Assembly: GCA_964452935.1 (NCBI GenBank)
Contig: CAYVNO010000004.1
Location: 5,519 to 69,518 of the forward strand
Length of the DNA stretch: 64,000 bases
DNA from: an uncultured Methanosarcinales archaeon
Lineage (GTDB): Archaea > Nanobdellota > Nanobdellia > Woesearchaeales > DSVV01
Reading direction: 5' to 3'
In this document: one piece after another, positions 1 through 64,000 of the stretch
How the letters are laid out: each line of letters opens with the position of its first letter
How positions within the stretch are numbered: the stretch's first letter is position 1
The notes under the pieces: model-generated
What the model saw: only the letters and a program-made list of their open reading frames with translations
Databases searched by the model: none
Told to the model about the DNA's origin: nothing
Position numbers and translations under genes: made by a program

Positions 1-221
1 GGTATTATTGTTATTCTTTCTCTTAAAATTGAAAGAACTTTTTCTATATCTTCTTCACCAATGTAAGACTTTTTTGCGATTATTTCTTTGTTATTTTCTA
101 ATTCTTCAAATAATAAAGATGGAGCAAATAATTCTATCCCTTCTTTAAAGAAAATATCAATAGGTTTGCCCGGTTTGATAAGCATAGCTATGATAATGTT
201 AGCATCTATTATGATATTCAT
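1..221 (-). CDS. PIN-domain (VapC-like) toxin, N-terminal part only; the gene runs off the left window edge
   Basis: Minus-strand translation from ATG at 219-221 gives MNIIIDANIIIAMLIKPGKPIDIFFKEGIELFAPSLLFEELENNKEIIAKK..., with the early acidic IIDAN motif typical of PIN. The start abuts the stop (222-224) of the upstream antitoxin-like ORF. Absent from the ORF track because no stop lies in the window. Confidence 0.6.
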   Translation of the reverse strand, partial: MNIIIDANIIIAMLIKPGKPIDIFFKEGIELFAPSLLFEELENNKEIIAKKSYIGEEDIEKVLSILRERITII

Positions 222-449
222 TTATTTTGCTCCTCGAAACTTCTTAGCCATGCTTTTGTTTATCTTTTCACTTATTTCGAGGGCGTCTTTGTTTGTTAAT
301 TTACTTTTTTTAGCAATCTTTTTTAAGAATTCCATCTGATTTATTCTCTCTTCAAATGCGTGTCTAGCTACTGCTGACCAATTCACTTCATCCATTGTTT
401 CCATTCTATCTTTTAGTTCATCTGGGACTGAAACCGACATTGTTGCCAT
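222..449 (-). CDS. Small antitoxin-like protein (RHH/CopG-like N-terminus) paired with the PIN gene
   Basis: Internal ATG at 449 (MATMSVSVPDELKDRMETMDEVNWSAVARHAFEERI...) is preceded by GGTGA (455-459, 5 nt spacer). The Cys-rich extension to 542 in the track looks spurious. The stop abuts the PIN start. Confidence 0.55.
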   Translation of the reverse strand: MATMSVSVPDELKDRMETMDEVNWSAVARHAFEERINQMEFLKKIAKKSKLTNKDALEISEKINKSMAKKFRGAK

Positions 450-691
450 ACCAATCACCTTGTTAATCTTATTGAAATTTCGACATAAATAATGGTATAA
501 TACTCCACATTCAGGTCGAAATTTTAATCCCAAAAAACACATTAATCCCCAATCTAAATATTGGGTATTTACTATGTGTTTTTTGTTGTTATAATTATTA
601 TAAATAATATTAATAATATATAAATGTTTTGGTTTACTTTGAGTGTTTCCACATTAATTTGAATTGATTTTATTGTGGGAGAGTTACTTAT

Positions 692-1333
692 CTAGAACCC
701 AAAGTGAGCTAGTAAACCTTTTGCAACATGTGATCCGTCGAAGAAACCTAGTGGGATCATGTTGAAGAAGAATAGGAACATGTTTATTCTTGATGTTAGA
801 TGTAAGATGGATGTATTTCTTTGTGAGAATTTACTTGTTTTTAGTAGAGCCCATGCTGAGATCCAGAGTATCAGATTTACTGCTGGTCCTGCGAATGCTA
901 TTCCTGCAGATTGTAAAGGTGTTGAGACAGCTGTGTGTGCAACATATGCTGGTACAAAGAAGATAAAACTAGAACCAATTAGTTTTAGTACAATACCCAA
1001 TCCCAACCACATGTAAGCTGCATGAAATGTTGCTGTTGCTCCGAATAGGATTGCAACAAATTTATGTCCGAATTCGTGCAGAATAATTGCAGGAGCTGTT
1101 ACAATGATTGCAAACTTCATGTTCTGCCAATCAAAGAATGTCTTTGTTTTTGATTTATAGTATTCAATTGGATCGAATGATTTTGAGACTCTAACGTGAG
1201 GTCTAAAGAAATCTTTGAATATGAAACCTAGAACTAATGTCATGATTAATATGTCTATAATTTCGAATGCAGTGAACATGATCTGTGTTTGGTGTTGGTT
1301 GTTTATATGCTTTTTGCTGTAGTTAGGCTCCAC
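692..1333 (-). CDS. M50-family (site-2-protease-like) membrane metalloprotease
   Basis: HExxH in a TM helix (ILHEFGHKFVA) plus the distal NMIPLGFFDG motif, and several hydrophobic helices. The start is either GTG at 1333 or ATG at 1279. Confidence 0.75.
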   Translation of the reverse strand: MEPNYSKKHINNQHQTQIMFTAFEIIDILIMTLVLGFIFKDFFRPHVRVSKSFDPIEYYKSKTKTFFDWQNMKFAIIVTAPAIILHEFGHKFVAILFGATATFHAAYMWLGLGIVLKLIGSSFIFFVPAYVAHTAVSTPLQSAGIAFAGPAVNLILWISAWALLKTSKFSQRNTSILHLTSRINMFLFFFNMIPLGFFDGSHVAKGLLAHFGF

Positions 1334-1431
1334 AATTTTGTGAAAATGTGGTTTTGTGGTGCCTATGCGGGTTAACTTTATAAAGACCCAATTATTCTCA
1401 AAAGCTTAATAACTATTTGGAGTTGATATAT

Positions 1432-1857
1432 ATGCCAGTGGCAGAAGGAAATACAGTAAAGGTCCATTATACAGGGACTTTAGAGGATGGAAGTGTCTTT
1501 GATTCAAGCGAAGGTAAAGAACCTTTAGAATTCAAAGTAGGAGAACACAAGGTAATCAAAGGCTTTGAACAAGCAATGATTGGAATGGAAAAAGATGAAG
1601 AAAAAACAGTTAATATTCCTAAAGAAGAAGCTTATGGTGAAAGACAAGAGCAACTTATGAAAGATCTTCCAAAAGCAACAGTTCCAGAAGGGATGGATAT
1701 TAAAGAAGGAATGATGATAGGTCTTCAAGGCAAAGATGGTCAAAAGATAATGGCAAGAATTGCTAAGATTGGAGAAGAAAATGTTACAATTGATCTTAAT
1801 CATCCATTAGCTGGAAAGAATTTAACATTTAAGTTGAAACTTGTTGATTTCAGCTAA
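1432..1857 (+). CDS. FKBP-type peptidyl-prolyl cis-trans isomerase (SlyD-like)
   Basis: VKVHYTGTLEDGSVFDSS and NHPLAGKNLTFKLKLV are classic FKBP/SlyD motifs. ATG at 1432 follows GGAG; the TTG at 1417 used by the track is less likely. A T-rich tract follows the stop. Confidence 0.85.
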   Translation: MPVAEGNTVKVHYTGTLEDGSVFDSSEGKEPLEFKVGEHKVIKGFEQAMIGMEKDEEKTVNIPKEEAYGERQEQLMKDLPKATVPEGMDIKEGMMIGLQGKDGQKIMARIAKIGEENVTIDLNHPLAGKNLTFKLKLVDFS

Positions 1858-1871
1858 TTTTTATTTTTTAT

Positions 1872-2387
1872 TTACGCTGGATGGTACTTATTAGAACTGT
1901 AGTGATCTCCTAACAACTCTTTGATCATTCTTTTTGCGGAGCTTGCTGCTTCTTCGAAGTCTTCTGTTGCTGTGCCATACTTTTGTAATGCATAGTCGTG
2001 CATTTCATTAATCTCATCATAGATTTCTCCGAGTTGTTGTGCGGAATATTCTGTTACTCCTGTGTCTGCAATGTCTGATATTCTTCCGTATAAATCTTTA
2101 ATATCTGTTTTTTCTTCATCCTTTGTTCCTTGGACTGTTTGTTCTATGTTCTCTTCTTGTGGCATTAAGTCTGTGATATCAATTCTGTCTTCAGGAGGTC
2201 TTTCTTTTTCTTTATTTACTTCAGATTGAGTCCATTCATTTTCAGAAGATTTCATCAGTTCTTGGGATTCTTTTAGAAGTCTTTCTGCTTTTTGCATTTC
2301 TCTTTTACTTGCTTCCTCTATCTCTTTTAATTTTTTTATTCTTTCTTTTGGAGGAAGTTTTGCTAATTCATCTTTATCGAAATTCAT
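1872..2387 (-). CDS. Acidic coiled-coil hypothetical protein
   Basis: 171 aa, Glu/Lys-rich heptad-like N-terminus with no recognisable motif. Its start abuts the stop of the upstream 519-aa ORF, indicating translational coupling. Confidence 0.5.
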   Translation of the reverse strand: MNFDKDELAKLPPKERIKKLKEIEEASKREMQKAERLLKESQELMKSSENEWTQSEVNKEKERPPEDRIDITDLMPQEENIEQTVQGTKDEEKTDIKDLYGRISDIADTGVTEYSAQQLGEIYDEINEMHDYALQKYGTATEDFEEAASSAKRMIKELLGDHYSSNKYHPA

Positions 2388-3947
2388 CTACCAGTGTACT
2401 ACTCCACATTTTTTCTTATATTCTTTATAAGTTTGGTACATTGTTTTCTTAACAACCCCTTTTGCTATCTTTGTTTCCATTTCTACTTCAAATTTAGAAG
2501 GTCCTTTTTCTTTTTTCTTTTTTGCACCGCTAACTCCAACTAATGCACCTGCCAATTCACCAATACCTTTAAACATAGCAACAAATGGTTCTGCTGCACT
2601 TGGTTTTTTTATTACCTTTTCTGCCTTTGGTTCTTGATATAAATTTATTTGTTCTCCTGCTTCTCTTAGGTATCCTTCTAATTCGTCCCCTAATGCCTCC
2701 ATCGCTGCTTTTACTGAGGCGTCTACTGATTCTAGAAGTCTAAAATCCTCTTGATCTTTCATAGTCAGATATTTCTTTACTTGTTTTTCAGTCCATGTGT
2801 AGCCTCTCAAAGTTAAATCAATTCTTCCTATGTGTATTGGTCCTTTTTGATATTCTTGATGATAATTCATTTGGGGAGATGTTCTGTAGGAGAAATGAGG
2901 TATCATAACACAGTAGACATGTTTATTATATTGTGTCTGTCTGTCAATTCTTCTAAATTGTGCAAGTTTCTTGCCTAGAATCTCAATCTCTATCATAGAT
3001 CCTTCAAATGCAGCTATTAAATCTGGAGATTCTGATTTATCTGCCATTTGTAATCTTTTTATATTTCTTAGATATGGTTTTACCCAGTTCATATACATCT
3101 TAATTATATCAAAATGTTGTCTTAGATATTTTAGTGTGAAGACTTTTCTATTCATTAACTCTTTGAATGTTGAAGTTTTCCATTCCATATATGTTCTTAG
3201 TTTTCTTTTCAATACTTCCTTAACTTTTCTATTGAATTCTAATTTATCTACTAATTCATCGACATCTCTTCCTGTTGCAGGATGAATGGAAAAGAATAAA
3301 TCAGGGAGAGTTGCAAATTGTAGCTCTCTAGACATACCATAGACAGATGCAGGATTTTTTGCACCTTGTTCAACCATATCAATCCATATTCCTTTTAGAG
3401 TTATTTCTGCACTCTCTCTACTCCTACTTTTTGGATCTAATGCGTCTTCATAATACCCCACTCTTTCATCAATGATTCTTAACTCTCTGACTAATTGGAA
3501 TAACTCTTTAACCATTTTTCCGATTGTTGCTAAGAATTGAGAAACCTTATCTTGTTGGAGTCCTAGACGTTGTTGTGCACTTCCAAAGAATGCAGAATGT
3601 TCTGAGGCTGCAAATAGATCAGTTATTTTTATTATGTCTACATAACCTTCGTGTTGTCTCATAAATTCTAAAACATAGAAATAATATTCCTCTATAGAGA
3701 GATTAAATACTTGGTAAACTAGTTTGTAACGGTGAACTGGTTTTGGAAATCCTGTGTGAGCCCACACTATCTGTCCTTTTACATCTCTTCCTGCTTCAAC
3801 TAGCTCGTTATCAGCATATTTAAGAAGTTGTGAGTCTGACATTGTTTTCACTGTCTGATGTAATTCATAGTTAGTCATTTTGCTGAATTTTTTTGCTCCT
3901 GCCGGGCTAAAATACCTATTTGCAACAAGGAGTTCGTTACTTACCAT
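2388..3947 (-). CDS. Large soluble hypothetical protein (519 aa), family not recognised
   Basis: Long uninterrupted ORF with host-like composition, no TM segments and no nucleotide-binding motif. Lys-rich C-terminal tail. Confidence 0.6.
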   Translation of the reverse strand: MVSNELLVANRYFSPAGAKKFSKMTNYELHQTVKTMSDSQLLKYADNELVEAGRDVKGQIVWAHTGFPKPVHRYKLVYQVFNLSIEEYYFYVLEFMRQHEGYVDIIKITDLFAASEHSAFFGSAQQRLGLQQDKVSQFLATIGKMVKELFQLVRELRIIDERVGYYEDALDPKSRSRESAEITLKGIWIDMVEQGAKNPASVYGMSRELQFATLPDLFFSIHPATGRDVDELVDKLEFNRKVKEVLKRKLRTYMEWKTSTFKELMNRKVFTLKYLRQHFDIIKMYMNWVKPYLRNIKRLQMADKSESPDLIAAFEGSMIEIEILGKKLAQFRRIDRQTQYNKHVYCVMIPHFSYRTSPQMNYHQEYQKGPIHIGRIDLTLRGYTWTEKQVKKYLTMKDQEDFRLLESVDASVKAAMEALGDELEGYLREAGEQINLYQEPKAEKVIKKPSAAEPFVAMFKGIGELAGALVGVSGAKKKKEKGPSKFEVEMETKIAKGVVKKTMYQTYKEYKKKCGVVHW

Positions 3948-3984
3948 ATTTTTATTACCTCACAATACATATGTATATCTTCAT

Positions 3985-4233
3985 TTAAATATTTTTGCTC
4001 AGTACAACAGTAAATCCTGTGTTTTGTACAACTGTTGAGTTAGTCTTTTTTGCTATTTCTACTGCAGCTTTTTTCCTATCATTGCTCTCTATAAATGATC
4101 TCAATAGTTTTATCTTTATCATTTTGTGTTTTTTTAGCTGCTTTATTATCTCTTTTTCTACGTCTTCTGTTAAACCATTTTTTCCAATTCTTACTAATGG
4201 TTTTAGTGATGTTGCTTTTGTTTTTATGTTCAT
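3985..4233 (-). CDS. YhbY/CRM-domain RNA-binding protein
   Basis: 82 aa; LKPLVRIGKNGLTEDVEKEIIKQLKKHKMIKIKL matches the CRS1/YhbY pattern (IGKxGLT ... ELIKVK). Confidence 0.8.
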   Translation of the reverse strand: MNIKTKATSLKPLVRIGKNGLTEDVEKEIIKQLKKHKMIKIKLLRSFIESNDRKKAAVEIAKKTNSTVVQNTGFTVVLSKNI

Positions 4234-4234
4234 T

Positions 4235-6019
4235 TTAAAAATCCCTCGGTTCGTGAAATGTTAAAGGAGATCTGTCATGACCTAACCCTTTTCTATGTTG
4301 TAATTCTTTTATGTGTTTGAATTTTGTTTTTATTAATCTTTGCAAGTTATCTGTAACATCTTCCAGTAATAAGGAAAAGTGTTCTCCCCCAAGGAAGTGT
4401 GGCAGAATAACATAGTCTGCACCTGCGTTGTATAATGTTAGTGCTTCATCTATGTGCATTGCTGTAACAATCACCATTGCGTTTTTGTTTTCTTTTTTTG
4501 TTCTTTTGATTAAGATTAATGAAGTTGTTTCATCAGGGGCTGTTGATATTACCATATTTACTTTTTTTAGATTTATTTCTCGTAGGACATCTGGACTTCC
4601 ACAATCCCCATAGATGCAGGATATCTTTCTTTTGATTAATTCCCTAATTATTTGTGGATTATAATCTATAACTAATATTTCTTTTTTTAGGTGTACTAAT
4701 TTTTTAAGAATACTGTACCCAGTTCTATCATAACCGCAGAGAAGAACATCTATTTCTTCTCTATCTGGCATGTATTCTAAATGGTTTCTTTTTTTAGTCA
4801 TGTTTTCGAATAATGTTAGATCTTTTGAGAATATGGAGAATAACTTTTTCTCGTATTTGATCATATAGCTTGTTGTTGAGATAGATATTACTGCTAATAG
4901 GATTGTTATTGAGAAGATTTCATTACTAATGTGATTTAGAGCTAGACCATGTGCTACAATTATTAATGAAAACTCGCTGATCTGTCCTAACGAGAGTCCT
5001 GTAGGGAATGCTACCTTTTTCTTGTAACCAAATATACTAGTTACAATGAATATAATTAATGGTTTTAGTATTAGGATGAATATTAAAAAGATAAATAAAG
5101 GTAGTAAAAGGTTTTCAAATCCTACAAAGGATAGCTGCATGCCTAGTGAGACAAAGAATAGAATAGCAAAGAAGTCTCTCAATGATTTTACTCTGCCAAT
5201 TATTTCAATACTATAATGTAAGTTACCAAGTATAACTCCTGCAATGAATGCTCCAATTGCGATTGAGAATCCTGTCCACTCGAAGAATAGTGCGAAAAGG
5301 AAACATACTGATAATGCTCCCATAAATAATAGTTCACGAGACTTTGCTGCAAATTTGAATATTTTTGGGAGCAGATATGTACTTATTGCTATTGATAATC
5401 CTATTACAACTGCTCCTTTTATGATTTGTAGGATGAATATTAGGATTGAGAATTTTCCTACAAAAGATAGTGCTAATAGGATGAATATTGCTAATACGTC
5501 TTGCATTAATAATATACCTATGACTATTCTTCCGTGTAGTGTGTCTAGTTCTCGTCTATCTGAGAATACTTTTAATACAACCATTGTGCTACTGAATACA
5601 AGGATTATTCCTAAGTATATAGCATGGATTTTTGAGTACCCTAAAAGAAGAGCTATTAAAAACCCCGCAGGGAATAATAACAACATTTGTATTACACCAC
5701 CCATTGAACTTACAAACTCAACATCTTTCAGTCTTTTGAAATCAATTTCTAATCCTACAATGAATAATAAGAATGCGATACCTATCTCTGATAATGTGAA
5801 GATTAAATCCTTGTTGCTGATTAAAGAAGATACTGCGTGAGTGTTTACTAATCCTTGGAAATTACCTGTTGATAATATATAAGTTAAAACTGGACCTAAA
5901 AGTAGTCCTGCTAAAACATATGCAGGAATCATTGGTTGCCTATATTTTTTTGCAATGAAAGCTATTGCAGTAGCTAAGATCATAATAATTCCAATGTTGA
6001 GGAATATTGTGTTTTGCAT
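4235..6019 (-). CDS. CPA2/Kef-type cation:proton antiporter with C-terminal RCK (TrkA-N) domain
   Basis: About 12 TM helices followed by a Rossmann-like VLLCGYDRTGYSILKKL ... VIDYNP segment. Confidence 0.8.
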   Translation of the reverse strand: MQNTIFLNIGIIMILATAIAFIAKKYRQPMIPAYVLAGLLLGPVLTYILSTGNFQGLVNTHAVSSLISNKDLIFTLSEIGIAFLLFIVGLEIDFKRLKDVEFVSSMGGVIQMLLLFPAGFLIALLLGYSKIHAIYLGIILVFSSTMVVLKVFSDRRELDTLHGRIVIGILLMQDVLAIFILLALSFVGKFSILIFILQIIKGAVVIGLSIAISTYLLPKIFKFAAKSRELLFMGALSVCFLFALFFEWTGFSIAIGAFIAGVILGNLHYSIEIIGRVKSLRDFFAILFFVSLGMQLSFVGFENLLLPLFIFLIFILILKPLIIFIVTSIFGYKKKVAFPTGLSLGQISEFSLIIVAHGLALNHISNEIFSITILLAVISISTTSYMIKYEKKLFSIFSKDLTLFENMTKKRNHLEYMPDREEIDVLLCGYDRTGYSILKKLVHLKKEILVIDYNPQIIRELIKRKISCIYGDCGSPDVLREINLKKVNMVISTAPDETTSLILIKRTKKENKNAMVIVTAMHIDEALTLYNAGADYVILPHFLGGEHFSLLLEDVTDNLQRLIKTKFKHIKELQHRKGLGHDRSPLTFHEPRDF

Positions 6020-7392
6020 TAGCTGTACCTCTTTATTAGTTTAGGAATGTATTTTGTTAAATCTGAAGCTGTAAATGATCTTCCAATATGTTTTTGTGCT
6101 TCTTCTCCTGCTAGACCATTAATGAAAGCTGCAGCACATGCTGAATTGAATAAATCATTACTTTGTGCAATAAAGCCTGCTGTTAAACCTGAGAGTACAT
6201 CTCCAGTACCAGCAATAGTCATTCTTGGTGTTCCAGTTGTATTTAGTTTAGTTTTATTTTTGTTTATAATTCTATCTGTTCTTCCTTTTAAAAGTATTGT
6301 TCCTGCTAGTTTCTTTTTATAACTTGATTTAGTTAATTTGCTGTTTTTTAAGAGTGTGTTGAATTCTTTATTATGTGGGGTGTAGACTGCGTTGGGTTTT
6401 AGAGTAGTTAGTTTAATTGCGTCTGCGTCTACTACTTTGGGTTTGTTTATTTTTAGTATTTGATTTACGAATTTCTTACTTTTTAATCCTAGACCAGGAC
6501 CTATTAATATGCAGTCAAAGTTCTTTGCTAGTTTTAGGATGCTTTTAGTGTGTTTATCTGTGAAATAGTCTCCTTTGTATTTTTTTGTTACAATATTTGG
6601 GTCTATGCAGTTAATTGCCCATGCAACTTTTTCAGGAGCAGCGATTGTTACCCAATCTGTACCTGTTTTGAGTGATGATATAGCTTTTGCAGCTAGTAAA
6701 GGGGCTCCTGTGTAGTCTTTTGATCCTCCGATGATTAGAACTTTTCCGTAATAACCTTTGTGAGCTGACTTCTTTATAGGTTTTAGTACTGCTTTTAGTT
6801 CTCCTGGTCCGACGTGAGTGTAAGCTTTTTTTGGGATTCCTATGTCAATGATTTTGTGTTTTTTTATTAACTCTTTTTTATCTATGAATGTTAGTGTTAT
6901 TTTTGGTTTTATGTAAACTTTGTTTCCTTTTTGTAGTCCTGAAGGGATATCGATGCTTACAATTGGTGTTTTTAGTTTGTTTAGTTTTTTTATTAAGGAG
7001 TTGTATGGTTCTTTTGGTTCCCCTTTTATTCCGTAGCCAAATAATGCGTCAATTATTACGTCATGTTGGTTTATTTTTTTAGTTGTTTTTATTTTTTTGA
7101 AATTTATTTTTGCTTCTGGCTTTAGTTTTGATTTTTTTCCTGCGAAATATACTGGACATTTTAGATATCTTGCTGCAACAAATCCATCCCCGCCGTTATT
7201 TCCGTGTCCTGCGATTACTATTGGATTTTTGTAGTGTTTCTTTATGTAGTTTGCTACAGCTTTGCCTGCATTTTCCATAAGGTTGAGTTTGGAGACTTTA
7301 AAATATTCTGAATTGTCTTCCAAAATTTTTATTTCTTTTATTGATATCATTTGTTTTTCTCGTATCCAATCAATGCTTTGGTATGTTTCCAT
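6019..7392 (-). CDS. nnr: Bifunctional NAD(P)H-hydrate repair enzyme (epimerase + ADP-dependent dehydratase)
   Basis: YjeF-N motif GHGNNGGDGFVAAR and C-terminal carbohydrate-kinase motif GTGDVLSG. Confidence 0.9.
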   Translation of the reverse strand: METYQSIDWIREKQMISIKEIKILEDNSEYFKVSKLNLMENAGKAVANYIKKHYKNPIVIAGHGNNGGDGFVAARYLKCPVYFAGKKSKLKPEAKINFKKIKTTKKINQHDVIIDALFGYGIKGEPKEPYNSLIKKLNKLKTPIVSIDIPSGLQKGNKVYIKPKITLTFIDKKELIKKHKIIDIGIPKKAYTHVGPGELKAVLKPIKKSAHKGYYGKVLIIGGSKDYTGAPLLAAKAISSLKTGTDWVTIAAPEKVAWAINCIDPNIVTKKYKGDYFTDKHTKSILKLAKNFDCILIGPGLGLKSKKFVNQILKINKPKVVDADAIKLTTLKPNAVYTPHNKEFNTLLKNSKLTKSSYKKKLAGTILLKGRTDRIINKNKTKLNTTGTPRMTIAGTGDVLSGLTAGFIAQSNDLFNSACAAAFINGLAGEEAQKHIGRSFTASDLTKYIPKLIKRYS

Positions 7393-7601
7393 ACTGCACT
7401 TTTTGAGTTAATATGGATAAGTATCATGTTCTTGTGTTTACGTTGTTGGATAATATTAAATTTAGTGAATAGTTGAACTGCTGAATGTACTTTTCCAGGA
7501 GAACAATGTAATCTAGCGGCAATATCTCTTATGCAAAGCTCTTCTTTAGAAACTAGTTCGAGGATTTGTATATTCTTTTTTGTGAATATCTCTGACAGCA
7601 T
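7347..7601 (-). CDS. Small winged-helix transcription regulator (ArsR/MarR-like)
   Basis: 84 aa; NIQILELVSKEELCIRDIAARLHCSPGKVHSAVQ is an HTH pattern. Overlaps the nnr start by 46 nt. Confidence 0.55.
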   Translation of the reverse strand: MLSEIFTKKNIQILELVSKEELCIRDIAARLHCSPGKVHSAVQLFTKFNIIQQRKHKNMILIHINSKSAVWKHTKALIGYEKNK

Positions 7602-7811
7602 AGGTTTATTTAATGTTCATTATTTATAAACTTTATGTTTTTTTGAAATGAATGAAATGTTTTTGTATTTTGAATATAGTGTTCAGTTAGAATGAATGAA
7701 TTATATATTGATTTATGTGTTAGTTGTTAATTTGTGAGTACTCTAGAATGGTTTGACTTTATGTATATTTGTTGAATAACTTTTTAAATTGGTGCTCATT
7801 ACCTTGTTTTT

Positions 7812-8591
7812 ATGGTATTAGAGCTAGTTTCGTTAGTGGTGGCGTTGAATGATGTAGCAACCAGAGTAGATGATGCACCTCCAGAGTATGATAATGCTGT
7901 GGTTTGTATGTTTCAAGATCAAGAATGGAGTGTTTATGGAGCTAAATTTGGGACTACAGGGATAAATTCAGATAGACTTTTGTTTGAATATTGGAGAAGA
8001 GACGGGACAGTAGTTAGGGTGTTGAGTACTGATTATGATGGAGATGGTGTTGATTCTGTTAGTGTTTCTATAGATGGGAGAGGTCTTGAGTTTATTGAGT
8101 TTAATAGAGGGACTGATTTTTTGAGTTATCAGTTAGATTTGGATAGAATAAACAGATATAGAGAAGTTAGAGTTCCTGTTGTTGATAATGGAATTGAAGA
8201 TAAGGAAGTGACAGAACATGATGGTTCAGAATTTTATGTTGGATTGTATTCTATGTTAGCAAGACCAGTTCATAGTAACAAGAAAGAGTCTTTATGTCCA
8301 GAAAGAGATTTAGAATTAGGTAGGATGAGAGTGATGATGGATGCTGTTGGAGAGGATGAAGTCTATATTGCAGAAGCTGATCCTTACAGATGTGAGAGAG
8401 TTGGTGGATTATATCCGGGGTACACAGGTAGGTTTGTTCAGGCAGATTATACATCAGCGAGTGCACTTTTTTTAATTCTTGATTCTGTTCATGAATCTGT
8501 TAGAGCAGGAAGAACGCCAGAAGAAGCTTTGGACATATTTAGAGATAGATTAGATGAGACAGTAGGTAGAGTCGTGAATGATTATTTCTGA
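7812..8591 (+). CDS. Lys-poor acidic orphan protein P1 (259 aa) with a DxDxDG-type loop
   Basis: Clean ORF. I count about 4 Lys against more than 20 Arg (AGA/AGG codons). DYDGDGVDS resembles a Ca-binding loop. No family recognised. Confidence 0.6.
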   Translation: MVLELVSLVVALNDVATRVDDAPPEYDNAVVCMFQDQEWSVYGAKFGTTGINSDRLLFEYWRRDGTVVRVLSTDYDGDGVDSVSVSIDGRGLEFIEFNRGTDFLSYQLDLDRINRYREVRVPVVDNGIEDKEVTEHDGSEFYVGLYSMLARPVHSNKKESLCPERDLELGRMRVMMDAVGEDEVYIAEADPYRCERVGGLYPGYTGRFVQADYTSASALFLILDSVHESVRAGRTPEEALDIFRDRLDETVGRVVNDYF

Positions 8592-8618
8592 TTTACTTTG
8601 TATAGTAAGAATAGTGAA

Positions 8619-9713
8619 TTACTCAAACTTAGCTATAAATTCTGGAGAAGGTGCTTGTGATTCTGCGAAAGTAACTTTTCTTAGGTAGCCATTTGAGGGG
8701 TGTTTAACAAAATCTGGTTCAGATTTACATGCGGAGTAGAAATCTTGTCTTTTTACAATGTCTCTAACTACTGCTAGGAATGTTCCTGAGAGATATGATG
8801 TTTGTCTTTTATTAGGCATTGATTCCATTCCAAATCCTGGGTCTCCGTGAAAGTATTTCCAAACTCCTTCTTCAATTAAGTCATATGATCTTCCTTCTGC
8901 TTCTGCTCTCCTTAAATAATTAGAAACCCTATCAGCTAGTTCTTCATCTTGTTCTGTTAGGCTTGAGATTCTTTCTTGTTCTAGTTTATCTCTTTGTCTT
9001 TGTTGATATTCTTCTAGTTTACCAGATAAATGGCTACCCATAGTATTATAACTCCATAATATCCATCCATCAAATTCATTCAAATCTTGACCATCTCCTC
9101 TGCCTTCAATGTTTTCTGTTAGTCCCCTGTAAATTGTTCTTCTTTCATCCTTGTCTAGGTCAGATACAAAATCATTATGAGCAGGCTCATAGAGAATTTT
9201 ACATAGTTTATCTATAAGTTTTAAAGAAGCAGAGAAATTAATAAAGGTTGTTTTTGTATGATGCTCTCCTTCCTCTTCTTCATCTTCTTGTGGGGATATG
9301 TCTAATAAACCCCAATTGTATAATTGGATCATTACTGCGTATTTTTTTGCTGTTTCTGGGTCAACTTCATCTAGTTCTGGAAAATGTTTTGTTAAGAATG
9401 TTTGATCTCCCTCAACAAAGTCTGTTATTTCTTGTTTATCATAAGGATAAGTAGTACGATATGCTAAATCTTCAATTACTGGAGCAAGACCTTCAACACC
9501 TGGTGAGTCTAAGATATCATAAATACCAGGATGTGTTCTTGCTTTTTCTCCCAAAACTGGTTCTCCATCTACGGATTTTGTTTTGCCCATAATTTCACAA
9601 TAGATTTTATCAACTATGTCAAAGTTTTCTAGTAAGAATCCATATATTGTTTCTAAGGTTTCTGTATTTGTCATTGAAGAAGGGAATAGAATATCTTTTT
9701 TAAAGTTTGCCAA
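8619..9713 (-). CDS. Lys-poor acidic orphan protein P2 (about 351-364 aa)
   Basis: Clean ORF with an EDEEEEGEHH acidic run. The start is TTG 9713 (track) or, more likely, ATG 9674, about 45 nt downstream of the TTATAAAT box at 9719-9726. Confidence 0.6.
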   Translation of the reverse strand: MANFKKDILFPSSMTNTETLETIYGFLLENFDIVDKIYCEIMGKTKSVDGEPVLGEKARTHPGIYDILDSPGVEGLAPVIEDLAYRTTYPYDKQEITDFVEGDQTFLTKHFPELDEVDPETAKKYAVMIQLYNWGLLDISPQEDEEEEGEHHTKTTFINFSASLKLIDKLCKILYEPAHNDFVSDLDKDERRTIYRGLTENIEGRGDGQDLNEFDGWILWSYNTMGSHLSGKLEEYQQRQRDKLEQERISSLTEQDEELADRVSNYLRRAEAEGRSYDLIEEGVWKYFHGDPGFGMESMPNKRQTSYLSGTFLAVVRDIVKRQDFYSACKSEPDFVKHPSNGYLRKVTFAESQAPSPEFIAKFE

Positions 9714-9741
9714 ATGAGTTTATAAATGTTGTAACTTACTG

Positions 9742-9858
9742 CAACACTACTGCGCTCCGTGTCTTGGTTAAATACAACATTGTCAGTAACTTTTAGCTTA
9801 AGTTATGGTGTTATAAACGGACTTCGCTTGGCAGTGGCGTTATTGGAGTTGCTCATAA
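9742..9858. ncRNA. Structured repeat element, copy C1 (candidate small RNA or cis-RNA; strand unresolved)
   Basis: Closing helix 9742-9752 / 9830-9840 (11 positions, 1 mismatch, 1 G-U). Conserved blocks are TGCGCTCCGT, CAGTAACTTTTAGC and CGGACTTCGCTTGG, followed by the 21-nt tail GTTATTGGAGTTGCTCATAAC (9838-9858). Confidence 0.55.
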
Positions 9859-9971
9859 CACTGCGACGCTCCGTTCTCGTATATCATTCTTCCTTATCAG
9901 TAATTTTAGCGACGTTTGATGAACATTTAGAAGACTTCGCTGGGTGGCAGTGTTATTGGAGTTGCTCATAA
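9854..9971. ncRNA. Structured repeat element, copy C2 (tandem to C1)
   Basis: Perfect 10-bp closing helix 9854-9863 / 9946-9955. Same blocks (TGCGACGCTCCGT, CAGTAATTTTAGC, GACTTCGCTGGG) and an identical 21-nt tail at 9951-9971. Confidence 0.55.
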
Positions 9972-11333
9972 CTCTTTCAGTTCTTGGACTAATTTCAGAA
10001 CAGCAGTTTTTGCATCTTCGAATAACATAAGTGTGTTATCATAATCAAATAATTCATTCTTTATTCCTGCGAAGCCTGGGCTTAGACTTCGTTTAATCAT
10101 TAAAACTGTTTTTGCTTTATGTGCGTTTAAGATTGGCATTCCGTAGATTGGTGAGGATTCTTCTTTTGTTGCTGCTGGATTTACCACATCGTTTGCTCCG
10201 ATTATTATAACAACATCTGTGTTTTGGAATTCTGAGTTAATGGAATCTAAGTCTTTCAGTTGTTCATAAGGAACATTTGCTTCTGCTAGTAAAACATTCA
10301 TATGACCTGGCATTCTTCCAGCGACTGGGTGAATTGCGTATGAAACTTTTATTTTCTTCTTTTGTAATAAATCTGCTAGATCTCTCACAGCATATTGTGC
10401 TTGTGCAACTGCCATCCCGTAGCCTGGAACAAAGATTACTGATGATGAGTTATCTAGGATTAAAGCTGCTTCATCTGGGGATGTTTCTTTTATATTTGTG
10501 TATTCTGAGTCATCTTTTTTAGTTTCTTTTTGTCCGAATCCACCGAATAAAACATTAACTAAAGATCTGTTCATTGCTTTGCACATTATTCTTGTTAGGA
10601 TAATTCCTGAAGCGCCAACTAATGCTCCGCTTATTATTAGTACTGGGTTTTTCAGTACAAAACCTGCAGCTGCAGCTGCTAATCCTGAATAGGAATTTAA
10701 CAAGGAAATAACAACAGGCATGTCTGCTCCTCCGATTGGAGTTACTAAAAGTATTCCTAGAATTAATGTTACTGCGATTAGTAACCACAATAATAGAATG
10801 TTATTTGTTAAGACTAGGTAAACTGCTAAGGTTATTACTCCAATAAATAAGATTATATTTAGAATATTATTTCCTTTGAATAGGATAGGTCTGCTGTTGA
10901 TTAATCCTTGTAATTTTAAGAAAGCAATTATACTTCCTGTGAATGTAACTGCACCAATGATTACGCTAATAATTGTTGTTGTTAGGTCTCCTGTTGTTAA
11001 AATAGGATTTCTTAAGAAATATGATGATGCAACTAGTACTGATGCTCCCCCACCCATTCCGTTAAAGACAGCAACCATCTGAGGCATAGCTGTCATCTTT
11101 ACTTTTTGAGAGATTATAGCTCCAATTAAACCACCGATAATAAAACCTGCGATTATGTATGGGAATCCTATTGTTTCCATATTAACTATTGTTATAGTTA
11201 CTGCTATTAGCATAGCGATTGCTGATAGAAAGTTTCCTCTTCTTGCTGTTCTTACATGAGTCAGTTGTTTAATTGCAAAGATAAATAGTACTGCTGCAAA
11301 TAAATACACTGAGTTTGTGATTAGTTCATTCAT
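9966..11333 (-). CDS. pntB: NAD(P) transhydrogenase subunit beta
   Basis: Multi-TM N-terminal half and a soluble C-terminal dIII domain (AIHPVAGRMPGHMNVLLAEANVPY, GANDVVNP). Confidence 0.9.
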   Translation of the reverse strand: MNELITNSVYLFAAVLFIFAIKQLTHVRTARRGNFLSAIAMLIAVTITIVNMETIGFPYIIAGFIIGGLIGAIISQKVKMTAMPQMVAVFNGMGGGASVLVASSYFLRNPILTTGDLTTTIISVIIGAVTFTGSIIAFLKLQGLINSRPILFKGNNILNIILFIGVITLAVYLVLTNNILLLWLLIAVTLILGILLVTPIGGADMPVVISLLNSYSGLAAAAAGFVLKNPVLIISGALVGASGIILTRIMCKAMNRSLVNVLFGGFGQKETKKDDSEYTNIKETSPDEAALILDNSSSVIFVPGYGMAVAQAQYAVRDLADLLQKKKIKVSYAIHPVAGRMPGHMNVLLAEANVPYEQLKDLDSINSEFQNTDVVIIIGANDVVNPAATKEESSPIYGMPILNAHKAKTVLMIKRSLSPGFAGIKNELFDYDNTLMLFEDAKTAVLKLVQELKEL

Positions 11334-11611
11334 TTTTTCCTCTTGAACATTTTTAACATTCTATCTGTGACCATGTAACCGCCAGCAACATTAATTGTTG
11401 CCATTATTATTGCAAACATTCCTAGAATATTTGCTAAATTTGGTGATGAATCTGGAATACATAATAAAGCTCCGACAATTATTATGCCTGAGATTGCGTT
11501 TGTACCTGACATAAGTGGTGTGTGTAAAGTAGGAGGTACTTTTGTGATTATTTCAAATCCTACAAAGATTGCTAGTACGAATAATGCGAATAACGCAAAT
11601 AATGAAATCAT
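11330..11611 (-). CDS. pntA: NAD(P) transhydrogenase alpha subunit, membrane part (split PntA2)
   Basis: 93 aa with 3 TM helices. Sits between the alpha-1 and beta genes with 4-nt overlaps on both sides. Confidence 0.85.
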   Translation of the reverse strand: MISLFALFALFVLAIFVGFEIITKVPPTLHTPLMSGTNAISGIIIVGALLCIPDSSPNLANILGMFAIIMATINVAGGYMVTDRMLKMFKRKK

Positions 11612-12675
11612 TCTTTAACCTCTGATTTTGTTATAACTTCATCATCTTTGTTATTGATAAATTCTGTTAAGAAGTTAAGAATATTTTTAGAGTACATCTC
11701 TGTTGAGTGAATTGCTACAGTAGCAGGAATATTTGCTTCTCCGATTATTGTTACTCCGTGTTTTGTTATTGTTTTGTTTAATTTGCTAACTGCACAGTTT
11801 CCTCCTGCTTCTACTGCCATATCTACAATAACAGAACCATTCTTCATAGTCATAACCATATCTTCTGTTATTAAGACAGGAGCTCTTCTTCCGGGGATTA
11901 ATGCAGTAGTTATTACAACATCTGCTTGTTTAATTCTTTTTTTAACTTCTTCTGCTTGTTTTCTTAAAAATTCTTTTGAAGGACCTTTTGCGTAGCCGTT
12001 TTTGTCTTCTGTGTTGTCTTCAAATTCTACTTCTATAAACTTAGCACCTAGACTTTCTACCTGTTCTTTAACTGCTGGCCTTATATCTGATGCTTCAACT
12101 TGTGCACCTAATCTTCTTGCTGTTGCGATTGCTTGTAAACCTGCAACACCTGCTCCGAGAATAACGACTTTTGCTGGATGTATTGTTCCAGCAGCAGTCA
12201 TTAATAATGGAAATAGTTTTGGTAAAGCGTTAGCAGCCATGATTACTGCTTTGTATCCTGCAATATTACTTTGAGAGGTTAATGAATCCATTTTTTGTGC
12301 TCTTGATATTCTTGGGATTAAATTCATTGAGTAAAGTTTGATTTTATTTTTTGATGCTAGTTTTATTATATCTGATTCTGTTTGCGGAATTAAAGATGAT
12401 ATGAATGTTGCACCTTTTTTTGCTGAGTTTAGCTCTCGTTTAGTTGGCGGATTTACTTTTACAATAATATCTGCCCTTGAGAAGACTGTCTTTAAATTTT
12501 TAGAAACTTTTGCACCTGCTAGTTGGTATTCTTGGTTAGAATGTTGTGAGAGCTCTCCGGCCCCATCTTCAATGAACACCTTTAGTTTGAGCTCTGTTAT
12601 TTTCTTAACAGTTTCAGGTGTAGCAGCCACCCTTGTTTCATTCTTCTTTGTTTCTTTTGGGATTAGGATGTTCAC
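11608..12675 (-). CDS. pntA: NAD(P) transhydrogenase alpha subunit, soluble dI part (alanine-dehydrogenase-like)
   Basis: Rossmann motif VVILGAGVAGLQAIATARRLGA and operon context with the other pnt genes. Confidence 0.9.
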   Translation of the reverse strand: MNILIPKETKKNETRVAATPETVKKITELKLKVFIEDGAGELSQHSNQEYQLAGAKVSKNLKTVFSRADIIVKVNPPTKRELNSAKKGATFISSLIPQTESDIIKLASKNKIKLYSMNLIPRISRAQKMDSLTSQSNIAGYKAVIMAANALPKLFPLLMTAAGTIHPAKVVILGAGVAGLQAIATARRLGAQVEASDIRPAVKEQVESLGAKFIEVEFEDNTEDKNGYAKGPSKEFLRKQAEEVKKRIKQADVVITTALIPGRRAPVLITEDMVMTMKNGSVIVDMAVEAGGNCAVSKLNKTITKHGVTIIGEANIPATVAIHSTEMYSKNILNFLTEFINNKDDEVITKSEVKE

Positions 12676-13460
12676 TTAATCTCACATCCTCCAGAAGGAA
12701 GAATTCTTATGATTTCATCTAATGTGCCTGTTTTGAACTTTGCTTTTACTTTCTTTGCAATGTCTGAAGGTTTTGTTTTGCCTTGGATTATTGTAAAAAA
12801 CTCTTTTGTGTGTTTTTTTATTGAATTAATTGGGGCAGACATAAGTGTATCTTTGTATGGACCAATTCCTAGTTTCATATCAATTGGAGTTACATAGTTT
12901 GTCTTGCCTCTAATCATAAAAGCTCCTTTTGCCATGAATTCTCCAGAGTTTGCTTGTTTAGAAACCTGATCTGGTTTTACGTAGAAAACTGCTAATGTTA
13001 ATAATCCTGATTTCCAAGCTCTTGAGTAACAAGCAGTTGCGTTAGCTGTTTCTTCTATTGTTGCTTTGCCTGGCTTTTTTCCTTTTGTTTTTACAACAAA
13101 GAATGGAGAACCTGCCATGTCTGTGTGAAAAACTAAATCATCTTTATCAGTGTGTTTTTTTATGACAATTTCGTTAGTTGTTGCGTCTCTGCCACCAATT
13201 ACTAAGAAACCTTCAGAGCTTATGAACCATCTGAACTTTTCATACCATTCGGTTTTTCTTTTCTTTCTTATCTGTTTTACCTGTTCCTTCTTTTCTTCGA
13301 TCTCTTTTGAGTGAGTGTGTTTGACTTTTTCTAGCTTTTTCTTGTATAAATCTACTGCTTCTTTTGCTCCTTCTGACTTTTTCTTTGCTTTTTTAGCCTT
13401 TTCAAAGTATATGGCAGCGTTTTCTTCTACAGTTTTATTGAAATTTAGAGATATTTCCAT
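12672..13460 (-). CDS. NFACT-R (DUF814) domain protein, short Rqc2/NFACT-related
   Basis: Coiled-coil N-terminus followed by WFISSEGFLVIGGRDATTNEIVIKKHTDKDDLVFHTDMAGSPFFVVK, the DUF814 pattern. Confidence 0.7.
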   Translation of the reverse strand: MEISLNFNKTVEENAAIYFEKAKKAKKKSEGAKEAVDLYKKKLEKVKHTHSKEIEEKKEQVKQIRKKRKTEWYEKFRWFISSEGFLVIGGRDATTNEIVIKKHTDKDDLVFHTDMAGSPFFVVKTKGKKPGKATIEETANATACYSRAWKSGLLTLAVFYVKPDQVSKQANSGEFMAKGAFMIRGKTNYVTPIDMKLGIGPYKDTLMSAPINSIKKHTKEFFTIIQGKTKPSDIAKKVKAKFKTGTLDEIIRILPSGGCEIK

Positions 13461-13514
13461 GTTTTATATAGAAAGAGAGGTTGTTTTAATAGTTTTTGAT
13501 ATACTTACATTTTC

Positions 13515-13529
13515 GAAAGATTTATATAT
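13515..13529 (+). promoter_or_regulatory. BRE/TATA promoter, recurrent consensus GAAAGATTTATATAT
   Basis: The identical 15-mer recurs at 33569-33583 and 35291-35305, with a 1-mismatch copy at 25993-26007. Each lies 21-80 nt upstream of a plus-strand start codon. Confidence 0.7.
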
Positions 13530-13530
13530 T

Positions 13531-13550
13531 ATTACGTAATATTACGTAAT
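13531..13550. promoter_or_regulatory. Tandem palindromic operator candidate (ATTACGTAAT x2)
   Basis: ATTACGTAATATTACGTAAT lies between the TATA box and the ATG of the AbrB-domain gene at 13552. Confidence 0.5.
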
Positions 13551-13551
13551 A

Positions 13552-14331
13552 ATGGAAATAATAAGCAAAATAAGCAAAGGGAGTAAGATGGACCAGATAT
13601 ATATCCCAAAGAATAGGGTTGGACTAAGTACTGGTAGTTATGTAGTTGTTAAACCTTTGCAGAAGAAGAAAAAGTTCACTAGAAAACCATTTTTTTATAA
13701 TTTAAAGTATTTGGAACCGTTGAAATTAAAGTTTGTGAATGAAATTTTTGATGTCTTAAGTGATTATAAATATAGAAATATAATAATAACTGGTTCTTTC
13801 TTGGATAAAGGATTTAATTTTAATGATATTGATGTTTTATTGATTACTAATGATGAAGTTAGTGGTGTTGAGAGGATTTTAGAGAAAAGGATTGGAGTTA
13901 ATGTCCATATAACAGTTATTGATAATAAAAGTTTGATTAAAGGGTTAAATACTGATCCTTTGTACCAGATGATGTTGAGTAGGTGTGTTTCAATAAGAAG
14001 GTTTGTCTATAGAATAAAGAATGAGCTAAATTATAAAATATTAGATTTACATCTGTTGAAAAGTAAATTATTGATAGAAAGTTTTGATCATTTAACTGGC
14101 AGAGAGAAGTATGAGATGTTGAGGAATATGATTTCTATTGCATTGTTTATTGAGGGAAAAACTGTAAGTAAAAAGAGTATAGATTTAATAATAAATAAAT
14201 TATTCGGAAAAAATACGGATAAAGATATAAAAAATAACATAATTGACGACAAAAGAAGATTTCTAAGAAGATACAGTAGATTTTATAAAAGATTAGAAAA
14301 TACTATTTTGAATGGTACAAAACAGAAATAA
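13552..14331 (+). CDS. AbrB/SpoVT-like N-terminal domain fused to a minimal nucleotidyltransferase (MNT-like) domain
   Basis: QIYIPKNRVGLSTGSYVVVKP is a swapped-hairpin AbrB pattern. IIITGSFLDKGFNFNDIDVLLI is the GS...DxD NTase motif. Confidence 0.6.
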   Translation: MEIISKISKGSKMDQIYIPKNRVGLSTGSYVVVKPLQKKKKFTRKPFFYNLKYLEPLKLKFVNEIFDVLSDYKYRNIIITGSFLDKGFNFNDIDVLLITNDEVSGVERILEKRIGVNVHITVIDNKSLIKGLNTDPLYQMMLSRCVSIRRFVYRIKNELNYKILDLHLLKSKLLIESFDHLTGREKYEMLRNMISIALFIEGKTVSKKSIDLIINKLFGKNTDKDIKNNIIDDKRRFLRRYSRFYKRLENTILNGTKQK

Positions 14332-14653
14332 GTTAATTGATTTATTTATCGGAAATATTTCGAATGCAATAGTTCATGAGATTCTTAGTAAGGCTATTGA
14401 TGATGAAAATATAAGGAATCATTACAGCAAAGAGTTAAAGAATAGTTTTGATAAAGCAAATGAGTATAGGAGTAAAATTAATCCTGTTAATAATGTGCTT
14501 CCTGACAAAGATTTAGAATATATTAAGAATAAGATTACAAGGAAGGTTAATTCAGAGTTAGGATTAAGGATTTCTAAAGGTTATGAGAATATTGATTTAG
14601 GATTAGTTAATATTGAAGTAGAGAAAGTATTGAAAGAGATGAAGATAATTTAG
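14312..14653 (+). CDS. Helical hypothetical protein, possible partner of the NTase gene
   Basis: 113 aa; overlaps the upstream gene by 20 nt. No motif recognised (no clear RxxxxH HEPN motif). Confidence 0.4.
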   Translation: MVQNRNKLIDLFIGNISNAIVHEILSKAIDDENIRNHYSKELKNSFDKANEYRSKINPVNNVLPDKDLEYIKNKITRKVNSELGLRISKGYENIDLGLVNIEVEKVLKEMKII

Positions 14654-15105
14654 CTACAAACAGGCAGTCCTTCTATAATCAAACCTTTATCAATAGAACA
14701 TTGTGTTGTTTCTTCGCCTTCTATCATAACAGGTATTAGTTTGACTTTTTCTAGCTCCCCTACAAAGTCAGGGTATTCGAAAGATACTCTTTTTGTTTCA
14801 AGGATTCCCACTGGTTCGCTAATATCCATATTGTATATATCATCGCTGCCTTGAACTGTTGCTTTGAATCCTGAGAGTTCTGCATCTTTACCGTTTTCCA
14901 CAACAATTACCACATAATGTTCAGTAGGACTATAACAAACATCTGGTTGTTCGTTGGCTAGTGCTACATTGATATGTACATCCCCACATTCTCCTAGACT
15001 GCCGCCATAAGTTAATACCACTGCACCTATAGCTACTGCGAATGCTATAAGAAGTACTGTAGCGATTAATGGAGATACTGCTGATTTTGATTTTATGAGT
15101 TTCAT
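14650..15105 (-). CDS. Archaeal type IV pilin-like protein (class III signal peptide, DUF1628-like)
   Basis: N-terminus MKLIKSKSAVSPLIATVLLIAFAVAIGAVVL matches the archaeal pilin/archaellin pattern. Confidence 0.7.
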   Translation of the reverse strand: MKLIKSKSAVSPLIATVLLIAFAVAIGAVVLTYGGSLGECGDVHINVALANEQPDVCYSPTEHYVVIVVENGKDAELSGFKATVQGSDDIYNMDISEPVGILETKRVSFEYPDFVGELEKVKLIPVMIEGEETTQCSIDKGLIIEGLPVCS

Positions 15106-15150
15106 ATTGTGATTTAGGAGATTGGTGATATATAAATCTTGCTAATTTGA

Positions 15151-15489
15151 TTAATACTTAAACCTTTTTTCGTAATCCTTATGAGAAAACCATTCAAGAA
15201 TAATACTCATTATTGTAACTTCATCACTTTCTATCATATAGATAATTCTCCAAGCGTTTGGTAAATCATATTTCCACAAATTTGTGATACTATATTTCTT
15301 TTTGTATTCTTTTGGCCATAATTTCTTTTGAATCTTTGTCCCACATGTTGGATCTTTCTTGAGATCATTAATTGCCCTGTCTATAAAGGAGTACAGTTGT
15401 TTGTCTTCAAATTTTCCAGATTTAAGTAATCCGAACTGTTTTTTCAATTTTTGAGAGATGAATCCCACTTGCATACTCTTTTTATTCAT
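15151..15489 (-). CDS. RelE/ParE-superfamily toxin-like protein (paralog of 49464..49841)
   Basis: NLWKYDLPNAWRIIYMIESDEVTIMSIILEWFSHKDYEKRF has the RelE-like WR..Y and HKDY pattern. Overlaps the upstream small gene by 4 nt. Confidence 0.65.
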   Translation of the reverse strand: MNKKSMQVGFISQKLKKQFGLLKSGKFEDKQLYSFIDRAINDLKKDPTCGTKIQKKLWPKEYKKKYSITNLWKYDLPNAWRIIYMIESDEVTIMSIILEWFSHKDYEKRFKY

Positions 15490-15752
15490 TCTACAACTAA
15501 TCCCTCAGAAATTAATTTCCTTATTCTTTTTGGATTGTATGTCCAAATAACACAACCGTCTTCATCAATTATCAATTTTCCGGATTGTTCTAAATAATCC
15601 AATATTACTTGAAAAGTTTGATACATCATTTTTCTTGGTAATTTCTTCCAGAGTTGATATTTACCGCACTCCTGGCTATATTTCTGGATAGTTTTTTCTA
15701 CCATAATCACAGAATCTAGTGTTGGGCTGTGTAATATTGTTGTTTGTGCCAT
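15486..15752 (-). CDS. Antitoxin-like wHTH protein (paralog of 49841..50113)
   Basis: 88 aa. Collinear similarity to 49841..50113 (HSPTLDSVIMVEKTI / HYPSLKTVLMVEETL; ILDYLEQSGKLI / ILKYLEDSGKIM). Confidence 0.6.
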   Translation of the reverse strand: MAQTTILHSPTLDSVIMVEKTIQKYSQECGKYQLWKKLPRKMMYQTFQVILDYLEQSGKLIIDEDGCVIWTYNPKRIRKLISEGLVVE

Positions 15753-15781
15753 CTTATATATAGTTATATAAGAACTTATAT
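15753..15781. promoter_or_regulatory. Operator candidate with CTTATATA half-sites
   Basis: CTTATATAtagTTATATAAGAACTTATAT lies immediately upstream of the antitoxin start. The same ACTTATATA core is repeated upstream of the paralogous module (50125-50162). Confidence 0.5.
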
Positions 15782-15840
15782 TTAAATATTTCGCTTATTT
15801 TGTCATATTCCAAATATTTAAAAAGAATTAGTGTAAAGTA

Positions 15841-16770
15841 ATGGTAATGGTACAGAAAAAGCCTTATATTGGTGGACAGGCAGTTATTGAGGGAGTGATG
15901 ATGAAGTCTCCTAACTATATCTCTACTGCTGTAAGAAAGCCTAGTAAGAAAATTAAGACAAAGACTGAAAAAAGTGTTTCTTTGACTGTTAGGAGTAAAT
16001 TACTAGGGCTTCCATTTATCAGGGGTGTTGTTTCTTTGTTTGAGATGTTAATTATTGGGTTTAAGACTTTAACTTATTCTGCAAATGAAGCGTTGGAAGA
16101 AGAGGAAGAGGAGTTAGGAAAGGTAGGAATGTTTTTGACTATTATGTCTGCAGTATTATTTGGTTTGGGTTTGTTTGTTGTTTTGCCTTATGTACTAACT
16201 GTCTTAGTTGGAGTTATAGAAGAATCGAATGCGTTATTGTTTAATTTTATCGATGGGATGATTAAGTTAGTTATATTTATTATTTATTTGATTGTGATTT
16301 CATTTATGCATGATATTAAACGAGTTTTTCAGTATCATGGGGCAGAACATAAGACAGTGAATTGTTATGAAGCAGGAGAAAAGTTGATTGTTAAGAATGT
16401 AAAAAAATATTCCGCATTACACCCAAGATGTGGAACTAGTTTTATTTTGATTGTTATTTTGATAGGTGTTGTTGTTCTTTCTTTTGTTCCCATATTTATG
16501 CAGTTTATTTTCTCAGGAGTTATGGATTGGCATTGGGCTTTGAAGAGATTGATACTTTTATTTGGAAGAATATTATTTTTGTTACCAATTGCTGGGATTG
16601 CTTATGAGTTTCTAAGATTGAGTGCGAGATTTAGGGATTCAAAAGTAATGGAGTTCTGTATGAGTCCTGGTTTGTTAGCACAGAGATTAACGACAAGAGA
16701 ACCTTCTACAGATCAGATTGAAGTAGCTATTGCTGCTTTGAAAGAGGTTTGTAAGAAAGAGAAAATCTAA
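15841..16770 (+). CDS. DUF1385-family membrane protein
   Basis: IGGQAVIEGVMMK and YHGAEHK signature motifs plus several TM helices. Confidence 0.8.
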   Translation: MVMVQKKPYIGGQAVIEGVMMKSPNYISTAVRKPSKKIKTKTEKSVSLTVRSKLLGLPFIRGVVSLFEMLIIGFKTLTYSANEALEEEEEELGKVGMFLTIMSAVLFGLGLFVVLPYVLTVLVGVIEESNALLFNFIDGMIKLVIFIIYLIVISFMHDIKRVFQYHGAEHKTVNCYEAGEKLIVKNVKKYSALHPRCGTSFILIVILIGVVVLSFVPIFMQFIFSGVMDWHWALKRLILLFGRILFLLPIAGIAYEFLRLSARFRDSKVMEFCMSPGLLAQRLTTREPSTDQIEVAIAALKEVCKKEKI

Positions 16771-16776
16771 TTTAAT

Positions 16777-16813
16777 GCTAAACATAAATAAAGCATATAT
16801 TCTTTTGTTTAGC
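16777..16813. terminator. Hairpin between convergent genes (8-9 bp stem)
   Basis: GCTAAACA (16777-16784) pairs with TGTTTAGC (16806-16813). Confidence 0.45.
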
Positions 16814-16816
16814 AAA

Positions 16817-16856
16817 AATTAGTGTACATTTTTGTGAAGTTAATTGTACACTAATT
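16817..16856. terminator. Perfect 12-bp hairpin overlapping the purM stop codon
   Basis: AATTAGTGTACA (16817-16828) pairs with TGTACACTAATT (16845-16856), with a 16-nt loop. Confidence 0.5.
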
Positions 16857-17879
16857 AACCATTACATTCTTGTTTCCTTCAGTAATTTCCCCTATAAGAA
16901 CTGCTTCTGTGCCTTCGATTGAGTTTAATTTTTCTAGGATATTATCTATGTGTTCACTATTTACTATTACTGTCATACCTATGCCCATGTTAAACACTCT
17001 AAACATCTCATTATCATCTATACTTCCTTTTTGTTGGATTAGTTTAAAGATAGCAGGTGTTTCCCAAGAGTCCATGTTAATCACTGCTGCACAATTTGAT
17101 GGGAGAATTCTTGGGATGTTTTCTAATAATCCCCCACCAGTAATGTGAGCTAATCCGTTTATGTTAAACTCTTTCATTGTTTCTGTTATAGGATATAAAT
17201 AAGATTTGTGTGGTTTCATTAATTCAATCTTCAATAAACATCCTAATTCGGGGACATAATCTTCTAATCTTAGTTTTGCTCTTTCTAAAAGAACTTTGTA
17301 GACCAGTGAGAAACCATTTGTGTGTATTCCATTTGATTTTAATCCAATGATTTTATCTCCTTTTTTTATCTTTGATCCGTCAATAAGATTATCTTTTTCT
17401 ACAACACCTACAATGAATCCAGCTAGATCATATTCATCCTCGTTATATAAACCTGGAAGTTCTGCTGTTTCTCCTCCAATTAAAGAGCACCCATTCTCTT
17501 TACATGCTATTGCAAAACCTTTTACAATCTGTTCTGCTGTTTCTGGAATTAGTTTAGATGTTCCAAAGTAATCTAAGAAGAATAATGGTTTTGCACCTTG
17601 TACTAAAATATCATTAACACAATGATTAACTAAATCTTGGCCGACTGTGTCGTGTTTATTAGTTAGATATGCTAGTTTTAGTTTTGTTCCTACTCCGTCA
17701 GAGCTTGCAACTAAAACTGGATTGTTAAACTCTTTATCTAGTTGGAATAATCCTCCAAAGTTTCCTACAGATGCAAGAACATTTGATGTCAATGTCGAGT
17801 GAATGTGGGACTTCATTAAATCTACTGTCTTATTTGCTGTATCTATATCTACTCCTGCATCTTTATATGACAAACCCAT
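16851..17879 (-). CDS. purM: Phosphoribosylformylglycinamidine cyclo-ligase (AIR synthetase)
   Basis: SYKDAGVDID, DGVGTKL and GGETAE motifs. ATG at 17879 overlaps the purB stop by 1 nt; the track start at 17900 is less likely. Confidence 0.9.
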   Translation of the reverse strand: MGLSYKDAGVDIDTANKTVDLMKSHIHSTLTSNVLASVGNFGGLFQLDKEFNNPVLVASSDGVGTKLKLAYLTNKHDTVGQDLVNHCVNDILVQGAKPLFFLDYFGTSKLIPETAEQIVKGFAIACKENGCSLIGGETAELPGLYNEDEYDLAGFIVGVVEKDNLIDGSKIKKGDKIIGLKSNGIHTNGFSLVYKVLLERAKLRLEDYVPELGCLLKIELMKPHKSYLYPITETMKEFNINGLAHITGGGLLENIPRILPSNCAAVINMDSWETPAIFKLIQQKGSIDDNEMFRVFNMGIGMTVIVNSEHIDNILEKLNSIEGTEAVLIGEITEGNKNVMVN

Positions 17880-19252
17880 TATTTCAACTCCTGTTCCCAA
17901 TGATCACACACTAAATCTACTTTTTTTGAAGAAATTCCCGTATAATTCTCAGGATTTTTTATTATTGAAAGTTGTTCTTCTGTAAATTTCTCAAGATAGG
18001 GTTTAAGTTGTTCTAATGCAAGATCTTGTAAAGGTATATTTGTAGTTTGTGATTCTAGTGTTAATTTTCTTACTGCTTCATGTGCATCTGGATGATTGTA
18101 GTGTGCTAATAAAATATATAATGGTTCAGCTGCTATTAGATTTTTATGCATGTCAAAGTTTTTCTGTAGGTTTGTTTTGTCAACTACTAACTTTTTCATT
18201 GTCCTGTTTAATCTTGATGTAGATGCTATTAAAGCTGCAATCATTTCGATATTAAATCTTGAGCTAGCTGAGTTTGTTAGATCTCTTTGATGCTCTGAGA
18301 TTTGATCTTGGTAAGGTGTTAGTATTCTAGGCATGAATGTCTTCCACATTGCTTTTACATTTTCAAAATTTATTGGGTTTCTTTTGTGAGGCATTGTTGA
18401 GCTTCCTACCTGTTGTGCTTCAAATTCTTCTCCAATCTCTGCTATTTCTGACCTTTGAAGGTGTCTCATGTCATCTGATAGGTTAGCTAGAACACCAAAA
18501 CAGCTTATAACTGCATTATAATAGTCTAACATGAACTCTGGTTCAACTACTTGGGTAGAGTGTGTTGCTGGTTTTAGGTTTAGTTCGTTAAGAAATTCTT
18601 TTTCAAACTCAATAGGGTCAAAGAACAGTGATGAAGCGTTGTATGCACCAACTGCACCACTTAGTTGTCCTTTTAAATTATCTTTTGTTTGTTTTATTAG
18701 TTTTATTCTTGTTCCTAATCTGGAAACGTATTCTGAGATTGTGAATCCGAATGTTATTGGTTCTGCATGTTGCCCATGTGTTCTTCCTATTTGTAATGTG
18801 TTCTTTTCTCTTCTTGCTATCTCAATTAATGTGTTCTCAAGTTGGATTAGGTGAGGAAGAAGTACTTGTTCTGTTGTTTCTTTTACTCTTAATGATTCTG
18901 CTGTACAGATAATATCATGAGAAGTTGCTGTCAGGTGTACAAACGGTTTTGCTTCGTCGCTCAAGTTCTTTCTTATGCAGTTAACTAGTGCTCGTACATT
19001 ATGTTTTATTCTATTTTCTTCTTTGTAGACGTCATCTGCGTTTACTTTTTTGCATGCTTCTTTTATTTCATATGCTATTTGTTCTGTACATAAACCTTTT
19101 TTTGCTAAAGTTGTTGTTAGAGCTGCCTCGACTCTTGCCATGCATTTTATTAAAGCATTTTCTGATAGAAAAGGTTGCAATAGTTGGAACATTTTTTCAC
19201 TAGCACCATAATACCTGAAATCTATTGGGCTAATGTTGTCAAAAATGTTCAT
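17879..19252 (-). CDS. purB: Adenylosuccinate lyase
   Basis: Fumarate-lyase signature region GSSTMPHKRNP; length and pur operon context. Confidence 0.9.
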   Translation of the reverse strand: MNIFDNISPIDFRYYGASEKMFQLLQPFLSENALIKCMARVEAALTTTLAKKGLCTEQIAYEIKEACKKVNADDVYKEENRIKHNVRALVNCIRKNLSDEAKPFVHLTATSHDIICTAESLRVKETTEQVLLPHLIQLENTLIEIARREKNTLQIGRTHGQHAEPITFGFTISEYVSRLGTRIKLIKQTKDNLKGQLSGAVGAYNASSLFFDPIEFEKEFLNELNLKPATHSTQVVEPEFMLDYYNAVISCFGVLANLSDDMRHLQRSEIAEIGEEFEAQQVGSSTMPHKRNPINFENVKAMWKTFMPRILTPYQDQISEHQRDLTNSASSRFNIEMIAALIASTSRLNRTMKKLVVDKTNLQKNFDMHKNLIAAEPLYILLAHYNHPDAHEAVRKLTLESQTTNIPLQDLALEQLKPYLEKFTEEQLSIIKNPENYTGISSKKVDLVCDHWEQELK

Positions 19253-20205
19253 ATGTATCCTCCTTTGGTTAAGTTATCTTTTATTCTTTCTACGACATTG
19301 CTTGTTGTTGGTGTCAGAAGTTGTCCTGTTAAGATTTCGTAGACTTTTAGGTATCTCTTTGATGCTTCTGTTCTTACTTCATCTGTTATTGGGGGAGGAA
19401 CTCCTTCTCCTCTAAATCCCTTTGAGACAAGCCATTCTCTTACATACTCTTTATCGAGCATTCTTTGATCTGCTTCTTTTTCAAATAATTCTTGGTATGT
19501 GTTGATATACCAATAACGTGAAGAGTCTGGTGTGTGTACCTCATCTATTAGTACTAGTTTTCCGTCTAAAAGACCAAATTCATATTTTGTGTCCACTAAT
19601 ATTAATCCTCTTTGAGCTGCTACTTCTGTTCCTCTTTGGAATAGTTTAAAACAAACTTCTTCTATTTGATCTAGGAGGTCTTCATCAATTAATCCTTCTG
19701 CTAAGATGGTTTCTTTTGATATATTTTGGTCTCCTGCTTTGGACTTTGTTGTTGGTGTTAGGATTGGTTTTTCGAACTTTTGATTCTTTTTCATTCCATC
19801 TGGGAGTGTGTTGCCACAAAGGTTTCTTACACCTCTGTTATAGTTATACCATGCAGATGTTGTTGATGTGCCTGTTAGGTAAGCTCTTACAATAAATTCA
19901 ACTGGAAGTGCTTTGCATTCTTTTACAACAATCACGTTTGGGTCTGGAGTGCCAATTATGTGGTTTTGTACAATATCTTTTGTTTTGTCGAACCAGAAAT
20001 TTGCGATTTGTGTTAAAACTTCTCCTTTGAATGGGATTGTACCTAAGTTTCTATCAAATGCGCTAATTCTATCTGTTGTTATTATGAATCTTTTGTCTTC
20101 TTTTACATAATTATCTCTGACTTTCCCTTCTATAAATTTTCCTAAGTTGCTGAATTCTGTTTTTTCTAATGTTTGTGTTAATTGTTGTTTTATTGTTTCA
20201 TCCAT
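19249..20205 (-). CDS. purC: SAICAR synthetase (long form)
   Basis: GKVRDNY, DRISAFD and LVDTKYEFG motifs. Confidence 0.9.
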   Translation of the reverse strand: MDETIKQQLTQTLEKTEFSNLGKFIEGKVRDNYVKEDKRFIITTDRISAFDRNLGTIPFKGEVLTQIANFWFDKTKDIVQNHIIGTPDPNVIVVKECKALPVEFIVRAYLTGTSTTSAWYNYNRGVRNLCGNTLPDGMKKNQKFEKPILTPTTKSKAGDQNISKETILAEGLIDEDLLDQIEEVCFKLFQRGTEVAAQRGLILVDTKYEFGLLDGKLVLIDEVHTPDSSRYWYINTYQELFEKEADQRMLDKEYVREWLVSKGFRGEGVPPPITDEVRTEASKRYLKVYEILTGQLLTPTTSNVVERIKDNLTKGGYI

Positions 20206-20887
20206 TGTTGCACCTCTTGATAAGTTTTAATGCTGCTATTGCTGCATTATCTCCTCTGTTTAATCCTACTGTTATATGATTTTGTGTTTTTTTGAATAAC
20301 ATTAATGCGTCGTTTTCTGTGCTGCCTTCTTTAAGTGGGATGTTTATTGCATTCTCTTTTGGATTTTCAGTACTTAGATCATAGAAGTTTAAGTTGAGTC
20401 CTGGGTAATTTTCTTTATTTAATTCGAATGGGATTCCTGCTTGTTCTATCATATCTATTCCTTTTGTTACTCTCTTGTTTAATATTGATGTAGTTATGTT
20501 AATCTGTGTGTATGTTTGGAATAGGAAGTTGAAATTTGCTGGGTTTTGGTTTGCACCTGTACATAGAACAGGAATTCCAGAAGGCATTTGAGCGATTGAT
20601 AGGAATGCGTCAATTCCGTTAAAGTTACCTTTGCAAGGAACACCTATAACATTGCCTTTGAATATTGAGGCTGCAACACCTGGGAGGGCGGCTGCTAATC
20701 CTGCACCTGCTATGATTAAAGAATAATTATTGTTTTTTATTGTTGCATGTAGTTCGTCTGGGTTTCTATGCGCAGAGATAACTCTAAATTCGTGTTCTAT
20801 TCCTTTTTCTTTGAGTGTGTCCAATATGGGTTGGTACACGTCAGAATCTGATTTGCTTCCAAATACAACTAATATCATTTGATTCAC
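20198..20887 (-). CDS. purE: PurE-like N5-CAIR mutase domain with about 80-aa C-terminal extension
   Basis: GSKSD, SAHRNP and AGAGLAAALPGVAAS motifs in the first ~140 aa. The tail (RGDNAAIAALKLIK) looks like a degenerate second PurE half. Confidence 0.7.
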   Translation of the reverse strand: MNQMILVVFGSKSDSDVYQPILDTLKEKGIEHEFRVISAHRNPDELHATIKNNNYSLIIAGAGLAAALPGVAASIFKGNVIGVPCKGNFNGIDAFLSIAQMPSGIPVLCTGANQNPANFNFLFQTYTQINITTSILNKRVTKGIDMIEQAGIPFELNKENYPGLNLNFYDLSTENPKENAINIPLKEGSTENDALMLFKKTQNHITVGLNRGDNAAIAALKLIKRCNNG

Positions 20888-20934
20888 GTTTAGAATGGAT
20901 GTAAGAATATGAGGGTGTTTATATAGTTTACGGA

Positions 20935-21372
20935 TTATTTATGGTAATCAATGCCTTTGTTTATGCAGTAAGCTCTGTAGATTTGTTCTAGTAGGAAAGG
21001 TCTTATCATTTTATGGTTGAATGTCATTTTAGAGAATGAAAGTGTTAGGTCAGGTTTTATTTTGTCTGAGAGACCTAGTGCTCCACCCACAATGAATGTT
21101 AGGTTGTTTAGTTCTTTCTTTTGTATAAACTTTGCAAATTCTATTGACGTGAATTGTTTTCCTTTTTCGTCTAATGCAATGGTGTATCCTTTGAGTTTTG
21201 GTATTATTCTATCTGCTTCAATGTCTTTTATGTTCTTGTTTTTTGTTATTTTTTCGTCTTTTATTTCAAGGATTTCAATCTTTGTGAATCTTTTTAGTCT
21301 TTTTAGGTATTCTTCTGTTAGTGTTTCTAATGGTTTGTTTTTTGTTTTGCCTGTGAATATTATTTTTATCAT
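20935..21372 (-). CDS. rlmH: SPOUT rRNA methyltransferase RlmH-like
   Basis: 145 aa; LTFIVGGALGLS and a C-terminal knot-region pattern typical of RlmH. Confidence 0.75.
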   Translation of the reverse strand: MIKIIFTGKTKNKPLETLTEEYLKRLKRFTKIEILEIKDEKITKNKNIKDIEADRIIPKLKGYTIALDEKGKQFTSIEFAKFIQKKELNNLTFIVGGALGLSDKIKPDLTLSFSKMTFNHKMIRPFLLEQIYRAYCINKGIDYHK

Positions 21373-22025
21373 CTTTTTGTTTTTACCCCGACTTTTTTAC
21401 AATATTTTGAGATTTTACATATTGAACAGAATGGTGAGATCGGTCTGCAGATGTTTTGTCCGTAAGCAACTAATAGATCGTTGTATATGATCCAATATTC
21501 TTTTGGAAGTTTTTTTCTTAATGCGAATTCTGTTTGTTTAGGTGTTTTTGTTTTTACGTAACTGAATCTGTTGCTTATTCTATGAACATGTGTGTCTACG
21601 CAGAGTCCTAGTTTGTTATAACCTAAAGTTAAAACTAGATTTGCTGTTTTTCTTCCAACGCCTGGAAGAGTTAGTAGTGTGTCAATATTATCTGGTACAA
21701 CACTTTTGTGTTTGTTTTTTAGAATTGTACAAATTTCTTTCAATCTTTTTGCTTTTGTTTTATAGAATCCTACTGGATAGATTGCTTTTTCTATTTGAGT
21801 TGTTGAGAGTGTTAGTAGTTTTTTAGGTGTTGATGCTAGTTTGAATAATCTTTTTGAGGCTTTTGATGTTGTTTCATCTTTTGTTCTTAAGCTTAGAACA
21901 GTTGAGATGAGAACTTTGAATGGGTCTCTTTTTATAAGAGAGATTTCTGTTACAATTGGGATGTTGAAGTTTTTACATTCTTTTTTAAGAATTTTTATTA
22001 TTATGGAGATGTTAGAATCTTTCAT
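21369..22025 (-). CDS. nth: Endonuclease III (HhH-GPD DNA glycosylase/AP lyase)
   Basis: LPGVGRKTANLVL hairpin, VDTHV, and a C-terminal 4Cys cluster CRPISPFCSICKISKYC. Confidence 0.9.
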   Translation of the reverse strand: MKDSNISIIIKILKKECKNFNIPIVTEISLIKRDPFKVLISTVLSLRTKDETTSKASKRLFKLASTPKKLLTLSTTQIEKAIYPVGFYKTKAKRLKEICTILKNKHKSVVPDNIDTLLTLPGVGRKTANLVLTLGYNKLGLCVDTHVHRISNRFSYVKTKTPKQTEFALRKKLPKEYWIIYNDLLVAYGQNICRPISPFCSICKISKYCKKVGVKTKR

Positions 22026-22594
22026 ATTCTTATTTCCTGCATTGGTGGTTCATATTCGTGATGTTGTTCTAATTCTCCGAATACATCTTTCTTTGCTCTT
22101 GGTATAAAGTGTTTTAAAAGTTCAAAGATTCCCATGATTATGAAAAATAAGATGATCATATCTAATAAAACCCATCCTGAGATCTCTAGACTTCCGTGTG
22201 TGAATAAGATAACACTCATTGCTAAGAAATATATTACTGTGGGGGATGTGATTGAGAATGTTATTTTATCTGAGAACTTATGTGTGAATGAGATGTATAT
22301 TAGGAAACCTGCCAGTGCTAGGAATAATAGAGTTATTAAGAATCTCATCCAGAAATAATTTACCTCTTCGCTGAATGTAAATCTCATTCCTTCTACTGTG
22401 ATCCATAAAAGTGTAACTCCGTTAGCTAATGCTGTGTTCCATCCGAGTTTTTCTTTTTTGTAAGCACCAAAGTAAGCTTCGATTATAAACCAAACAAGAA
22501 GAATTGGGGCTAAAACCCACCAAATACTCCAATCGCTAACAAAACTAAGGCCGATTGCTTTAAAGCCTTTGAGTATCTCTATATACCAGGTCAT
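22022..22594 (-). CDS. Polytopic membrane protein, function unknown
   Basis: 190 aa with about 5 hydrophobic helices; 4-nt overlap with nth. Confidence 0.5.
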   Translation of the reverse strand: MTWYIEILKGFKAIGLSFVSDWSIWWVLAPILLVWFIIEAYFGAYKKEKLGWNTALANGVTLLWITVEGMRFTFSEEVNYFWMRFLITLLFLALAGFLIYISFTHKFSDKITFSITSPTVIYFLAMSVILFTHGSLEISGWVLLDMIILFFIIMGIFELLKHFIPRAKKDVFGELEQHHEYEPPMQEIRI

Positions 22595-22677
22595 ATATGG
22601 GTTATTGTTTAAAAAGTATATAAATGTAGTGTTTTGGTATGATAATATTTATAATTAGATGTAGATTCCTTTCTGTT

Positions 22678-23172
22678 ATGGGAGATATAACAATTGCGTT
22701 AGTTGATGGACAAGAAGATATTATAACACGTAGAATCAGAAGAGATTTGAAAGATTTAGGTATTGAGACAAAAGTGTTAACTGATGCTGTGGAAGCTATA
22801 AGGGAGTTTGAAGCTGAACAATATCCTTTAATATTATGTGATTCTACTCTTGCACCCGGAGATTATGATCCTGAATCAGAGTTAAGAAGAGTTTGGATGA
22901 GGACTAATCATGGACAAACTCGTGATGCTTATGAAAAGGTTATGCAGCATGTAGTTGAAAGGATTAGGGATGGACCAAATGCAGATACGCCTGTTATAGT
23001 AAGAGGACCATATTCTACAAGTAACCAATATGCACAAATGTTCCTCGAAGTTGGAGCAACTAGGTATTTGAATACCTTAGATGTTGGTAGACCACAAACA
23101 GTTGAAATAATAATGGGCTACTTGAGACCGTTAATGGCTCCTGAAAGACCAGCATCACATGAACAAATCTAA
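22678..23172 (+). CDS. Lys-poor orphan P3: degenerate receiver (CheY-like) domain with an insertion
   Basis: The beta1 ITIALVDGQED, beta3 YPLILCDSTL and beta5 region GATRYLNTLD follow the REC layout, but the conserved Lys is Thr and the Thr/Ser position is lost. ATG 22678 fits the TATA-like tract at 22643-22655. About 3 Lys against about 15 Arg. Confidence 0.5.
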   Translation: MGDITIALVDGQEDIITRRIRRDLKDLGIETKVLTDAVEAIREFEAEQYPLILCDSTLAPGDYDPESELRRVWMRTNHGQTRDAYEKVMQHVVERIRDGPNADTPVIVRGPYSTSNQYAQMFLEVGATRYLNTLDVGRPQTVEIIMGYLRPLMAPERPASHEQI

Positions 23173-23745
23173 ACTTTTTTCTTTAACAAATTTCAATCTT
23201 TCTTGGATAACTCCGTCTTGTTTTCTGTATTTCTTTGGGAACATTCTGTTAAAGTAGGGTGTGTTTTTTCTTTCTTTGATGTTTATACTGTTGTGGAATG
23301 TGTAATATATTTCTTCGTCAAAATCATCAAGGTCTGAGAGTATTTCACATACTGGTCTTTGTTTTTCTAGTTTTGGAAGTAGTTGTTTTATTGATTTATC
23401 TGTTTTTATCATGGGTTTTCTGTATTCTCCGATGAATGTTCCTCTTTTTGATTGTAAAAGGATTAGATACATTGGGAATCTTCTAACAAAATGTGAGCAA
23501 ATTAAATCTTCGATGTGATGCTCTGGGTCAATTACTCCGTGTAAAATACCGTGCTTTGATGTTTTTAGTCTTGTAAACCCCATATTTAAGCAAAGTGAAT
23601 AGCCTACTTGTCTATTTTGATTGTATAATTTTCTTGATTCAATTGTTGATTGTGTTTTTGTTAGGTTTTCTGGTTGTTTTTCCACTTCATCCCATAGTTT
23701 TTGTGAAAAGTTTTTGTGTCGTTTGGAGAAATTAAATCTATCCAT
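23155..23745 (-). CDS. DUF4130-family probable DNA-metabolism protein (partner of the radical SAM gene)
   Basis: MGFTRLKTSKHGILHGVIDPEHHIEDLICSHFVRRFPMYLILL matches the DUF4130 pattern (GF.RF ... HF..RF). The 3' end overlaps convergent P3 by 18 nt. Confidence 0.7.
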   Translation of the reverse strand: MDRFNFSKRHKNFSQKLWDEVEKQPENLTKTQSTIESRKLYNQNRQVGYSLCLNMGFTRLKTSKHGILHGVIDPEHHIEDLICSHFVRRFPMYLILLQSKRGTFIGEYRKPMIKTDKSIKQLLPKLEKQRPVCEILSDLDDFDEEIYYTFHNSINIKERKNTPYFNRMFPKKYRKQDGVIQERLKFVKEKSLDLFM

Positions 23746-23746
23746 C

Positions 23747-24745
23747 TTATTTCCCCAGTATTTCCCTTAGTTTATTTTCTAGTTTATTTTTATCAGGTAG
23801 ATATAATTTATATTTTGAAACAAATAGTTTATTTGAAATTCCACCCAAGGCAAACTTCACTAGGACTTCATCTTTATCGGCAGCTAAGATTATTCCAATC
23901 GGATTTTTATCTCCTTTTGAGTTTTCCTCTTCTTTAAAATAATTTAGATAAAGATTCATTTGACCAACATCTTGGTGATTTACTTCACCAATCTTTAAAT
24001 CAATTAATACAAAACATCTTAAAATTCTGTGGTAGAAGACTAAGTCTATGTAGAAATGTTTATTTCTGAATGAAATTCTGTATTGCCTAGATACAAATGT
24101 GAATCCTTTTCCTAACTCTAATAAGAACAATTGAAGATTATCAATTATTTTTTGTTCTAACTCTTTTTCTGAATATTTGTAGTTTTCTGGGATGCCTAAG
24201 AATTCTAAAATGCATGGTTCCTTCATAATATCTTTCTCTTTTTTGATAATCTGACCTTTTTTGGCCATTTCTAGTACTCCTTTTTTGTCCTTACTCAAAG
24301 CAATTCTGTGAAATAAAGCAGAATTCTTCTGTCTTCTCAGTTCTCTTACACTCCATCCCTCATTTATACATTGTTTTTCATAAAAACTTCTTTCTAGATC
24401 GTCGTCTAGTGTTAATATTTCGGTGTAATGGCTCCAACTCAATTTTCCAGACAGTGTCTGGAATTTTGGATATTTGAGATAAAACTCTCTGATAAGATAA
24501 ATGTTGCTTTGGCTAAATCCTTTACCATACCCACTTCTAAGATCTTTGGAGAGTTTTGAAAGAAGTGAAGATCCATAATCTGCCTTTATTCTTCCTTTTT
24601 GCTCATATTCCACTATCTGTCTTCCTATTTCCCAGTAAGTTTTTACCAATATGTTGTCTACAGCTCTAAAAGCTTGTCTTCTACCCTTTTCTAATAAATT
24701 CCCAATATCATTTATTAGATTTAAATATTTTTTATTTTTCATCAT
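23747..24745 (-). CDS. YhcG/DUF1016-family PD-(D/E)xK nuclease
   Basis: FYIDLVFYHRILRCFVLIDLKIGEVNHQDVGQMNLYLNYF is the family core. ATG 24745/24742 follows GGGTGAT; the track start at 24817 is probably too long. Confidence 0.8.
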   Translation of the reverse strand: MMKNKKYLNLINDIGNLLEKGRRQAFRAVDNILVKTYWEIGRQIVEYEQKGRIKADYGSSLLSKLSKDLRSGYGKGFSQSNIYLIREFYLKYPKFQTLSGKLSWSHYTEILTLDDDLERSFYEKQCINEGWSVRELRRQKNSALFHRIALSKDKKGVLEMAKKGQIIKKEKDIMKEPCILEFLGIPENYKYSEKELEQKIIDNLQLFLLELGKGFTFVSRQYRISFRNKHFYIDLVFYHRILRCFVLIDLKIGEVNHQDVGQMNLYLNYFKEEENSKGDKNPIGIILAADKDEVLVKFALGGISNKLFVSKYKLYLPDKNKLENKLREILGK

Positions 24746-25862
24746 AATCACCCAATGTTTTTTGTGAGACTCCGTTGATTTTGATAAAGGGGGTTGCTCT
24801 TTTGAGTACAATGCCAATGTTTTTTAGCTGCTCTCTTTTGTATATTATTTCGTTTGTTTTTTGCATTTTTTGTATTCTAGAAACTGAGAGAGGTCCAATA
24901 CCAGGAATTCTTATTAATTCGTCGTATGTTGCTTCATTTAAGTCAATTGGTTTGTTAAAATAGTTTCTTGCAATAAATATTTTTGGGTCGTTTCTTGGGA
25001 GCATACCTTCATCCATTATATTTTTTATTTCGTTGAGTTTAAAGTCGTATTTTCTTAGTAACCAGTCACAATTATATAATCTATTTTCTCTTTTCATCTC
25101 TTGTTTTGGTTTGTTTTCTAATGGTGTTCCTTTTACTGGAGAGAAGACTGAGAAGTATGCTCTTTTTAATTCAATATTTTTGTACTCCCAATCAGTCATT
25201 TTTAGGATTTCTAGGTCTGTTTCATCTGCTCCTCCAACTACAAATTGTGTTGTTTGTCCTGCCGGAGGTTTCATTCTTTTTAGCCATGCTTGTCTTCTTA
25301 GAATATCTATTTTATAATCTTTTATGTCGCTGATATCATTCATTCTACTTTTATTTGGTGCTTCTAGATTTACACTTACCCTATCTGAGAATTCTGCTGC
25401 TTGTTTTAACAAGTCTTTATTTACTCCTGGGAGAGCTTTGAAGTGGATGTAGCCGTGAAATTTGTATTTGTTTCTTAGGATTTTTACTGATTCAACCATT
25501 TTTTCTGTTATTGAGTCAGGATCTTTTGGGATTCCTGAGCTGAGAAATAAACCTTCTACATAATTTCTTATGTAAAGCTTCATAAAAACTTTTGCTAGTT
25601 CATCTGGTTTGAATGATGTTATGTTTTTATTACATTTTGTTGAGTTAATGCAGTATTTGCAATCAAATGAGCAGGAGTTTGTGAATAAGGTTTTGTATAA
25701 TGCAACGCAAGAGCCAGCTTCAGTGTAAGAATGACAGATTCCTGCAGAAGCTGCGTTACCAATTCTATCTCTTCCGTATGATTGTCTTTTTGAGGATGTG
25801 CTGCAACAGTTATCATATTTGCTTGCGTCTGAGAGTGTTTTGATTTTTTGTAGTATTTCCAT
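24732..25862 (-). CDS. Putative DNA modification/repair radical SAM protein with C-terminal HhH
   Basis: CSFDCKYC (CxxxCxxC) cluster and C-terminal ATYDELIRIPGIGPLSVSRI helix-hairpin-helix. A DUF4130 partner lies in the same operon. Confidence 0.8.
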   Translation of the reverse strand: MEILQKIKTLSDASKYDNCCSTSSKRQSYGRDRIGNAASAGICHSYTEAGSCVALYKTLFTNSCSFDCKYCINSTKCNKNITSFKPDELAKVFMKLYIRNYVEGLFLSSGIPKDPDSITEKMVESVKILRNKYKFHGYIHFKALPGVNKDLLKQAAEFSDRVSVNLEAPNKSRMNDISDIKDYKIDILRRQAWLKRMKPPAGQTTQFVVGGADETDLEILKMTDWEYKNIELKRAYFSVFSPVKGTPLENKPKQEMKRENRLYNCDWLLRKYDFKLNEIKNIMDEGMLPRNDPKIFIARNYFNKPIDLNEATYDELIRIPGIGPLSVSRIQKMQKTNEIIYKREQLKNIGIVLKRATPFIKINGVSQKTLGDYDEK

Positions 25863-25865
25863 AGA

Positions 25866-25900
25866 GGTGTGAGTGTTAACTTATTTATATATCTCACACC
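25866..25900. promoter_or_regulatory. 8-bp inverted repeat bracketing the TATA box of the radical SAM operon
   Basis: GGTGTGAG (25866-25873) and CTCACACC (25893-25900) flank TTATTTATATAT. Confidence 0.45.
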
Positions 25901-25992
25901 AGCCTGTCTAGTGGGTTTTGTCCAGTGAGGAGAATGGCTGAGAATGTAGAATTCTGGTGTTTAAGAGCAGTGGACAAATGGTGTCTAGTGGG
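25896..25992. repeat. Nested direct/inverted repeat cluster (possible sRNA or multi-site operator)
   Basis: TGTCTAGTGGG occurs at 25905-25915 and 25982-25992. ACACCAG (25896-25902) pairs with CTGGTGT (25954-25960). TTGTCCAGTG (25918-25927) pairs with CAGTGGACAA (25968-25977) with 1 mismatch. Confidence 0.4.
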
Positions 25993-26007
25993 GAAAGATT
26001 TAAATAT
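25993..26007 (+). promoter_or_regulatory. BRE/TATA promoter (GAAAGATTTAAATAT)
   Basis: One-mismatch copy of the GAAAGATTTATATAT consensus, upstream of the RHH gene. ACTTAGTA x2 and GTACCC...GGGTAC repeats follow. Confidence 0.55.
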
Positions 26008-26088
26008 TACTTAGTATATACTTAGTACTACTTTGTACCCAATAACCAGATAGAGCATTAGGGTACTCAAAAATCACAGGTGATTTTT

Positions 26089-26355
26089 ATGGAAGTAATA
26101 AGTTTAAAGATGGATAAAAAGATGTTAAAAGACATTGATGCGGTTGTGAAAAAAGGAAGATATTGTACTAGGACTGAGTTTGTTAGAGATTCAATTAGGA
26201 GAAGATTGACAGATGCAGAAAAAGAGGAAGCTAGAAGGAAGATAAGAGCAAATTTGGGATTTTTGAAAGGTAAGACAAAAAACATTAGTGATGAAGAAGC
26301 TAGTAGGTTAGCAAGTATAGAGATGGCAAAAAAGTTTGGAATAACATTAGATTAG
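26089..26355 (+). CDS. Ribbon-helix-helix (CopG-like) protein
   Basis: MEVISLKMDKKMLKDIDAVVKKGRYCTRTEFVRDSIRRRL is an RHH pattern. ATG 26089 sits 6-7 nt after AGGTGA. Confidence 0.7.
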   Translation: MEVISLKMDKKMLKDIDAVVKKGRYCTRTEFVRDSIRRRLTDAEKEEARRKIRANLGFLKGKTKNISDEEASRLASIEMAKKFGITLD

Positions 26356-26480
26356 GTCCTCTGGTTTTCTTATATCTACTATATTCTGGAGTTCAGCGAA
26401 ATGTTTATCTCTTGTTACCAAGATTGCATCATTATTTCTTGCCAAAATGGCATGTAAGGCATCTTCTAAAGGTATCTTTA
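26347..26480 (-). pseudogene. C-terminal remnant of a PIN-domain (VapC-like) gene
   Basis: The minus frame reads KIPLEDALHAILARNNDAILVTRDKHFAELQNIVDIRKPEDLI-stop with no start codon and no N-terminal half. It overlaps the RHH stop region by 9 nt. Confidence 0.45.
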
Positions 26481-26825
26481 TTTTATTAAAACAACCTCGT
26501 CTGCTATAATCTCTTCTTCTCCCTTGTATTCTTCTACCTTGCCTGTTACTTCTATAGTGTCTCCTTGTTTGAGTTCTGAGGTGTTTGTGTTGAACATAAT
26601 AACTGTGATTTCATTCTCTTGTTTTAGGTTGAGGATTATCATGTTTTCTAGATTAGTTTGGCGTGTTATTATCCCTTTTACTTTGATTGTTTCATCTATG
26701 TTTTCATTATTAATTTTGTTTAAAGAAGATTCTGAGATTTCTATATTGCTTGAGATAATGTATAAAGAGATAATCCCTATTATTGAACATATAAAACCTA
26801 TTTTTAATAGAAACTTTTCTTTCAT
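26478..26825 (-). CDS. Membrane-anchored OB-fold (tRNA_anti-like) nucleic-acid-binding protein
   Basis: N-terminal TM helix followed by IKVKGIITRQTNLENMIILNLKQENEITVIMF ... GDTIEVTGKVEEYKGEEEI, an OB-fold pattern. Confidence 0.6.
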   Translation of the reverse strand: MKEKFLLKIGFICSIIGIISLYIISSNIEISESSLNKINNENIDETIKVKGIITRQTNLENMIILNLKQENEITVIMFNTNTSELKQGDTIEVTGKVEEYKGEEEIIADEVVLIK

Positions 26826-26882
26826 TGGTTTTAGGGAGAAATAAATATTAATAAAGTCGATTGGAGAATTTCCGGAAATAAT

Positions 26883-27068
26883 TCATTTAGAATCGGAAGA
26901 TTTCCAGATGTATCTCACTGGAACTACAAAAATTAGGTAGATTGCTCCAAAACCTAGAACAAAATTAAGAAAACCAAATGGTTTGATAAAATAGTATGTT
27001 AAGTAGGTTATGCAAGTAATAATTCCGATGATTGCCCAGATGGATTTTTTATTGAAGTTGAAATTCAT
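26883..27068 (-). CDS. Small two-TM membrane protein
   Basis: 61 aa and hydrophobic; 4-nt overlap with the aminotransferase gene. The perfect palindrome ATTTCCGGAAAT (26866-26877) follows the stop. Confidence 0.45.
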   Translation of the reverse strand: MNFNFNKKSIWAIIGIITCITYLTYYFIKPFGFLNFVLGFGAIYLIFVVPVRYIWKSSDSK

Positions 27069-28267
27069 TTTTGTTTTTCTTCCATGAATTGTTTTATTCT
27101 TTCAATTCCCTTCTTTATATTATCAGAAGAGGTTGCATAACTAAATCTAATGTGTTGGCCTTCTCCTTCGATTGTTTTTCCAAAGTGATGGTCTGCAAGA
27201 ACTGCAACTCCTGCTTCTTCTAGTAACTTTGTTCTAAGTTCTTCTGAGTCTACTGCTCCAACTAATTTGCATGCTTCTGTTACATTTGGCCAGACATAGA
27301 AAGCTCCTCCTGGAGATTGACATTTGAATCCAGGGATTTCGTTTAGTAGTCCTACTATTAGGTCTCTTCTTTTTTTGAATATGGAATTTCTTTCCTTTAC
27401 TTCATCCCATGAGTCTCTTAGTGCTGCAGCAATTGCCCATTGCCCAGGTTGGTTTGCACATGATTCTAGGTTTGTGACCCATTTTGTTAGTGAATCAGTA
27501 AGTATCTCGTTATAACAATAACCTATTCTCCATCCGGTTACTGCGAATGTTTTTGATGCGCAGTCTGCTATAATTGTTTTATCTTTCATTCCAGGGATAG
27601 ATGCAATACTTACAAACGGTTTGTCATAACAAAGTTCTGAATAAACTTCATCAGAATAAACCCATAGTTTTGGGAATGGCTTAACTATTTCTGCGATTTG
27701 TTCTAGTTCTTCTTTACTTAGAACTCCTCCTGTTGGGTTTTGAGGAGAACAAAGAATTAATAATCTCGTATTCTCATTAACTAATTTTTTTAACTCTTCC
27801 ATATCAAATACAAATCCTTTTTCTTCTTTTAGATTAATTGGAACTAGTTTGCATCCTTGAGCTCTTGCTTGTGCTTCATAAATAGGGTACCCTGGGTTTG
27901 GATAGATAATTTCATGTCCTTTCCCAAAGTCTGTGACTGAAGAGATTGCCATTGCGATGAAAGGTTTTCCTCCTCCAGCTATAACTACATGTTCTGGTTT
28001 TGCTTCTATACCTCTTGTTCTTGTGAAATAAGCTGCAGCTGCTTCTCTTAGTTCAGGAATTCCTTGTGAAGAGGTGTAGCCGCTCTTTCCTAGATTAACT
28101 GCTTCAATCATTGCTTTTTTTGCAGCTTCTGTAGAATCAAAATCTGGTTGTCCTATACAAAAACTAATTATGTCTTGTCCTTCTCTTAATCTTTTATTAA
28201 CTTCTCCTAAAACAACAAAGGCGTTTTCAGTGCCTAGATTGCATGTTCTTTCTGATATATATGACAT
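27065..28267 (-). CDS. Class I/II pyridoxal-phosphate aminotransferase (aspartate aminotransferase-like)
   Basis: NPQNPTGG and SKTFAVTGWRIGY (PLP-Lys) motifs. Confidence 0.9.
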   Translation of the reverse strand: MSYISERTCNLGTENAFVVLGEVNKRLREGQDIISFCIGQPDFDSTEAAKKAMIEAVNLGKSGYTSSQGIPELREAAAAYFTRTRGIEAKPEHVVIAGGGKPFIAMAISSVTDFGKGHEIIYPNPGYPIYEAQARAQGCKLVPINLKEEKGFVFDMEELKKLVNENTRLLILCSPQNPTGGVLSKEELEQIAEIVKPFPKLWVYSDEVYSELCYDKPFVSIASIPGMKDKTIIADCASKTFAVTGWRIGYCYNEILTDSLTKWVTNLESCANQPGQWAIAAALRDSWDEVKERNSIFKKRRDLIVGLLNEIPGFKCQSPGGAFYVWPNVTEACKLVGAVDSEELRTKLLEEAGVAVLADHHFGKTIEGEGQHIRFSYATSSDNIKKGIERIKQFMEEKQK

Positions 28268-28282
28268 ATTATCAACCTCTTT

Positions 28283-30265
28283 TTATGAATCAAATAATTC
28301 TTTTGCTCTTTTTGCGATGAATTCTGCTGTTAAACCGAATTCTTTAACTAGTTCCCATGATTGTCCTGTTTCACCAAATCTATCTTGGACACCTATCATT
28401 GCAAACTTTACTGGTTTATTAATGTTTTCAGAGATTACAGCTGAAATTAAATTTCCAAAGCCTCCAACTTGGTGTTCTTCTGCTGTTATTATTGTTCCTG
28501 TATCATTTGCTGCTCTGATTATTGCTTCTTTATCTAATGGTTTTACTGTGTGAATGTTTAGGACTCTTGTTTCTATATTGTATTCTTCTTTTAGAATGTA
28601 TGCTGCTCTCATTGCTTCTGGAACTTCTGGTCCGCATGCGATGATAGTTAGAGATTCATTCTCATTTTGGTATTGTGAGGCAAGTTTTGTTTCGAATGCA
28701 TCAATAAATTTTTCTTGTTTGTTTCTGAATCTAATTACATTTGCTTTACCAAATATAAAAGGAGTTTCTAAAGTAGTTACTATTGGTGTTGACTCTCTTG
28801 CAAACCTTATGTATTTTGGCCCTACAATGTTGAATAGTAATGATTCTGTTGCTCTTTTTGTTTCAATTGAATCACATGGAACTACAACATTCATGCTTGG
28901 TAAGCATGCTACCTGGTATAATTCTTCTAAAGCTCCGTCTGGTCCTACAGAAACTCCTCCGTGAGCACCTGCAACCAAAACATTATGATTTCCGTAACAG
29001 ACTGTTGTTCTTAACTGGTCTGCGTTTCTTGCAGATGCAAAAACTCCGTATGTTCCAAAGACAGGTAGTTTTCCTTCTTTTGCTAGGCCAGCTGCAATGC
29101 ATGTTGCACTTTGTTCTGCAATTCCTATACTTAAGAATCTGTTTTTTCTTTCTGGATTGTCCTTATAGAATTGATCGATAGTTATTGAGCCAGAGATATC
29201 ACAACCTAGACAAACAATTCTCTCGTCGTCTCCTTTTTCTTTTAGTGCTCTTCCGAATCCTTTTCTTGTTGGATCCATGTCTACTTTCATACTGTTTTCT
29301 TTATTCCAGAAATAATCTCTTGAAAATTTTGGAATTTTATTGTTTATTCTTTCATCTACTTGTTCTTGGTATGTGTTTGCTTTGTTGAACATTTCGTCAA
29401 CTGGAAGATTTGTTAGATTTAACTCTGTTAATGCTAAATTTAATTGGTCTAATGTTGGAGGCATGCCGTGCCATCCTGCTTTATCTTCCATAAATGAAAC
29501 TCCTTTTCCTTTTATTGTGTTTGCAAGAATTACTGTTGGTTTGTTTTTTATCTCTTTTGCTAATTGTAATGCTTTTAGAATTTCATCCATATCGTGTCCG
29601 TTGATTTGTATAACTTGCCAACCAAATGCTTCATATTTTTCTTTCAATGGTTGAATGTTCATAACTTCATCTACTTTTCCATCTATCTGTAGTTTGTTGA
29701 CGTCTACTATTGCTGTTAAATTATCTAGTTTGAAATGTGATGCTTCCATAACTGCTTCCCAAACTTGTCCTTCTTGTTGTTCTCCATCCCCCATTATACA
29801 ATATGTTATGTAATCTTTTTTATCTAGTTTTGCAGTTAACGCCATTCCTACACAGATACTTAACCCTTGTCCTAAAGAACCTGTTGATGCTTCTATTCCT
29901 GGAAGTTTTAACCAGTGTGGGTGTCCTTGGAAAGGTGAATCAAACTTTCTTAGTAATGCTAACTCTTTTAGATCATAGAAACCTGCCATAGCCATTCCTG
30001 TGTAAATTGCTGGTGCTTTGTGTCCTGTTGAGAATAGAATCCTATCTCTGTTTTCCCAGAAAGGTTTTTTTGGGTCAAGCTTTGCTTCGTTTAGATATAA
30101 AGCAGCTGTGATATCCATAATTGAAAGTGTTCCACCTGAGTGGCCAGACTTTGCAATACATAATGAGATTAGGTTGTAACCTCTCATTAATCTTGCAGCT
30201 TCGATTAGTTCTTCTTTATTGTATTTTTTTATTGTTTCTCCTGTTTCAGAATTTATTATTGGCAT
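28283..30265 (-). CDS. tkt: Transketolase (N- and C-terminal halves fused)
   Basis: SGHSGG, GDGEQQEG (ThDP motif) and pyrimidine-binding/C-terminal domain patterns; 660 aa. Confidence 0.9.
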   Translation of the reverse strand: MPIINSETGETIKKYNKEELIEAARLMRGYNLISLCIAKSGHSGGTLSIMDITAALYLNEAKLDPKKPFWENRDRILFSTGHKAPAIYTGMAMAGFYDLKELALLRKFDSPFQGHPHWLKLPGIEASTGSLGQGLSICVGMALTAKLDKKDYITYCIMGDGEQQEGQVWEAVMEASHFKLDNLTAIVDVNKLQIDGKVDEVMNIQPLKEKYEAFGWQVIQINGHDMDEILKALQLAKEIKNKPTVILANTIKGKGVSFMEDKAGWHGMPPTLDQLNLALTELNLTNLPVDEMFNKANTYQEQVDERINNKIPKFSRDYFWNKENSMKVDMDPTRKGFGRALKEKGDDERIVCLGCDISGSITIDQFYKDNPERKNRFLSIGIAEQSATCIAAGLAKEGKLPVFGTYGVFASARNADQLRTTVCYGNHNVLVAGAHGGVSVGPDGALEELYQVACLPSMNVVVPCDSIETKRATESLLFNIVGPKYIRFARESTPIVTTLETPFIFGKANVIRFRNKQEKFIDAFETKLASQYQNENESLTIIACGPEVPEAMRAAYILKEEYNIETRVLNIHTVKPLDKEAIIRAANDTGTIITAEEHQVGGFGNLISAVISENINKPVKFAMIGVQDRFGETGQSWELVKEFGLTAEFIAKRAKELFDS

Positions 30266-30377
30266 GTTATCCCCCTTTGTATGATATTATCATATGCAAT
30301 ATTGTGGTGATATATAAAGTTAATTGTGGGGATTTTTAAATAGTAAGTATTTTAAATAAGTAGTTAATTGGTTCTGT

Positions 30378-30626
30378 ATGCGAATTCCAAAGAAGTATGG
30401 ACAGTATAGGATTGATAAGTGTCCTTTTTGTGATAAGAGGGCGATGACTGAGAATAAACAAGGTGTTCCTGTTTGTTTAGATCATAAGAGTAGATTGATT
30501 AATGATTTCAAATGTGTTTGCGGGGGATATTTAGATGTTAGAAAAGGCAAATGGGGAGCTTATTTTAACTGTTTCAAATGTGGAAATATTAGTTTTAAGA
30601 AAGGAATGGAGATGAATAGTCTCTAA
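30378..30626 (+). CDS. Small zinc-ribbon protein (topoisomerase-type C4 finger-like)
   Basis: CPFC...C..H and CVCGG...CFKCG cysteine pairs; 82 aa. Confidence 0.55.
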   Translation: MRIPKKYGQYRIDKCPFCDKRAMTENKQGVPVCLDHKSRLINDFKCVCGGYLDVRKGKWGAYFNCFKCGNISFKKGMEMNSL

Positions 30627-30639
30627 TTGGTTTGCCTTA

Positions 30640-30984
30640 TCAATAGTCAAGCATGTCAATTATTTTATCATATAGAATTTCTGCTGAGGTTGTGCCATTG
30701 ATGAATTCCACACCTTTACCTTTCCATTCTTCTCTTTCTTCTCTAGGAGCTATTACTAAGACTTCTCCTCTGTATCCTTCATCTATTAATCTTTCGTATA
30801 CATCGAGTTGATCTTTGTCTAAAACTGTTACTGTTAGTCTTGGTCCTTCTTCTTGGTATACATCGTAGGCTGAATCAACATCACCTGCTAGATAAGGAAC
30901 TACATCATGCTCTTGGCCAAGTTCTCCTAACTCATCCACTATGTCACTTAATTCTTCATCTCCGACAACTAATACGGGTATCAT
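30640..30984 (-). CDS. Lys-poor acidic orphan P4: stand-alone pseudo-receiver (CheY-like fold candidate)
   Basis: PVLVVGDEE (beta1), LTVTVLDKD (beta3), EVLVIAP (beta4) and VEFINGT (beta5) follow the REC layout but lack the DD pair, Thr/Ser and Lys. 114 aa, about 30 percent Asp+Glu. Confidence 0.5.
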   Translation of the reverse strand: MIPVLVVGDEELSDIVDELGELGQEHDVVPYLAGDVDSAYDVYQEEGPRLTVTVLDKDQLDVYERLIDEGYRGEVLVIAPREEREEWKGKGVEFINGTTSAEILYDKIIDMLDY

Positions 30985-31057
30985 AATTTTAAGGTAATTG
31001 GTTTGGGTTTAAAAAGTTAATGAAAATTTATAAATCAATTTTATTTTCTTTATTTTT

Positions 31058-31561
31058 ATGAGAATAGCTGAATCATTTGAAGCTGCAAAAGCAAGACAGA
31101 AGAAAGAGATTGAGCCTTTGATGCTTAGTCTTAGAACTGCCGTTCCAAGAGGAAGTATTGATGTTGCTTATGTTCATCAAGATTATGCTTTTGTTTATGA
31201 GATGAGAAGAGGATTGTTTTGGGGAGCTGAGCTTTGTAAGTTTTATGTTTCCCAAGAAGCTGTTGATTGGTCTCCAACTGCACATCTCCCAGATGAAACA
31301 AAATCAATTGGTGAGAATGGAATTGATTCAATTCTTATGGTTGAAAGAAATCCTTTTCTAATTGTTACATTTGATGAACATTGTCATGATTATGTTCAAA
31401 GAGTGACTGAGTTTGAAAGACAGTTAAGAATAGGTGAGATGAGAAGAAGTCAGTTAACTCAATTTTCTTATTGTAGAAGTGAAGAGATATTGGGAAGGGT
31501 TGATTATTCTATTGTTAGAGTTGATGGAAAGGATGCCGGGTTTATTATTGGGCTTAAATAA
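31058..31561 (+). CDS. Lys-poor orphan protein P5 (167 aa)
   Basis: Clean ORF with TATA-like AATTTATAAATC about 30 nt upstream. No family recognised. Confidence 0.5.
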   Translation: MRIAESFEAAKARQKKEIEPLMLSLRTAVPRGSIDVAYVHQDYAFVYEMRRGLFWGAELCKFYVSQEAVDWSPTAHLPDETKSIGENGIDSILMVERNPFLIVTFDEHCHDYVQRVTEFERQLRIGEMRRSQLTQFSYCRSEEILGRVDYSIVRVDGKDAGFIIGLK

Positions 31562-31574
31562 TATTTATTGGTTA

Positions 31575-32294
31575 TTATTCAGCATGATATTCTACAGGTT
31601 CTTGTAATTGTGGGGGCGTTGGTTCTACAAGTTCTTGTAGTTGAGGAAGTGTGGGTTCTAACTCCTTACCAGCATCTACCAACAAATCAATTAAACTCAT
31701 ATATTTTCTAGAATGAGTATGCATCCTTTCAGATCTTTCTTTAAAATCTGCAACACCCATCTCTAACGCTTCTCCAATTTTTATTGCTGCATCGAGATAT
31801 TGTGCAGCTTCTTCAGGAACTCCATAAAGATATTGTGATTTATGATACTCAACTAATAATTCATCCATTTTCCCATTTAGATATCTGGTTCCTTCTTCAG
31901 AAAAACCATATCTGCCTGCATCTTCAACATATTTTTCCCAAAATTTTATCCCGACAGCTCCACTAAGTGTATCTGCAATATCCAACTTGTGTTTAACAGC
32001 TTCAATTTCTCTCTCTGAGACAACAGCTGTTTTATCTCCGCATATGTATGGCTCGACATCTAGTCTCATTATTTCTAAAAGATTTTGTGCTACTTCTCTT
32101 TCTTGTCTGCTGAAATGAGTTATATTTCTCCATTCTCTAAATTTTTTTACAGCAGCAGCAAGGTCCCCACTTTGTAACTCTTCAACTGCCTGCCTTAATG
32201 CATATCTGGTCACTTCATCCATAGGGATAACTATTGTTACACCCCTGCCTGCATAAGTTACATCCCTACTACAATTTACTATATCTTGTCCCAT
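31575..32294 (-). CDS. Acidic orphan protein P6 (239 aa) with C-terminal EPTxPQLQExV tandem
   Basis: Clean ORF ending ...ELEPTLPQLQELVEPTPPQLQEPVEYHAE. No family recognised. Confidence 0.5.
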   Translation of the reverse strand: MGQDIVNCSRDVTYAGRGVTIVIPMDEVTRYALRQAVEELQSGDLAAAVKKFREWRNITHFSRQEREVAQNLLEIMRLDVEPYICGDKTAVVSEREIEAVKHKLDIADTLSGAVGIKFWEKYVEDAGRYGFSEEGTRYLNGKMDELLVEYHKSQYLYGVPEEAAQYLDAAIKIGEALEMGVADFKERSERMHTHSRKYMSLIDLLVDAGKELEPTLPQLQELVEPTPPQLQEPVEYHAE

Positions 32295-32390
32295 ATATTT
32301 CTTGTAAATTAGTTTGTTATTTAAATCTTATTGATATATGGCTCCGCCCATTGAGTATCGGATGAGTGATCCTGCAGGACTAGTTTTTAT

Positions 32391-32452
32391 GGTGACTACA
32401 GAAATAGCTACTTGTAGACACCTAGACCGAAACATTTAAATATGTAGTCACC
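32391..32452. repeat. Upstream hairpin set of the Fic cassette
   Basis: GGTGACTAC (32391-32399), TGTAGACACCTAG (32413-32425) and GTAGTCACC (32444-32452). The first and third pair perfectly. Confidence 0.6.
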
Positions 32453-32464
32453 CACTATAACTGT

Positions 32465-33421
32465 ATGTATCTTGAAAAAAGAGAATTAAATGGAAAAATC
32501 AAGTATTTTCTGTCTCATTCATATAGGGAGGGCAAGCAAGTTCACAAATTTAGGAAATATCTTGGTCAAGATCTGAAACAAGGTAAGTTAAAGGAACGAA
32601 TGAAAATTGCTGAAAAGCTTATTCTTGAAGAGATCCACAAATATACCATAATAAATGATCCATTGAATATTAAGCTTTCGAAAGAAGATATAGAATCAAT
32701 AAAGAAGATTGAAGCAGAAATACCTTTGAAGATAAGCCATCTTTCTGAAAAAGACTGGACAGCATTCTCAGAGATATTTACTTATAACACCAATGCAATA
32801 GAAGGAAGTAAGCTCAACAAAAAAGAGGTTATAGATTTACTTGAAAAAGATAAATGGCCAAATAAATCAAAAGAAGATATTGCAGAAGCTTTTGGTGTTG
32901 ATGAAGCTATAAGGTTCATTAGGAAGACAAAAGAGCATATTTCTATTGATTTAATTAAAAAAATTCATAAGATTGTTTTTAAGAATTCTAAATCTTTTGC
33001 AGGAAAATTGAGAAAGAAAGGAGAAGAAGTAGTTGTTATGGGTGCTGGAGGGAAAGTAGTTCATGAGGGTGCTCCACAAACCAGAGTAAATCACCTACTT
33101 AGAGAATTAGTTAAATGGTATGAAAAAAATAAGAATGAATATCCTGGATTAATACTTGGAGGAGTTGTTCATAATCAATTTGAGAATATACATCCGTTTG
33201 CAGATGGAAATGGTCGTGTAGGTAGAATATTGTTGAATAATATTTTGATAAAACATAAGCTGCCTCCGATAAATATTAATTTTAAAAACCGAGTAGAATA
33301 TTATAAGACTTTACAGGAATATGAGAATAATCAGAATATTAAGCCAACTATTGACTTATTCTTGAAAGAGTATAAATCACTGAAAAAACAGCTAGGTGTC
33401 TACAGAAATAAGAAAAAGTAG
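32465..33421 (+). CDS. Fic-domain protein (AMPylase family) with N-terminal inhibitory-helix motif
   Basis: Complete HPFADGNGRVGR motif (HxFx[DE]GNGRxxR) and TNAIEG matching [ST]xxxE[GN]. Lys-rich, host-like composition. Confidence 0.9.
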   Translation: MYLEKRELNGKIKYFLSHSYREGKQVHKFRKYLGQDLKQGKLKERMKIAEKLILEEIHKYTIINDPLNIKLSKEDIESIKKIEAEIPLKISHLSEKDWTAFSEIFTYNTNAIEGSKLNKKEVIDLLEKDKWPNKSKEDIAEAFGVDEAIRFIRKTKEHISIDLIKKIHKIVFKNSKSFAGKLRKKGEEVVVMGAGGKVVHEGAPQTRVNHLLRELVKWYEKNKNEYPGLILGGVVHNQFENIHPFADGNGRVGRILLNNILIKHKLPPININFKNRVEYYKTLQEYENNQNIKPTIDLFLKEYKSLKKQLGVYRNKKK

Positions 33422-33426
33422 TCACC
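33392..33426. repeat. Downstream hairpin of the Fic cassette (overlaps the Fic stop codon)
   Basis: CTAGGTGTCTACAGAAATAAGAAAAAGTAGTCACC shares GGTG-N-CTACAGAAATA and GTAG-N-CACC with the upstream hairpin. Confidence 0.6.
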
Positions 33427-33450
33427 TGATAAGAGGTTAGATAGCCCTGT

Positions 33451-33533
33451 GCGGACTTGCGTTGAATAGCAACGCTCGCTACTCAATTTCGAACCGCAGT
33501 CCTAAGGCCCAGAACCCATATATAAACCTTAGG
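33451..33533. ncRNA. GC-enriched hairpin cluster (candidate structured RNA segment; strand unresolved)
   Basis: GCGTTG-aatag-CAACGC (33459-33475) is nested in GCGG...CCGC (33451-33497). CCTAAGG...CCTTAGG lies at 33501-33533. No ORF. Confidence 0.4.
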
Positions 33534-33568
33534 GAGGCATATTTACTCCTTATTAGTGATTACAAAGC

Positions 33569-33583
33569 GAAAGATTTATATAT
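33569..33583 (+). promoter_or_regulatory. BRE/TATA promoter GAAAGATTTATATAT
   Basis: Exact consensus copy 21 nt upstream of ATG 33604, so the mRNA is likely leaderless or short-leader. Confidence 0.65.
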
Positions 33584-33603
33584 GAGATAGTTAGAAATAT
33601 AGT

Positions 33604-34530
33604 ATGGTTAGGGGTATACAAACTAGGCCAGAGGGAGAAGGAATTGAAGGATTATTAGGTGTTAGAGTAGACAGGCAAGTTATTCCTGATTCTGCATATA
33701 ACTCAGCATGGCTTAATCATGGAGAAGGAGGCATAGTTGACGGAATAGATTATTGTCAATTAGTTGAATTTTACCAGAGTCTTTTAGATCATGTTGATGA
33801 TGGAGTTATGGATGGTGTTTCTTTTCCAGGTAGATTATTAAGAAATTTTGGTGTTGATGATTTTAGACAGATAGAGGAACATCTTATTTCTGTAGGATTA
33901 ATTGAGATTGAAAAAGAAAGAACATCAGAGTATGATGAATTATTATCAATGAAACATGATCTTGGTGTAAGAGTAATGAATAGAGTTGCTAACTATGTGT
34001 GGTCTGATGTCGACGACATTGAACGTGGTGATGATTGTACTTATGGAACTTTATTATCTTTTTACAAATATGTTACTAGACATTCTAAAGAAGGAAATAA
34101 GTTTGTAAAAAGGACAGGAGATGAAATTCTAAGAGGTTTTGGAAGGAAAAGTTTTTATGAAGTGCAAAGTGAATTAAAAAAAGTAGGTTTAATAGATGAG
34201 AATGGAGTTGTTATTGATAGATGCGATTATGATAATCCTTTAGAAGTTAAAACAAAAGACTGTTTAGCTGGTGAAGAGAGAGAAATATTATTAGCAGAAG
34301 AGTTCAAACCAGATAAGTGGTCTATAAATGCAGTAAATAGATACACTGAATTAAGATATGGTAAAGAAAGTTGCAGATATGCTGATGCTCTTGAATTATT
34401 TGAATATTTAGGACAGTATAAGAGGAAAGGCAAAATAAGAAAACCTAGAAAAGAACCCAACTTATTAGGTATTAATGCGCCGATGTATAAAAGACTAGAA
34501 AGACACTTACAAACGGTTGACCTTATCTAA
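33604..34530 (+). CDS. Orphan protein P7 built from three ~55-aa wHTH-like repeats
   Basis: Repeats at aa 48-101, 143-198 and 255-308, each C-x-Y...L..F... (L/I)LRxFG ... xL..VGLI(D/E). Confidence 0.55.
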   Translation: MVRGIQTRPEGEGIEGLLGVRVDRQVIPDSAYNSAWLNHGEGGIVDGIDYCQLVEFYQSLLDHVDDGVMDGVSFPGRLLRNFGVDDFRQIEEHLISVGLIEIEKERTSEYDELLSMKHDLGVRVMNRVANYVWSDVDDIERGDDCTYGTLLSFYKYVTRHSKEGNKFVKRTGDEILRGFGRKSFYEVQSELKKVGLIDENGVVIDRCDYDNPLEVKTKDCLAGEEREILLAEEFKPDKWSINAVNRYTELRYGKESCRYADALELFEYLGQYKRKGKIRKPRKEPNLLGINAPMYKRLERHLQTVDLI

Positions 34531-34625
34531 TTTATACGTAAAACATGCCTTTTTTCCGTTAACTTTATAAAAGCACTAAATTCTTCTAAATGAATATAAA
34601 TGAATTAAAACAAAGGTAAAGAACA

Positions 34626-34919
34626 ATGGCAAAGCGAATCGGCGGGAATAGAAGGAAAACAAGGCAAAAACTAAGGAAGAGAGTTAAAGAAAAGGGTAAA
34701 ATAAGCCTAAATAGGTTCTTACAGAAGCTAAAGGAAGGCGATAGAGTCGTTTTAAAAGCAGAGCCAGCTGTACAGAAGGGAATGTATTTTAGAAGATTTC
34801 ATGGAAGACAAGGAGTTATTAAGAAATCTATAGGAAGATGTTATCATGTTGCAATAAAGGATCAAAATAAGGAAAAGATAGTGTTAGTACATCCTGTGCA
34901 TCTAAAAAAGGTGGAATAA
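34626..34919 (+). CDS. rpl21e: 50S ribosomal protein L21e
   Basis: Basic N-terminus, GDRVVLKAEPAVQKGMYFRRFHGRQGVI, and the conserved L21e-RpoF-DUF655 gene order. Confidence 0.9.
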   Translation: MAKRIGGNRRKTRQKLRKRVKEKGKISLNRFLQKLKEGDRVVLKAEPAVQKGMYFRRFHGRQGVIKKSIGRCYHVAIKDQNKEKIVLVHPVHLKKVE

Positions 34920-35282
34920 ATGCCAAAAATAGAAGTATTATCAGAAGAGCCGTTATCAATGGCTGAGATGAAGGATGAGTTAGGAAAGATCAAAAAAAGG
35001 GATGAAGAGCTTAATTTCAGGTCTGAAAAGACACATGAACATCTAAAAGAGTTTATCAAGTTGAAAGCTAAGGATTTTAAGGAGTTAAAGGGTAAACTAG
35101 AGAAATTAGATATTCCAAGAGTAAAAACCAATCATATTAACAAGTTAATAGATACTCTTCCTAGAACTGTAGAAGAGCTGAAAGTTATAATGAGTGGGTA
35201 TACTTTAACAATAAGTGCAGATAATATGAAGAAGATTGTTGGAGTTACTTCTGAGTATGTTAAGGAAGATAAGAAGAAATAG
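34920..35282 (+). CDS. rpoF: DNA-directed RNA polymerase subunit Rpo4/RpoF
   Basis: 120 aa starting 1 nt after the L21e stop. The KLIDTLPRTVEELKVI pattern and synteny are typical of archaeal RpoF. Confidence 0.7.
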   Translation: MPKIEVLSEEPLSMAEMKDELGKIKKRDEELNFRSEKTHEHLKEFIKLKAKDFKELKGKLEKLDIPRVKTNHINKLIDTLPRTVEELKVIMSGYTLTISADNMKKIVGVTSEYVKEDKKK

Positions 35283-35290
35283 TTCTTGTG

Positions 35291-35305
35291 GAAAGATTTA
35301 TATAT
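35291..35305 (+). promoter_or_regulatory. BRE/TATA promoter GAAAGATTTATATAT
   Basis: Exact consensus copy upstream of the DUF655 gene, with AAGGGGAT Shine-Dalgarno at 35333-35340. Confidence 0.6.
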
Positions 35306-35346
35306 TAGTAAGTAGTAGAAATATCTATAATTAAGGGGATGGCATC

Positions 35347-35910
35347 ATGGAACAGATTAAGAATGTTAGAGAAGAATACGCAGTAGTCTTAGATTTCTTG
35401 CCGAATGGATACCCTTTTGATACAAGACCAATTCATAGAAAAACAGCAATTGCTCAAGCTGTTGGTAAAGATCATTTTTCTTTGTTAGAGTTAGTTCCAA
35501 AAAAAGGTGTTTTTTTACAGCCTTATCAAGAGATTTACATTGGAGAAGGTAAAAGGGAAGAGATACACCATATTATTGGGAAATTACCTTTAGACAGACT
35601 TACTGGGACAGCAAAGAAAGAGTTAAGTTTTGTGGTTAAAGATGTTGTTAAGAAGAATCAAGATAAGTTTATTGAGTTCTTCAATAAGTCTCAACCGTTA
35701 AGTACAAGAATGCATCAGTTAGAGTTATTGCCAGGGTTAGGTAAGAAACATATGTGGCAAATACTTGAAGAAAGAAAAGGAGATCCTTTTAAGTCATTCG
35801 AAGATTTAAAGAAAAGGGTAAAATTATTGCCAGATCCTGAGAAAGCTATTGTTAAAAGAGTTCTTAAAGAGTTAGATGGTAAAGAAAAATATAGTTTGTT
35901 TACTGAATAA
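35347..35910 (+). CDS. DUF655-family OB/HhH RNA-binding protein
   Basis: YAVVLDFLPNGYP N-terminus and C-terminal HhH (LELLPGLGKKHMWQILEER). Conserved position after rpoF. Confidence 0.8.
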   Translation: MEQIKNVREEYAVVLDFLPNGYPFDTRPIHRKTAIAQAVGKDHFSLLELVPKKGVFLQPYQEIYIGEGKREEIHHIIGKLPLDRLTGTAKKELSFVVKDVVKKNQDKFIEFFNKSQPLSTRMHQLELLPGLGKKHMWQILEERKGDPFKSFEDLKKRVKLLPDPEKAIVKRVLKELDGKEKYSLFTE

Positions 35911-35911
35911 A

Positions 35912-36445
35912 TTAACAACATTTACAGTGAAATGTACAACATTCTTCAGATTCTGGAGCAGCAGCACAGAGATCAAAATCTTCTATATCTTGGCATTCTG
36001 TGAAAGTTACGTTGCAGTCAGGGCAAGAGGTTAATGTTATTTCTCCTTCACTTTTTTCTATTTGTATTTCATGTCCTACTGGTTCTGAGTTGTTTATGCA
36101 GAATTCTCCAACAACATAGTCTGAAAATAGTTTTACATGTTCTATATTATCTATAGTTAATACAAGATTAATATATGTAGAGAAGTTTAGGAGATAGTTC
36201 ATTCCTGTGATACTTAATGGTAATGAGATAACTTTTTTGTATCCTTCTTCTGATGTGTAAGCCAAAGTTACTTCATCGGAAACATAGTTTAAGGCACTTT
36301 GTATCACACTATTGTCTGTCTCTTTTTTTACATCTGAGTATTGATTTCCAAAAAAACCAAACATCATAATAAATATGAAGATCATGAAAGATATTAGTAC
36401 AATAAATTCTGTTGAAGCTTGTGCTTTTATTGTTTTTCTATTAAT
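35912..36445 (-). CDS. Archaeal pilin-like protein; the class III signal peptide lies upstream of the first ATG
   Basis: The in-frame upstream sequence reads (I)NRKTIKAQASTEFIVLISF-MIFIFIMMFG, paralleling MRKSQSSTEVLAII of the neighbouring gene. No ATG/GTG/TTG is available. ATT at 36443-36445 sits 9 nt after AGGAGG. Confidence 0.5.
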   Translation of the reverse strand: MNRKTIKAQASTEFIVLISFMIFIFIMMFGFFGNQYSDVKKETDNSVIQSALNYVSDEVTLAYTSEEGYKKVISLPLSITGMNYLLNFSTYINLVLTIDNIEHVKLFSDYVVGEFCINNSEPVGHEIQIEKSEGEITLTSCPDCNVTFTECQDIEDFDLCAAAPESEECCTFHCKCC

Positions 36446-36852
36446 ACGACATCTCCTCCTTCCATTACCTCAAATTTAAAGAATTTTGTGCCTTTATTGA
36501 AATCTTCTTCTGTAAATGTTGCGTTTAGAGCAACTTCTGAATAAAATAATAGGTCACTCATTCCCCCCTTTCCTTCGATTTGAAAGATGATATAATTGTT
36601 ATTTTCAATATATGTGTTATTAATACTTGGGGGGAAATCAAATTTTGCAACTATTCTTGCTCCTTCTCCGTATGGATATATTGATTGTGCGTTTTCTATC
36701 ATTGCATTCCCTATTGAGTCTACTCTTGAATTTACAACTTCAAATGTCGACTCTTGTATAAAATTTGTAAACAAGACTAATGCAGGGAATAGTAGTAACA
36801 TTGAGATGGCAATAATTGCTAAGACTTCTGTTGAGGATTGTGATTTTCTCAT
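36427..36852 (-). CDS. Archaeal pilin-like protein (class III signal peptide)
   Basis: MRKSQSSTEVLAIIAISMLLLFPALVLF N-terminus; 4-nt overlap with the adhesin gene. Confidence 0.65.
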   Translation of the reverse strand: MRKSQSSTEVLAIIAISMLLLFPALVLFTNFIQESTFEVVNSRVDSIGNAMIENAQSIYPYGEGARIVAKFDFPPSINNTYIENNNYIIFQIEGKGGMSDLLFYSEVALNATFTEEDFNKGTKFFKFEVMEGGDVVLIEKQ

Positions 36853-39059
36853 TTTAGGTATTCATCTAGTACATCTTCTAGCCATCCTGCTTTTAGTAGT
36901 TTTTGTTTTATTTTTTCACTATCTAATCCTTTGGTTTTATTTTGTTTGATATAGTCCTCAAGTTCTTTGTGATCATAGCTAGGTTTTGGAACTGTTAAGA
37001 ATAGTCGTGTTTTTTCCTTTTCTTCTTCTACCTCTCCTTTGAGTTCCCGTATACTTTTTTCAATGTTTTTCTTTTTTCTTAATTTTTTTGTTATGTTTAT
37101 ACCTACTACCACTATTATTAGTAAGACTACTGCAAGCCCTATCAATGTTAGTATTTTCTTTTTCTTTGTATCTGTTTCTGTTGTTATTTTTACAACTTCT
37201 TCTGGCTCTTCTTCTGGTTCTACTTCTACTGGAGCTTCATAGCTAACATTTGTTTCTACTACTACACTTTCTTCTGTATATTCTACAGGAGCTTCTGTTT
37301 CAATTACTTCTACTGTTTCTGGAGCATCTACTGCTAACTCTTTTTCTATTGAATAAGTATATTCTTCTGCATTTGATAAATAATATAGTTGCATGTCAAA
37401 TGAACTTTCACCTTCTTGAACAAAGACAGAGTCAACTGTGAAATTAAAATATATAGAAGATGTATTTATTAGTTGGTCTAGCTCTCTTTGCGTAACATAC
37501 CATGCGTAGGTAAATCCTGTATCTGTAGAGAAGACAACACTTACGTCTGAAATGTCAGTCTGGTTTGTTAAAGACATTGTTGCTTTCATAAGGGCACTAT
37601 CCTCAATTGTGTCTATCTGTTCAAGATCTATTGATACATATTGATAGACTAAGTTTGCTGCAATTGATATTGTTTCTGTTATTCCGAAAGTTAGTGCTTC
37701 ACCGTATTCTGTTTCATATTCTGCTGTGAAGTTAACTAGGTAAGATTGTGTTGTGTCTGAGTAAGGGGCTGTGAGTTCTACTGTTTTTATTAATGCATTT
37801 ATTCCTTTTCCTATGAATGTTCTGTATTGTAAATCTTCAAATAGTTCGGATTTCATATCCATTTGAACGTCTGAGTAATCCATTGTACCGTCTGGGTTAT
37901 TAACATGGAATGAGATGCTAAATTCTTCTCCTCCCTCTATACTTTCTTTGTTCACAACTATGGTTGGTTCAAGTTCACTCATTTCTATTGAAATTGATTC
38001 TGTCTCTTCTTTTGTGTAATCGTTGCCTTCGTATGTATATGTTATGTAAACTTTCAGTTCGTTTGTTCCAGAGCTAAAAAGATTAGTTTTAAGGGTGTAT
38101 GTTTCTGTTTCTGAAGGAGCGTATTCTCCGGACCATGTGTAGATACCACTTTCTTCTGTAAATCCTGATGGCCCACGAGTAACTTCAGAACCTGTTGGAG
38201 GAGTTACTTCAACATTGAATGATATTTCTTCTGTTTCCATTGTGTTATTTAGGGTGAATGTGAAAGTAACTTCATCCTCTATTTCTGCTTCCTCGACATC
38301 TGCAGAGATTTTAAGGACAATTGGCTCTACTAGTTCTAAGTCTATCTCATCTACAGTAATGTTATAATCTTCACCTTCAAATGTGTATATAACTTCTGCT
38401 TCTGTTAGGTTGAATGTTGAAGGAGGGTATGATTCTAATATTAAGGTATATGTTAGTGTTGCTGATTCTGTAGGATAGATGCTTCCTTTCCAGTGTGCAG
38501 TTGTAGAGTCATCAATTGGATCTGTCCATTGTTGTGTAGATGTTCCTTCTGTTACTCTTAAGTATCCATCTTTTACTAAGTAATATGGGAGTGGGTCAGT
38601 ATATTCAGCAACAACATTATCATCCCCTGTATTTTCTATATCTACTGTTACAACAATTTCTTGCCCTAATGCAACTTCTTCTTCGCTTACAGACCTATCA
38701 ATGTCAACATCAGGTTCTCTTTTGTCTACCTCAATCCTGAACTGATATTCTTCTTCTTTTCCACTTACTACCTGATCTGTGTCGTTAAGATTATCATCAT
38801 CTCCAAATCTTTTTTCTTCATATCTAAATGTGTATAATCCATTTATAGTAGAATCTCCCAAATTAATTGTAACTGTGCCATACTCGTTTGATTTCATTAA
38901 AACTGTGTTTAAAATATCTCCCACACCAAAAGCAGTATATTCTGTTCCATCTATTGTTACTGTTTCTCCGTAAGATATCCAGTCATCGAATATTTCGGTA
39001 TCTGCATATACAAATGGAAGGAATAGAAGGATGGGTATTATTAAACATAATTTTTTCAT
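36849..39059 (-). CDS. Large acidic secreted surface protein (Ig/CARDB-like repeats), C-terminal TM anchor and short cytoplasmic domain
   Basis: N-terminal signal peptide MKKLCLIIPILLFLPFVYA, about 600 aa of Thr/Glu/Asp/Val-rich beta-type sequence, the TM helix ILTLIGLAVVLLIIVVVGI, and a tail ending GLDSEKIKQKLLKAGWLEDVLDEYLK. Confidence 0.7.
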   Translation of the reverse strand: MKKLCLIIPILLFLPFVYADTEIFDDWISYGETVTIDGTEYTAFGVGDILNTVLMKSNEYGTVTINLGDSTINGLYTFRYEEKRFGDDDNLNDTDQVVSGKEEEYQFRIEVDKREPDVDIDRSVSEEEVALGQEIVVTVDIENTGDDNVVAEYTDPLPYYLVKDGYLRVTEGTSTQQWTDPIDDSTTAHWKGSIYPTESATLTYTLILESYPPSTFNLTEAEVIYTFEGEDYNITVDEIDLELVEPIVLKISADVEEAEIEDEVTFTFTLNNTMETEEISFNVEVTPPTGSEVTRGPSGFTEESGIYTWSGEYAPSETETYTLKTNLFSSGTNELKVYITYTYEGNDYTKEETESISIEMSELEPTIVVNKESIEGGEEFSISFHVNNPDGTMDYSDVQMDMKSELFEDLQYRTFIGKGINALIKTVELTAPYSDTTQSYLVNFTAEYETEYGEALTFGITETISIAANLVYQYVSIDLEQIDTIEDSALMKATMSLTNQTDISDVSVVFSTDTGFTYAWYVTQRELDQLINTSSIYFNFTVDSVFVQEGESSFDMQLYYLSNAEEYTYSIEKELAVDAPETVEVIETEAPVEYTEESVVVETNVSYEAPVEVEPEEEPEEVVKITTETDTKKKKILTLIGLAVVLLIIVVVGINITKKLRKKKNIEKSIRELKGEVEEEKEKTRLFLTVPKPSYDHKELEDYIKQNKTKGLDSEKIKQKLLKAGWLEDVLDEYLK

Positions 39060-39132
39060 TAATGCACCTCTTTTTAGATGAATGGGGAAGAACTCTATAT
39101 ATAATTTATGGTTTTTAATGAGGCAAACTGTA

Positions 39133-39250
39133 TGACAATATTGCGCTCCGTTCTAGTGTGTAATATGCCTTATTAGTAACTTTTAGCTTATTTTATATAA
39201 AAATTACTGACTACGCTTGGCAATATTGTCAATAAAGTTGATAATACTTG
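39133..39250. ncRNA. Structured repeat element, copy C3
   Basis: Perfect 12-bp closing helix TGACAATATTGC (39133-39144) / GCAATATTGTCA (39220-39231). Blocks are TGCGCTCCGT, TTAGTAACTTTTAGC and GACTACGCTTGG, with tail AATAAAGTTGATAATAC followed by TTTTT (39251-39255). Confidence 0.55.
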
Positions 39251-39294
39251 TTTTTATGGAAAACATTATATATTAAATACTGTTAGAAAGAGAC

Positions 39295-40980
39295 ATGGAT
39301 GATTTAAAGCCGTTAATACGTAAGTATGCTCTTAAGAATGCTATTAATTTCAATGGGAAAGCGGTAGCAGGGAATATCTTGGGTAAGGTGCTTAGTGAGA
39401 ATACGGAGTTAAAGTCAGATATTAATAATGTTAGGAAGATTGTTATTGAAATAGTTGAAGATGTTAATTCTATGGGTGTGGAGAAACAGAAAAGTGAGTT
39501 AGAAAGATGTGCTCCAGAATTATTGGAAAAGAAAAAAGGGGAAAAGAGAGAGGGTTTGAAAGAGTTGCAAGGGGTTAGTGGTAAAGTAGTTATGAGAATG
39601 GCCCCTTCTCCATCAGGACCTTTACATATAGGACACTCTTATGTTACCTCGTTGAATTATGAATATGTAAAAAAATATGGGGGAACATTTATTTTAAGAA
39701 TAGAGGATACAAATCCTTCAAATATTTATCCAGCGGCGTATGATTTAATTCCGGATAATGCAAAATGGTTGACAGGCGATGGTGTTGATTTAGTTGTTAT
39801 ACAATCAGATAGAATGAATATTTATTATGATTATGCTTTGAGGTTGATAGAAGAAGGGTTTGCTTATGTTTGTAAATGCTCTCAGGATGATTTTAAATCG
39901 TGTTCTGGTGAGAAGGTTAATTGTCCTTGTAGGAATCTTGATAATCATGCAAACAGATGGCATAAGATGTTTACAGAGTATAGTGAGGGAGAGGCTGTTG
40001 TTCGGTTTAAAACTGATATGCAACACAAGAATCCTGCGATGAGGGATTTTCCTTTATTTAGGATTAATGACGACGAGCATCCTAGAGTTGGGAAAAAATA
40101 TAGAGTATGGCCGTTAATGAATATGTCTGTTGCAATTGATGATTTAGATTTAGGAGTTACACATACATTAAGAGGGAAGGATCATGCTGATAATGCAAAA
40201 AGGCAGGAGTTTATTCATAATGCGTTAGGTCATAAGACACCTGTACCTATATCTGTTGGCCGTATTAACTTTACTGGTGGATTGAAAGTTTCATGTTCAA
40301 AAATAAAGCCGTTGATTGATTCTGGTTTTTATACTGGATGGGACGATATAAGATTGCCATTCTTAGTTGCGTTAAGAAGGAGAGGTTATCAGCCAGGGGC
40401 TTTTCGGAAGTATGCTGTCTCTGTTGGTGTTACTAAAAATGATAAAACTGTTACAATGGATGATTTTTTTAAGACAATAAATGCTTTTAATAAAGAGATT
40501 ATAGATGCAAAGGCTTCGAGGTTTTTCTTTGTAGAAGATCCTGTTGAGGTTGTTATTGATGGTGCTCCTGAAAAACATATTGAGTTAGATTTGCATCCTG
40601 AGAAGAAAAATGGAGGAAGGATGTTTACTACAAATGATAAGTTTTATTTGTGTAGTAAAGATGTTGAATTAATTGAAGAAGGTGGAGTTTATAGATTAAT
40701 GGATTGTTTGAATTTTATTAAGAGAGGGGGAACTTATGTTTATAATAAAGCAGGATATGAGTTATATAAGAAAGAAGGGAAAGGGATATTCCATTGGTTG
40801 TCAGGAGGTAAGGTTGATGTTGAGGTCTTAATGCCTGATAACACTGTTAGAAAAGGGTATGGAGAGGAAACAATGGATTTATTAGAAGTCGGAGATGTTG
40901 TTCAGTTAGAACGGTTTGGTTTCTGTAGATTAGATAGAAAAGATGGAAAAAAATTATATTTTTGGTTTGCGCATACTTAA
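39295..40980 (+). CDS. gltX: Glutamyl-tRNA synthetase, archaeal/eukaryal GlxRS type
   Basis: PSGPLHIGHS (HIGH) motif, RIEDTNP and a KMSKS-like VSCSKIK; 561 aa. Confidence 0.9.
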   Translation: MDDLKPLIRKYALKNAINFNGKAVAGNILGKVLSENTELKSDINNVRKIVIEIVEDVNSMGVEKQKSELERCAPELLEKKKGEKREGLKELQGVSGKVVMRMAPSPSGPLHIGHSYVTSLNYEYVKKYGGTFILRIEDTNPSNIYPAAYDLIPDNAKWLTGDGVDLVVIQSDRMNIYYDYALRLIEEGFAYVCKCSQDDFKSCSGEKVNCPCRNLDNHANRWHKMFTEYSEGEAVVRFKTDMQHKNPAMRDFPLFRINDDEHPRVGKKYRVWPLMNMSVAIDDLDLGVTHTLRGKDHADNAKRQEFIHNALGHKTPVPISVGRINFTGGLKVSCSKIKPLIDSGFYTGWDDIRLPFLVALRRRGYQPGAFRKYAVSVGVTKNDKTVTMDDFFKTINAFNKEIIDAKASRFFFVEDPVEVVIDGAPEKHIELDLHPEKKNGGRMFTTNDKFYLCSKDVELIEEGGVYRLMDCLNFIKRGGTYVYNKAGYELYKKEGKGIFHWLSGGKVDVEVLMPDNTVRKGYGEETMDLLEVGDVVQLERFGFCRLDRKDGKKLYFWFAHT

Positions 40981-41018
40981 AGATCTTTAGCCATAAAAAA
41001 AGTGAATTTTTTGGTCGC

Positions 41019-41039
41019 CAAAAGATTATAAATCTTTTG
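41019..41039. terminator. 9-bp hairpin between convergent gltX and the small histone-fold-like gene
   Basis: CAAAAGATT-ata-AATCTTTTG; overlaps the stop codon at 41026-41028. Confidence 0.4.
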
Positions 41040-41187
41040 CCATGACTGTTTTTCTGCTATTTGCCTCTGCTCTTGCACATGCGTCTTTAACTAATTGTTC
41101 TACTTTTTTATTTAGAGCCTCAGCAACATCTCCTGCGACATTATAACCTTTTGCAACATCTTTTATTTTAGCTTTTACTATTAACAT
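41026..41187 (-). CDS. Small histone-fold-like protein (DUF1931-like), 53 aa; absent from the ORF track
   Basis: MLIVKAKIKDVAKGYNVAGDVAEALNKKVEQLVKDACARAEANSRKTVMAKDL, with GGTGA 5-6 nt upstream. The pattern resembles DUF1931 proteins (recalled from memory). Confidence 0.6.
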   Translation of the reverse strand: MLIVKAKIKDVAKGYNVAGDVAEALNKKVEQLVKDACARAEANSRKTVMAKDL

Positions 41188-41233
41188 ATTCAATCACCTC
41201 AGAATTTTATTAAAAACAAGTTATATAAAAAGT

Positions 41234-41662
41234 TTATGGAGAATATAATGTTTTTAGAGCGACGATCTTATCTCTTAATTTAATACCTGCTTTTCTTAGT
41301 TTTAGAAGTTGCTCTTTGTTTTTTGGATCTTTTGATAGGTCTGTACACTTTCTGTGGACTTTTTCTAGCTTTTTTTCTAGTTGCATTACTTGATAATAAT
41401 ATTCTGCCTCTTTTTTGCTGTATTTTGGTTTCTTTTTTTCCAGATAGGTTATTTTTGTTTTTAGTTTTCCCATCTGCATTGCATTTCTTTGTATTTTCTT
41501 TAGAATATTCTTTTCAATATCTAAAACATTATTTAATTGTTCTTCTAGAAGGAAATATTTTGAGTCTTTTTTTTCTTGTTCTTGTTCTTCTAAGATATTT
41601 TTGTGGGTTGTTGGACTAAGAGTACATAAAGTTCTTATGTAAATGTATGAATTAACTTCCAT
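41234..41662 (-). CDS. Lys/Glu-rich coiled-coil protein
   Basis: 142 aa, heptad-rich; immediately downstream of 41665..42405. Confidence 0.45.
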   Translation of the reverse strand: MEVNSYIYIRTLCTLSPTTHKNILEEQEQEKKDSKYFLLEEQLNNVLDIEKNILKKIQRNAMQMGKLKTKITYLEKKKPKYSKKEAEYYYQVMQLEKKLEKVHRKCTDLSKDPKNKEQLLKLRKAGIKLRDKIVALKTLYSP

Positions 41663-41664
41663 TT

Positions 41665-42405
41665 TCAGAATAGTAATCCTTTTTTCTTTGGTTTATCTGT
41701 TGGTGGACCTGCAGGAGGGGTTGCTGTTGGTTTTGCTGTTGGTGGTAAAGGCGCTGTGTTTTGTTTTATTGGTTCAGGTCCTTGTTGTGGAAATTGAAAT
41801 GATGGTAAAGGTGGTGAAGGTCTTTGTTGTGGTTGTGGTTGTTGTCTTGGTTGTTGAGTCATTGGTTGTTGGGGACGTGGTTGTTGTTGTGGATGTGATT
41901 CAAAGTGTTCTTTAATTAAATCAGCAACTACTAAAATACCATCTGCAATCTTTTCATTCTGTTCTTTTAGATCTACAAGCTCTTTTGAGATTGGATCTTG
42001 TTTATCATTCATTTTTTTATTAGCTTGTGCAAATAAAGCGATCATTTGCCTTACAATGTTTGTTAACTTATGCATAGAATCAGTGTAGGCTGCAATATCA
42101 AACGCTGGAGCAACTGATTTTCTTACTCTGACTGTTTTCTTTTTTGATTTTGATTTCTTTAGTTTTGTTTTTAGTTTTGAAATCTCTTGTTTGTGTTTCT
42201 TTTCGTTTGCTTTTGCTTTTTCAATCTCTTTCTGCATCTTTGTTATCTTATTTAGAATTTTGTCATGTTTGACAACTTTTACTGGCTTTGTTTTTGCTTT
42301 TTTCTTCTTTTTAGTAACATCCATGCTTTTATTTGCTAAGTCCATACTCTTCTTTACAACTGACAGAACATTCTTTTTAGTAACATCATCTAATGTATTG
42401 ACCAT
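41665..42405 (-). CDS. Coiled-coil protein with C-terminal Gln/Pro-rich low-complexity domain
   Basis: The C-terminus reads HPQQQPRPQQPMTQQPRQQPQPQQRPSPPLPSFQFPQQGPEP...PPTDKPKKKGLLF. Confidence 0.5.
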   Translation of the reverse strand: MVNTLDDVTKKNVLSVVKKSMDLANKSMDVTKKKKKAKTKPVKVVKHDKILNKITKMQKEIEKAKANEKKHKQEISKLKTKLKKSKSKKKTVRVRKSVAPAFDIAAYTDSMHKLTNIVRQMIALFAQANKKMNDKQDPISKELVDLKEQNEKIADGILVVADLIKEHFESHPQQQPRPQQPMTQQPRQQPQPQQRPSPPLPSFQFPQQGPEPIKQNTAPLPPTAKPTATPPAGPPTDKPKKKGLLF

Positions 42406-42507
42406 AATATCACCACTTTTTTATATATTGATTAGTAATGAATTGGGTGAGTCTATATATAAATCTTTTGTTTTTGAAGAAATAGAAGAAAAAAAGAAAT
42501 AAATGAA

Positions 42508-42993
42508 TTATTGTACTTCTGCGAACAGCTCTCCGCCAATATTGTGGTCGAAGGACGATCCTGCCTTGTTATCATAGTAGTTCACAGTCATTGTTAGTCT
42601 AACTTTTTCTCCTAGTGTTAAAGATGCACCATCAGCTAAACAGTTTTCAATTGTAAATTCACTTGTTGCACCACTTGCCATGGACTCTGGAGTTAAAATT
42701 AGATCTAACTGATCACAATCAATAATTCCGTTAGGATCATCAATATCAATTGTTTGGATATTTATTGTTTGACCCATGCCATTCTCTAGTTTTAGTTTTA
42801 TTTCGTCTAATGATGAATCAATCTTATACCCTACGCAGTTCATTCCTGATGCAAACATGCATTTTTCTGGTAAAAACCTTGTTGGACTTAGTACTCCGAA
42901 GTATGCTAGAGCTCCGATCATTACGAGAATAACCAGGAATGCCCATCCGTAAGTCATTAAGAATTCTAATGCTCCTTGTGCTTTCTTATTCAT
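42508..42993 (-). CDS. Archaeal type IV pilin-like protein (class III signal peptide)
   Basis: From the internal ATG at 42993: MNKKAQGALEFLMTYGWAFLVILVMIGALAYF. The track extension to 43050 looks spurious. Confidence 0.7.
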   Translation of the reverse strand: MNKKAQGALEFLMTYGWAFLVILVMIGALAYFGVLSPTRFLPEKCMFASGMNCVGYKIDSSLDEIKLKLENGMGQTINIQTIDIDDPNGIIDCDQLDLILTPESMASGATSEFTIENCLADGASLTLGEKVRLTMTVNYYDNKAGSSFDHNIGGELFAEVQ

Positions 42994-43197
42994 TTTATCA
43001 CCTTTTTTTATCAAATATTGAATATTTGGATAAATTTGGGCAAAACACATATATAAATGTATCGGAAGGAGAACTTTTAAAAAGGGTTAAATATATATAA
43101 TACCGAGCTAAAGTTGGTATTATAAGACTTTGTTGGCACAAAGTATAAAAAGGGAATGTAGATACTGTATGTATTATGCTTAAAAGGAGGGATATTT

Positions 43198-43596
43198 ATG
43201 GGAGAAACTAAGTTAGCAAGTGTTGGTTCAATGCAGAAAGGTAGGTATGTGGTTGTTGATGATGCTGCATGCAAAGTTACTGATATTCAAGTTTCAAGGC
43301 CAGGTAAACACGGCCATGCTAAGGTAAGGTTAAGTGCTGTGGGTATATTAGATGGTAAAAAGAGGCAGATTGTTATGCCAGGGCATGATAATATAGCTGT
43401 ACCAGTGATTGATAAGAAGACTGCTCAAGTGTTGTCAATCAGCGGAAATATGGCAAATATTATGGATTCAGAGACCTTTGAGACATTTGATTTAGAGATC
43501 CCAGATGAGTTAAAGGCAGATTGTAAAGAAGGAGTTAATGTACTTTACTGGGTTGTTTTGGATAGTAAAGTAATGAAACAAGTTAAGAGTGATTAG
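43198..43596 (+). CDS. eif5a: Translation initiation factor 5A
   Basis: Hypusination loop SRPGKHGHAKVRL; GGAGGG 6 nt upstream of the ATG. Confidence 0.95.
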   Translation: MGETKLASVGSMQKGRYVVVDDAACKVTDIQVSRPGKHGHAKVRLSAVGILDGKKRQIVMPGHDNIAVPVIDKKTAQVLSISGNMANIMDSETFETFDLEIPDELKADCKEGVNVLYWVVLDSKVMKQVKSD

Positions 43597-43624
43597 AGTT
43601 CATATTTAATAAAGGTGAAGAACA

Positions 43625-43786
43625 ATGGTTAAATTCGCAGAAGCTGACGCAAGATTATTCAAGAACAAGTTTGTTTGTAGGAGTTGTAAATCTACAACTA
43701 AGGCAACAAATATGAAGGTTTTGGCAAAGAAGGTGAAATGCAGGAAATGCAATTCAAAAGCTTTGAGACCTTTGAGAAAGAAGTAA
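43625..43786 (+). CDS. rpl40e: 50S ribosomal protein L40e (53 aa; absent from the ORF track)
   Basis: MVKFAEADARLFKNKFVCRSCKSTTKATNMKVLAKKVKCRKCNSKALRPLRKK, with a CxxC...CxxC zinc ribbon and ARL motif typical of archaeal L40e. GGTGAAG upstream. Confidence 0.8.
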   Translation: MVKFAEADARLFKNKFVCRSCKSTTKATNMKVLAKKVKCRKCNSKALRPLRKK

Positions 43787-43812
43787 TCTTAGTTTAAAAA
43801 AGAGGTTTATTA

Positions 43813-45024
43813 ATGAATATTGAAGTGATATTGTTAATAATATTTGTTATTTTTCTTTCTGTAGTTTTATATGTTAAGAGAAAGAAGGTTGTTATTCAGA
43901 AGATTATTTTTCCGTTTCTTTATTTAATAATGTATAGGACAAAGTTAGGGATTAATTTAATGGATAAGATTGCTAAGAAGTATAATGAATATGTTAAATT
44001 ATTTGGTTATTGTTCTATAGGTCTAGGTTTTTTAGGAATGATCTATGTTTCTATTGCAATACTTATGTTTATTATTAAACTGGTTGCTTTCCCAGCTGTG
44101 AGTCAACCAGGTGTAACATTAGTTTTACCTTTTACAAATATTCCTGGGATTGGTTATTTGTCATTTACACATTGGATTATTGCGATCTTTATTTTAGCTG
44201 TAATACATGAGTTTGCACATGGTGTTGTTGCAAGAGCTCATGGTTTGAAAATTAAATCAAGTGGCTTTGCATTCTTTGCTTTGTTAGCTCCTGTTATTCC
44301 TGCAGCTTTTGTTGAACCTGATGAGAAACAGTTGAAGAAACAAAAAGATGTTGTTCAATACTCTGTGTTTTCTGCAGGACCTGTTATTAATATTGTGTTT
44401 GCACTTCTTTTATTAATGGTATTTCCTTTTGTAGCTGATAATAGCGGGAGTGTTTTGGCTCCGTTTGAAGATAAGATAACAGAACCAATTGGTTTTTCTT
44501 ATGAGACATTAGAGAATGATAGTTTTCCTGTTTATTCAGCTGGTGTTCCTTCAGGTGTGTTGATGAGTGTGAATGGTAATGATATAGAGAACTATTATGA
44601 TTTTTATCAAGAGATGGCTTGTGTTGGAGTTGGTGAGGAAGTGGTAATGGGTACTGATTCTGGAGAGTATAGGATAACTACTATTAGTTCTCCTGATAAT
44701 TCTGAAAAAGGTTTTATGGGAATAAGACCTATACAGAATGAACGAAGAATTATTGAAGAAGGTTTTGGAGCTTCGGCTTATTATTGGCTTCGTGGTTTAG
44801 TTAGATGGTTGTTTTTATTGAACTTCTTCATTGGTTTAGCTAACTTGTTACCTTTAGGAATAGTTGATGGTGGAAGAATGTTACAGGTAGCTTTGCACAA
44901 ATTAATGAAGAATAAGAAAAAAGCACAGAAGCTTTGGTTGTTCATTGGATTTTTATTCTTAGGATTTTTATTGTTTGCTTTGTTTGTGAATTATTTTGGC
45001 AATCCTTTTGGGATTTTTGGTTGA
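43813..45024 (+). CDS. M50 site-2 protease with inserted PDZ-like domain
   Basis: HEFAHGVVA in TM, NLLPLGIVDGGRM distal motif, and a soluble insert between them. Confidence 0.85.
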   Translation: MNIEVILLIIFVIFLSVVLYVKRKKVVIQKIIFPFLYLIMYRTKLGINLMDKIAKKYNEYVKLFGYCSIGLGFLGMIYVSIAILMFIIKLVAFPAVSQPGVTLVLPFTNIPGIGYLSFTHWIIAIFILAVIHEFAHGVVARAHGLKIKSSGFAFFALLAPVIPAAFVEPDEKQLKKQKDVVQYSVFSAGPVINIVFALLLLMVFPFVADNSGSVLAPFEDKITEPIGFSYETLENDSFPVYSAGVPSGVLMSVNGNDIENYYDFYQEMACVGVGEEVVMGTDSGEYRITTISSPDNSEKGFMGIRPIQNERRIIEEGFGASAYYWLRGLVRWLFLLNFFIGLANLLPLGIVDGGRMLQVALHKLMKNKKKAQKLWLFIGFLFLGFLLFALFVNYFGNPFGIFG

Positions 45025-45028
45025 GTTG

Positions 45029-45574
45029 TTAACCTATTTTATGAGTAGTTATCAGTTTAGGTTTTTTCCAAAACATTAATTTGTCTAAAACTTTGTTCAA
45101 TAGTTTTGCATATTTATTTTTTCTAGGTTTATTTAAATCATTTAATGTAGTTTGTGAAGCTGAAGTAGGTTTTCCTAACCTCCCTATTGAAACTTGATAA
45201 CCCATACTTTCTAATTCTTTTTTTCTTTTTAGTTGATATTCACCAACCAAAGATCTGTTGTATTTAGCCTCTACAAACATTAATTTCTTATCTGGTGTTA
45301 AGATAATAAAGTCTGGTAACCCTTTGATATTTCTCTTTAAATAACCCATTAGTTCAATTTTTTTCTCTTTTTCAATAGTGCTACTTCTAATGATTTTCAC
45401 TACATTATCAATCAATAAAGTTTGTTTATTGTTGTCTGAATCGTATTCGCATAATTTCTCTGGGGAAAAACCATTCTTAATATACCATGATTTAATAAAT
45501 GTCTCTGCAAGGGCTCCTTTTTGTTGATTATTTAGCTCCTTATGAGGATTTTTGCACACATGTACTTTTTTCAT
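45029..45574 (-). CDS. VRR-NUC / PD-(D/E)xK nuclease-fold protein
   Basis: GLPDFIILTPDKKLMFVEAKYNRSLVGEYQLKRKKELESMGYQVSI matches the VRR-NUC core (PD ... ExK ... Q). Confidence 0.65.
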   Translation of the reverse strand: MKKVHVCKNPHKELNNQQKGALAETFIKSWYIKNGFSPEKLCEYDSDNNKQTLLIDNVVKIIRSSTIEKEKKIELMGYLKRNIKGLPDFIILTPDKKLMFVEAKYNRSLVGEYQLKRKKELESMGYQVSIGRLGKPTSASQTTLNDLNKPRKNKYAKLLNKVLDKLMFWKKPKLITTHKIG

Positions 45575-45645
45575 ACATTAACAAATTTGCCAATAAATAT
45601 AAAGTTTTGGTTAATTTTATAAATTATTTCAAATCTCCTTTAATC

Positions 45646-45861
45646 ATGAAAACTGATATTCTTATTGCTTTGCTTGTGGGAGTAATGTCTGGTTGGACAG
45701 TGACCATATTTGCAAAGCCATGGGAAGAATTAAATAATAAGATTATTGGGACGATTAATCCTAAACACGAATGTTCAGTCATTCTTGCAGAAATAATTTT
45801 GGACATGATGGGTTTTATTGTTTTGATTATAATGGTGTTGTTGGCTTCATTGTTACCTTAA
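45646..45861 (+). CDS. Small two-TM membrane protein
   Basis: MKTDILIALLVGVMSGWTVTIF...GFIVLIIMVLLASLLP from ATG 45646. The upstream part of track ORF 45499..45861 is antisense to the nuclease gene. Confidence 0.4.
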   Translation: MKTDILIALLVGVMSGWTVTIFAKPWEELNNKIIGTINPKHECSVILAEIILDMMGFIVLIIMVLLASLLP

Positions 45862-46748
45862 AAATATTTATTTAATAATAAATAAAGAACTAACACAAAC
45901 ACAAAAATAATTGCTAAAATGATATATCCCCCATATGAATTAGTTTCTGCTAATTCTTCTGTTAGAACTTTCTTTTCACCAATAGTGAATTGAGGTAGTT
46001 CTCCTTCAGAGATATGTCTCTCTGTTAGCTTTCTGTGGTCAAAATCTTGTTCTGAAGATTTACCCATACTACTTAGAATCTCATTATCGGATCTCTTTTG
46101 TTCATCTGCTTCATATTCTTCCCAACCAACACATGGATGTCCTTGACCTTGGTTTCTTCTAATCCTAGTTTCTATATCTCTTGCATTTACTCCTGAACCA
46201 ACAAGAGGCCTTAAAGATTTCATGTGTTTTCCACAAAAATATCTTCCGCAATAATCGCATTTTTTTATGTCTTCTTTTTTTTCACACGTATGGTTGTTGC
46301 ATTTTTTCTTGTCTATAACTGATTCTGATGGTTTATCCTCTTTCTTGGATTTTGAATTACTAGAAATATGTACAACTCCAGGTCCAACACTAGGTCTAAT
46401 CTTTTGTTTAATGGAATCATGAACTATTTCAAAAACAATATCATGATCCTTTTCCGTGTCATGAATATATTTTACAATTTTTTCCATGATATGTGCTACT
46501 TCGTGAGATGCAGTATCTTCGATCTCTTCAATAGTCATTTGTTTAAGATTATTGTTGGAAGTACAAATAAAACCGGTATCTAGATGTATGTGTGCTAGTT
46601 CATCACCTTCTTGACACTCCCATTTTTTATCCCAAAATTTTACTTTTACTGGCTGGATACTAATAACTTCACAAGATTTTCTAACTATTTCTAGAAATTT
46701 AGCCTGTTTAATTCTTAGATTCATATATTCAAAATCTTTCTTTACCAT
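45858..46748 (-). CDS. SprT/WLM-like HExxH metalloprotease domain + AN1-like zinc finger + C-terminal TM anchor
   Basis: DTASHEVAHIMEKI (HExxH), the cysteine array CNNHTCEKKEDIKKCDYCGRYFCGKH ... GHPC, and the C-terminal helix YIILAIIFVFVLVLYLLL. Confidence 0.55.
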   Translation of the reverse strand: MVKKDFEYMNLRIKQAKFLEIVRKSCEVISIQPVKVKFWDKKWECQEGDELAHIHLDTGFICTSNNNLKQMTIEEIEDTASHEVAHIMEKIVKYIHDTEKDHDIVFEIVHDSIKQKIRPSVGPGVVHISSNSKSKKEDKPSESVIDKKKCNNHTCEKKEDIKKCDYCGRYFCGKHMKSLRPLVGSGVNARDIETRIRRNQGQGHPCVGWEEYEADEQKRSDNEILSSMGKSSEQDFDHRKLTERHISEGELPQFTIGEKKVLTEELAETNSYGGYIILAIIFVFVLVLYLLLNKYF

Positions 46749-47982
46749 TTAAATCTTCTTTATATTTTACTTTTTTATAATCTATCTCAAATAACCCATC
46801 CATGTTTAAAGGAGCATAATTTATTAATTCTACTCCTACATTTATCTGTTTGGTTTTACCGTTGATAAATGGGTATTTCTTTGTGTTATTGTTGTGATGA
46901 TGTCCACAGATAGTCCATCCGTTCCACTCTTCAGGGATATCTCGTGGGTCGTGAACTAATAATAAATCTTCACCACCATATTTAATAATCACTTTGTCAT
47001 AAAATCTTATTTTCTTTGATCTATCATGATTTCCTTTTATGAATATAATATTTCCATTTAGTTTTTTTAACCAATAACTTGTTTTTTTGCTTCCCTTACC
47101 AAATGCCATATCCCCCAGAAATAATATGGTATCCCCTTTGTCTACTGTGTTGTTCCAGTTATTGATTATCTTTTTGTTCATTTCTTTAGTATTTTTGAAT
47201 GGCCTCTTACAATATTTTATGATATTTGTATGATCTAGGTGTAAATCACCTACTACGAATACTTTTTTCTTTCTAAAAAAATTAAGTAAACTGCTGAATA
47301 TTCCTTTTTCTTCATTTAAGTCTAAAGTATCTATCGAAATAGATTTATCAGTAGTATTTTCCTTCAACAATGAAAATGATTTTTGCATTATTCTTTTGCT
47401 TTTTGCTTCTCTTCTGTTCAATAGCCTATTTTGTAAGAAATCATATTCATACAAAATTCTACTATTCTTTATAATTGCTATTCTCATTAAAGTGTATTGG
47501 TGGTTTGGTTTGGGCTTATTGTTGATGTACCTTTTTATTGATTTGAATTTATTTTGAGGAATTCTCATAGCGATTGTGATGTGGTAATAAAATTTTCTAA
47601 CTAGATCATGTGGTTTTAAGTAACAATATTCTTTTAGAGTATTAGATAATTTCCACCTAAAGTCATCTAATTGTTTGTCTGCCTTAACATTGATATAAAC
47701 TACTTTTGAATCTTCAAATGTTTCATATCCCTCTACAATATAATTCATTAGATTATACTGCATACATAATTTCTTGAAATCAGAAACTAACTTCCTTTGA
47801 TTTCTTGTAGTAAAAGGTCCTGCTAGAGAAATGTGGGGAACAGGCCTATGTTTTCTTGTTCTTTTCAGTCTGAATTTATAATCAACTTCTTTAATCAAAC
47901 TTTTTACTTCATATTTTGCTTTCCCAAGAATCCTTAGTTCTATCAAGTATCTATTCATATAGTGTAGTATCTTGCTGAACAT
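46729..47982 (-). CDS. Fusion of a 2H (LigT-like) phosphoesterase domain and a calcineurin-like metallophosphoesterase domain
   Basis: Two HxS/T motifs (HISLAGPF, HITIAMRI) about 85 aa apart, then GDLHLDH, GDMAFG, GNHD and GHHH. Confidence 0.75.
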   Translation of the reverse strand: MFSKILHYMNRYLIELRILGKAKYEVKSLIKEVDYKFRLKRTRKHRPVPHISLAGPFTTRNQRKLVSDFKKLCMQYNLMNYIVEGYETFEDSKVVYINVKADKQLDDFRWKLSNTLKEYCYLKPHDLVRKFYYHITIAMRIPQNKFKSIKRYINNKPKPNHQYTLMRIAIIKNSRILYEYDFLQNRLLNRREAKSKRIMQKSFSLLKENTTDKSISIDTLDLNEEKGIFSSLLNFFRKKKVFVVGDLHLDHTNIIKYCKRPFKNTKEMNKKIINNWNNTVDKGDTILFLGDMAFGKGSKKTSYWLKKLNGNIIFIKGNHDRSKKIRFYDKVIIKYGGEDLLLVHDPRDIPEEWNGWTICGHHHNNNTKKYPFINGKTKQINVGVELINYAPLNMDGLFEIDYKKVKYKEDLNGKERF

Positions 47983-48036
47983 TATATATTTTATGGTAGT
48001 TTTGCTTAAATCTTTTAATCGAATAACGGAAGAATA

Positions 48037-48510
48037 TTATCTCATCTTATAATTCTTAACTATATTATGTTTTTCTAATAAATATTTTCTTACTTTTTGG
48101 CGATTCCAATGACCTCTATTTCCTTTTGTCCATCTCCTAACATTTCTCCCTTTAACTGGAAATGTGTAGTGGCTTGCAGTAATGACAACCCTGAATAGAT
48201 CGTCTTTCGTAGGTTTACGCCTGTGTTTTCTCTTAAATTCTGCTAATATTTTCCTATACTTTCTTTCTGCCTTGGCTTTAGTTTTTGCAGGCAAAAATGT
48301 GCTCCTTTTTTTTGTTGATATTCTTCTTCTAATCTTCTTTTTTTGTCCAAAAAATAGGGCCTTAAAAAACTTTATTAAGAAGAATAAAGATATCAATAAA
48401 AATAATACAAGAGTTATCTTTTCTATGGAAAACATAGTTTTAGTTATACCTATTAATATATAATATTTGTTATTTTGATGAGACATTAACTGCCTAAATC
48501 TTTTAATCAT
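48037..48510 (-). CDS. Membrane-anchored, highly basic small protein
   Basis: TM helix ITLVLFLLISLFFLIKFF followed by an Arg/Lys-rich 90-aa tail. Start uncertain (Met 1, 9 or 26). Confidence 0.4.
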   Translation of the reverse strand: MIKRFRQLMSHQNNKYYILIGITKTMFSIEKITLVLFLLISLFFLIKFFKALFFGQKKKIRRRISTKKRSTFLPAKTKAKAERKYRKILAEFKRKHRRKPTKDDLFRVVITASHYTFPVKGRNVRRWTKGNRGHWNRQKVRKYLLEKHNIVKNYKMR

Positions 48511-48571
48511 AATTAAAACCTTTAATCAAATAATAAAAAGAAATAAATATTACCTACAAGTCAGTTTTTCT

Positions 48572-49408
48572 ATGGTTTTCGATAAAATGTTAGCGCCAAT
48601 AGAAAGCAACATATTCAAAAATGATATTGCTTTAGATTATTCTTTTCATTCAAAATTTTTCTTACATCAAGAACATAATCAATTAAGAGTAGCTGAAGCA
48701 ATACTGTCTCTTCTTTCTGATAATATGGGTAGAACAATATATGCAAAAATAGACCTTTTGAATGAAGAAAATATAGGTGCTCCAATAAAGAATGTATTGG
48801 ATGATTTGAAAGAAGCTAGAAAAGATGATATATTTCAATTTTATATAAACTGTTGGCAAAATAATACTGAAGAAAAGATGTTGATCAAGATATGCATGGA
48901 TATGGGTCTTAAAATAAAGAAAGATAGTAACCTACGTAAACTAATAAAAGATAATCTGAATAAACCTGCAGTATTTGTTTTTGAAAATCTTAATTATGCA
49001 GAAGAAGTTGATTTATACCATTGGATAAAAAATGAAATAGAATTAAAGACAATAATCATCATATCTAGACTTGAATTAATGGGAGTTCATGATTATGATG
49101 AAGTTATACACTTCCAATATACATCTATGAAACAAATAAAAGATGTTATACGGCAGCGTGTTGACCTAGCTTTAAAAAAAGATGTACTGGCACCGGGAAT
49201 AATTAAAAGGTTAGCAGGGATTGCTTTCTATTCTGGTGATATAATGAGAAGTATGCGAATATTAAAGGAAGCATGTCTTCTTGCAGAGGATGAAGAAAGA
49301 GAATATGTAACTATGGAGGATATCGACAGAGTTGAGAGTGGCATGTTTGGAGATTCAATTTGTGCGTACGATAGATTCTTAAAAGACCCAAAGACTGTCC
49401 ATGGCTAA
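48572..49408 (+). CDS. Orc1/Cdc6-like AAA+ protein lacking Walker A and the winged-helix domain
   Basis: FYINCWQNNTE, VFVFENLNYAEE (degenerate Walker B), IIIISRLE (sensor 1 region), VIHFQYTSMKQIKDVIRQRV and GDIMRSMRILKEACLLAEDEEREYVTMEDIDRV follow the Orc1/Cdc6 layout. No GxxGxGK[ST] is present. Confidence 0.6.
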   Translation: MVFDKMLAPIESNIFKNDIALDYSFHSKFFLHQEHNQLRVAEAILSLLSDNMGRTIYAKIDLLNEENIGAPIKNVLDDLKEARKDDIFQFYINCWQNNTEEKMLIKICMDMGLKIKKDSNLRKLIKDNLNKPAVFVFENLNYAEEVDLYHWIKNEIELKTIIIISRLELMGVHDYDEVIHFQYTSMKQIKDVIRQRVDLALKKDVLAPGIIKRLAGIAFYSGDIMRSMRILKEACLLAEDEEREYVTMEDIDRVESGMFGDSICAYDRFLKDPKTVHG

Positions 49409-49463
49409 GGGAGTATTTAGATATTCTAAAAAGAAGATATTATCAGAGATTATGGAGGAAAAC

Positions 49464-49841
49464 TTACCTCTTCCGATAACCAAACTTTTTATTATAATCT
49501 TTGTGATTCATTAGATCTAAGATTAATGAAATAATTTCTACATCTGTTCCTCTGATTGTGTAGATCATTCTCCATGCTCCTGACAGATTAACTTTCCACA
49601 AATTACTTACATCATAATCTCTAGTGTAAACTTTGGGTATTCTGTCTTTAGGTATATGAATTCCGTACTCTGGGTTGTCTTTTAGTAAATCAACTTTTTG
49701 TTTTATAGAATTAAGTAATGTTTGGTGATCGCTTTTTGTTATGCCTTTTTTTATTTCATCACCAACCAATTTATTTAAATCATTAAACTCATCTTTAGCT
49801 TTTCCAGTAATTATTACTTTAGTTGGTTTTCCTTTAAACAT
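49464..49841 (-). CDS. RelE/ParE-superfamily toxin-like protein (paralog of 15151..15489)
   Basis: NLWKVNLSGAWRMIYTIRGTDVEIISLILDLMNHKDYNKKF. Confidence 0.65.
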   Translation of the reverse strand: MFKGKPTKVIITGKAKDEFNDLNKLVGDEIKKGITKSDHQTLLNSIKQKVDLLKDNPEYGIHIPKDRIPKVYTRDYDVSNLWKVNLSGAWRMIYTIRGTDVEIISLILDLMNHKDYNKKFGYRKR

Positions 49842-50113
49842 TATAATTCCATTCCTTCTTCTATCGCTTTCTTTAGTTTTGGACTTGGGTTGTGTATCCA
49901 GAGAATTCCTTTTCTTCCATCCATTATTTTCCCACTGTCTTCTAAGTATTTCAAAATAACATTAAGTGTTTGGTGCATTACCTTTTTAGGTAGTTTATTC
50001 TTAAGTTGTTCTCTTGTTAATAATTCGTTTGCTTTTTTCAATGTTTCCTCAACCATTAACACAGTTTTTAGGCTGGGGTAATGGATTACCTCCAAATTTT
50101 GCATTTTATCCAC
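49841..50113 (-). CDS. Antitoxin-like wHTH protein (paralog of 15486..15752)
   Basis: 90 aa; its stop overlaps the toxin start. Confidence 0.6.
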   Translation of the reverse strand: MDKMQNLEVIHYPSLKTVLMVEETLKKANELLTREQLKNKLPKKVMHQTLNVILKYLEDSGKIMDGRKGILWIHNPSPKLKKAIEEGMEL

Positions 50114-50124
50114 CTTTATTTATT

Positions 50125-50162
50125 TATATAAACTTATATAATAATATATATAAACTTATATA
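50125..50162. promoter_or_regulatory. Direct-repeat operator/promoter (TATATAAACTTATATA x2, 22-nt period)
   Basis: Identical 16-mers at 50125-50140 and 50147-50162, just upstream of the antitoxin start at 50113. Confidence 0.55.
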
Positions 50163-50205
50163 TAAATGTTTCGGATTTTTAGCTATAAAAATAGACAAAT
50201 TCCTC

Positions 50206-51240
50206 TCAAAACTTAATCAATTGTGAGAATACTGCTGTCATTATTTTCAAACAAACTAGATAGAATGCTTGCGAACCTATGATGAACATTGGTACGTATT
50301 TCACACCACCTCTGATTGTTCCTTTTTCTATAATTGAAACTATCATTGAAGAAAACAATGCTATAATTCCTACAGCGATATGGGAAAATAAGATAAAGTC
50401 ATCTTGGTTAACGCTAACTGCGCCCATTGAAGATAATAATGAGCCTGTTGTTGATGCTCCTTGTGTGGATGTACTTAACATGTCGGTAACCTGTTGTATA
50501 ACTATAAGTAAGTTAAATGATAATGCAAACAGAACAGGTGCAATAAATATAACAATTGCTGCTATGAATATCATATAAGATAGAACAGATGCACTCAACT
50601 CTTCTTTCAATGCTTTTGTTTTCTTCAGACTGTCAACAATTCCATCTAAAACATTGGATATCTTTCCTCCTGCAAGTACTTCTCCTGCAATTAATTCTAT
50701 TGCTCTTCTTAGCATTGGAGAATCGTACTTTTTTGCGAACTCTGTTAAAGCTACGTCTACGTCTGTTCCTGTCATTACTTTTTTTGCAGCTATTGCTATT
50801 TCGTTAGATAAAATTCCGAAACGTGGTTTGATAGCTAACCATAAAGACTTTTCAAAAGACAATCCTCCTTTAAGGTTTGAAGAAACTTCTTGTAAATAAT
50901 CTGGGAGAACTGCTTCCATCTTTCTAGTTCGATTAAATATTTTCAAATCTACAAAGAAGTAGATCATTATCATAAAGAGCCCCATAATTAGTAAAGGAAC
51001 AGCAACCCAGGTAATAAATGCTAAAATAAATACCATTATTCCAGATTGTTTTGACATGTATCCCCAGAAGAAAAAGAAGTATAATGCAAATGTTAATACA
51101 TATGAGAGATAAAATAGTAATCCAAAAAAGTGATATGGAACTTCTTTTAATCCTGCTTTAAGAAAGTACTCTCTAAGATGAGGTCTAAACCTCTTTGGCA
51201 AAAAAGCCTTACCGAATTCTGCTGCAAATGGTACTTTCAT
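50206..51240 (-). CDS. FlaJ/TadC-like (T2SSF family) polytopic membrane protein
   Basis: Paired TM bundles flank a cytoplasmic helical domain. Adjacent to a paralog and a FlaI/VirB11-type ATPase. Confidence 0.65.
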   Translation of the reverse strand: MKVPFAAEFGKAFLPKRFRPHLREYFLKAGLKEVPYHFFGLLFYLSYVLTFALYFFFFWGYMSKQSGIMVFILAFITWVAVPLLIMGLFMIMIYFFVDLKIFNRTRKMEAVLPDYLQEVSSNLKGGLSFEKSLWLAIKPRFGILSNEIAIAAKKVMTGTDVDVALTEFAKKYDSPMLRRAIELIAGEVLAGGKISNVLDGIVDSLKKTKALKEELSASVLSYMIFIAAIVIFIAPVLFALSFNLLIVIQQVTDMLSTSTQGASTTGSLLSSMGAVSVNQDDFILFSHIAVGIIALFSSMIVSIIEKGTIRGGVKYVPMFIIGSQAFYLVCLKIMTAVFSQLIKF

Positions 51241-52049
51241 AGGTTAACACTCAGCCTTGTTGTTTTAAATATACTCATGAATATGAACTGGATAATAACG
51301 AGGAATGAAGCTACTACTAAGAAGATATTTCTTTCGATAGGTATTCCAACTAATCCCCCAATTACTACAAACATCGCCATTCCTAAGGAAGGCATTACTA
51401 CTGCTAAAAGCATGTAAAATAATGCTAATGAATTTAATTTTTTCCCGTATCTTTGAATTTCTGTGAATTGTTCTGCTGTTAGTTCATTTATTACACTTTG
51501 TAGGGGAACTGTTACATCTACCCCTATTTTTATTGCGCTATTTATCTGGAATATGACTCTTCTGAATTTAGCTGAAGGAGAGAACTTTACTGCGTGATCT
51601 AATGCGTCTTCTATTGGTGTCCCCATGTTAATATCTTCTACAATCTCTTTGAAATATTTGCTAGAAACACCATAACTTTCTGAAGCGTCTACTAATGCGT
51701 TTAGTAATGGTCTTCCTGAATGAACTTTTACTAACAAGAACCTACCTGCGAATAATACTTCTCTGTCTAACTCTCTTTTTCTTTTGTTTATTTTATTCTT
51801 TGGAGTCATTGAGAAGAATGCAAAGAATAGTATAAAAAGTAAAACAAATGCTGCTGGAACAATAATTAACGGAAGATTCATTAAGTCAACTATAAAGAAT
51901 GCTAGAGAGCTTAATCCTAGAGAGAAAAAGAATGCTAATTTTAGGATTTTTTTAACAAAAAAGTCTGGTCTTTCTGTGATATGGGCACGTCTAAGATCTT
52001 CTTTTAGATGCGGCATACTGCGTGCAATTTGATGTATTAAATCTACCAA
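51237..52049 (-). CDS. FlaJ/TadB-like (T2SSF family) membrane protein
   Basis: Same architecture as the neighbour; 4-nt overlap with it. Confidence 0.6.
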   Translation of the reverse strand: MVDLIHQIARSMPHLKEDLRRAHITERPDFFVKKILKLAFFFSLGLSSLAFFIVDLMNLPLIIVPAAFVLLFILFFAFFSMTPKNKINKRKRELDREVLFAGRFLLVKVHSGRPLLNALVDASESYGVSSKYFKEIVEDINMGTPIEDALDHAVKFSPSAKFRRVIFQINSAIKIGVDVTVPLQSVINELTAEQFTEIQRYGKKLNSLALFYMLLAVVMPSLGMAMFVVIGGLVGIPIERNIFLVVASFLVIIQFIFMSIFKTTRLSVNL

Positions 52050-52062
52050 TAAGTCCTCCCCC

Positions 52063-53517
52063 TCATTTGATGATAAGTTTTCCCCTATAATACTTTGACA
52101 TGATCATTCCTATGTCATTAACTTCTCTTCTGTTATTATCAACTAACCATTTCAATATTTTTTCTTTTTCTGTAAGATCTTTTTTAATATCAGCGTCAGT
52201 CATTCCTGTAAATAGATTTATTGTTTTATTAATAGTTTTTAGTGGGTTTTTCCATTCTGCCTGGTCTTTTTGTGCGTTGTATTGCATCACTATATTAAGA
52301 TCCCCTGTTGGAAGTATTTCTGCAAATTGCAGGGATCTTCTTTGATTTGTTCTTCTGTTTCTATTTTGAATTAGAATACCTGAAACTGCAGGCAGTACAA
52401 GTTTTGGAAGATCAATAGGGGGATTTGTTAGCCTCATCACTGTTTCTTCTGAATCATTTGCGTGAAATGTTCCGTAACAGCTATGACCTGTGTGAACGGC
52501 TTCGAATAATGTTTCTGCTTCTTCTGCTTTTCTTATTTCTCCCATTATTATTCTATCAGGTCTCATTCTTAATGAGTTAATTATTAAGTCAAGCATTGTA
52601 ACTCCACCTTTTCCTTCTGGATTTGGCATTCTTGTAGCTAGAGGAACCCAGTGAAGGGTGTCAGGGAGTTGAAGCTCTCTTGTATCTTCTATTGAGATAA
52701 CTCTTTGATTTGGTGGTAAAAAAGAGGATATAACATTCAGCATAGATGTTTTACCAGAACCTGTTCCACCTGCTATTAATAATGATAGTTCGTTCTGCAT
52801 ACACAACCATATCAAAGCGGCGGTTTTGTAGTCGATTGTTTTTGTTTTAAGGAAGTCGGTTATTGTCCATGGTTCTGCTGCGAACTTTCTTATTGTTATT
52901 GTATTTCCGTTTGCAGAGATAGGGTTTAGAGTTGCGTTAACTCTGTCTCCTGTTAATAGGTGAGCGTCCATAAGAGGGGAGAGAATTGTTATCTCTTTGT
53001 TTACATCTCTTCCAATCATTGTTGAGAAATGTCTGATTCTTTCTTCGCTTGGAATAATCACGTTTGTTTTAAGCCATGCATGTTTTTTGTGATAGATCCA
53101 TACAGGATCTTTAGAGCTGTTCACAACAATCTCTTCTATATTTGAGTCTTTTAGTAGGATTTCTATATTTCCTAATCCCAGGTTTTGTTCTATAACATAG
53201 TTAATAAGCATATCTTTTGTATCATCATCTGCGTTTGGGAAGTATTTTTTTAATAGAATTGTTAGCTCTTTCTTAAACTCTGCTTTGATTGTTTCTAATC
53301 CGCCTGATTCAGATAACTGAATTACTCCTACACCAACATCTGATATGAATTCTTGTCTTATTTTTTCAAGAATAACTTTTGTAGTCTTACTCATATTAGT
53401 AATACTAACTGTGTATTTTGGTACAGTATCCTCTTCATGAAAGACTATATTTACTTCTACAAGAACATTATTAACATTTAATTTATATGTGTCTAAAACA
53501 GTTTTTTCTTTTTCCAT
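52063..53517 (-). CDS. Type II/IV secretion-system ATPase (FlaI/PilB/VirB11 family)
   Basis: Walker A LLIAGGTGSGKTS, Asp box RVISIEDTRELQL, Walker B DRIIMGEIR and His box GHSCYGTFHA. Confidence 0.9.
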   Translation of the reverse strand: MEKEKTVLDTYKLNVNNVLVEVNIVFHEEDTVPKYTVSITNMSKTTKVILEKIRQEFISDVGVGVIQLSESGGLETIKAEFKKELTILLKKYFPNADDDTKDMLINYVIEQNLGLGNIEILLKDSNIEEIVVNSSKDPVWIYHKKHAWLKTNVIIPSEERIRHFSTMIGRDVNKEITILSPLMDAHLLTGDRVNATLNPISANGNTITIRKFAAEPWTITDFLKTKTIDYKTAALIWLCMQNELSLLIAGGTGSGKTSMLNVISSFLPPNQRVISIEDTRELQLPDTLHWVPLATRMPNPEGKGGVTMLDLIINSLRMRPDRIIMGEIRKAEEAETLFEAVHTGHSCYGTFHANDSEETVMRLTNPPIDLPKLVLPAVSGILIQNRNRRTNQRRSLQFAEILPTGDLNIVMQYNAQKDQAEWKNPLKTINKTINLFTGMTDADIKKDLTEKEKILKWLVDNNRREVNDIGMIMSKYYRGKLIIK

Positions 53518-53523
53518 TCTCTA

Positions 53524-54588
53524 TCATTTTGAAGGTGATGGTGGAGCATCCATTTCCTTTTTCTCTTCTTTTTGTTTAGGGAGAGTATCTATTTTCTTTT
53601 CTTCTTTTGGTTTTTTCTTTAGAAAACCGAAGAATCCTTTTTTCTTTGGAGCATCTTCTGCTTTTTTAGGAGGAGCGTCTATTTTTGGAGCTTCCCCTGG
53701 TTTTGGAGGAGAATCTATTTTTGGAGCTTCCCCTGGTTTTGGAGGAGAATCTATTTTTGGAGCTTCTTTTGGAGGGGCATCTATTTTTGGAGCTTCTTCC
53801 TTTTTAGGAGGAGTGTCTATCTTTGCTGGTTCACCTGGAGCAGTAGGTTTTTGTATGTTAATTTCTCCTGCAGCTCCTTCAACACCCATATCTATTAATT
53901 TATGTAATCTTAGAATTTTCTTGTAAAGAATTGATTTCTCGTATAGAAAACCGTCAGGGAGTTCGTTGTATAATCTGTTGATTTCATAGAACTCTTTTTT
54001 TGCAAGATCCATTTTTCTATCTTTTATGTATCCTAATGAGTTATCAATATGATCATGGATTTCTTCTGTTTTCTTAGTCAGGACATCGAATGATTTCTTA
54101 TTGAATGCGTTTACAAGTGTGCTGTAAAAAGCTAGAATTTCATTTTCCATCTCCATCTTTCTTTCAGCAAACGCGTCTGGAAGTTCTTTGAATACACCTC
54201 TTACTTCGAGATATAGTTGATTAGCTTTTTTTACTTCTCCGGTTTTTAAGCCTTCTCTTGCTTTTGCTAAGAGTCCTTTGATTATCTCTGTCTTTTTATC
54301 CATTTCTAGTTTTAAACTATTTAGACTTTCAAGAAGTTCTATATTTATTTCATTTATTTCTCGATGTAATTTTCTTTTTTCTTCTTCTTGTTTCTTTGCT
54401 AGATTTGCAAAGTTATCTTTAACAGCAAAGTATACTTTTTCTGCTTCTTTGAAATCTTTTTTTCTTATTAATTCTTTTACTTTGATTATTTGATCCTCTA
54501 TTGTTTTATCAGTAAAGTATTCAGCGCCTTTTGACACAAGATCCTTGTGTTTTTCAGCTTCCGTGTTTAAAAATTCATCAATGTCCAT
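53524..54588 (-). CDS. Coiled-coil protein with C-terminal Pro/Lys-rich tandem repeats
   Basis: About 240 aa helical, then (E)APKID(A/S/T)PPK(P/K) repeats. Confidence 0.55.
   Translation of the reverse strand: MDIDEFLNTEAEKHKDLVSKGAEYFTDKTIEDQIIKVKELIRKKDFKEAEKVYFAVKDNFANLAKKQEEEKRKLHREINEINIELLESLNSLKLEMDKKTEIIKGLLAKAREGLKTGEVKKANQLYLEVRGVFKELPDAFAERKMEMENEILAFYSTLVNAFNKKSFDVLTKKTEEIHDHIDNSLGYIKDRKMDLAKKEFYEINRLYNELPDGFLYEKSILYKKILRLHKLIDMGVEGAAGEINIQKPTAPGEPAKIDTPPKKEEAPKIDAPPKEAPKIDSPPKPGEAPKIDSPPKPGEAPKIDAPPKKAEDAPKKKGFFGFLKKKPKEEKKIDTLPKQKEEKKEMDAPPSPSK
53648..53824. repeat. In-frame tandem DNA repeat, 30-39 nt units, two perfect 36-nt copies
   Basis: GGAGCTTCCCCTGGTTTTGGAGGAGAATCTATTTTT occurs at 53687-53722 and 53723-53758, with degenerate copies on both sides. 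Confidence 0.85.
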
Positions 54589-54600
54589 GATAACCGCCCC

Positions 54601-55071
54601 CTATTCCTCCTCATCAGTTTGTAAAAATTCAAAATATCTTTTCCATAATAAACTAACTTTTGAACTTGGTAGTCCTTTATCTCTTGCTTTCTCACAAAAC
54701 ACTTTTTTCATTGATTCTTTGTTAGCGTTTAGATATTTAAGCCACAAAAGTCTAATTTGACTGTCTTTTATGCCTCTTTTTCTTGCTTTGTCATAGAAAA
54801 CTTCCCTAGTATCGAATCCCACATAAGTCATATCTAGTTTTTTATCTGATTGTTCTTCGATATATATGTAAGGGGTTGTGAATTTATATTCAATTCCTAT
54901 AATCCCTTCTTCAACAAGAAAGTCGCTCCACGCTTGAATTGTAGAGATTGGAACGTTTAATTCCTTAGCTGCATCAGCTATAGTCATCTTACCTTTTTTC
55001 TTCAATAATCCAAGAAAATCATCTACATCAGTCCTAAGACTATTATCCTCTTTTTCCTTTTCCTCTTCCAT
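54601..55071 (-). CDS. wHTH protein with a duplicated C-terminal helical motif
   Basis: MTIADAAKELNVPISTIQAWSDFLVEEGIIGIEY (wHTH), then YDKARKRGIKDSQIRLLWLKYL / CEKARDKGLPSSKVSLLWKRYF. Confidence 0.55.
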   Translation of the reverse strand: MEEEKEKEDNSLRTDVDDFLGLLKKKGKMTIADAAKELNVPISTIQAWSDFLVEEGIIGIEYKFTTPYIYIEEQSDKKLDMTYVGFDTREVFYDKARKRGIKDSQIRLLWLKYLNANKESMKKVFCEKARDKGLPSSKVSLLWKRYFEFLQTDEEE

Positions 55072-55134
55072 GTGTGTTTCTTGTGTTGATCTATATATAA
55101 GCTTTGTTTACTATGTCGGAGTGGGAAGGGAGAA

Positions 55135-56196
55135 TTAGTCTAGATTTCCTTCAACCATTATATCGTTGCCTATTTTTCTTATTTGTGTTGTGTTTAGGTT
55201 TATTGATTTGTCCATTGTTTTGATGTTTAGGTTGTTGAATATGTTTATCCCTGTTCCGATTATTTTTGGAGCTATGAATAGGACTATTTTATCTGCTAGT
55301 TTTAATGCTGAGGTGTGTATTTTAGATCCACCTTCTATTAGTACGGATGATATATTTCTTTTTCCTAATTCCCTTATTAATTCTTTTAGGTTAACTTGTT
55401 GTTTACCACAAATAATAATGTCTTTTACTTTATTCTTTAGTAGTTTGTATTTCTTTTTATTGTACTTTTTTGAACAGATTAATATTACGTTGTTGTCTCT
55501 TAGTACTTTTGCATTCAAATGGATTCTTAGTTTTGAGTCAATAATTATTCTTATTGGATCTTTGCCTTGCGGAATTCTGCATGTTAATCTTGGATCATCT
55601 TTTAGTACTGTGTTTATTCCTACTAGAATTGCATCATTATTTTTTCTTAATATATGGGAGTGTTCTCTGCTTTGTTTTGAAGAGATCCATTTTGAGTGGC
55701 CAGTTTGAGTGGCAATTTTACCATCTAAAGTAATTGCTGCTTTTAGTGTTATGAATGGTGTTTTTGTTGTTATGTATTTAATGAATTTTTGATTTAATTG
55801 TTTTGCTTCTTTTTCTAATACTCCAGTAATTACTTTGATATTATTGTTTTTTAATATTTTTATTGAGTCAACTAATTGATTTGGATCTTTCATTGCTATG
55901 ACTACTTTTTTTATTTTAGAGTTTATTATTGCGTTTACACAAGGAGGTGTTTTTCCGTAATGAGAACAAGGTTCTAATGTTACATACATTGTTGCGTTTT
56001 TTGCTCTTTTTCCTGCTTTTTTTAGAGCTAAGATTTCAGCGTGTTCGTGTCCAGGTTTAATATGGTGTGCTTTTGAGATTATTTTGTTTTTGAATAAACC
56101 TTTTTTTACTATTACGCAGCCTACTTTTGGGTTTGGTGAAGGTTGTGATTTATTTGCTTCTTGTAAAGCTAGTTGCATGTAGTGTTTATGATTCAT
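55135..56196 (-). CDS. ribD: Bifunctional riboflavin biosynthesis deaminase/reductase
   Basis: HAEILAL and [11 protein letters not shown] deaminase motifs plus a C-terminal reductase domain. Confidence 0.9.
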
Positions 56197-57386
56197 TTTA
56201 GAAGATGGCCTAGTTTTTTCTTTTTTGTTGATAGGTATTTTTTGTTTTGTTTATTAGGTCTAATTTGAATAGGAACTCTTTTTGTGATTTTTAGTCCGTA
56301 ACCTTTTAATCCGATTATTTTTTTTGGGTTATTTGTTATTAGTTTAATTGTTGTTAGCCCTAAGTCTTTCAGAATTTGAGCTCCGATTCCATAATCTCTT
56401 AAGTCTGCTTTGAATCCTAATTTTTTATTTGCCTCGACAGTGTCATATCCGTTGTCTTGCAGATGGTAAGCTTTGAGTTTGTTTACTAGACCAATTCCTC
56501 TTCCTTCTTGTCTCATGTAGAGTATAACTCCTCCTTGTTTGTTAATTAATTTCATGGTGTGTTTTAGTTGATCTCCGCAATCACACCTTAGACTTGATAG
56601 AAGATCCCCTGTAAAGCATTCTGAATGGACTCTAACAAGAACGTTTTTCTTATTTTTTATTTTTCCTTTTATTATTGCAATGTGTGCTTTATTATCAGTT
56701 TTATCTAAGTATGGAATTAATCGGAATTCACCAAATTCTGTTGGGAGAGTTATTTCACAACATTTTTCTATCAATGTTTCATTCTTTCTTCTGTGATGTA
56801 TTAAGTCTGCTATTGAGATAATTTTGAGTTTATGTTTTTTTGCGAAACTAAATAGTTCTTTTCCTTTCATCATCTCTCCATTTTTGTTCATCATTTCTCC
56901 GATTACACCTGCAGGGTATAATTTAGAGATTTTACATAAATCAACTGTTGCTTCTGTGTGTCCTGCTCGTTTTAGAACTCCGGAAGGGTTTGCTCTCAAC
57001 GGAAATAAATGTCCTGGTTTTGCTAAGTCATCTGGGTTTGTTTTTTCGTTGATTATTGTTTTAATTGTTTTGTATCTGTCGTATGCGGAAACTCCTGTTT
57101 TTACTCCGTGTTTTGCGTCAACAGACACAGTGAATGGTGTGTTAAATGAGTCTGTGTTATTTTTTACCATGGGCGTTAAATCTAGTTTTTCTAGTCGTTT
57201 GTGTGAACAAGGAAGACAGAGAATTCCTGAAGTGTGTTCTAGCATAAAGCTGATCTTTTTTGGTGTGATCTTTGATGCTGGACACATTAGGTCTCCTTCA
57301 TTCTCTCGGTCATTGTCGTCTACAATTATTATTAAGTTGCCTTTTTTTAATTCACTAATGGCCTCTTTGATTGTGTTGAACTTCAC
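56193..57386 (-). CDS. ribBA: Bifunctional DHBP synthase / GTP cyclohydrolase II
   Basis: [12 protein letters not shown] (RibB) and [16 protein letters not shown] (RibA). GTG 57386 overlaps the ribH TGA (GTGA) and gives the family-typical N-terminus (M)KFNTIKEAI. The track ATG at 57413 is less likely. Confidence 0.9.
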
Positions 57387-57793
57387 TTTACAGCCCTTAT
57401 CATTTTTACACATGATTCTACTGCTCTCTTCGAATATCCTTCAAGACGTTTGATACCTTGAGCATGACTCATTTTTGGTCCGCTTACCCCCAAGGATACT
57501 GGTTTGTTGAATTGAACGCTTAAGTCACAAACTTTTCTTGCTGCGTTTCCTCCAACAACATCATCGTGAGATGTATCTCCTTCGATTACTGCTCCTAATG
57601 TTACAACACCATCAATCTCTGGTTTTTCTAGAAGTTTTTTTACTGCTAATGGCATGTCAAAAACTCCTGGAACATGTATTGTTTTAACAACTGGTATTCC
57701 TAGAAACTCAGCATGCTCGTTAGCTAATTTTTCCATTGTGTGCGTTATATCTGCATTGTAGTCAGATACAACTAATCCTATCTTTTCGTGCAT
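57383..57793 (-). CDS. ribH: 6,7-dimethyl-8-ribityllumazine synthase
   Basis: 136 aa; [10 protein letters not shown] and [14 protein letters not shown] patterns. Confidence 0.85.
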
Positions 57794-57815
57794 TTATATC
57801 CCCCCAACTAATAAT

Positions 57816-58289
57816 TTATCTAATATACTCGTTTATTGGACCATGGTCTTCATGGCCTTGTCTTTTTCCTTGGCCAGCTTGATTTTGTAATGCTGATTTG
57901 TTTTTTGCTAGTGCGATTGCGTTTATTGTGTGTTTTTCTGTTCTGTCTTTTGTTATTTTGTAGAGTTCATTGTCGTCGTTTGCTTCGTCTAGATGAATAA
58001 AAACTTCTAAGATGTGTTTGTTTGTTAGTAGTTGTGCTTGAATAATTCCTTGCGAAGCTTGGTTTGCGCATTGTTTATCTATTGGCATTGGACCAGGCAT
58101 TCCTAAAGCTAGGCAGATGTTACATCCATGTTCTTCTAAGAGTTTTTTACAAGCAACTGGTAGGTCTTTTACACCAGGTACTGTGTATCTTTCTATTTGA
58201 ATTTCTTCTTCTGAATTTTCTATTGCATCTTTTGCAAATTTAAACATATCTGTTACTGCGAACAATGTGTCTGCTATTCCTATTTTCAT
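57816..58289 (-). CDS. ribC: Archaeal-type riboflavin synthase
   Basis: MKIGIADTLFAVTDM N-terminus and a ~155-aa lumazine-synthase-like fold, as in methanogen riboflavin synthase. Operon context. Confidence 0.75.
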   Translation of the reverse strand: MKIGIADTLFAVTDMFKFAKDAIENSEEEIQIERYTVPGVKDLPVACKKLLEEHGCNICLALGMPGPMPIDKQCANQASQGIIQAQLLTNKHILEVFIHLDEANDDNELYKITKDRTEKHTINAIALAKNKSALQNQAGQGKRQGHEDHGPINEYIR

Positions 58290-58924
58290 TTTATGATTAC
58301 CTCATCTCCATCTTCTATGTTAAGTTCTTTTCTTAATTTGTTTTCTGCTATAATTTCGACTGTGTCTAAAGAATAATTTGTTCTTTCTGGAATAATTAGT
58401 GCTGCGTTTGTGTTGTTTATTGTGATGTTATAGCAGATTAGTGAACCAAATGTTCTTTCTTTTGTTTTGAAACCGTTTATTTTTGTTTTTGGTTTATTTA
58501 TTAAGAATGATTCTGTCTGGTTTTCTTTTGTTTTTAGATTTAATGTGCCTTCGAATGGTGTGAATTTGAGAATCTTTTTTAGTTGGTTTTTATAGTTTGG
58601 TTGTTTCATGTAGAAAGCTCCTTCTCCTAAACCTGAACTTACTTTTCCTTTGAGTTTTGTTTGTTTTTCAAAAAGATTTTTTAGGTTTATGTAATATTGT
58701 TTTAGGATTTGTTTTCCTTGATCTGTTAGTTTGATTGTTATTCCATCATTTGTTACTGTTCTTTGAATTATGTTTGAGTTTTGAAGTTCTCTTAGCTTCC
58801 TTGATACTGATTGTTGTGAGATATCAAGTTGTTTTGCTAGTTTGCTAGTTGATGTGTTTAAAGATTTGTTTAATTCGGTGTGTTTTGATAGATGGAATAA
58901 TAGATGTAAGTTTCTCTTTTTCAT
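58286..58924 (-). CDS. wHTH fused to CTP-dependent riboflavin kinase (RbkR-like regulator/enzyme)
   Basis: N-terminal LAKQLDISQQSVSRKLRELQ HTH and C-terminal GLGEGAFYM ... FEGTLNL kinase motifs. Confidence 0.8.
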   Translation of the reverse strand: MKKRNLHLLFHLSKHTELNKSLNTSTSKLAKQLDISQQSVSRKLRELQNSNIIQRTVTNDGITIKLTDQGKQILKQYYINLKNLFEKQTKLKGKVSSGLGEGAFYMKQPNYKNQLKKILKFTPFEGTLNLKTKENQTESFLINKPKTKINGFKTKERTFGSLICYNITINNTNAALIIPERTNYSLDTVEIIAENKLRKELNIEDGDEVIIK

Positions 58925-59050
58925 GTCTATTTGGAGTTATTGTTTACTTATAAATGTTATGCTACCCATATTTGAGTGGGTTTTTTTAGAAAAATTTAAA
59001 TAGTTTAAAGTCTATTGATAATCAGTTGTGTTAATCAGTTGGAGGGTTGT

Positions 59051-59374
59051 ATGATAGACGAACGAGTTAATGTTATAGAAGAACTTAGCAAGGTTTTTGT
59101 GTCTGAGTTAGAGAGAAGAGCGCAGAAAGTTAAGATTAGGAAGGATGTTGTTGTTAGAAAGAAGAAAATTAAGAGAGCTAAGCCACTAAAACCATTAAAG
59201 AGAGCTTTGAATATGAATATTTACAAAAGAAAGGCTATTGATCCTGATTTTGTTGAGATTCCTGTGATTATTGATATGAAGAAGGCGATGGAAGATTATA
59301 ATTCTATTGATTATCAGGTGTTAATGTTTAATAAACACAGAAGTAAGATTGTGCATTGGCATGTTGTTGACTAA
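59051..59374 (+). CDS. Small Lys-rich hypothetical protein
   Basis: ATG 59051 follows GGAGGG. No family recognised. Confidence 0.4.
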   Translation: MIDERVNVIEELSKVFVSELERRAQKVKIRKDVVVRKKKIKRAKPLKPLKRALNMNIYKRKAIDPDFVEIPVIIDMKKAMEDYNSIDYQVLMFNKHRSKIVHWHVVD

Positions 59375-60198
59375 AGTATCATCTTTGTTATTGACCAATC
59401 TATAAATATATCTGAGATTGAAGACAAATGATTATGAATTATTTTTATTTTGTTCTTGTTTGTTAGATCAAAGAATGATTTACATGAGTCAATGTCTAAT
59501 TCTTTCATTGTTTTTTGTATTGTTTTGATGAGTTCTGTTGTTTTTTCTAGTTCTTTTTTGTTTAGGTTATCAGAAACAATATGATCTGCTATTTTTTCTA
59601 ATTCTGATGAGATCTCGACGATATAAAATAGTTCAATATGTTTTAGATTAGATGTTCTTTTGAACATTAATGTACTCATTGCTGCTTTTCTTATTGAGAT
59701 ATTACTTCTGTCAATCTCTTCCTCGTATCTGTCGATTAAATCTTTATTATGTGTTTCTTTGATTAGATCAATCATGCTTAATACTTTTCTTATCATAATT
59801 GAAAGTAAAACATCTGGTTCTTTTGTGAAAATTGGAGCTTCACATGTTACCTGGTTTTTTCCAAACTCGACAAATTCTATGCCCCCCATGTGTTCTTTGT
59901 ATAATAAGATATCATTTGAGTCAATCTCTTTGTTTAATTTTATTTTGAATGACTTAACTGGGTTTAGAAATGCAGCTTTGATGTAGTTATTAATGAAAGT
60001 TGGTTCTGAGTCAGGCATTGTTATCTCTAATGTTTGTTCATCTTTTTTGTTTTCGAATGGTGTGATCATTAATTTTCCTTCAGGTGACGTGTCTAAAAGT
60101 AATTTAGATTTTGGATCTATTTTATTATTCTTACACCATTGTGCTGGTAGATAGACATAATATGTTGTTCCTGATCTTTGAATATTTCTTAGTTCCAT
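59371..60198 (-). CDS. AbrB/SpoVT-domain + PhoU-like domain regulator
   Basis: YYVYLPAQWCKNNKIDPKSKLLL (AbrB-like) followed by helical PhoU-like repeats. Confidence 0.65.
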   Translation of the reverse strand: MELRNIQRSGTTYYVYLPAQWCKNNKIDPKSKLLLDTSPEGKLMITPFENKKDEQTLEITMPDSEPTFINNYIKAAFLNPVKSFKIKLNKEIDSNDILLYKEHMGGIEFVEFGKNQVTCEAPIFTKEPDVLLSIMIRKVLSMIDLIKETHNKDLIDRYEEEIDRSNISIRKAAMSTLMFKRTSNLKHIELFYIVEISSELEKIADHIVSDNLNKKELEKTTELIKTIQKTMKELDIDSCKSFFDLTNKNKIKIIHNHLSSISDIFIDWSITKMIL

Positions 60199-60305
60199 AC
60201 TTATATCTAGGTAGATGTACTTATATTTAAGTGTTTACTTTTTTTCTATATAGAAAGTAAATAATAGACTAAAATTTTATATATTACTAGGTTCTATGTA
60301 CTAGA

Positions 60306-60749
60306 ATGAAGAAAGTGATGATTGTAGATGATGAGTTTACTATAAGAGAGCTAGTAGAGATGACACTTGATTCTGATTATGAGGTTATTAAAGCAGAGAA
60401 TGGGTTAGATGCTTTGCAAAAGATTGATGGAAATATGCCTGATTTGATAATCCTTGATATAATGATGCCACAGATGGACGGGTTTGAGGTTTGTAAGAAG
60501 TTGAAGAGTGATGAAAAAACAAAGCATATCCCAATAATCATGTTAACAGCAAAGCATGAGTTAGAAGATGTTAAAAGAGCGATTAAAACAGATGTTGATG
60601 AGTATGTTACAAAACCTTTTGAACCAGAGTTATTAAGAAGAAGAGTTGAAGAGAACTTTAAGGCAAGAGAAAACAATGAGGAGATAAAAAGAAAATTGTT
60701 TAAGTATGGCAAAAGTTTGCATTATATTAAAGGGAATAGGTTGAGTTGA
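60306..60749 (+). CDS. Canonical stand-alone response-regulator receiver
   Basis: MIVDDE, DLIILDIMMPQMDG, IIMLTA and YVTKPF; all phospho-acceptor residues are present. Confidence 0.9.
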   Translation: MKKVMIVDDEFTIRELVEMTLDSDYEVIKAENGLDALQKIDGNMPDLIILDIMMPQMDGFEVCKKLKSDEKTKHIPIIMLTAKHELEDVKRAIKTDVDEYVTKPFEPELLRRRVEENFKARENNEEIKRKLFKYGKSLHYIKGNRLS

Positions 60750-60784
60750 GAAAGTTTATATATCAGTTTGTGTTCTATAGGAGT

Positions 60785-60991
60785 ATGGCAAAGTTTAATA
60801 TTATTATTGAGAAGGATGAAGAAGGATGGCTTGTTTCTGAGGTAGTTGAACTCCCAGGATGTCATACACAAGCAAAGACGATGGATGAGCTTGTTGAGAG
60901 AACAAAAGAAGCTATTCAAGCGTATTTGGAAACTGAAAAGAAACCAAAAATTCTTGATAGGTTTGTGGGAGTGAAACAGATAGAGGTGTAA
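60785..60991 (+). CDS. hicB: HicB-family antitoxin
   Basis: MAKFNIIIEKDEEGWLVSEVVELPGCHTQAKTMDEL. Confidence 0.8.
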   Translation: MAKFNIIIEKDEEGWLVSEVVELPGCHTQAKTMDELVERTKEAIQAYLETEKKPKILDRFVGVKQIEV

Positions 60992-60993
60992 TT

Positions 60994-61233
60994 TTGCCAA
61001 AATTGCCTAGGTTGACTGGAAAAGAGGTAGCTAAAGTAGTAGAAAAATTTGGTTTTGTTTATAGTCATACAACTGGTAGTCATATGATCTACAAACATTC
61101 TGATGGAAGAAGAACAACCATCCCACATCATGCTGGAGAAGAGATTGGACCTGGTTTATTGAATAAGATAATAAAAAAAGATTTAGGAATTTCTAGAGAT
61201 GAATTTTTGAAGAGAATTTTAAAGAAAAAATAA
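60994..61233 (+). CDS. hicA: HicA-family mRNA interferase toxin
   Basis: LTGKEVAKVVEKFGFVYSHTTGSHMIYKH; TTG start 5 nt after GAGGTG. Confidence 0.8.
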   Translation: MPKLPRLTGKEVAKVVEKFGFVYSHTTGSHMIYKHSDGRRTTIPHHAGEEIGPGLLNKIIKKDLGISRDEFLKRILKKK

Positions 61234-61237
61234 AAAA

Positions 61238-62875
61238 TTACATCATTCCAGGTGGCATTCCGCCTGGAGGTGGCATTCCTGGTGGAGGCATGTCTCCGCC
61301 TGATGCTGATGCGATTACGTCGTCTATTCTTAGAATCATTTGTGCGACTTCTGCTGCTGAGCTTACTGCTTGTGTTTTTATTTTCAGTGGCTCAACTACA
61401 TCTTTTTTCCAAGCGTCGATTACTTTTCCTGTGAAAACATTAATACCTGACCATTTTTTACCTTGGTCATGAGATGCTTTTAGTTCAGTAATCACGTCAA
61501 TTGGATCTAGACCTGCATTTTCTGCTAGTGTTCTTGGAATTACTTCCATTGCTTCTGCGAATGCTAAAACTGCGAGTTGTTCTCTTCCTGACAATGATTC
61601 AGCATATTTTTTTAAGTTTCGAGCAAGTTCGATTTCAGGAGCTCCTGCACCTGCAACAACTTTTCCATCTCTTAATGCTGAAATTATATCTCCAACTGCG
61701 TCTTCCATTGCTCTTTTTACTTCTTCTGTTACATGTTCTGTGCTTCCTCTCAATAGGATTGTGACAGACTTTGGATTTTTGCAGTTTTCAATATATGTCA
61801 TTTCTTCGTCTCCAACTTTTTTCTCTTCGACATTTCCTGCTTTACCAAGATCATCTTTTGATAAGTCATCTATGTTTGTTATTATACTTGCACCTGTTGC
61901 CCTTGAGAGAGCTTCCATATCTGATTTCTTAACTCTTCTGCAAGCGTAGATTCCTGCTTTTGCTAAGAAGTGTTGTGCAATATCATCAATACCTTTTTGA
62001 CAGAAAATAGCTTTTGCTCCTGTGTTGATAATTTTATCAACCATATCATGAAGCATTTTTTCTTCTTGATCAAGGAATGCTTGCATTTGTGTTGGATCAT
62101 TTATTTGTATTTTTGCATCTGTTTCTGTGCTCTTTATTTCAACTGCTGAATTTATTAATGCAATCTTTGCGTTTGGTAAGTTAGAAGGCATCCCGTGATG
62201 AACTTTCTCTTTATCAATTACAAGTCCTTTAATAAATTGTGAACTTGTTATTGAGCTGCCTGTCTTTTTCTCAAGTTTTATGTTTTCTTTGTCTATCAAA
62301 ATTTCATTTCCATTTTGTTCCATTATTGATTTTACTGCTTTGACTGTTAGATCAGCAAGATGTTCCTTGTTGCTTTCTGCACCTTTGCCAGTCATTGCTG
62401 TTATTGCAATCTTTCTTAATGTTTTATCGTCATTTGGGTCTAGTGTTTCAGCTAGATTACTTAGTATTACTTGTGCTTTGTCTGCTGCTAGTCTGTACCC
62501 TCTTGCGATAACTGTTGGATGAATTTCTTGGTCTAGTAATCTTTCTGCGTTTTTTAGTAGTTCTCCTGCTAAGACTACTGCAGTTGTTGTTCCATCTCCA
62601 ACTTCATCTTCTTGAGTCTTTGCTATCTCGACAATCATTTTTGCAGAAGGATGTTCAATGTTCATCTCTTTTAGAATTGTAACTCCATCGTTTGTTATTA
62701 CAACATCCCCCATTGAATCTACAAGCATTTTGTCCATTCCTTTTGGACCTAATGTTGTTCTGACTGTTTCTGCAACTATTTTTGCAGCCATTATGTTTGT
62801 TCTTTGAGCATTCTTTCCAGTAGTTCTTTCTGAACCTTCTGGCATTATAAAAATAGGTTGAATTTGGTTTGTCAT
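61238..62875 (-). CDS. ths: Thermosome (group II chaperonin) subunit
   Basis: [25 protein letters not shown] and the C-terminal GGMPPGMM tail. Confidence 0.95.
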
Positions 62876-62909
62876 ATATACCCCTCCATATATTCTTAGG
62901 AATAATAGG

Positions 62910-62924
62910 GCATTTATAAATATT
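62910..62924. promoter_or_regulatory. Palindromic TATA element GCATTTATAAATATT (thermosome side)
   Basis: Identical 15-mer repeated exactly 70 nt away at 62980-62994. About 35-50 nt upstream of the thermosome ATG (GGAGGGG Shine-Dalgarno). Confidence 0.55.
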
Positions 62925-62979
62925 GTGTGTTGCGAAAACGCAAAATATATATAATATACTACTCATGAGATTATATGTC

Positions 62980-62994
62980 GCATTTATAAATATT
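62980..62994. promoter_or_regulatory. Palindromic TATA element GCATTTATAAATATT (plus-strand surface-protein side)
   Basis: 31 nt upstream of ATG 63025. Confidence 0.55.
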
Positions 62995-63024
62995 ATTTTA
63001 GAAATTAAAAAAGGGTGAGTAGGG

Positions 63025-64000
63025 ATGGTAAAAAAGAGTTTATTGATGATATTTGTTGCTTTAATGATAATTCCAATGGTTTCAGCTTCTATTGTTATAA
63101 CAAGTCCTATGAGGAGTATTTACAATATTGGTGATGATGTTAGTATTTCAGGTTATGTGCTAGCTGAACAGGCTGCTGATGATAAGTTAGAAGTGATATT
63201 ACTTTGCGATTATGGGAGTGAGACTAATTCTTTGCAATTAGTAATGGCTGAAGGACAAAAGGTGTCTTTTTCAGCTTTAGGTATTAATAATTTTGTGTTA
63301 GAGGAAGCAGGAGATTGTAAAATCAAAGTAGAGTATGCGGGAGATAGTGAGGCAACTGATAAGTTCACTGTCTCAGATAGTCTTGAAGCGATATTTAGTT
63401 TGAATCAGGATGAGTTTCAACTAGGAGATACTTTTGTGTTTAGAGGAACTGTTTTTACATTTGAAGGAAAAGATGTTGATAGTGGAGTTGCAAAAGTATA
63501 TTTGAAAGACCCTGAAGATGACACATTTCTTTTTGCTGAAACTGAGATTAATGGTGGAAGTTTTTCTGTATCAAAGAGATTAGAAAATTTGGAAAGGGGA
63601 GAGTACTTTATAGAAATTTATGTTGAAGATGAGGTAGGAAATAAAGGAACTTATGAAGATGTTATAGAGTTTGAGATAGATGATGAGATAAGATTAACAG
63701 TTGATACAGATAAAAACTCTTATCTTCCGGGAGAAACTATTAAGATTGGAGGAGATGTTGAAACCATAACTGAAAGTATTGATGATGCTGTTGTTGAGAT
63801 AAAGTTTATTGGTGAGGAACATACAACTGGTGTTGTAAATGATAAGTTTAGTTATGAATTTGAGATTCCAGATGATATAAAATCAGATGGTTATACTTTT
63901 TTAGTTAAGGTAAATGACCCAGATGGTAATTTTGGATATGCTGATCTTACATTGTTTATTGAACAAAAACCAGATGATATTGAGAATATGTTAGAAAATA
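63025..64000 (+). CDS. Secreted acidic repeat protein (Ig/CARDB-like), 5' part; runs off the right window edge
   Basis: ATG 63025 follows GGGTGA. Signal peptide MVKKSLLMIFVALMIIPMVSA is followed by an open frame to position 64000. Absent from the ORF track because no stop lies in the window. Confidence 0.65.
   Translation, partial: MVKKSLLMIFVALMIIPMVSASIVITSPMRSIYNIGDDVSISGYVLAEQAADDKLEVILLCDYGSETNSLQLVMAEGQKVSFSALGINNFVLEEAGDCKIKVEYAGDSEATDKFTVSDSLEAIFSLNQDEFQLGDTFVFRGTVFTFEGKDVDSGVAKVYLKDPEDDTFLFAETEINGGSFSVSKRLENLERGEYFIEIYVEDEVGNKGTYEDVIEFEIDDEIRLTVDTDKNSYLPGETIKIGGDVETITESIDDAVVEIKFIGEEHTTGVVNDKFSYEFEIPDDIKSDGYTFLVKVNDPDGNFGYADLTLFIEQKPDDIENMLEN

Follow-up and report, generated by a model that had tools for sequence, protein, structure and literature searches.

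The window (the whole stretch of 64,000 nt that was analysed) belongs to a Woesearchaeota/Nanoarchaeia (DPANN) archaeon. Within it, the gene pntB and a gene for an acidic protein are separated by a gap carrying two copies of a structured element, and a third copy was located elsewhere in the window, all three being on the + strand. The genes, the gap and the copies are given below, with the closing helix of the element designated P1 and the family model, which was built from five copies, designated R1.

8619-9713 (or from 9674), - strand: acidic gene of 351-364 aa with no Pfam match
9714-9965: gap of 252 nt with the tandem pair, between pntB and the acidic gene
9719-9726, + strand: TATA-like TTTATAAA, a candidate archaeal promoter, 24 nt upstream of P1 of c1
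9743-9841, + strand: copy c1 (first to last P1 base), 95.4 bits with R1
9855-9956, + strand: copy c2, 103.7 bits with R1
9966-11333, - strand: pntB (NAD(P) transhydrogenase beta subunit; Pfam PNTB, E=3e-188), convergent with the element strand
39133-39231, + strand: copy c3, 104.6 bits with R1

The acidic gene (pI 4.6, 20% D+E) was found to be without a Pfam family, which agrees with its earlier designation as an acidic orphan beside the pair. Its start is likely the ATG at 9674, and TTTAAAAA lies ~27 nt upstream of this ATG, a layout that would be typical of a leaderless archaeal mRNA. The GC content of the gap was 0.39-0.415, above the 0.33 of the window as a whole and the 0.21-0.30 seen in most other gaps. 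In the preliminary description the gap was regarded as unusually large and GC-rich; it is indeed among the largest in the window and above most gaps in GC, but seven others are of 210-283 nt and two others have GC contents of 0.38 and 0.40. The ORF noted across both repeats (9759-9971) was present and codes for 70 aa with no Pfam match.

The arrangement of c1 and c2 as a head-to-tail pair was confirmed, with a spacing of 113-114 nt, although the positions first assigned to it were off by one base. The shared blocks TGCG..GCTCCGT and GACTTCGCTKGG read as originally written, and the middle block was present as CAGTAACTTTTAGC in c1 and CAGTAATTTTAGC in c2, one base shorter than had been claimed. 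The 21-mer GTTATTGGAGTTGCTCATAAC is identical in its two places, of which the true positions (9839-9859 and 9952-9972) lie one base rightward of those first reported, and its two exact matches in the sequence compare with none in 100 shuffles. The interiors have diverged strongly between c1 and c2, in line with the earlier judgement that the duplication is not recent. The third copy, at which the preliminary description had hinted, is c3, and it occupies the spacer from which a DUF11 surface-protein gene (-) and the GluRS gene (+) diverge. Homologs beyond those noticed at first were also found: two further copies, c4 and c5, on the same genome just beyond the window edge (5 copies in about 76 kb for this genome), and two diverged copies, L1a and L1b, arranged as an inverted pair in the MAG PL23a_bin.67. 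The family alignment was made with seven distinct copies from two genomes, five of them being paralogs within one genome. In L037, the assembly breaks inside the tandem pair.

The seven copies are demonstrably one family, with the same architecture (P1, box A, box B, hypervariable segment and box C) in 7/7 copies and with a length of ~100 nt, up to about 100-125 nt. The parts of the three window copies are as follows (c1, c2 and c3, respectively, where three positions are given).

9743-9753 / 9831-9841, + strand: P1 arms of c1, 11 bp, including an A.C mismatch and a U.G pair
9855-9867 / 9944-9956, + strand: P1 arms of c2, 13 positions, 12 paired, with one G.G mismatch
39133-39144 / 39220-39231, + strand: P1 arms of c3, 12 bp, perfect
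9753-9760, 9867-9874 and 39144-39151, + strand: box A, CGCTCCGT
9784-9797 (CAGTAACTTTTAGC), 9898-9910 and 39174-39187, + strand: box B
9798-9819, 9911-9932 and 39188-39208, + strand: hypervariable segment of 21-23 nt from box B to box C
9820-9831 (GACTTCGCTTGG), 9933-9944 and 39209-39220 (GACTACGCTTGG), + strand: box C
9839-9859, + strand: tail of c1, the 21-mer GTTATTGGAGTTGCTCATAAC, with box D (AGTTG) at 9847-9851
9952-9972, + strand: tail of c2, the identical 21-mer, with box D at 9960-9964
39236-39255, + strand: 3' tail of c3, with box D (AGTTG) at 39236-39240 and then TTTTT at 39251-39255

P1 is a terminal helix of 11-13 bp that joins both ends of the element. Box A, CGCU(C/A)CGU, comes directly after the P1 5' arm, its first base taking part in the final pair of P1, and varies at one position only (C->A in L1b). 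Box C, ACU(U/A)CGCUNGG, comes directly before the P1 3' arm, which is opened by its last G, and the spacing from A to C is fixed at 58-60 nt in 7/7 copies. Box B is half-conserved (consensus ..AACUUUUAGC), the c2 version being one base shorter and the versions of L1a and L1b in PL23a_bin.67 being ACGATTTTTAGC and CCGATTTGCTAC, respectively. Identity between copies in the segment from B to C is essentially random. The offset of box D from box C is equal in c1, c2, c3 and c5, and AGATG is found there in c4. As had been described, the ATAAC of the c1 tail is shared with c2, the last 5 bases of the tail being the start of the c2 P1 5' arm. The c2 tail overlaps the last codons and the stop of pntB on the opposite strand (TCA 9966-9968 = TGA).

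The terminal helices of c1 and c2 pair as had been claimed, at coordinates shifted by one base, and the distal part of the c2 helix is a perfect 10 bp (9855-9864 / 9947-9956). Across the seven distinct copies, 94% of the cells were paired, versus 28-56% with the partners slid by 1-3 columns. Compensatory changes were found in 9/12 P1 pairs and changes on both sides in 10/17 pairs overall, and these counts do not represent independent events since there are only seven copies from two genomes, five of which are paralogs in one genome. The covariation score was 0.59 versus 0.22 for shuffles, and 0/500 shuffles reached 0.59. Covariation was thus seen across the seven copies, and selection acts on the pairing of P1; the closing helix is kept by compensatory changes in both genomes, which upholds the assignment in the preliminary description as a structured noncoding element. 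P1 is homologous between copies (TGACAATATTGC in c3 and AGACAATAGTGC in c4) with compensated substitutions, so that it is to be counted as element and not as host sequence. A functionless decaying duplicate, in which similarity and complementarity are accidental, would suit a small family with most copies in one genome. We regard such an origin as scarcely credible: boxes A and C are identical across two genomes where the remainder has diverged to near-random, and the spacing is fixed, 9/12 P1 pairs are compensated and 0/500 shuffles match.

Structural support was limited to the terminal helix and the adjoining junction only. The junction consists of box A (GCUCCGU) and box C (ACUUCGCU), with a 3-nt bulge (U-K-G) on the 3' strand beside P1, two G-C pairs beyond the bulge (G1-C8' and C2-G7'), UCC opposite UUC in the middle (three facing pyrimidines) and three last pairs (G6-C3', U7-A2' and N8-N1'). 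Only one of the five junction pairs varies, N8-N1', with the states U.G (three copies), U-A (two), A-U (one) and a mismatch (one). The C->A change of L1b, the sole change inside box A, makes an A-U pair with the facing U. The clamp of P1 and junction closes a loop of about 60 nt, in which single-sequence folds were no better than those of shuffled sequence, and RNAalifold gave no conserved interior pairs besides two invariant C-G pairs from box A to box C.

As sequence, both the tail hairpin and the mutual exclusion of pairings proposed earlier are correct, but they are indistinguishable from chance statistically. The hairpin, in which the distal part of the P1 3' arm pairs with a second occurrence, further downstream, of the sequence that starts the 5' arm, was recognized by eye in c1, c2, c3 and c5 and was weak in c4, and it was not significant against shuffles in the window-genome copies (p=0.02-0.58). 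A pseudoknot between box B and the 3' tail would comprise 5-11 bp in 5/7 copies, with differing registers, and was individually non-significant. For the variable segments, exact matches in ~85 kb of the same genome were of 11-13 nt, which is chance level, and the duplex energies against 75 translation-start regions were in the shuffle range with one AU-rich exception.

Assignment to known classes was examined by using Rfam 15, with which no whole-copy match was obtained for 9400-10300 even at E<=10, in keeping with the earlier failure to place the element in any RNA family. The lone overlap (CbSR14, - strand) scored 12.6 bits versus a gathering score of 172 and was taken as noise, and across the window and 111 kb of related loci every Rfam family stayed below its gathering score. 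A box C/D sRNA was rejected on the absence of RUGAUGA/CUGA at the stem, where GCUCCGU and ACUUCGCU are present in 7/7 copies; TGATGA occurs only in the variable segment of c2, CUGA occurs only on the opposite strand (3/5 copies), and the Rfam C/D families gave no match on the elements. A box H/ACA sRNA was rejected on the absence of a conserved ACA after P1 on either strand and of a conserved upper stem, and on a stem-adjoining sequence that is constant, not variable. By inspection, the boxes and bulges of the aligned copies do not fit a kink-turn, and the single 3-nt bulge, only 2 Watson-Crick pairs and the symmetric 3x3 pyrimidine loop do not fit a BHB motif.

A tRNA (split, permuted or intron-containing) was considered in view of the lack of tRNA calls in the window, and it was rejected: ARAGORN and Rfam gave none in the window, and the T-loop GGTTCRAATCC was absent even with one mismatch. 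ARAGORN is suitable for this clade, as ordinary tRNAs were found by it in a related Woesearchaeal locus. A small protein-coding ORF was rejected since the spacing differs by 1-2 nt between copies with no conserved reading frame, and since box B holds TAA and TAG in two of the three frames; the gene callers of the source assemblies predicted no gene at the element.

TATA-like boxes were found 20-42 nt upstream of P1, including TTTTATAAAGTTTG, which is much like TTTATAAA, 31 nt upstream of c4. Runs of T4-T5 follow P1 immediately in c4 and L1a and at a distance of 20 nt in c3. These promoter and terminator calls are weak because TATA-like and T-rich strings are common at 33% GC. Five G.U pairs fit the + strand model only, versus one or two A.C cells. 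From these signals, we infer that the element may well be transcribed, with the + strand as the strand read.

The orientation of the copies is unrelated to that of the adjoining genes: c4 runs antisense to the gene on either side, c5 shares the direction of its two neighbours, and L1a and L1b point in opposite directions. The functions of the flanking genes are likewise unrelated. Both observations weigh against a cis-acting RNA element of the flanking genes (a terminator, insulator, stabiliser or antisense regulator, for example a structure of the pntB 3' UTR if the - strand is read), as do the G.U pairs and T-runs, which favour the + strand and hence the strand antisense to pntB. The position of c1 and c2 directly beyond the pntB stop codon, which is overlapped by the c2 tail, and that of c3, which precedes the co-directional GluRS gene by 60-160 nt, speak for such a role, which was nevertheless considered improbable.

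The distribution of the family was determined by model and pattern searches. R1 recovered two copies absent from its building set (82.9 and 70.9 bits, in the same genome) and gave no match on 24 chance-match loci. A scan of 185,579 species genomes with a strict DNA pattern turned up a single real locus, in a Nanoarchaeia MAG that carries two diverged copies, and five chance matches. Three matches in the JGI metagenome scan were all chance, and the viral scan gave 16 chance matches, none passing the model. A match of the model R2 in L046 (15.4 bits) was too weak and was not accepted as a family member. No copy was found in six other Woesearchaeal loci or near GluRS in three relatives (GluRS 58-60% identical). 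The PFOR-ferredoxin spacer is 280 nt long with two copies in PL23a_bin.67, versus 44-97 nt and empty in relatives with a PFOR that is 72% identical; the GluRS homologs reached in the synteny comparison are 58-61% identical. Since this syntenic spacer is empty in relatives, the copies are lineage-specific insertions. As judged by these searches, the element is a small multi-copy family that appears restricted to lineages of Woesearchaeota (DPANN), so far in two genomes.

Such a distribution would suit a non-autonomous mobile repeat (MITE- or PATE-like, or a small retro-element) as well as it suits RNA genes, and transcription would then be incidental. We hold this to be a serious explanation, though on the unlikely side. 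The elements resemble MITEs and REP/PATE-type repeats in being short, multi-copy, intergenic and sporadic between lineages, in their long-range inverted ends and in their tandem and inverted pairs and assembly breaks. For mobility speak the 5 copies within about 76 kb, whose orientation does not follow that of the neighbours, their occurrence as a tandem pair and an inverted pair, the PFOR-ferredoxin spacer filled in PL23a_bin.67 and empty in relatives, the three relatives with no copy near GluRS, the presence in two lineages and absence from six other Woesearchaeal loci, the perfect 21-bp direct repeat that flanks c2, the AAGTTG-like strings on both sides of c1, c2 and c5, and the break within the tandem pair of L037. 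Under this explanation, the hairpin would be required by a single-stranded transposition intermediate (DNA or RNA), as at IS200/IS605-type ends, and boxes A and C would be recognized by a transposase or recombinase whose gene lies elsewhere in the genome.

Against mobility, the inverted ends (the P1 arms) are variable and covary while the asymmetric subterminal boxes are constant, which is the opposite of a classical MITE, and the compensatory changes show that it is the pairing that is selected and not a sequence bound by a transposase. Nor is box A an inverted copy of box C. No conserved terminal inverted repeat or target-site duplication was found in the copies: no direct repeat abuts P1 in 5/7 copies (c1, c3, c4, c5 and L1a), and the 21-bp repeat around c2 overlaps P1. 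An autonomous partner was likewise not found in the regions scanned, as Pfam analysis of ~70/80 window ORFs gave no transposase, integrase, reverse transcriptase or Cas protein (housekeeping or unassigned only), and the precomputed Pfam annotation of flanking loci (about 40 kb) gave no transposase, integrase or reverse transcriptase. A match to a mobile-element terminus, named beforehand as contrary evidence, did not appear as far as searched, BLAST of plasmid and phage records giving no match. If the element is a mobile repeat after all, it would depend on a hairpin rather than on its terminal sequence, which is little documented in archaea.

A recombination site of the integron attC type, a folded single-strand hairpin acted on by an IntI-like integrase, is a related possibility, and integrons have reportedly been found in Nanoarchaeota. 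The hairpin of ~100 nt with an imperfect long-range inverted repeat, the stem kept while its sequence varies, the AAC...GTT near the ends of c1, c2 and L1a and the adjacent gene with no known family are all attC-like. The R'' AAC / R' GTT cores, obligatory at the crossover in attC, are missing in c3, c4, c5 and L1b, however, and P1 is a continuous helix of 10-13 bp with no unpaired central spacer or extrahelical bases. The strongly conserved internal boxes are not attC-like either, and no cassette array or integrase was found in the window (~70/80 ORFs scanned). The assignment was rejected and is very improbable.

Our preferred reading, to which we give somewhat less than an even chance, is that each member of the family is a small RNA gene transcribed on its own, in which the stem and junction bind a protein and the loop provides specificity. 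The RNA read from the + strand of the window would fold as a rod and loop. P1 and the junction would serve as a constant handle that guards the ends and docks a putative protein, and the open loop with the U-rich box B, mainly through its hypervariable segment, would set the specificity of each paralog, either through pairing (antisense or guide) or by acting as a decoy. A covarying helix, two invariant boxes, a rigid spacing and a hypervariable segment are what would be expected of an RNP with a constant handle and a programmable part.

A narrower proposal, which we consider doubtful, is a new class of archaeal box-defined guide RNA, in which boxes A and C with the junction would recruit a protein and the 21-23 nt segment would do the targeting. 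The segment of each paralog might then have a pairing target of its own, an RNA or DNA of cellular or foreign origin, following the logic of C/D sRNAs or crRNAs with unrelated boxes and an unrelated partner. Like archaeal box C/D sRNAs, the elements are multi-copy and intergenic in any orientation, sometimes overlapping ORF ends, and have a terminal stem joining the 5' and 3' ends, one box inside each arm, a mid-loop element, tight spacing and variable segments. Unlike them, they are without RUGAUGA (C), CUGA (D) and the tandem G.A kink-turn, and they have a loop of ~60 nt versus two 12-nt guides, a stem of 11-13 bp versus a few bp and a length of ~100 nt versus 50-60 nt.

The elements are also comparable with Y RNAs, the Ro60-binding RNAs of animals and some bacteria, in the length of ~100 nt, the long stem from both ends, the constant bulged helix beside the stem (a protein-binding site in Y RNA), the large, variable and poorly structured loop, the several, often adjacent paralogs and, in some copies, the U-run after the stem. 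The resemblance is architectural only. The conserved helix of Y RNA is GGUCCGA / UUGACU with a bulged C, and that of the element differs in sequence. No Rfam Y_RNA match was obtained, and no TROVE/Ro60 was found among ~70 window ORFs scanned. To our knowledge, Y RNAs have not been reported in archaea.

DPANN archaea such as Woesearchaeota are uncultivated and have reduced genomes, and we know of almost no non-coding RNAs described in them beyond rRNA, tRNA and SRP RNA. If the element is transcribed, it would represent a new RNA family, possibly a new guide-type system, in a clade unexplored in this respect. The seven sequences and the covariance model can be used as a handle for searching Nanoarchaeota MAGs and metatranscriptomes. 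According to our preferred reading as small RNA genes, the gene would have spread into intergenic spacers by duplication and insertion, as tandem pairs, inverted pairs and singles. Among the paralogs of the window genome, the half of c2 from box A to box B is nearer to c4 and c5 than to c1.

Two head-to-tail copies of one ~100-nt element, with a spacing of 113-114 nt, were confirmed in the intergenic spacer where the preliminary description had placed them, and a third copy was located further along the window:

8619-9713, − strand: gene without a Pfam family, on the other flank of the spacer
9714-9965: spacer of 252 nt, between two − strand genes
9743-9841, + strand: copy c1
9855-9956, + strand: copy c2
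9966-11333, − strand: pntB (Pfam PNTB, E=3e-188)
39133-39231, + strand: copy c3, in the spacer from which a DUF11 surface-protein gene and the gene of glutamyl-tRNA synthetase (GluRS) diverge

Every sequence block described earlier was found in the tandem spacer, with each coordinate having been 1 base too low and with the middle block of c2 being 1 base shorter than reported. The identical 21-mer was likewise present twice (0/100 shuffles), at the true positions 9839-9859 and 9952-9972. pntB is part of a pntAA-pntAB-pntB operon (9966-12675). The gene at 8619-9713 encodes an acidic product (pI 4.6) and probably starts at ATG 9674, with TTTAAAAA ~27 nt upstream, which matches the leaderless archaeal mRNA pattern. 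In locus L037 (positions 1-125), a metagenome assembly break falls exactly within the tandem pair, as expected of a repeated element.

Further members were searched for by using a covariance model (R1) trained on five copies and a scan with a strict three-block pattern of 185,579 species, each represented by one genome. R1 returned no additional copy in the window and two copies outside its training set, just past the window ends in the same genome, and the genome scan returned one real locus, in the MAG 'Candidatus Nanoarchaeia archaeon PL23a_bin.67':

L037 13596-13705, − strand: copy c4 (R1, 82.9 bits), flanked by DUF58 and AlaX-like genes
L040 15781-15891, + strand: copy c5 (R1, 70.9 bits), flanked by one unknown and one FKBP26-type gene
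PL23a_bin.67, divergent orientation: diverged copies L1a and L1b, flanked by the genes of PFOR and a small ferredoxin-like protein

The host genome thus carries five copies within ~76 kb. The remaining pattern matches (5 from genomes, 3/3 from JGI metagenomes and 16/16 from viruses) were due to chance, none of them scoring with the model. Neither the genome scan nor the JGI scan returned the window's own species, though c1 and c3 fit the patterns and JGI data include contigs of the same species; those scans therefore understate the true distribution.

The following architecture was taken from the seven distinct copies, in 5' to 3' order:

Part 1: terminal helix P1, joining the ends of the element, 11-13 bp
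Part 2: box A, CGCU(C/A)CGU, beginning with the C of the final P1 pair
Part 3: stretch of 23-27 nt, ..UUCUUCCUUGUC.., fairly conserved in c2-c5, not in c1 or the other genome
Part 4: box B, (C/U)AG(U/C)AACUUUUAG(C/U); in the other genome, ACGAUUUUUAGC or CCGAUUUGCUAC
Part 5: segment of 21-23 nt with essentially no similarity among copies
Part 6: box C, (G/A/U)ACU(U/A)CGCUNGG, of which the last G opens the P1 3' arm
Part 7: AG(U/A)UG, exactly 16-20 nt past box C, only in the five window-genome copies

Box A and the ACU of box C were 58, 59 or 60 nt apart in 7/7 copies, and the two boxes repeat each other in part (NCUYCGY), in direct and not in inverted orientation.

Standard pairs occupied 94% of the P1 helix cells, against 28-56% when the 3' partner was slid by 1-3 columns, and both sides changed in 10 of 17 pairs (n=7 distinct sequences for all comparisons). 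The covariation score was 0.59 versus 0.22 in shuffles, with 0/500 shuffles reaching 0.59; five of the seven sequences are paralogs of one genome, so that the cells do not count as independent events. P1 was visibly homologous across copies (c3 UGACAAUAUUGC versus c4 AGACAAUAGUGC; UACUGC common to c1 and c5), and the differences between copies were compensated substitutions and small register-keeping indels, which marks P1 as part of the element, with its evolution constrained by pairing. The element is thus very probably real and under selection for its hairpin, in agreement with its earlier description as a structured noncoding element, and the view that it has no function is hardly credible at all.

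Directly inside P1, the junction can be drawn as a bulge of three nt (U-K-G) in the 3' strand, followed by the pairs G1-C8' and C2-G7', the pyrimidines U3 C4 C5 facing C6' U5' U4', and the pairs G6-C3', U7-A2' and N8-N1'. Four of these pairs are invariant and so uninformative for or against structure. The fifth was U.G three times, U-A twice, A-U once and a mismatch once, and the sole substitution in box A (C4 to A, in L1b) gives an A-U pair with the facing U5', which favours this register but is thin evidence. For the interior, RNAalifold predicted no conserved pairs except two invariant C-G pairs between boxes A and C, and each interior folded alone was no better than its own shuffles and mostly slightly worse. 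What emerges is a strong clamp around an open loop of ~60 nt. Pyrimidine content was 46-70% and high only in c4 and c5, and was therefore not counted as a family feature. No targets of the variable segment were found in the ~85 kb of host genome searched, an amount of sequence too small to be informative.

The fixed offset of AG(U/A)UG in 5/5 window-genome copies is the only solid statement on the 3' tail. Another hairpin, with AGUUG in its loop, can be drawn for c1 and c2 (sharing the 21-mer), c3 and c5: the bases that begin the P1 5' arm recur in part further downstream, and this partial repeat can pair with the distal 5-9 nt of the 3' arm. Of the differences between upstream and downstream repeats, 5/5 preserve pairing on the + strand. 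The downstream repeat of the c1 tail is the start of P1 of c2, so that the sequence overlap behind the mutually exclusive pairing proposed earlier is present, but the tail hairpins of the window-genome copies were not significantly better than flank shuffles (p=0.02-0.58). Pairing of the tail with box B is also possible (AGUAACUUU/GGAGUUGCU in c1, UUUUAG/CUAAAA in L1a), the individual pairings being non-significant and in differing registers. Both the tail hairpin and the tail-box B pairing are unproven.

The earlier inability to assign an RNA family was borne out, since Rfam gave no match at the gathering score and a single noise-level overlap at E<=10. A tRNA was rejected by ARAGORN, Rfam and a T-loop pattern; a coding region, by box B stop codons, length differences that break the frame and the lack of a Pfam match, and the source assemblies have no gene called at the element sites; C/D or H/ACA RNAs, by the absence of their boxes. 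Neither a kink-turn nor a BHB is present. An attC-like site is very improbable, as four copies lack the GTT/AAC cores, the helix is uninterrupted and no integrase was found among the ~70 of 80 window ORFs scanned.

Copies c1, c2 and c4 are antisense to both flanking genes, c3 lies upstream of the GluRS gene and points in its direction, c5 has the orientation of both its neighbours, and L1a and L1b are opposed to each other. Cis-regulation, for which the position of c3 would be suitable, is improbable: orientation is unrelated to the neighbours, which argues for independent units. TATA-like boxes occur 20-42 nt upstream of P1 (TTTATAAA at c1, the very similar TTTTATAAAG at c4, and TTATAAG/ATATTAAT at L1a and L1b), T4-T5 runs occur directly after P1 in c4 and L1a and 20 nt past P1 in c3, and five G.U pairs are accommodated by the + strand model alone, versus 1-2 A.C cells. 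From these signals, each weak in a genome of ~33% GC, we infer that the element may be transcribed from the + strand as an independent unit.

One relative, whose PFOR is 72% identical (L046/L047), yielded the syntenic PFOR-small protein-acetate kinase locus, and only the PFOR-small protein junction was kept in a second relative (L045). The PFOR spacer was 44-97 nt without a copy in these relatives and 280 nt with two copies in PL23a_bin.67. In three relatives with 58-60% identical GluRS, the upstream spacer was 51-89 nt and no copy was present within 10 kb, and an improved model (R2) found nothing further in 240 kb of Woesearchaeal DNA. The copies were therefore gained in a lineage-specific manner, in intergenic spacers, and the family is unclassified and so far limited to two Nanoarchaeia lineages.

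Such gains are compatible with a mobile repeat and also with a family of small-RNA genes of fast turnover; archaeal C/D sRNA genes may behave similarly. The main rival, a non-autonomous mobile repeat needing the hairpin in a single-stranded intermediate, is rather unlikely. A classical MITE was rejected by variable ends, constant and asymmetric subterminal boxes and the lack of a target-site duplication abutting the ends; plasmid and phage records had no similarity to the element, and no transposase, integrase, reverse transcriptase, Cas or TROVE protein was among the ~70 of 80 window ORFs scanned. We tentatively favour a family of small RNA genes, a reading that does not exclude mobility. In such RNAs, P1 and the junction would form a constant, protein-binding and end-protecting handle, and each paralog would owe its own function to the open loop, which includes the hypervariable 21-23 nt segment. 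The closest architectural analogies are box C/D sRNAs and Y RNAs, although the element lacks the C/D boxes and gave no Rfam Y_RNA match; the likeness concerns how the element may work, not membership. A guide-RNA role, if true, would make the element of high interest. Overall, the preliminary description and its interpretation hold.

As to the host, GluRS is of the archaeal/eukaryotic type, with its closest database relatives only ~60% identical and the named ones from Woesearchaeota or Nanoarchaeota, and L21e, Rpb4 and aIF5A are among the neighbouring genes; the window thus derives from a DPANN archaeon of ~33% GC. Contigs near-identical to the window are present in several metagenomes. The scanned ORFs were housekeeping or unknown, including purine and riboflavin synthesis, transketolase, NFACT, thermosome, a type IV pilus ATPase, Fic and toxin-antitoxin-like pairs. 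No tRNA or Rfam family was detected in the 64-kb window and a further 111 kb of loci partly overlapping it; ARAGORN found ordinary tRNAs in the related Woesearchaeal loci L046 and L047, so the lack of tRNAs in the window is due to chance, not detection failure.

Other structured or repeated segments were a comparatively GC-rich stem-loop of ~85 nt (33437-33517, − strand; MFE −33.6 kcal/mol, z=−2.1; no Rfam match at E<=1) in a 182-nt gap (33422-33603, GC 0.40), which may be another unannotated small RNA; the gap 25863-26079 (GC raised to 0.38), with the strongest − strand folding z-score among all gaps (−3.1); and, in another Woesearchaeote (L046 14330-14460, − strand), two copies of GGGTCRTGGCG, each followed by a T7 run and the first preceded by GTTCAAATCC, which looks like a tRNA 3' half, with nothing called there by ARAGORN or Rfam. 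Toxin-antitoxin-like or Fic modules were numerous for the stretch size (32465-33421; ~60994-61233; L036 13499-14968), with two Fic genes, a HicB/HicA pair called in L040 (a contig of the same species), an RHH+PIN pair immediately beyond the left window end and a weak YoeB-like match at 15151-15489. An intact YhcG/DUF1016 PDDEXK nuclease gene (23747-24741, − strand) has a long TTG-extended ORF overlapping the next gene, giving an apparent 800-nt gap in a simple ORF map. A 417-aa fusion of a 2H/2'-5' RNA ligase-like domain and a calcineurin-like metallophosphoesterase (46729-47982, − strand) looks like an RNA-end-healing or repair enzyme.

Follow-up and report, generated by a model that had tools for sequence, protein, structure and literature searches.

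A small intergenic repeat with a covarying 12-bp closing stem in an apparent DPANN archaeal genome, tentatively read as a REPIN/MITE-like element

Structure-reading transposition, as in the REP/RAYT, IS200/IS605, and attC/IntI systems, is well documented in bacteria, yet to our knowledge hardly so for archaeal repeats as small as the one described here. The DPANN archaea have very small, tightly packed genomes. The literature on DPANN or Woesearchaeota repeats and MITEs yielded nothing specific, and, as far as our searches show, no such repeat has been described in this phylum. Among the bacterial systems, REPINs carry two inverted ends, separated by about 71 bp, which fold into a hairpin in ssDNA or mRNA and in which compensatory changes are common (PMC3116915). 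These elements are extragenic, occur in ordered tandem clusters, and are mobilised by bacterial RAYT transposases (PMC3116915). The element considered here (C3) lies in a 64-kb window, by which we mean the whole stretch of DNA that was analysed. This window has a G+C content of 31-35%, and its genes are of ordinary chromosomal kinds, among them pntAB, those for a transketolase, a thermosome subunit, a Cdc6-like protein, aIF5A, and an archaeal-type GluRS, and others for the synthesis of purines and riboflavin. The closest GluRS sequences among 185,579 species genomes belong to Woesearchaeota/Nanoarchaeia MAGs, with no more than 58% identity, which indicates that the source is an uncultivated DPANN archaeon to which none of those genomes is closely related.

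A preliminary description of this DNA had recognised C3 as the third copy of an element with the same three blocks, in the same order and spacing, as two others (C1 and C2), and had assigned it a perfect 12-bp closing helix. Both points were borne out, the first by pattern matching and a covariance-model scan of the 64 kb, and the second at the arm coordinates given below, where C3 and its immediate surroundings are set out.

36849-39059, minus strand: DUF11-domain gene, with its ATG (reverse complement) at 39057-39059
39096-39106: TATA-like box CTATATATAAT, 27 nt before the C3 5' arm (29-33 nt from its centre)
39117-39132, plus strand: leader AATGAGGCAAACTGTA, the first stretch absent from, or unalignable with, the element-free site of a relative (L065)
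39133-39231, plus strand: closing stem and interior, a perfect 12-bp inverted repeat enclosing about 75 nt
39133-39144, plus strand: 5' arm TGACAATATTGC, from the sequence and the covariation analysis
39145-39151, plus strand: block A, GCTCCGT, just inside the 5' arm
39173-39187, plus strand: block B in its longer form, TTAGTAACTTTTAGC, the central conserved block
39175-39187, plus strand: block B core, AGTAACTTTTAGC, mid-element
39209-39219, plus strand: block C, GACTACGCTTG, consensus ACTNCGCTKG, abutting the 3' arm on its 5' side
39209-39220, plus strand: block C with the first arm nucleotide, GACTACGCTTGG, a pattern match
39220-39231, plus strand: 3' arm GCAATATTGTCA, the exact complement of 39133-39144
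39232-39249, plus strand: tail ATAAAGTTGATAATACTT, with an AGTTG-like pentamer 4 nt past the arm
39251-39255: TTTTT, downstream of the tail
39265-39276, plus strand: TATA box of gltX, centred about 24 nt before the ATG at 39295, a leaderless-type promoter
39295-40980, plus strand: gltX (GluRS), the right neighbour of C3

The core of the element spans about 100 bp, or 115-135 bp with leader and tail, and the end coordinate of 39250 given earlier takes in the 18-nt tail that follows the helix. Read from the sequences, the pentamer is AGTTG, AGATG, or AGTAG in every copy and is located 4-6 nt past the arm. The anatomy is that of a 12-bp stem of free sequence, with an invariant inner-end sequence on both strands (GCUCC... 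and ...UNCGCUUG), while in the centre a U-rich block is conserved, and the two spacers vary in sequence but are fixed in length. In fact, the arms are the least conserved part of the element, and the conserved blocks lie inside the stem. The signature common to C1, C2, and C3 is GCTCCGT / AGTAACTTTTAGC / GACTNCGCTTG in equal order and spacing, the gaps being 24, 24, and 23 nt between blocks A and B and 26, 25, and 25 nt between blocks B and C (for C1, C2, and C3, respectively). In the 64-kb window, exact matches to the block patterns fall in copies of the element only, though the block B pattern as written misses C2, which has one base fewer there. With up to one mismatch allowed, block A occurs three times against 0.53 expected in the same window.

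The covariance-model search proposed earlier was run, with every position scored, and returned exactly C1, C2, and C3 in the window. Moreover, it also retrieved a diverged copy (L008c) in the nearest sequenced relative, a Nanoarchaeia MAG with a GluRS of 58% identity, at a non-orthologous site. Two further copies from the same genome (C4 and C5) were reached by walking out of the window via contigs that encode window proteins, so that three copies beyond the window are added to the three within.

C1, 9742-9860, plus strand: arms CAACACTACTGC (9742-9753) and GCAGTGGCGTTA (9831-9842), tail ATTGGAGTTGCTCATAAC, arm-to-arm span 9742-9842
C2, 9856-9973, plus strand: arms TAACACTGCGAC (9856-9867) and GTGGCAGTGTTA (9944-9955), arm-to-arm span 9856-9955
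C4, L052:17708-17807, minus strand there, with the orientation of C1-C3: arms AGACAATAGTGC and GCACTATTGTCT, which pair over 12 bp with no mismatch, at about 3.8 kb left of the window
C5, L056:15785-15885: arms TGCTATTACTGC and GCAGTAATGGCA, 12 bp including one G.U, about 5.5 kb right of the window
L008c, L008:1842-1939, minus strand: GCTTCGT ... ACTCCGCTTG, arms ATAGTGC and GCACTAT plus two G.U

Block A is GCTCCGT in all five same-genome copies and GCTTCGT in L008c. C2 stands in tandem with C1, with 13 nt between their arms, and the stop codon native to pntB (plus-strand TCA, 9966-9968) falls within the C2 tail. As wholes, C1 and C2 are about 70% identical on average and differ most between the blocks. 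All known copies are intergenic, and the five same-genome copies share one orientation, which for four independent loci has a chance of about 1 in 8. A second covariance model, built from all six copies, found no further ones in 643 kb including 29 other Woesearchaeota-type loci, in 9.6 kb more of this genome, or in 55 kb of a co-occurring relative. Weak covariance-model matches in L031, L011, L034, and L046 were, on inspection, set aside as noise or coding sequence. Likewise, the strict three-block pattern has no match among the 185,579 species genomes and a single one among metagenome contigs, which was dismissed as an unrelated GC-rich chance match, while one match to a relaxed two-block pattern among viral contigs, on a GC-rich contig, was also put down to chance. 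The family is thus narrow and lineage-specific, with about five copies in about 86 kb of one genome and one in 30 kb of its relative.

The two arms of the stem change together. The compensatory change around fixed loop motifs that was claimed in the preliminary description is real, with RNAalifold on the three window copies giving the 12-bp closing helix with five doubly changed pairs. In an alignment of all six copies (A9), anchored on the invariant blocks, 11 of the 12 arm positions vary and complementarity alone is kept, 93.1% of the 72 stem cells hold standard pairs, and for nine of the 12 pairs there is a copy, or more than one, in which both partners have changed. Covariation scores 0.683, whereas shuffling the partners gives 0.256 ± 0.059 and none of 500 shuffles reaches the observed value, and pairing drops to 24-62% of the cells when the partner strand is slid by 1-3 columns. 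As regards the earlier pair numbering, its register for C2 is shifted by 3 nt against the block-anchored one, although double changes appear in both. Additional copies with unpaired arms had been named as what would speak against a selected helix; here, the arms of C4 pair over 12 bp and those of C5 do so with one G.U, whereas L008c pairs in part, with seven Watson-Crick pairs and two G.U pairs and its outer stem positions unpaired.

With arms that may take any sequence as long as they stay complementary, the constraint has to fall on one folded strand, either RNA or ssDNA. The selected RNA helix or DNA hairpin of the preliminary description is thereby well supported as pairing within a single strand. 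Moreover, recognition of duplex DNA by sequence cannot explain the arms. Because the arms of C4 and C5 (and in part L008c) pair while their sequence is free, they are not classical transposase-recognised terminal repeats, and to that extent the earlier contrast with transposon terminal repeats holds. It was nonetheless too strong as an argument against transposition, given that the copies appear to have been inserted. As to which strand is folded, a hand count in the six-copy alignment gives four G.U pairs on the plus strand and two on the minus, numbers that are too few to assign it.

Evidence of insertion at C3 comes from a co-occurring relative (L065), whose GluRS is 64% identical and which has the same divergent DUF11/GluRS pair. 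There, the spacer between the two genes is 76 nt, versus 235 nt here. The alignment of the two spacers covers the DUF11-side half, including the TATA box and ATTTATGGTTTTT (local score 36, reached by 0 of 1000 shuffles), and ends at window position 39116. The stretch from 39117 to about 39250 has no counterpart in L065, with some 135-160 nt including C3 being absent there, and position 39117 apparently marks the left boundary of the inserted DNA. The C3 tail was also considered as a derivative of the ancestral GluRS upstream region, but its 11/13 match to the L065 spacer is not significant (348 of 1000 shuffles). At C1/C2, the pntB genes of the closest relatives (75% and 68% identity) are followed by 66 nt or 1 nt, element-free in both. 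Here, the pntB C-terminus ...ELKEL* is conserved, and so the TCATAAC within the C2 tail is native gene sequence. The 21-mer GTTATTGGAGTTGCTCATAAC, which contains the pntB stop codon, is identical on both sides of C2, in contrast to the roughly 70% average identity of C1 and C2 as wholes, and L008c is similarly flanked by two copies of the 10-bp AAAAGTAGAA, the left of which holds the native TAG of the upstream gene. C5 is found at the right edge of a three-gene block between cmk and an FKBP gene; the block is absent from L065, where cmk and the FKBP gene are 102 nt apart. Contig L053 ends at the C1/C2 junction. Taken together, the empty orthologous sites, the duplications of gene ends, the tandem pair, and the contig end at C1/C2 make the C3 element look inserted and multi-copy.

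Flanking direct repeats are clear at two of the five loci only, with a length of 21 bp at C2 and 10 bp at L008c. At C5, a 9-mer flanks the copy but is not equally far from the two arms (p about 0.02-0.03), and at C3, C4, and the C1-C2 pair as a whole such repeats are at background level. A uniform target-site duplication about 20 nt outside the arms (TTTATGG/GTTTTTA at C3, CCCAAAATG at C5, and TGTTTT... at C4) was rejected, as the leader-tail similarity within a copy exceeds that between copies for C2 and L008c only. The gene for a 463-aa protein next to L008c has homologues (P0002 loci) in a different and element-free context, which offered no empty site for L008c. No presence/absence polymorphism was seen among same-species contigs, all of which are identical at C1, C2, and C3 in the copies compared. 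The roughly 86 kb read from this genome contains no gene for a transposase, HUH/Y1 enzyme, integrase, recombinase, or reverse transcriptase.

We favour, if only tentatively and with a confidence that stops just short of even, the view that C3 is a member of a lineage-specific, non-coding, non-autonomous, hairpin-forming family of dispersed repeats that is REPIN/MITE-like. The element would spread, or would once have spread, via a single-stranded intermediate, most likely ssDNA and less likely RNA. In such an intermediate, the two 12-nt ends would pair and thereby juxtapose the invariant blocks A and C, which directly adjoin the stem base, and a putative mobilising or binding protein would read the junction of stem and loop, not the sequence of the arms. 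Any arm sequence might then be tolerated provided that pairing holds, from which the covariation would follow. Secondarily, the stem could also act within a neighbouring mRNA. Some observations weigh against a mobile element: for the known hairpin-reading transposases, a loop of 75 nt closed by 12 bp makes an uncommon substrate, and the retention of blocks A and C across a deep split (GluRS 58% identity) also fits a host function. The lack of mobility enzymes in the roughly 86 kb read and the flanking repeats of unequal length at two loci only also count against it. The identity of population contigs at C1, C2, and C3 speaks against recent movement.

The main rival, possible though distinctly doubtful, has the copies as independently transcribed, plus-strand structured small RNAs of about 100-115 nt that have been multiplied and moved around the genome, and it could coexist with mobility. 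The stem would join and protect the 5' and 3' ends of such an RNA, with the single-stranded blocks binding a protein or pairing with targets. The covariation of the stem, which demands pairing within one strand, fits this reading, as do the four plus-strand versus two minus-strand G.U pairs, the retention of blocks A and C in a relative with 58% GluRS identity, and the shared orientation of the five same-genome copies. The fixed order and spacing of blocks between variable spacers also recalls protein-bound guide-type RNAs. On the other hand, the stem is the sole conserved structure. For the six copies, RNAalifold returns the closing stem plus two invariant pairs and nothing more; a second helix beside the stem (columns 18-23 with 77-82) was equalled by 99 of 500 shuffles and rejected. 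The interiors (74-77 nt) are no more stable than dinucleotide shuffles on either strand (z from -1.8 to +1.6), their predicted folds differ from copy to copy, and for block B no conserved pairing partner was found. Absence from orthologous sites and some five copies per 86 kb, a number high for an RNA gene, likewise disfavour a set of small RNAs.

Transcription signals bear on the same question. The preliminary description had pointed to a TATA-like box about 30 nt upstream of C3 and to TTTTT past its tail, from which an independent plus-strand transcript of about 115 nt was called plausible. Both signals are present, at 39096-39106 and 39251-39255, but the transcript can be upheld only as a possibility at some copies. 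Between the CTATATATAAT box and the ATG of the divergent DUF11 gene there are 42 nt, and a Shine-Dalgarno-like GAGGTG stands 5-10 nt before that ATG; the box is conserved in the element-free orthologous spacer of L065. Being well placed for DUF11 and kept where the element is missing, the box needs no second explanation and most simply serves the DUF11 gene, though a plus-strand start about 6 nt before the C3 arm is possible and would also fit it. A similar situation exists at C4, where the divergent gene is AlaX-like, has a GGTGAT motif, and is served by a TATA box centred 28.5 nt before the arm. TATA boxes 28-33 nt before the arm at C3 and C4, together with T-runs past the tail that occur at these two copies only (T5 at C3 and T4 at C4), favour small RNAs, and yet the divergent genes at both copies, each with a Shine-Dalgarno-like motif, already account for the two boxes. 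The TATA box closest to C1 (TTTATAAA, 9719-9726) is about 15-20 nt away from its arm, and another, at 9695-9705, suits leaderless initiation of the divergent gene. Neither C5 nor L008c has an upstream TATA box, and each sits behind a same-strand gene; C2 likewise lacks such a box. Moreover, plus-strand T4-T5 runs inside the element (in block B, with T5 in C4 and L008c) would tend to stop archaeal RNA polymerase. Relative to co-directional neighbours, C1/C2 and C4 are antisense, and C5 and L008c are sense. An independent plus-strand transcript may therefore be made at some copies, but it would not be a consistent feature of the family. Given how short the intergenic regions are, passive transcription of one or other strand probably reaches every copy, within or beside a neighbouring mRNA.

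Nor does the element match a known class of RNA or a small coding sequence. No Rfam 15 model reached its gathering threshold anywhere in the window; when E-values of up to 10 were allowed, the best matches of the copies were to unrelated snoRNA models, with 12-20 bits against thresholds of 39-172 bits. Neither ARAGORN nor Rfam detected a tRNA or a tRNA-like cloverleaf. Coding for a small peptide was also rejected, there being no frame open or conserved in all copies, and the block spacing varies by 1 nt. Archaeal C/D and H/ACA guide RNAs are alike in being multi-copy, in the covarying terminal stem, and in conserved boxes that keep their order and distance amid variable stretches, and archaeal guide RNA genes often abut or overlap the ends of neighbouring ORFs without promoters of their own. 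In a C/D box sRNA, however, boxes C (RUGAUGA) and D (CUGA) flank the terminal stem and form a k-turn, whereas the element, about twice as long, has GCTCCGT and CGCTTG at these places. It has no RUGAUGA or CUGA near the stem, no k-turn GA pairs, no post-stem ANA box (the nucleotides after the stem being ATT, ATA, TTT, CTT, or TCT), and no conserved upper stem. Unlike in H/ACA sRNAs, the sequences equivalent to the pocket are invariant and not target-specific. As for retron msr/msd, the a1/a2 repeats adjoin a reverse transcriptase gene, and no RT domain is found in the neighbours of the six copies.

Alternatively, the element may be something new altogether, a reading that we consider rather improbable: a new class of mobile archaeal small RNA, or a new structure-guided mobile element of DPANN archaea. 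Put in full, and no less speculatively, the 12-bp free stem would present the invariant, asymmetric internal loop (GCUCC / UNCGCUUG) and the central U-rich block to a dedicated protein. The copies might in that case multiply via an RNA or ssDNA intermediate, as an archaeal counterpart of the REPIN/RAYT type or a retro-mobile one, but with the core conserved and the ends free.

A role as a cis-acting RNA element of untranslated regions is unlikely. Here, the stem would form in read-through mRNA, namely that of pntB and the DUF58 gene (minus strand) and of the genes for 399-aa and 463-aa proteins (plus strand), and would serve as a 3'-end stabiliser, a processing site, or an insulator. Similar mRNA-stabilising, processing, or insulating roles have been proposed for the bacterial REP, ERIC, and Correia elements. 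In keeping with this, at four of the five loci a gene whose transcript would run into the element has its stop codon within 2-63 nt of it, the same stem forms in either orientation, and there is no terminator-like T-run between the stop codons and the element on the reading strand at C1/C2, a pair bounded by the 3' end of pntB on one side and by the promoter of a hypothetical gene on the other, both genes being on the minus strand. Both orientations occur with respect to the upstream gene, and yet the blocks are asymmetric and conserved on one strand, neither of which a simple hairpin needs. With the box at 39096-39106 on one side and that at 39265-39276 on the other, C3 lies between two divergent promoters and downstream of no gene, and relatives lack the element at the same sites.

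Far less probable again is a structure-specific recombination site, attC-like or the target of another recombinase, that marks the junctions of inserted gene blocks. In its favour, copies are found at synteny breakpoints, with C5 beside the three-gene block missing in L065 and the pntB neighbours differing in every relative, and direct repeats flank some copies. Sites of the attC kind keep structure and vary in sequence, and the arms of C1 and C2 begin with AAC and end with GTT; these ends, however, are confined to C1 and C2, being GAC...GTC in C3 and C4, TGC...GCA in C5, and neither in L008c. Furthermore, the interior is not palindromic as it is in attC, the 13 nt between C1 and C2 hold no cassette, no integron integrase is encoded in the roughly 86 kb, and C3 splits two ancestrally adjacent genes with no gene added. 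Hardly more credible, if not slightly less so, is that a regulator or chromatin protein binds the repeat near promoters as an array of sites in double-stranded DNA, for although every copy is 15-35 bp from the TATA box of a neighbouring gene and a CGCT core is common to blocks A and C about 70-72 bp apart (near seven helical turns), duplex recognition leaves the covariation of the unconserved arms unexplained, the neighbours are functionally unrelated (hypothetical, DUF11, GluRS, AlaX-like, FKBP, and histone genes), and proximity to a TATA box is expected for any intergenic insertion in so compact a genome.

What makes the family of interest is that some five non-coding copies of 100-135 bp per 86 kb are kept despite the compactness of a DPANN genome; were this density genome-wide, a genome assumed to be about 1 Mb would hold several tens of copies. 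Ends that only have to pair, along with interior blocks that survive a deep phylogenetic split, imply that a folded single strand is what is recognised. Should the element instead be an RNA, it would represent a family not yet on record, from a phylum without cultivated members. On the practical side, the repeat breaks assemblies (as in L053) and marks synteny breakpoints, and is thereby useful for curating MAGs of the group. Assemblies often break at repeats, as that contig does at the C1/C2 junction.

Set against the known systems, the element belongs to none of the REPIN, MITE, IS200/IS605, and attC families, nor to any other described family, because its arms are unconserved, it has no uniform duplication, REP sequence, attC core, or paired subterminal hairpins, and no cognate enzyme was seen in the roughly 86 kb read. 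There are nonetheless partial likenesses to each. With attC sites it shares a structure that is kept while the sequence varies and a similar size (57-141 bp in attC), and attC is recognised as a folded single strand; attC sites, however, have RYYYAAC/GTTRRRY cores, pair over their full length with extrahelical bases, and follow cassette ORFs, and most copies of the element show none of these features. In the IS200/IS605-derived elements (PATEs) and other HUH substrates, structure in ssDNA is recognised, as is proposed from our analysis for the element, and insertion has a strand bias, which compares with the single orientation of the five same-genome copies. Moreover, the AGTTG-like motif 4-6 nt from the foot of the stem resembles a cleavage-site tetra- or pentanucleotide. 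But those elements have two small subterminal hairpins and no target duplication, whereas ours has one long-range stem and a left-flank motif at varying distance, and no TnpA or TnpB gene was found near the copies. MITEs, archaeal ones included, are similarly small, AT-rich, ORF-less, intergenic, multi-copy, bounded by inverted repeats, and missing at the orthologous sites of relatives, and some copies of the element also have flanking direct repeats. Here, the differences are that the terminal repeats of MITEs are conserved in sequence, being read by the transposase, while the arms of the element vary, and that MITE target duplications are of fixed length, while those of the element occur at two of five loci with unequal lengths. 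No RAYT or Y1 transposase gene is present in the roughly 86 kb read. As for REPINs themselves, whose logic comes nearest among the described systems, they and the element are both non-coding, extragenic units of about 100 nt with inverted ends about 70 bp apart, a hairpin, and compensatory changes, and both are multi-copy in one genome as single copies and ordered tandem clusters. The element differs in its host, a DPANN archaeon, and in an interior that does not continue the hairpin, and, whereas the 16-mer REP ends are the most conserved part of a REPIN and its spacer is free, the element has the reverse arrangement of free ends and a conserved core.

On L056, the contig of the same genome that reaches right of the window, three inserted genes separate cmk from the gene for an FKBP-type isomerase; they encode an esterase, a BNR-repeat protein and a 399-aa hypothetical protein (L056:11725-15984). 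In L065, from a co-occurring relative, cmk and the isomerase gene lie adjacent to one another with a gap of 102 nt (9899-10000). As for the borders of this three-gene block, a tRNA-like sequence lies at its left edge, and its right edge is C5, one of the copies of the intergenic repeat. Within C5, the 5' arm region TCTTTGTGCTATTACT (L056:15779-15794) recurs in the first spacer as TCTTTGTGCTAATTCT (15805-15820) with 88% identity, and this arm-like repeat may have arisen by duplication within the element, or may offer the 3' arm another sequence to pair with. Judged by eye, spacer 1 of copies C1 and C3 also holds arm-like stretches, though weaker ones.

The tRNA-like sequence at the left edge of the block (L056:11870-12085), about 1.9-2.1 kb past the right end of the window, reads GCCAGAGTAGCCAAGCTGGGTCAAGGCGCCTAGTTGATGGCTGGG...GCGGGTTCAAAT...CCCGCCTCTGGCG and carries extra insertions; possibly, it is a tRNA-Ile(GAU) with non-canonical introns. 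A partial duplicate of it (GGCCAAGGCACTTAGTTGAAAACTAAGTTAACACCTCGCA) lies within a stretch of about 55 nt, roughly 40 nt upstream. Neither ARAGORN nor Rfam called this sequence. In the 64-kb window itself (1-64000), ARAGORN returned zero tRNA genes and Rfam zero RNA families; the flanking DNA, some 22 kb, likewise gave no tRNA with ARAGORN and showed no rRNA among the called genes. Should this genome typically carry intron-containing tRNAs, like the candidate on L056, they may be under-called by standard tools.

Around the tandem copies C1/C2, the gene calls of L053 and L052, two contigs of the same species from different samples, disagree at about 7300-8700 of the window, these being the calls around a small HTH (HVO_A0114-like) gene and a 259-aa hypothetical gene that adjoins the C1/C2 locus. 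The latter gene is 290 aa versus 259 aa in the differing strain calls, and the 84-aa gene is uncalled in L053. From the 519-aa gene to the C1/C2 locus, there is an offset of 20 nt between locus and window coordinates.

Other genes in and beside the window are as follows.

L052:13499-14968, at and just past the left window edge: ribbon-helix-helix/PIN pair and a Fic gene
Window 9966-12675: pntAA-pntAB-pntB operon for a proton-translocating transhydrogenase, complete, here in a DPANN archaeon
Window 32465-33421: second Fic-domain gene
Window 48572-49408: short (278 aa) Cdc6/Orc1-like ORF, Pfam match to the lid domain only
Window 53524-54588, minus strand: 354-aa ORF
Window 60785-61233: HicB-like antitoxin/HicA toxin gene pair, adjoining a response-regulator receiver gene

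Inside the 354-aa ORF, tandem DNA repeats with a 36/66-nt periodicity were observed at 53660-53874 (GGAGCTTCCCCTGGTTTTGGAGGAG...). These repeats imply that its product is a low-complexity repeat protein, possibly a surface protein. Around the Cdc6/Orc1-like ORF, at about 44-56 kb of the window, the cumulative GC skew levels off. For the transhydrogenase operon, the best homologues are from other Woesearchaeota, followed by those of diverse bacteria at 58-61% identity.
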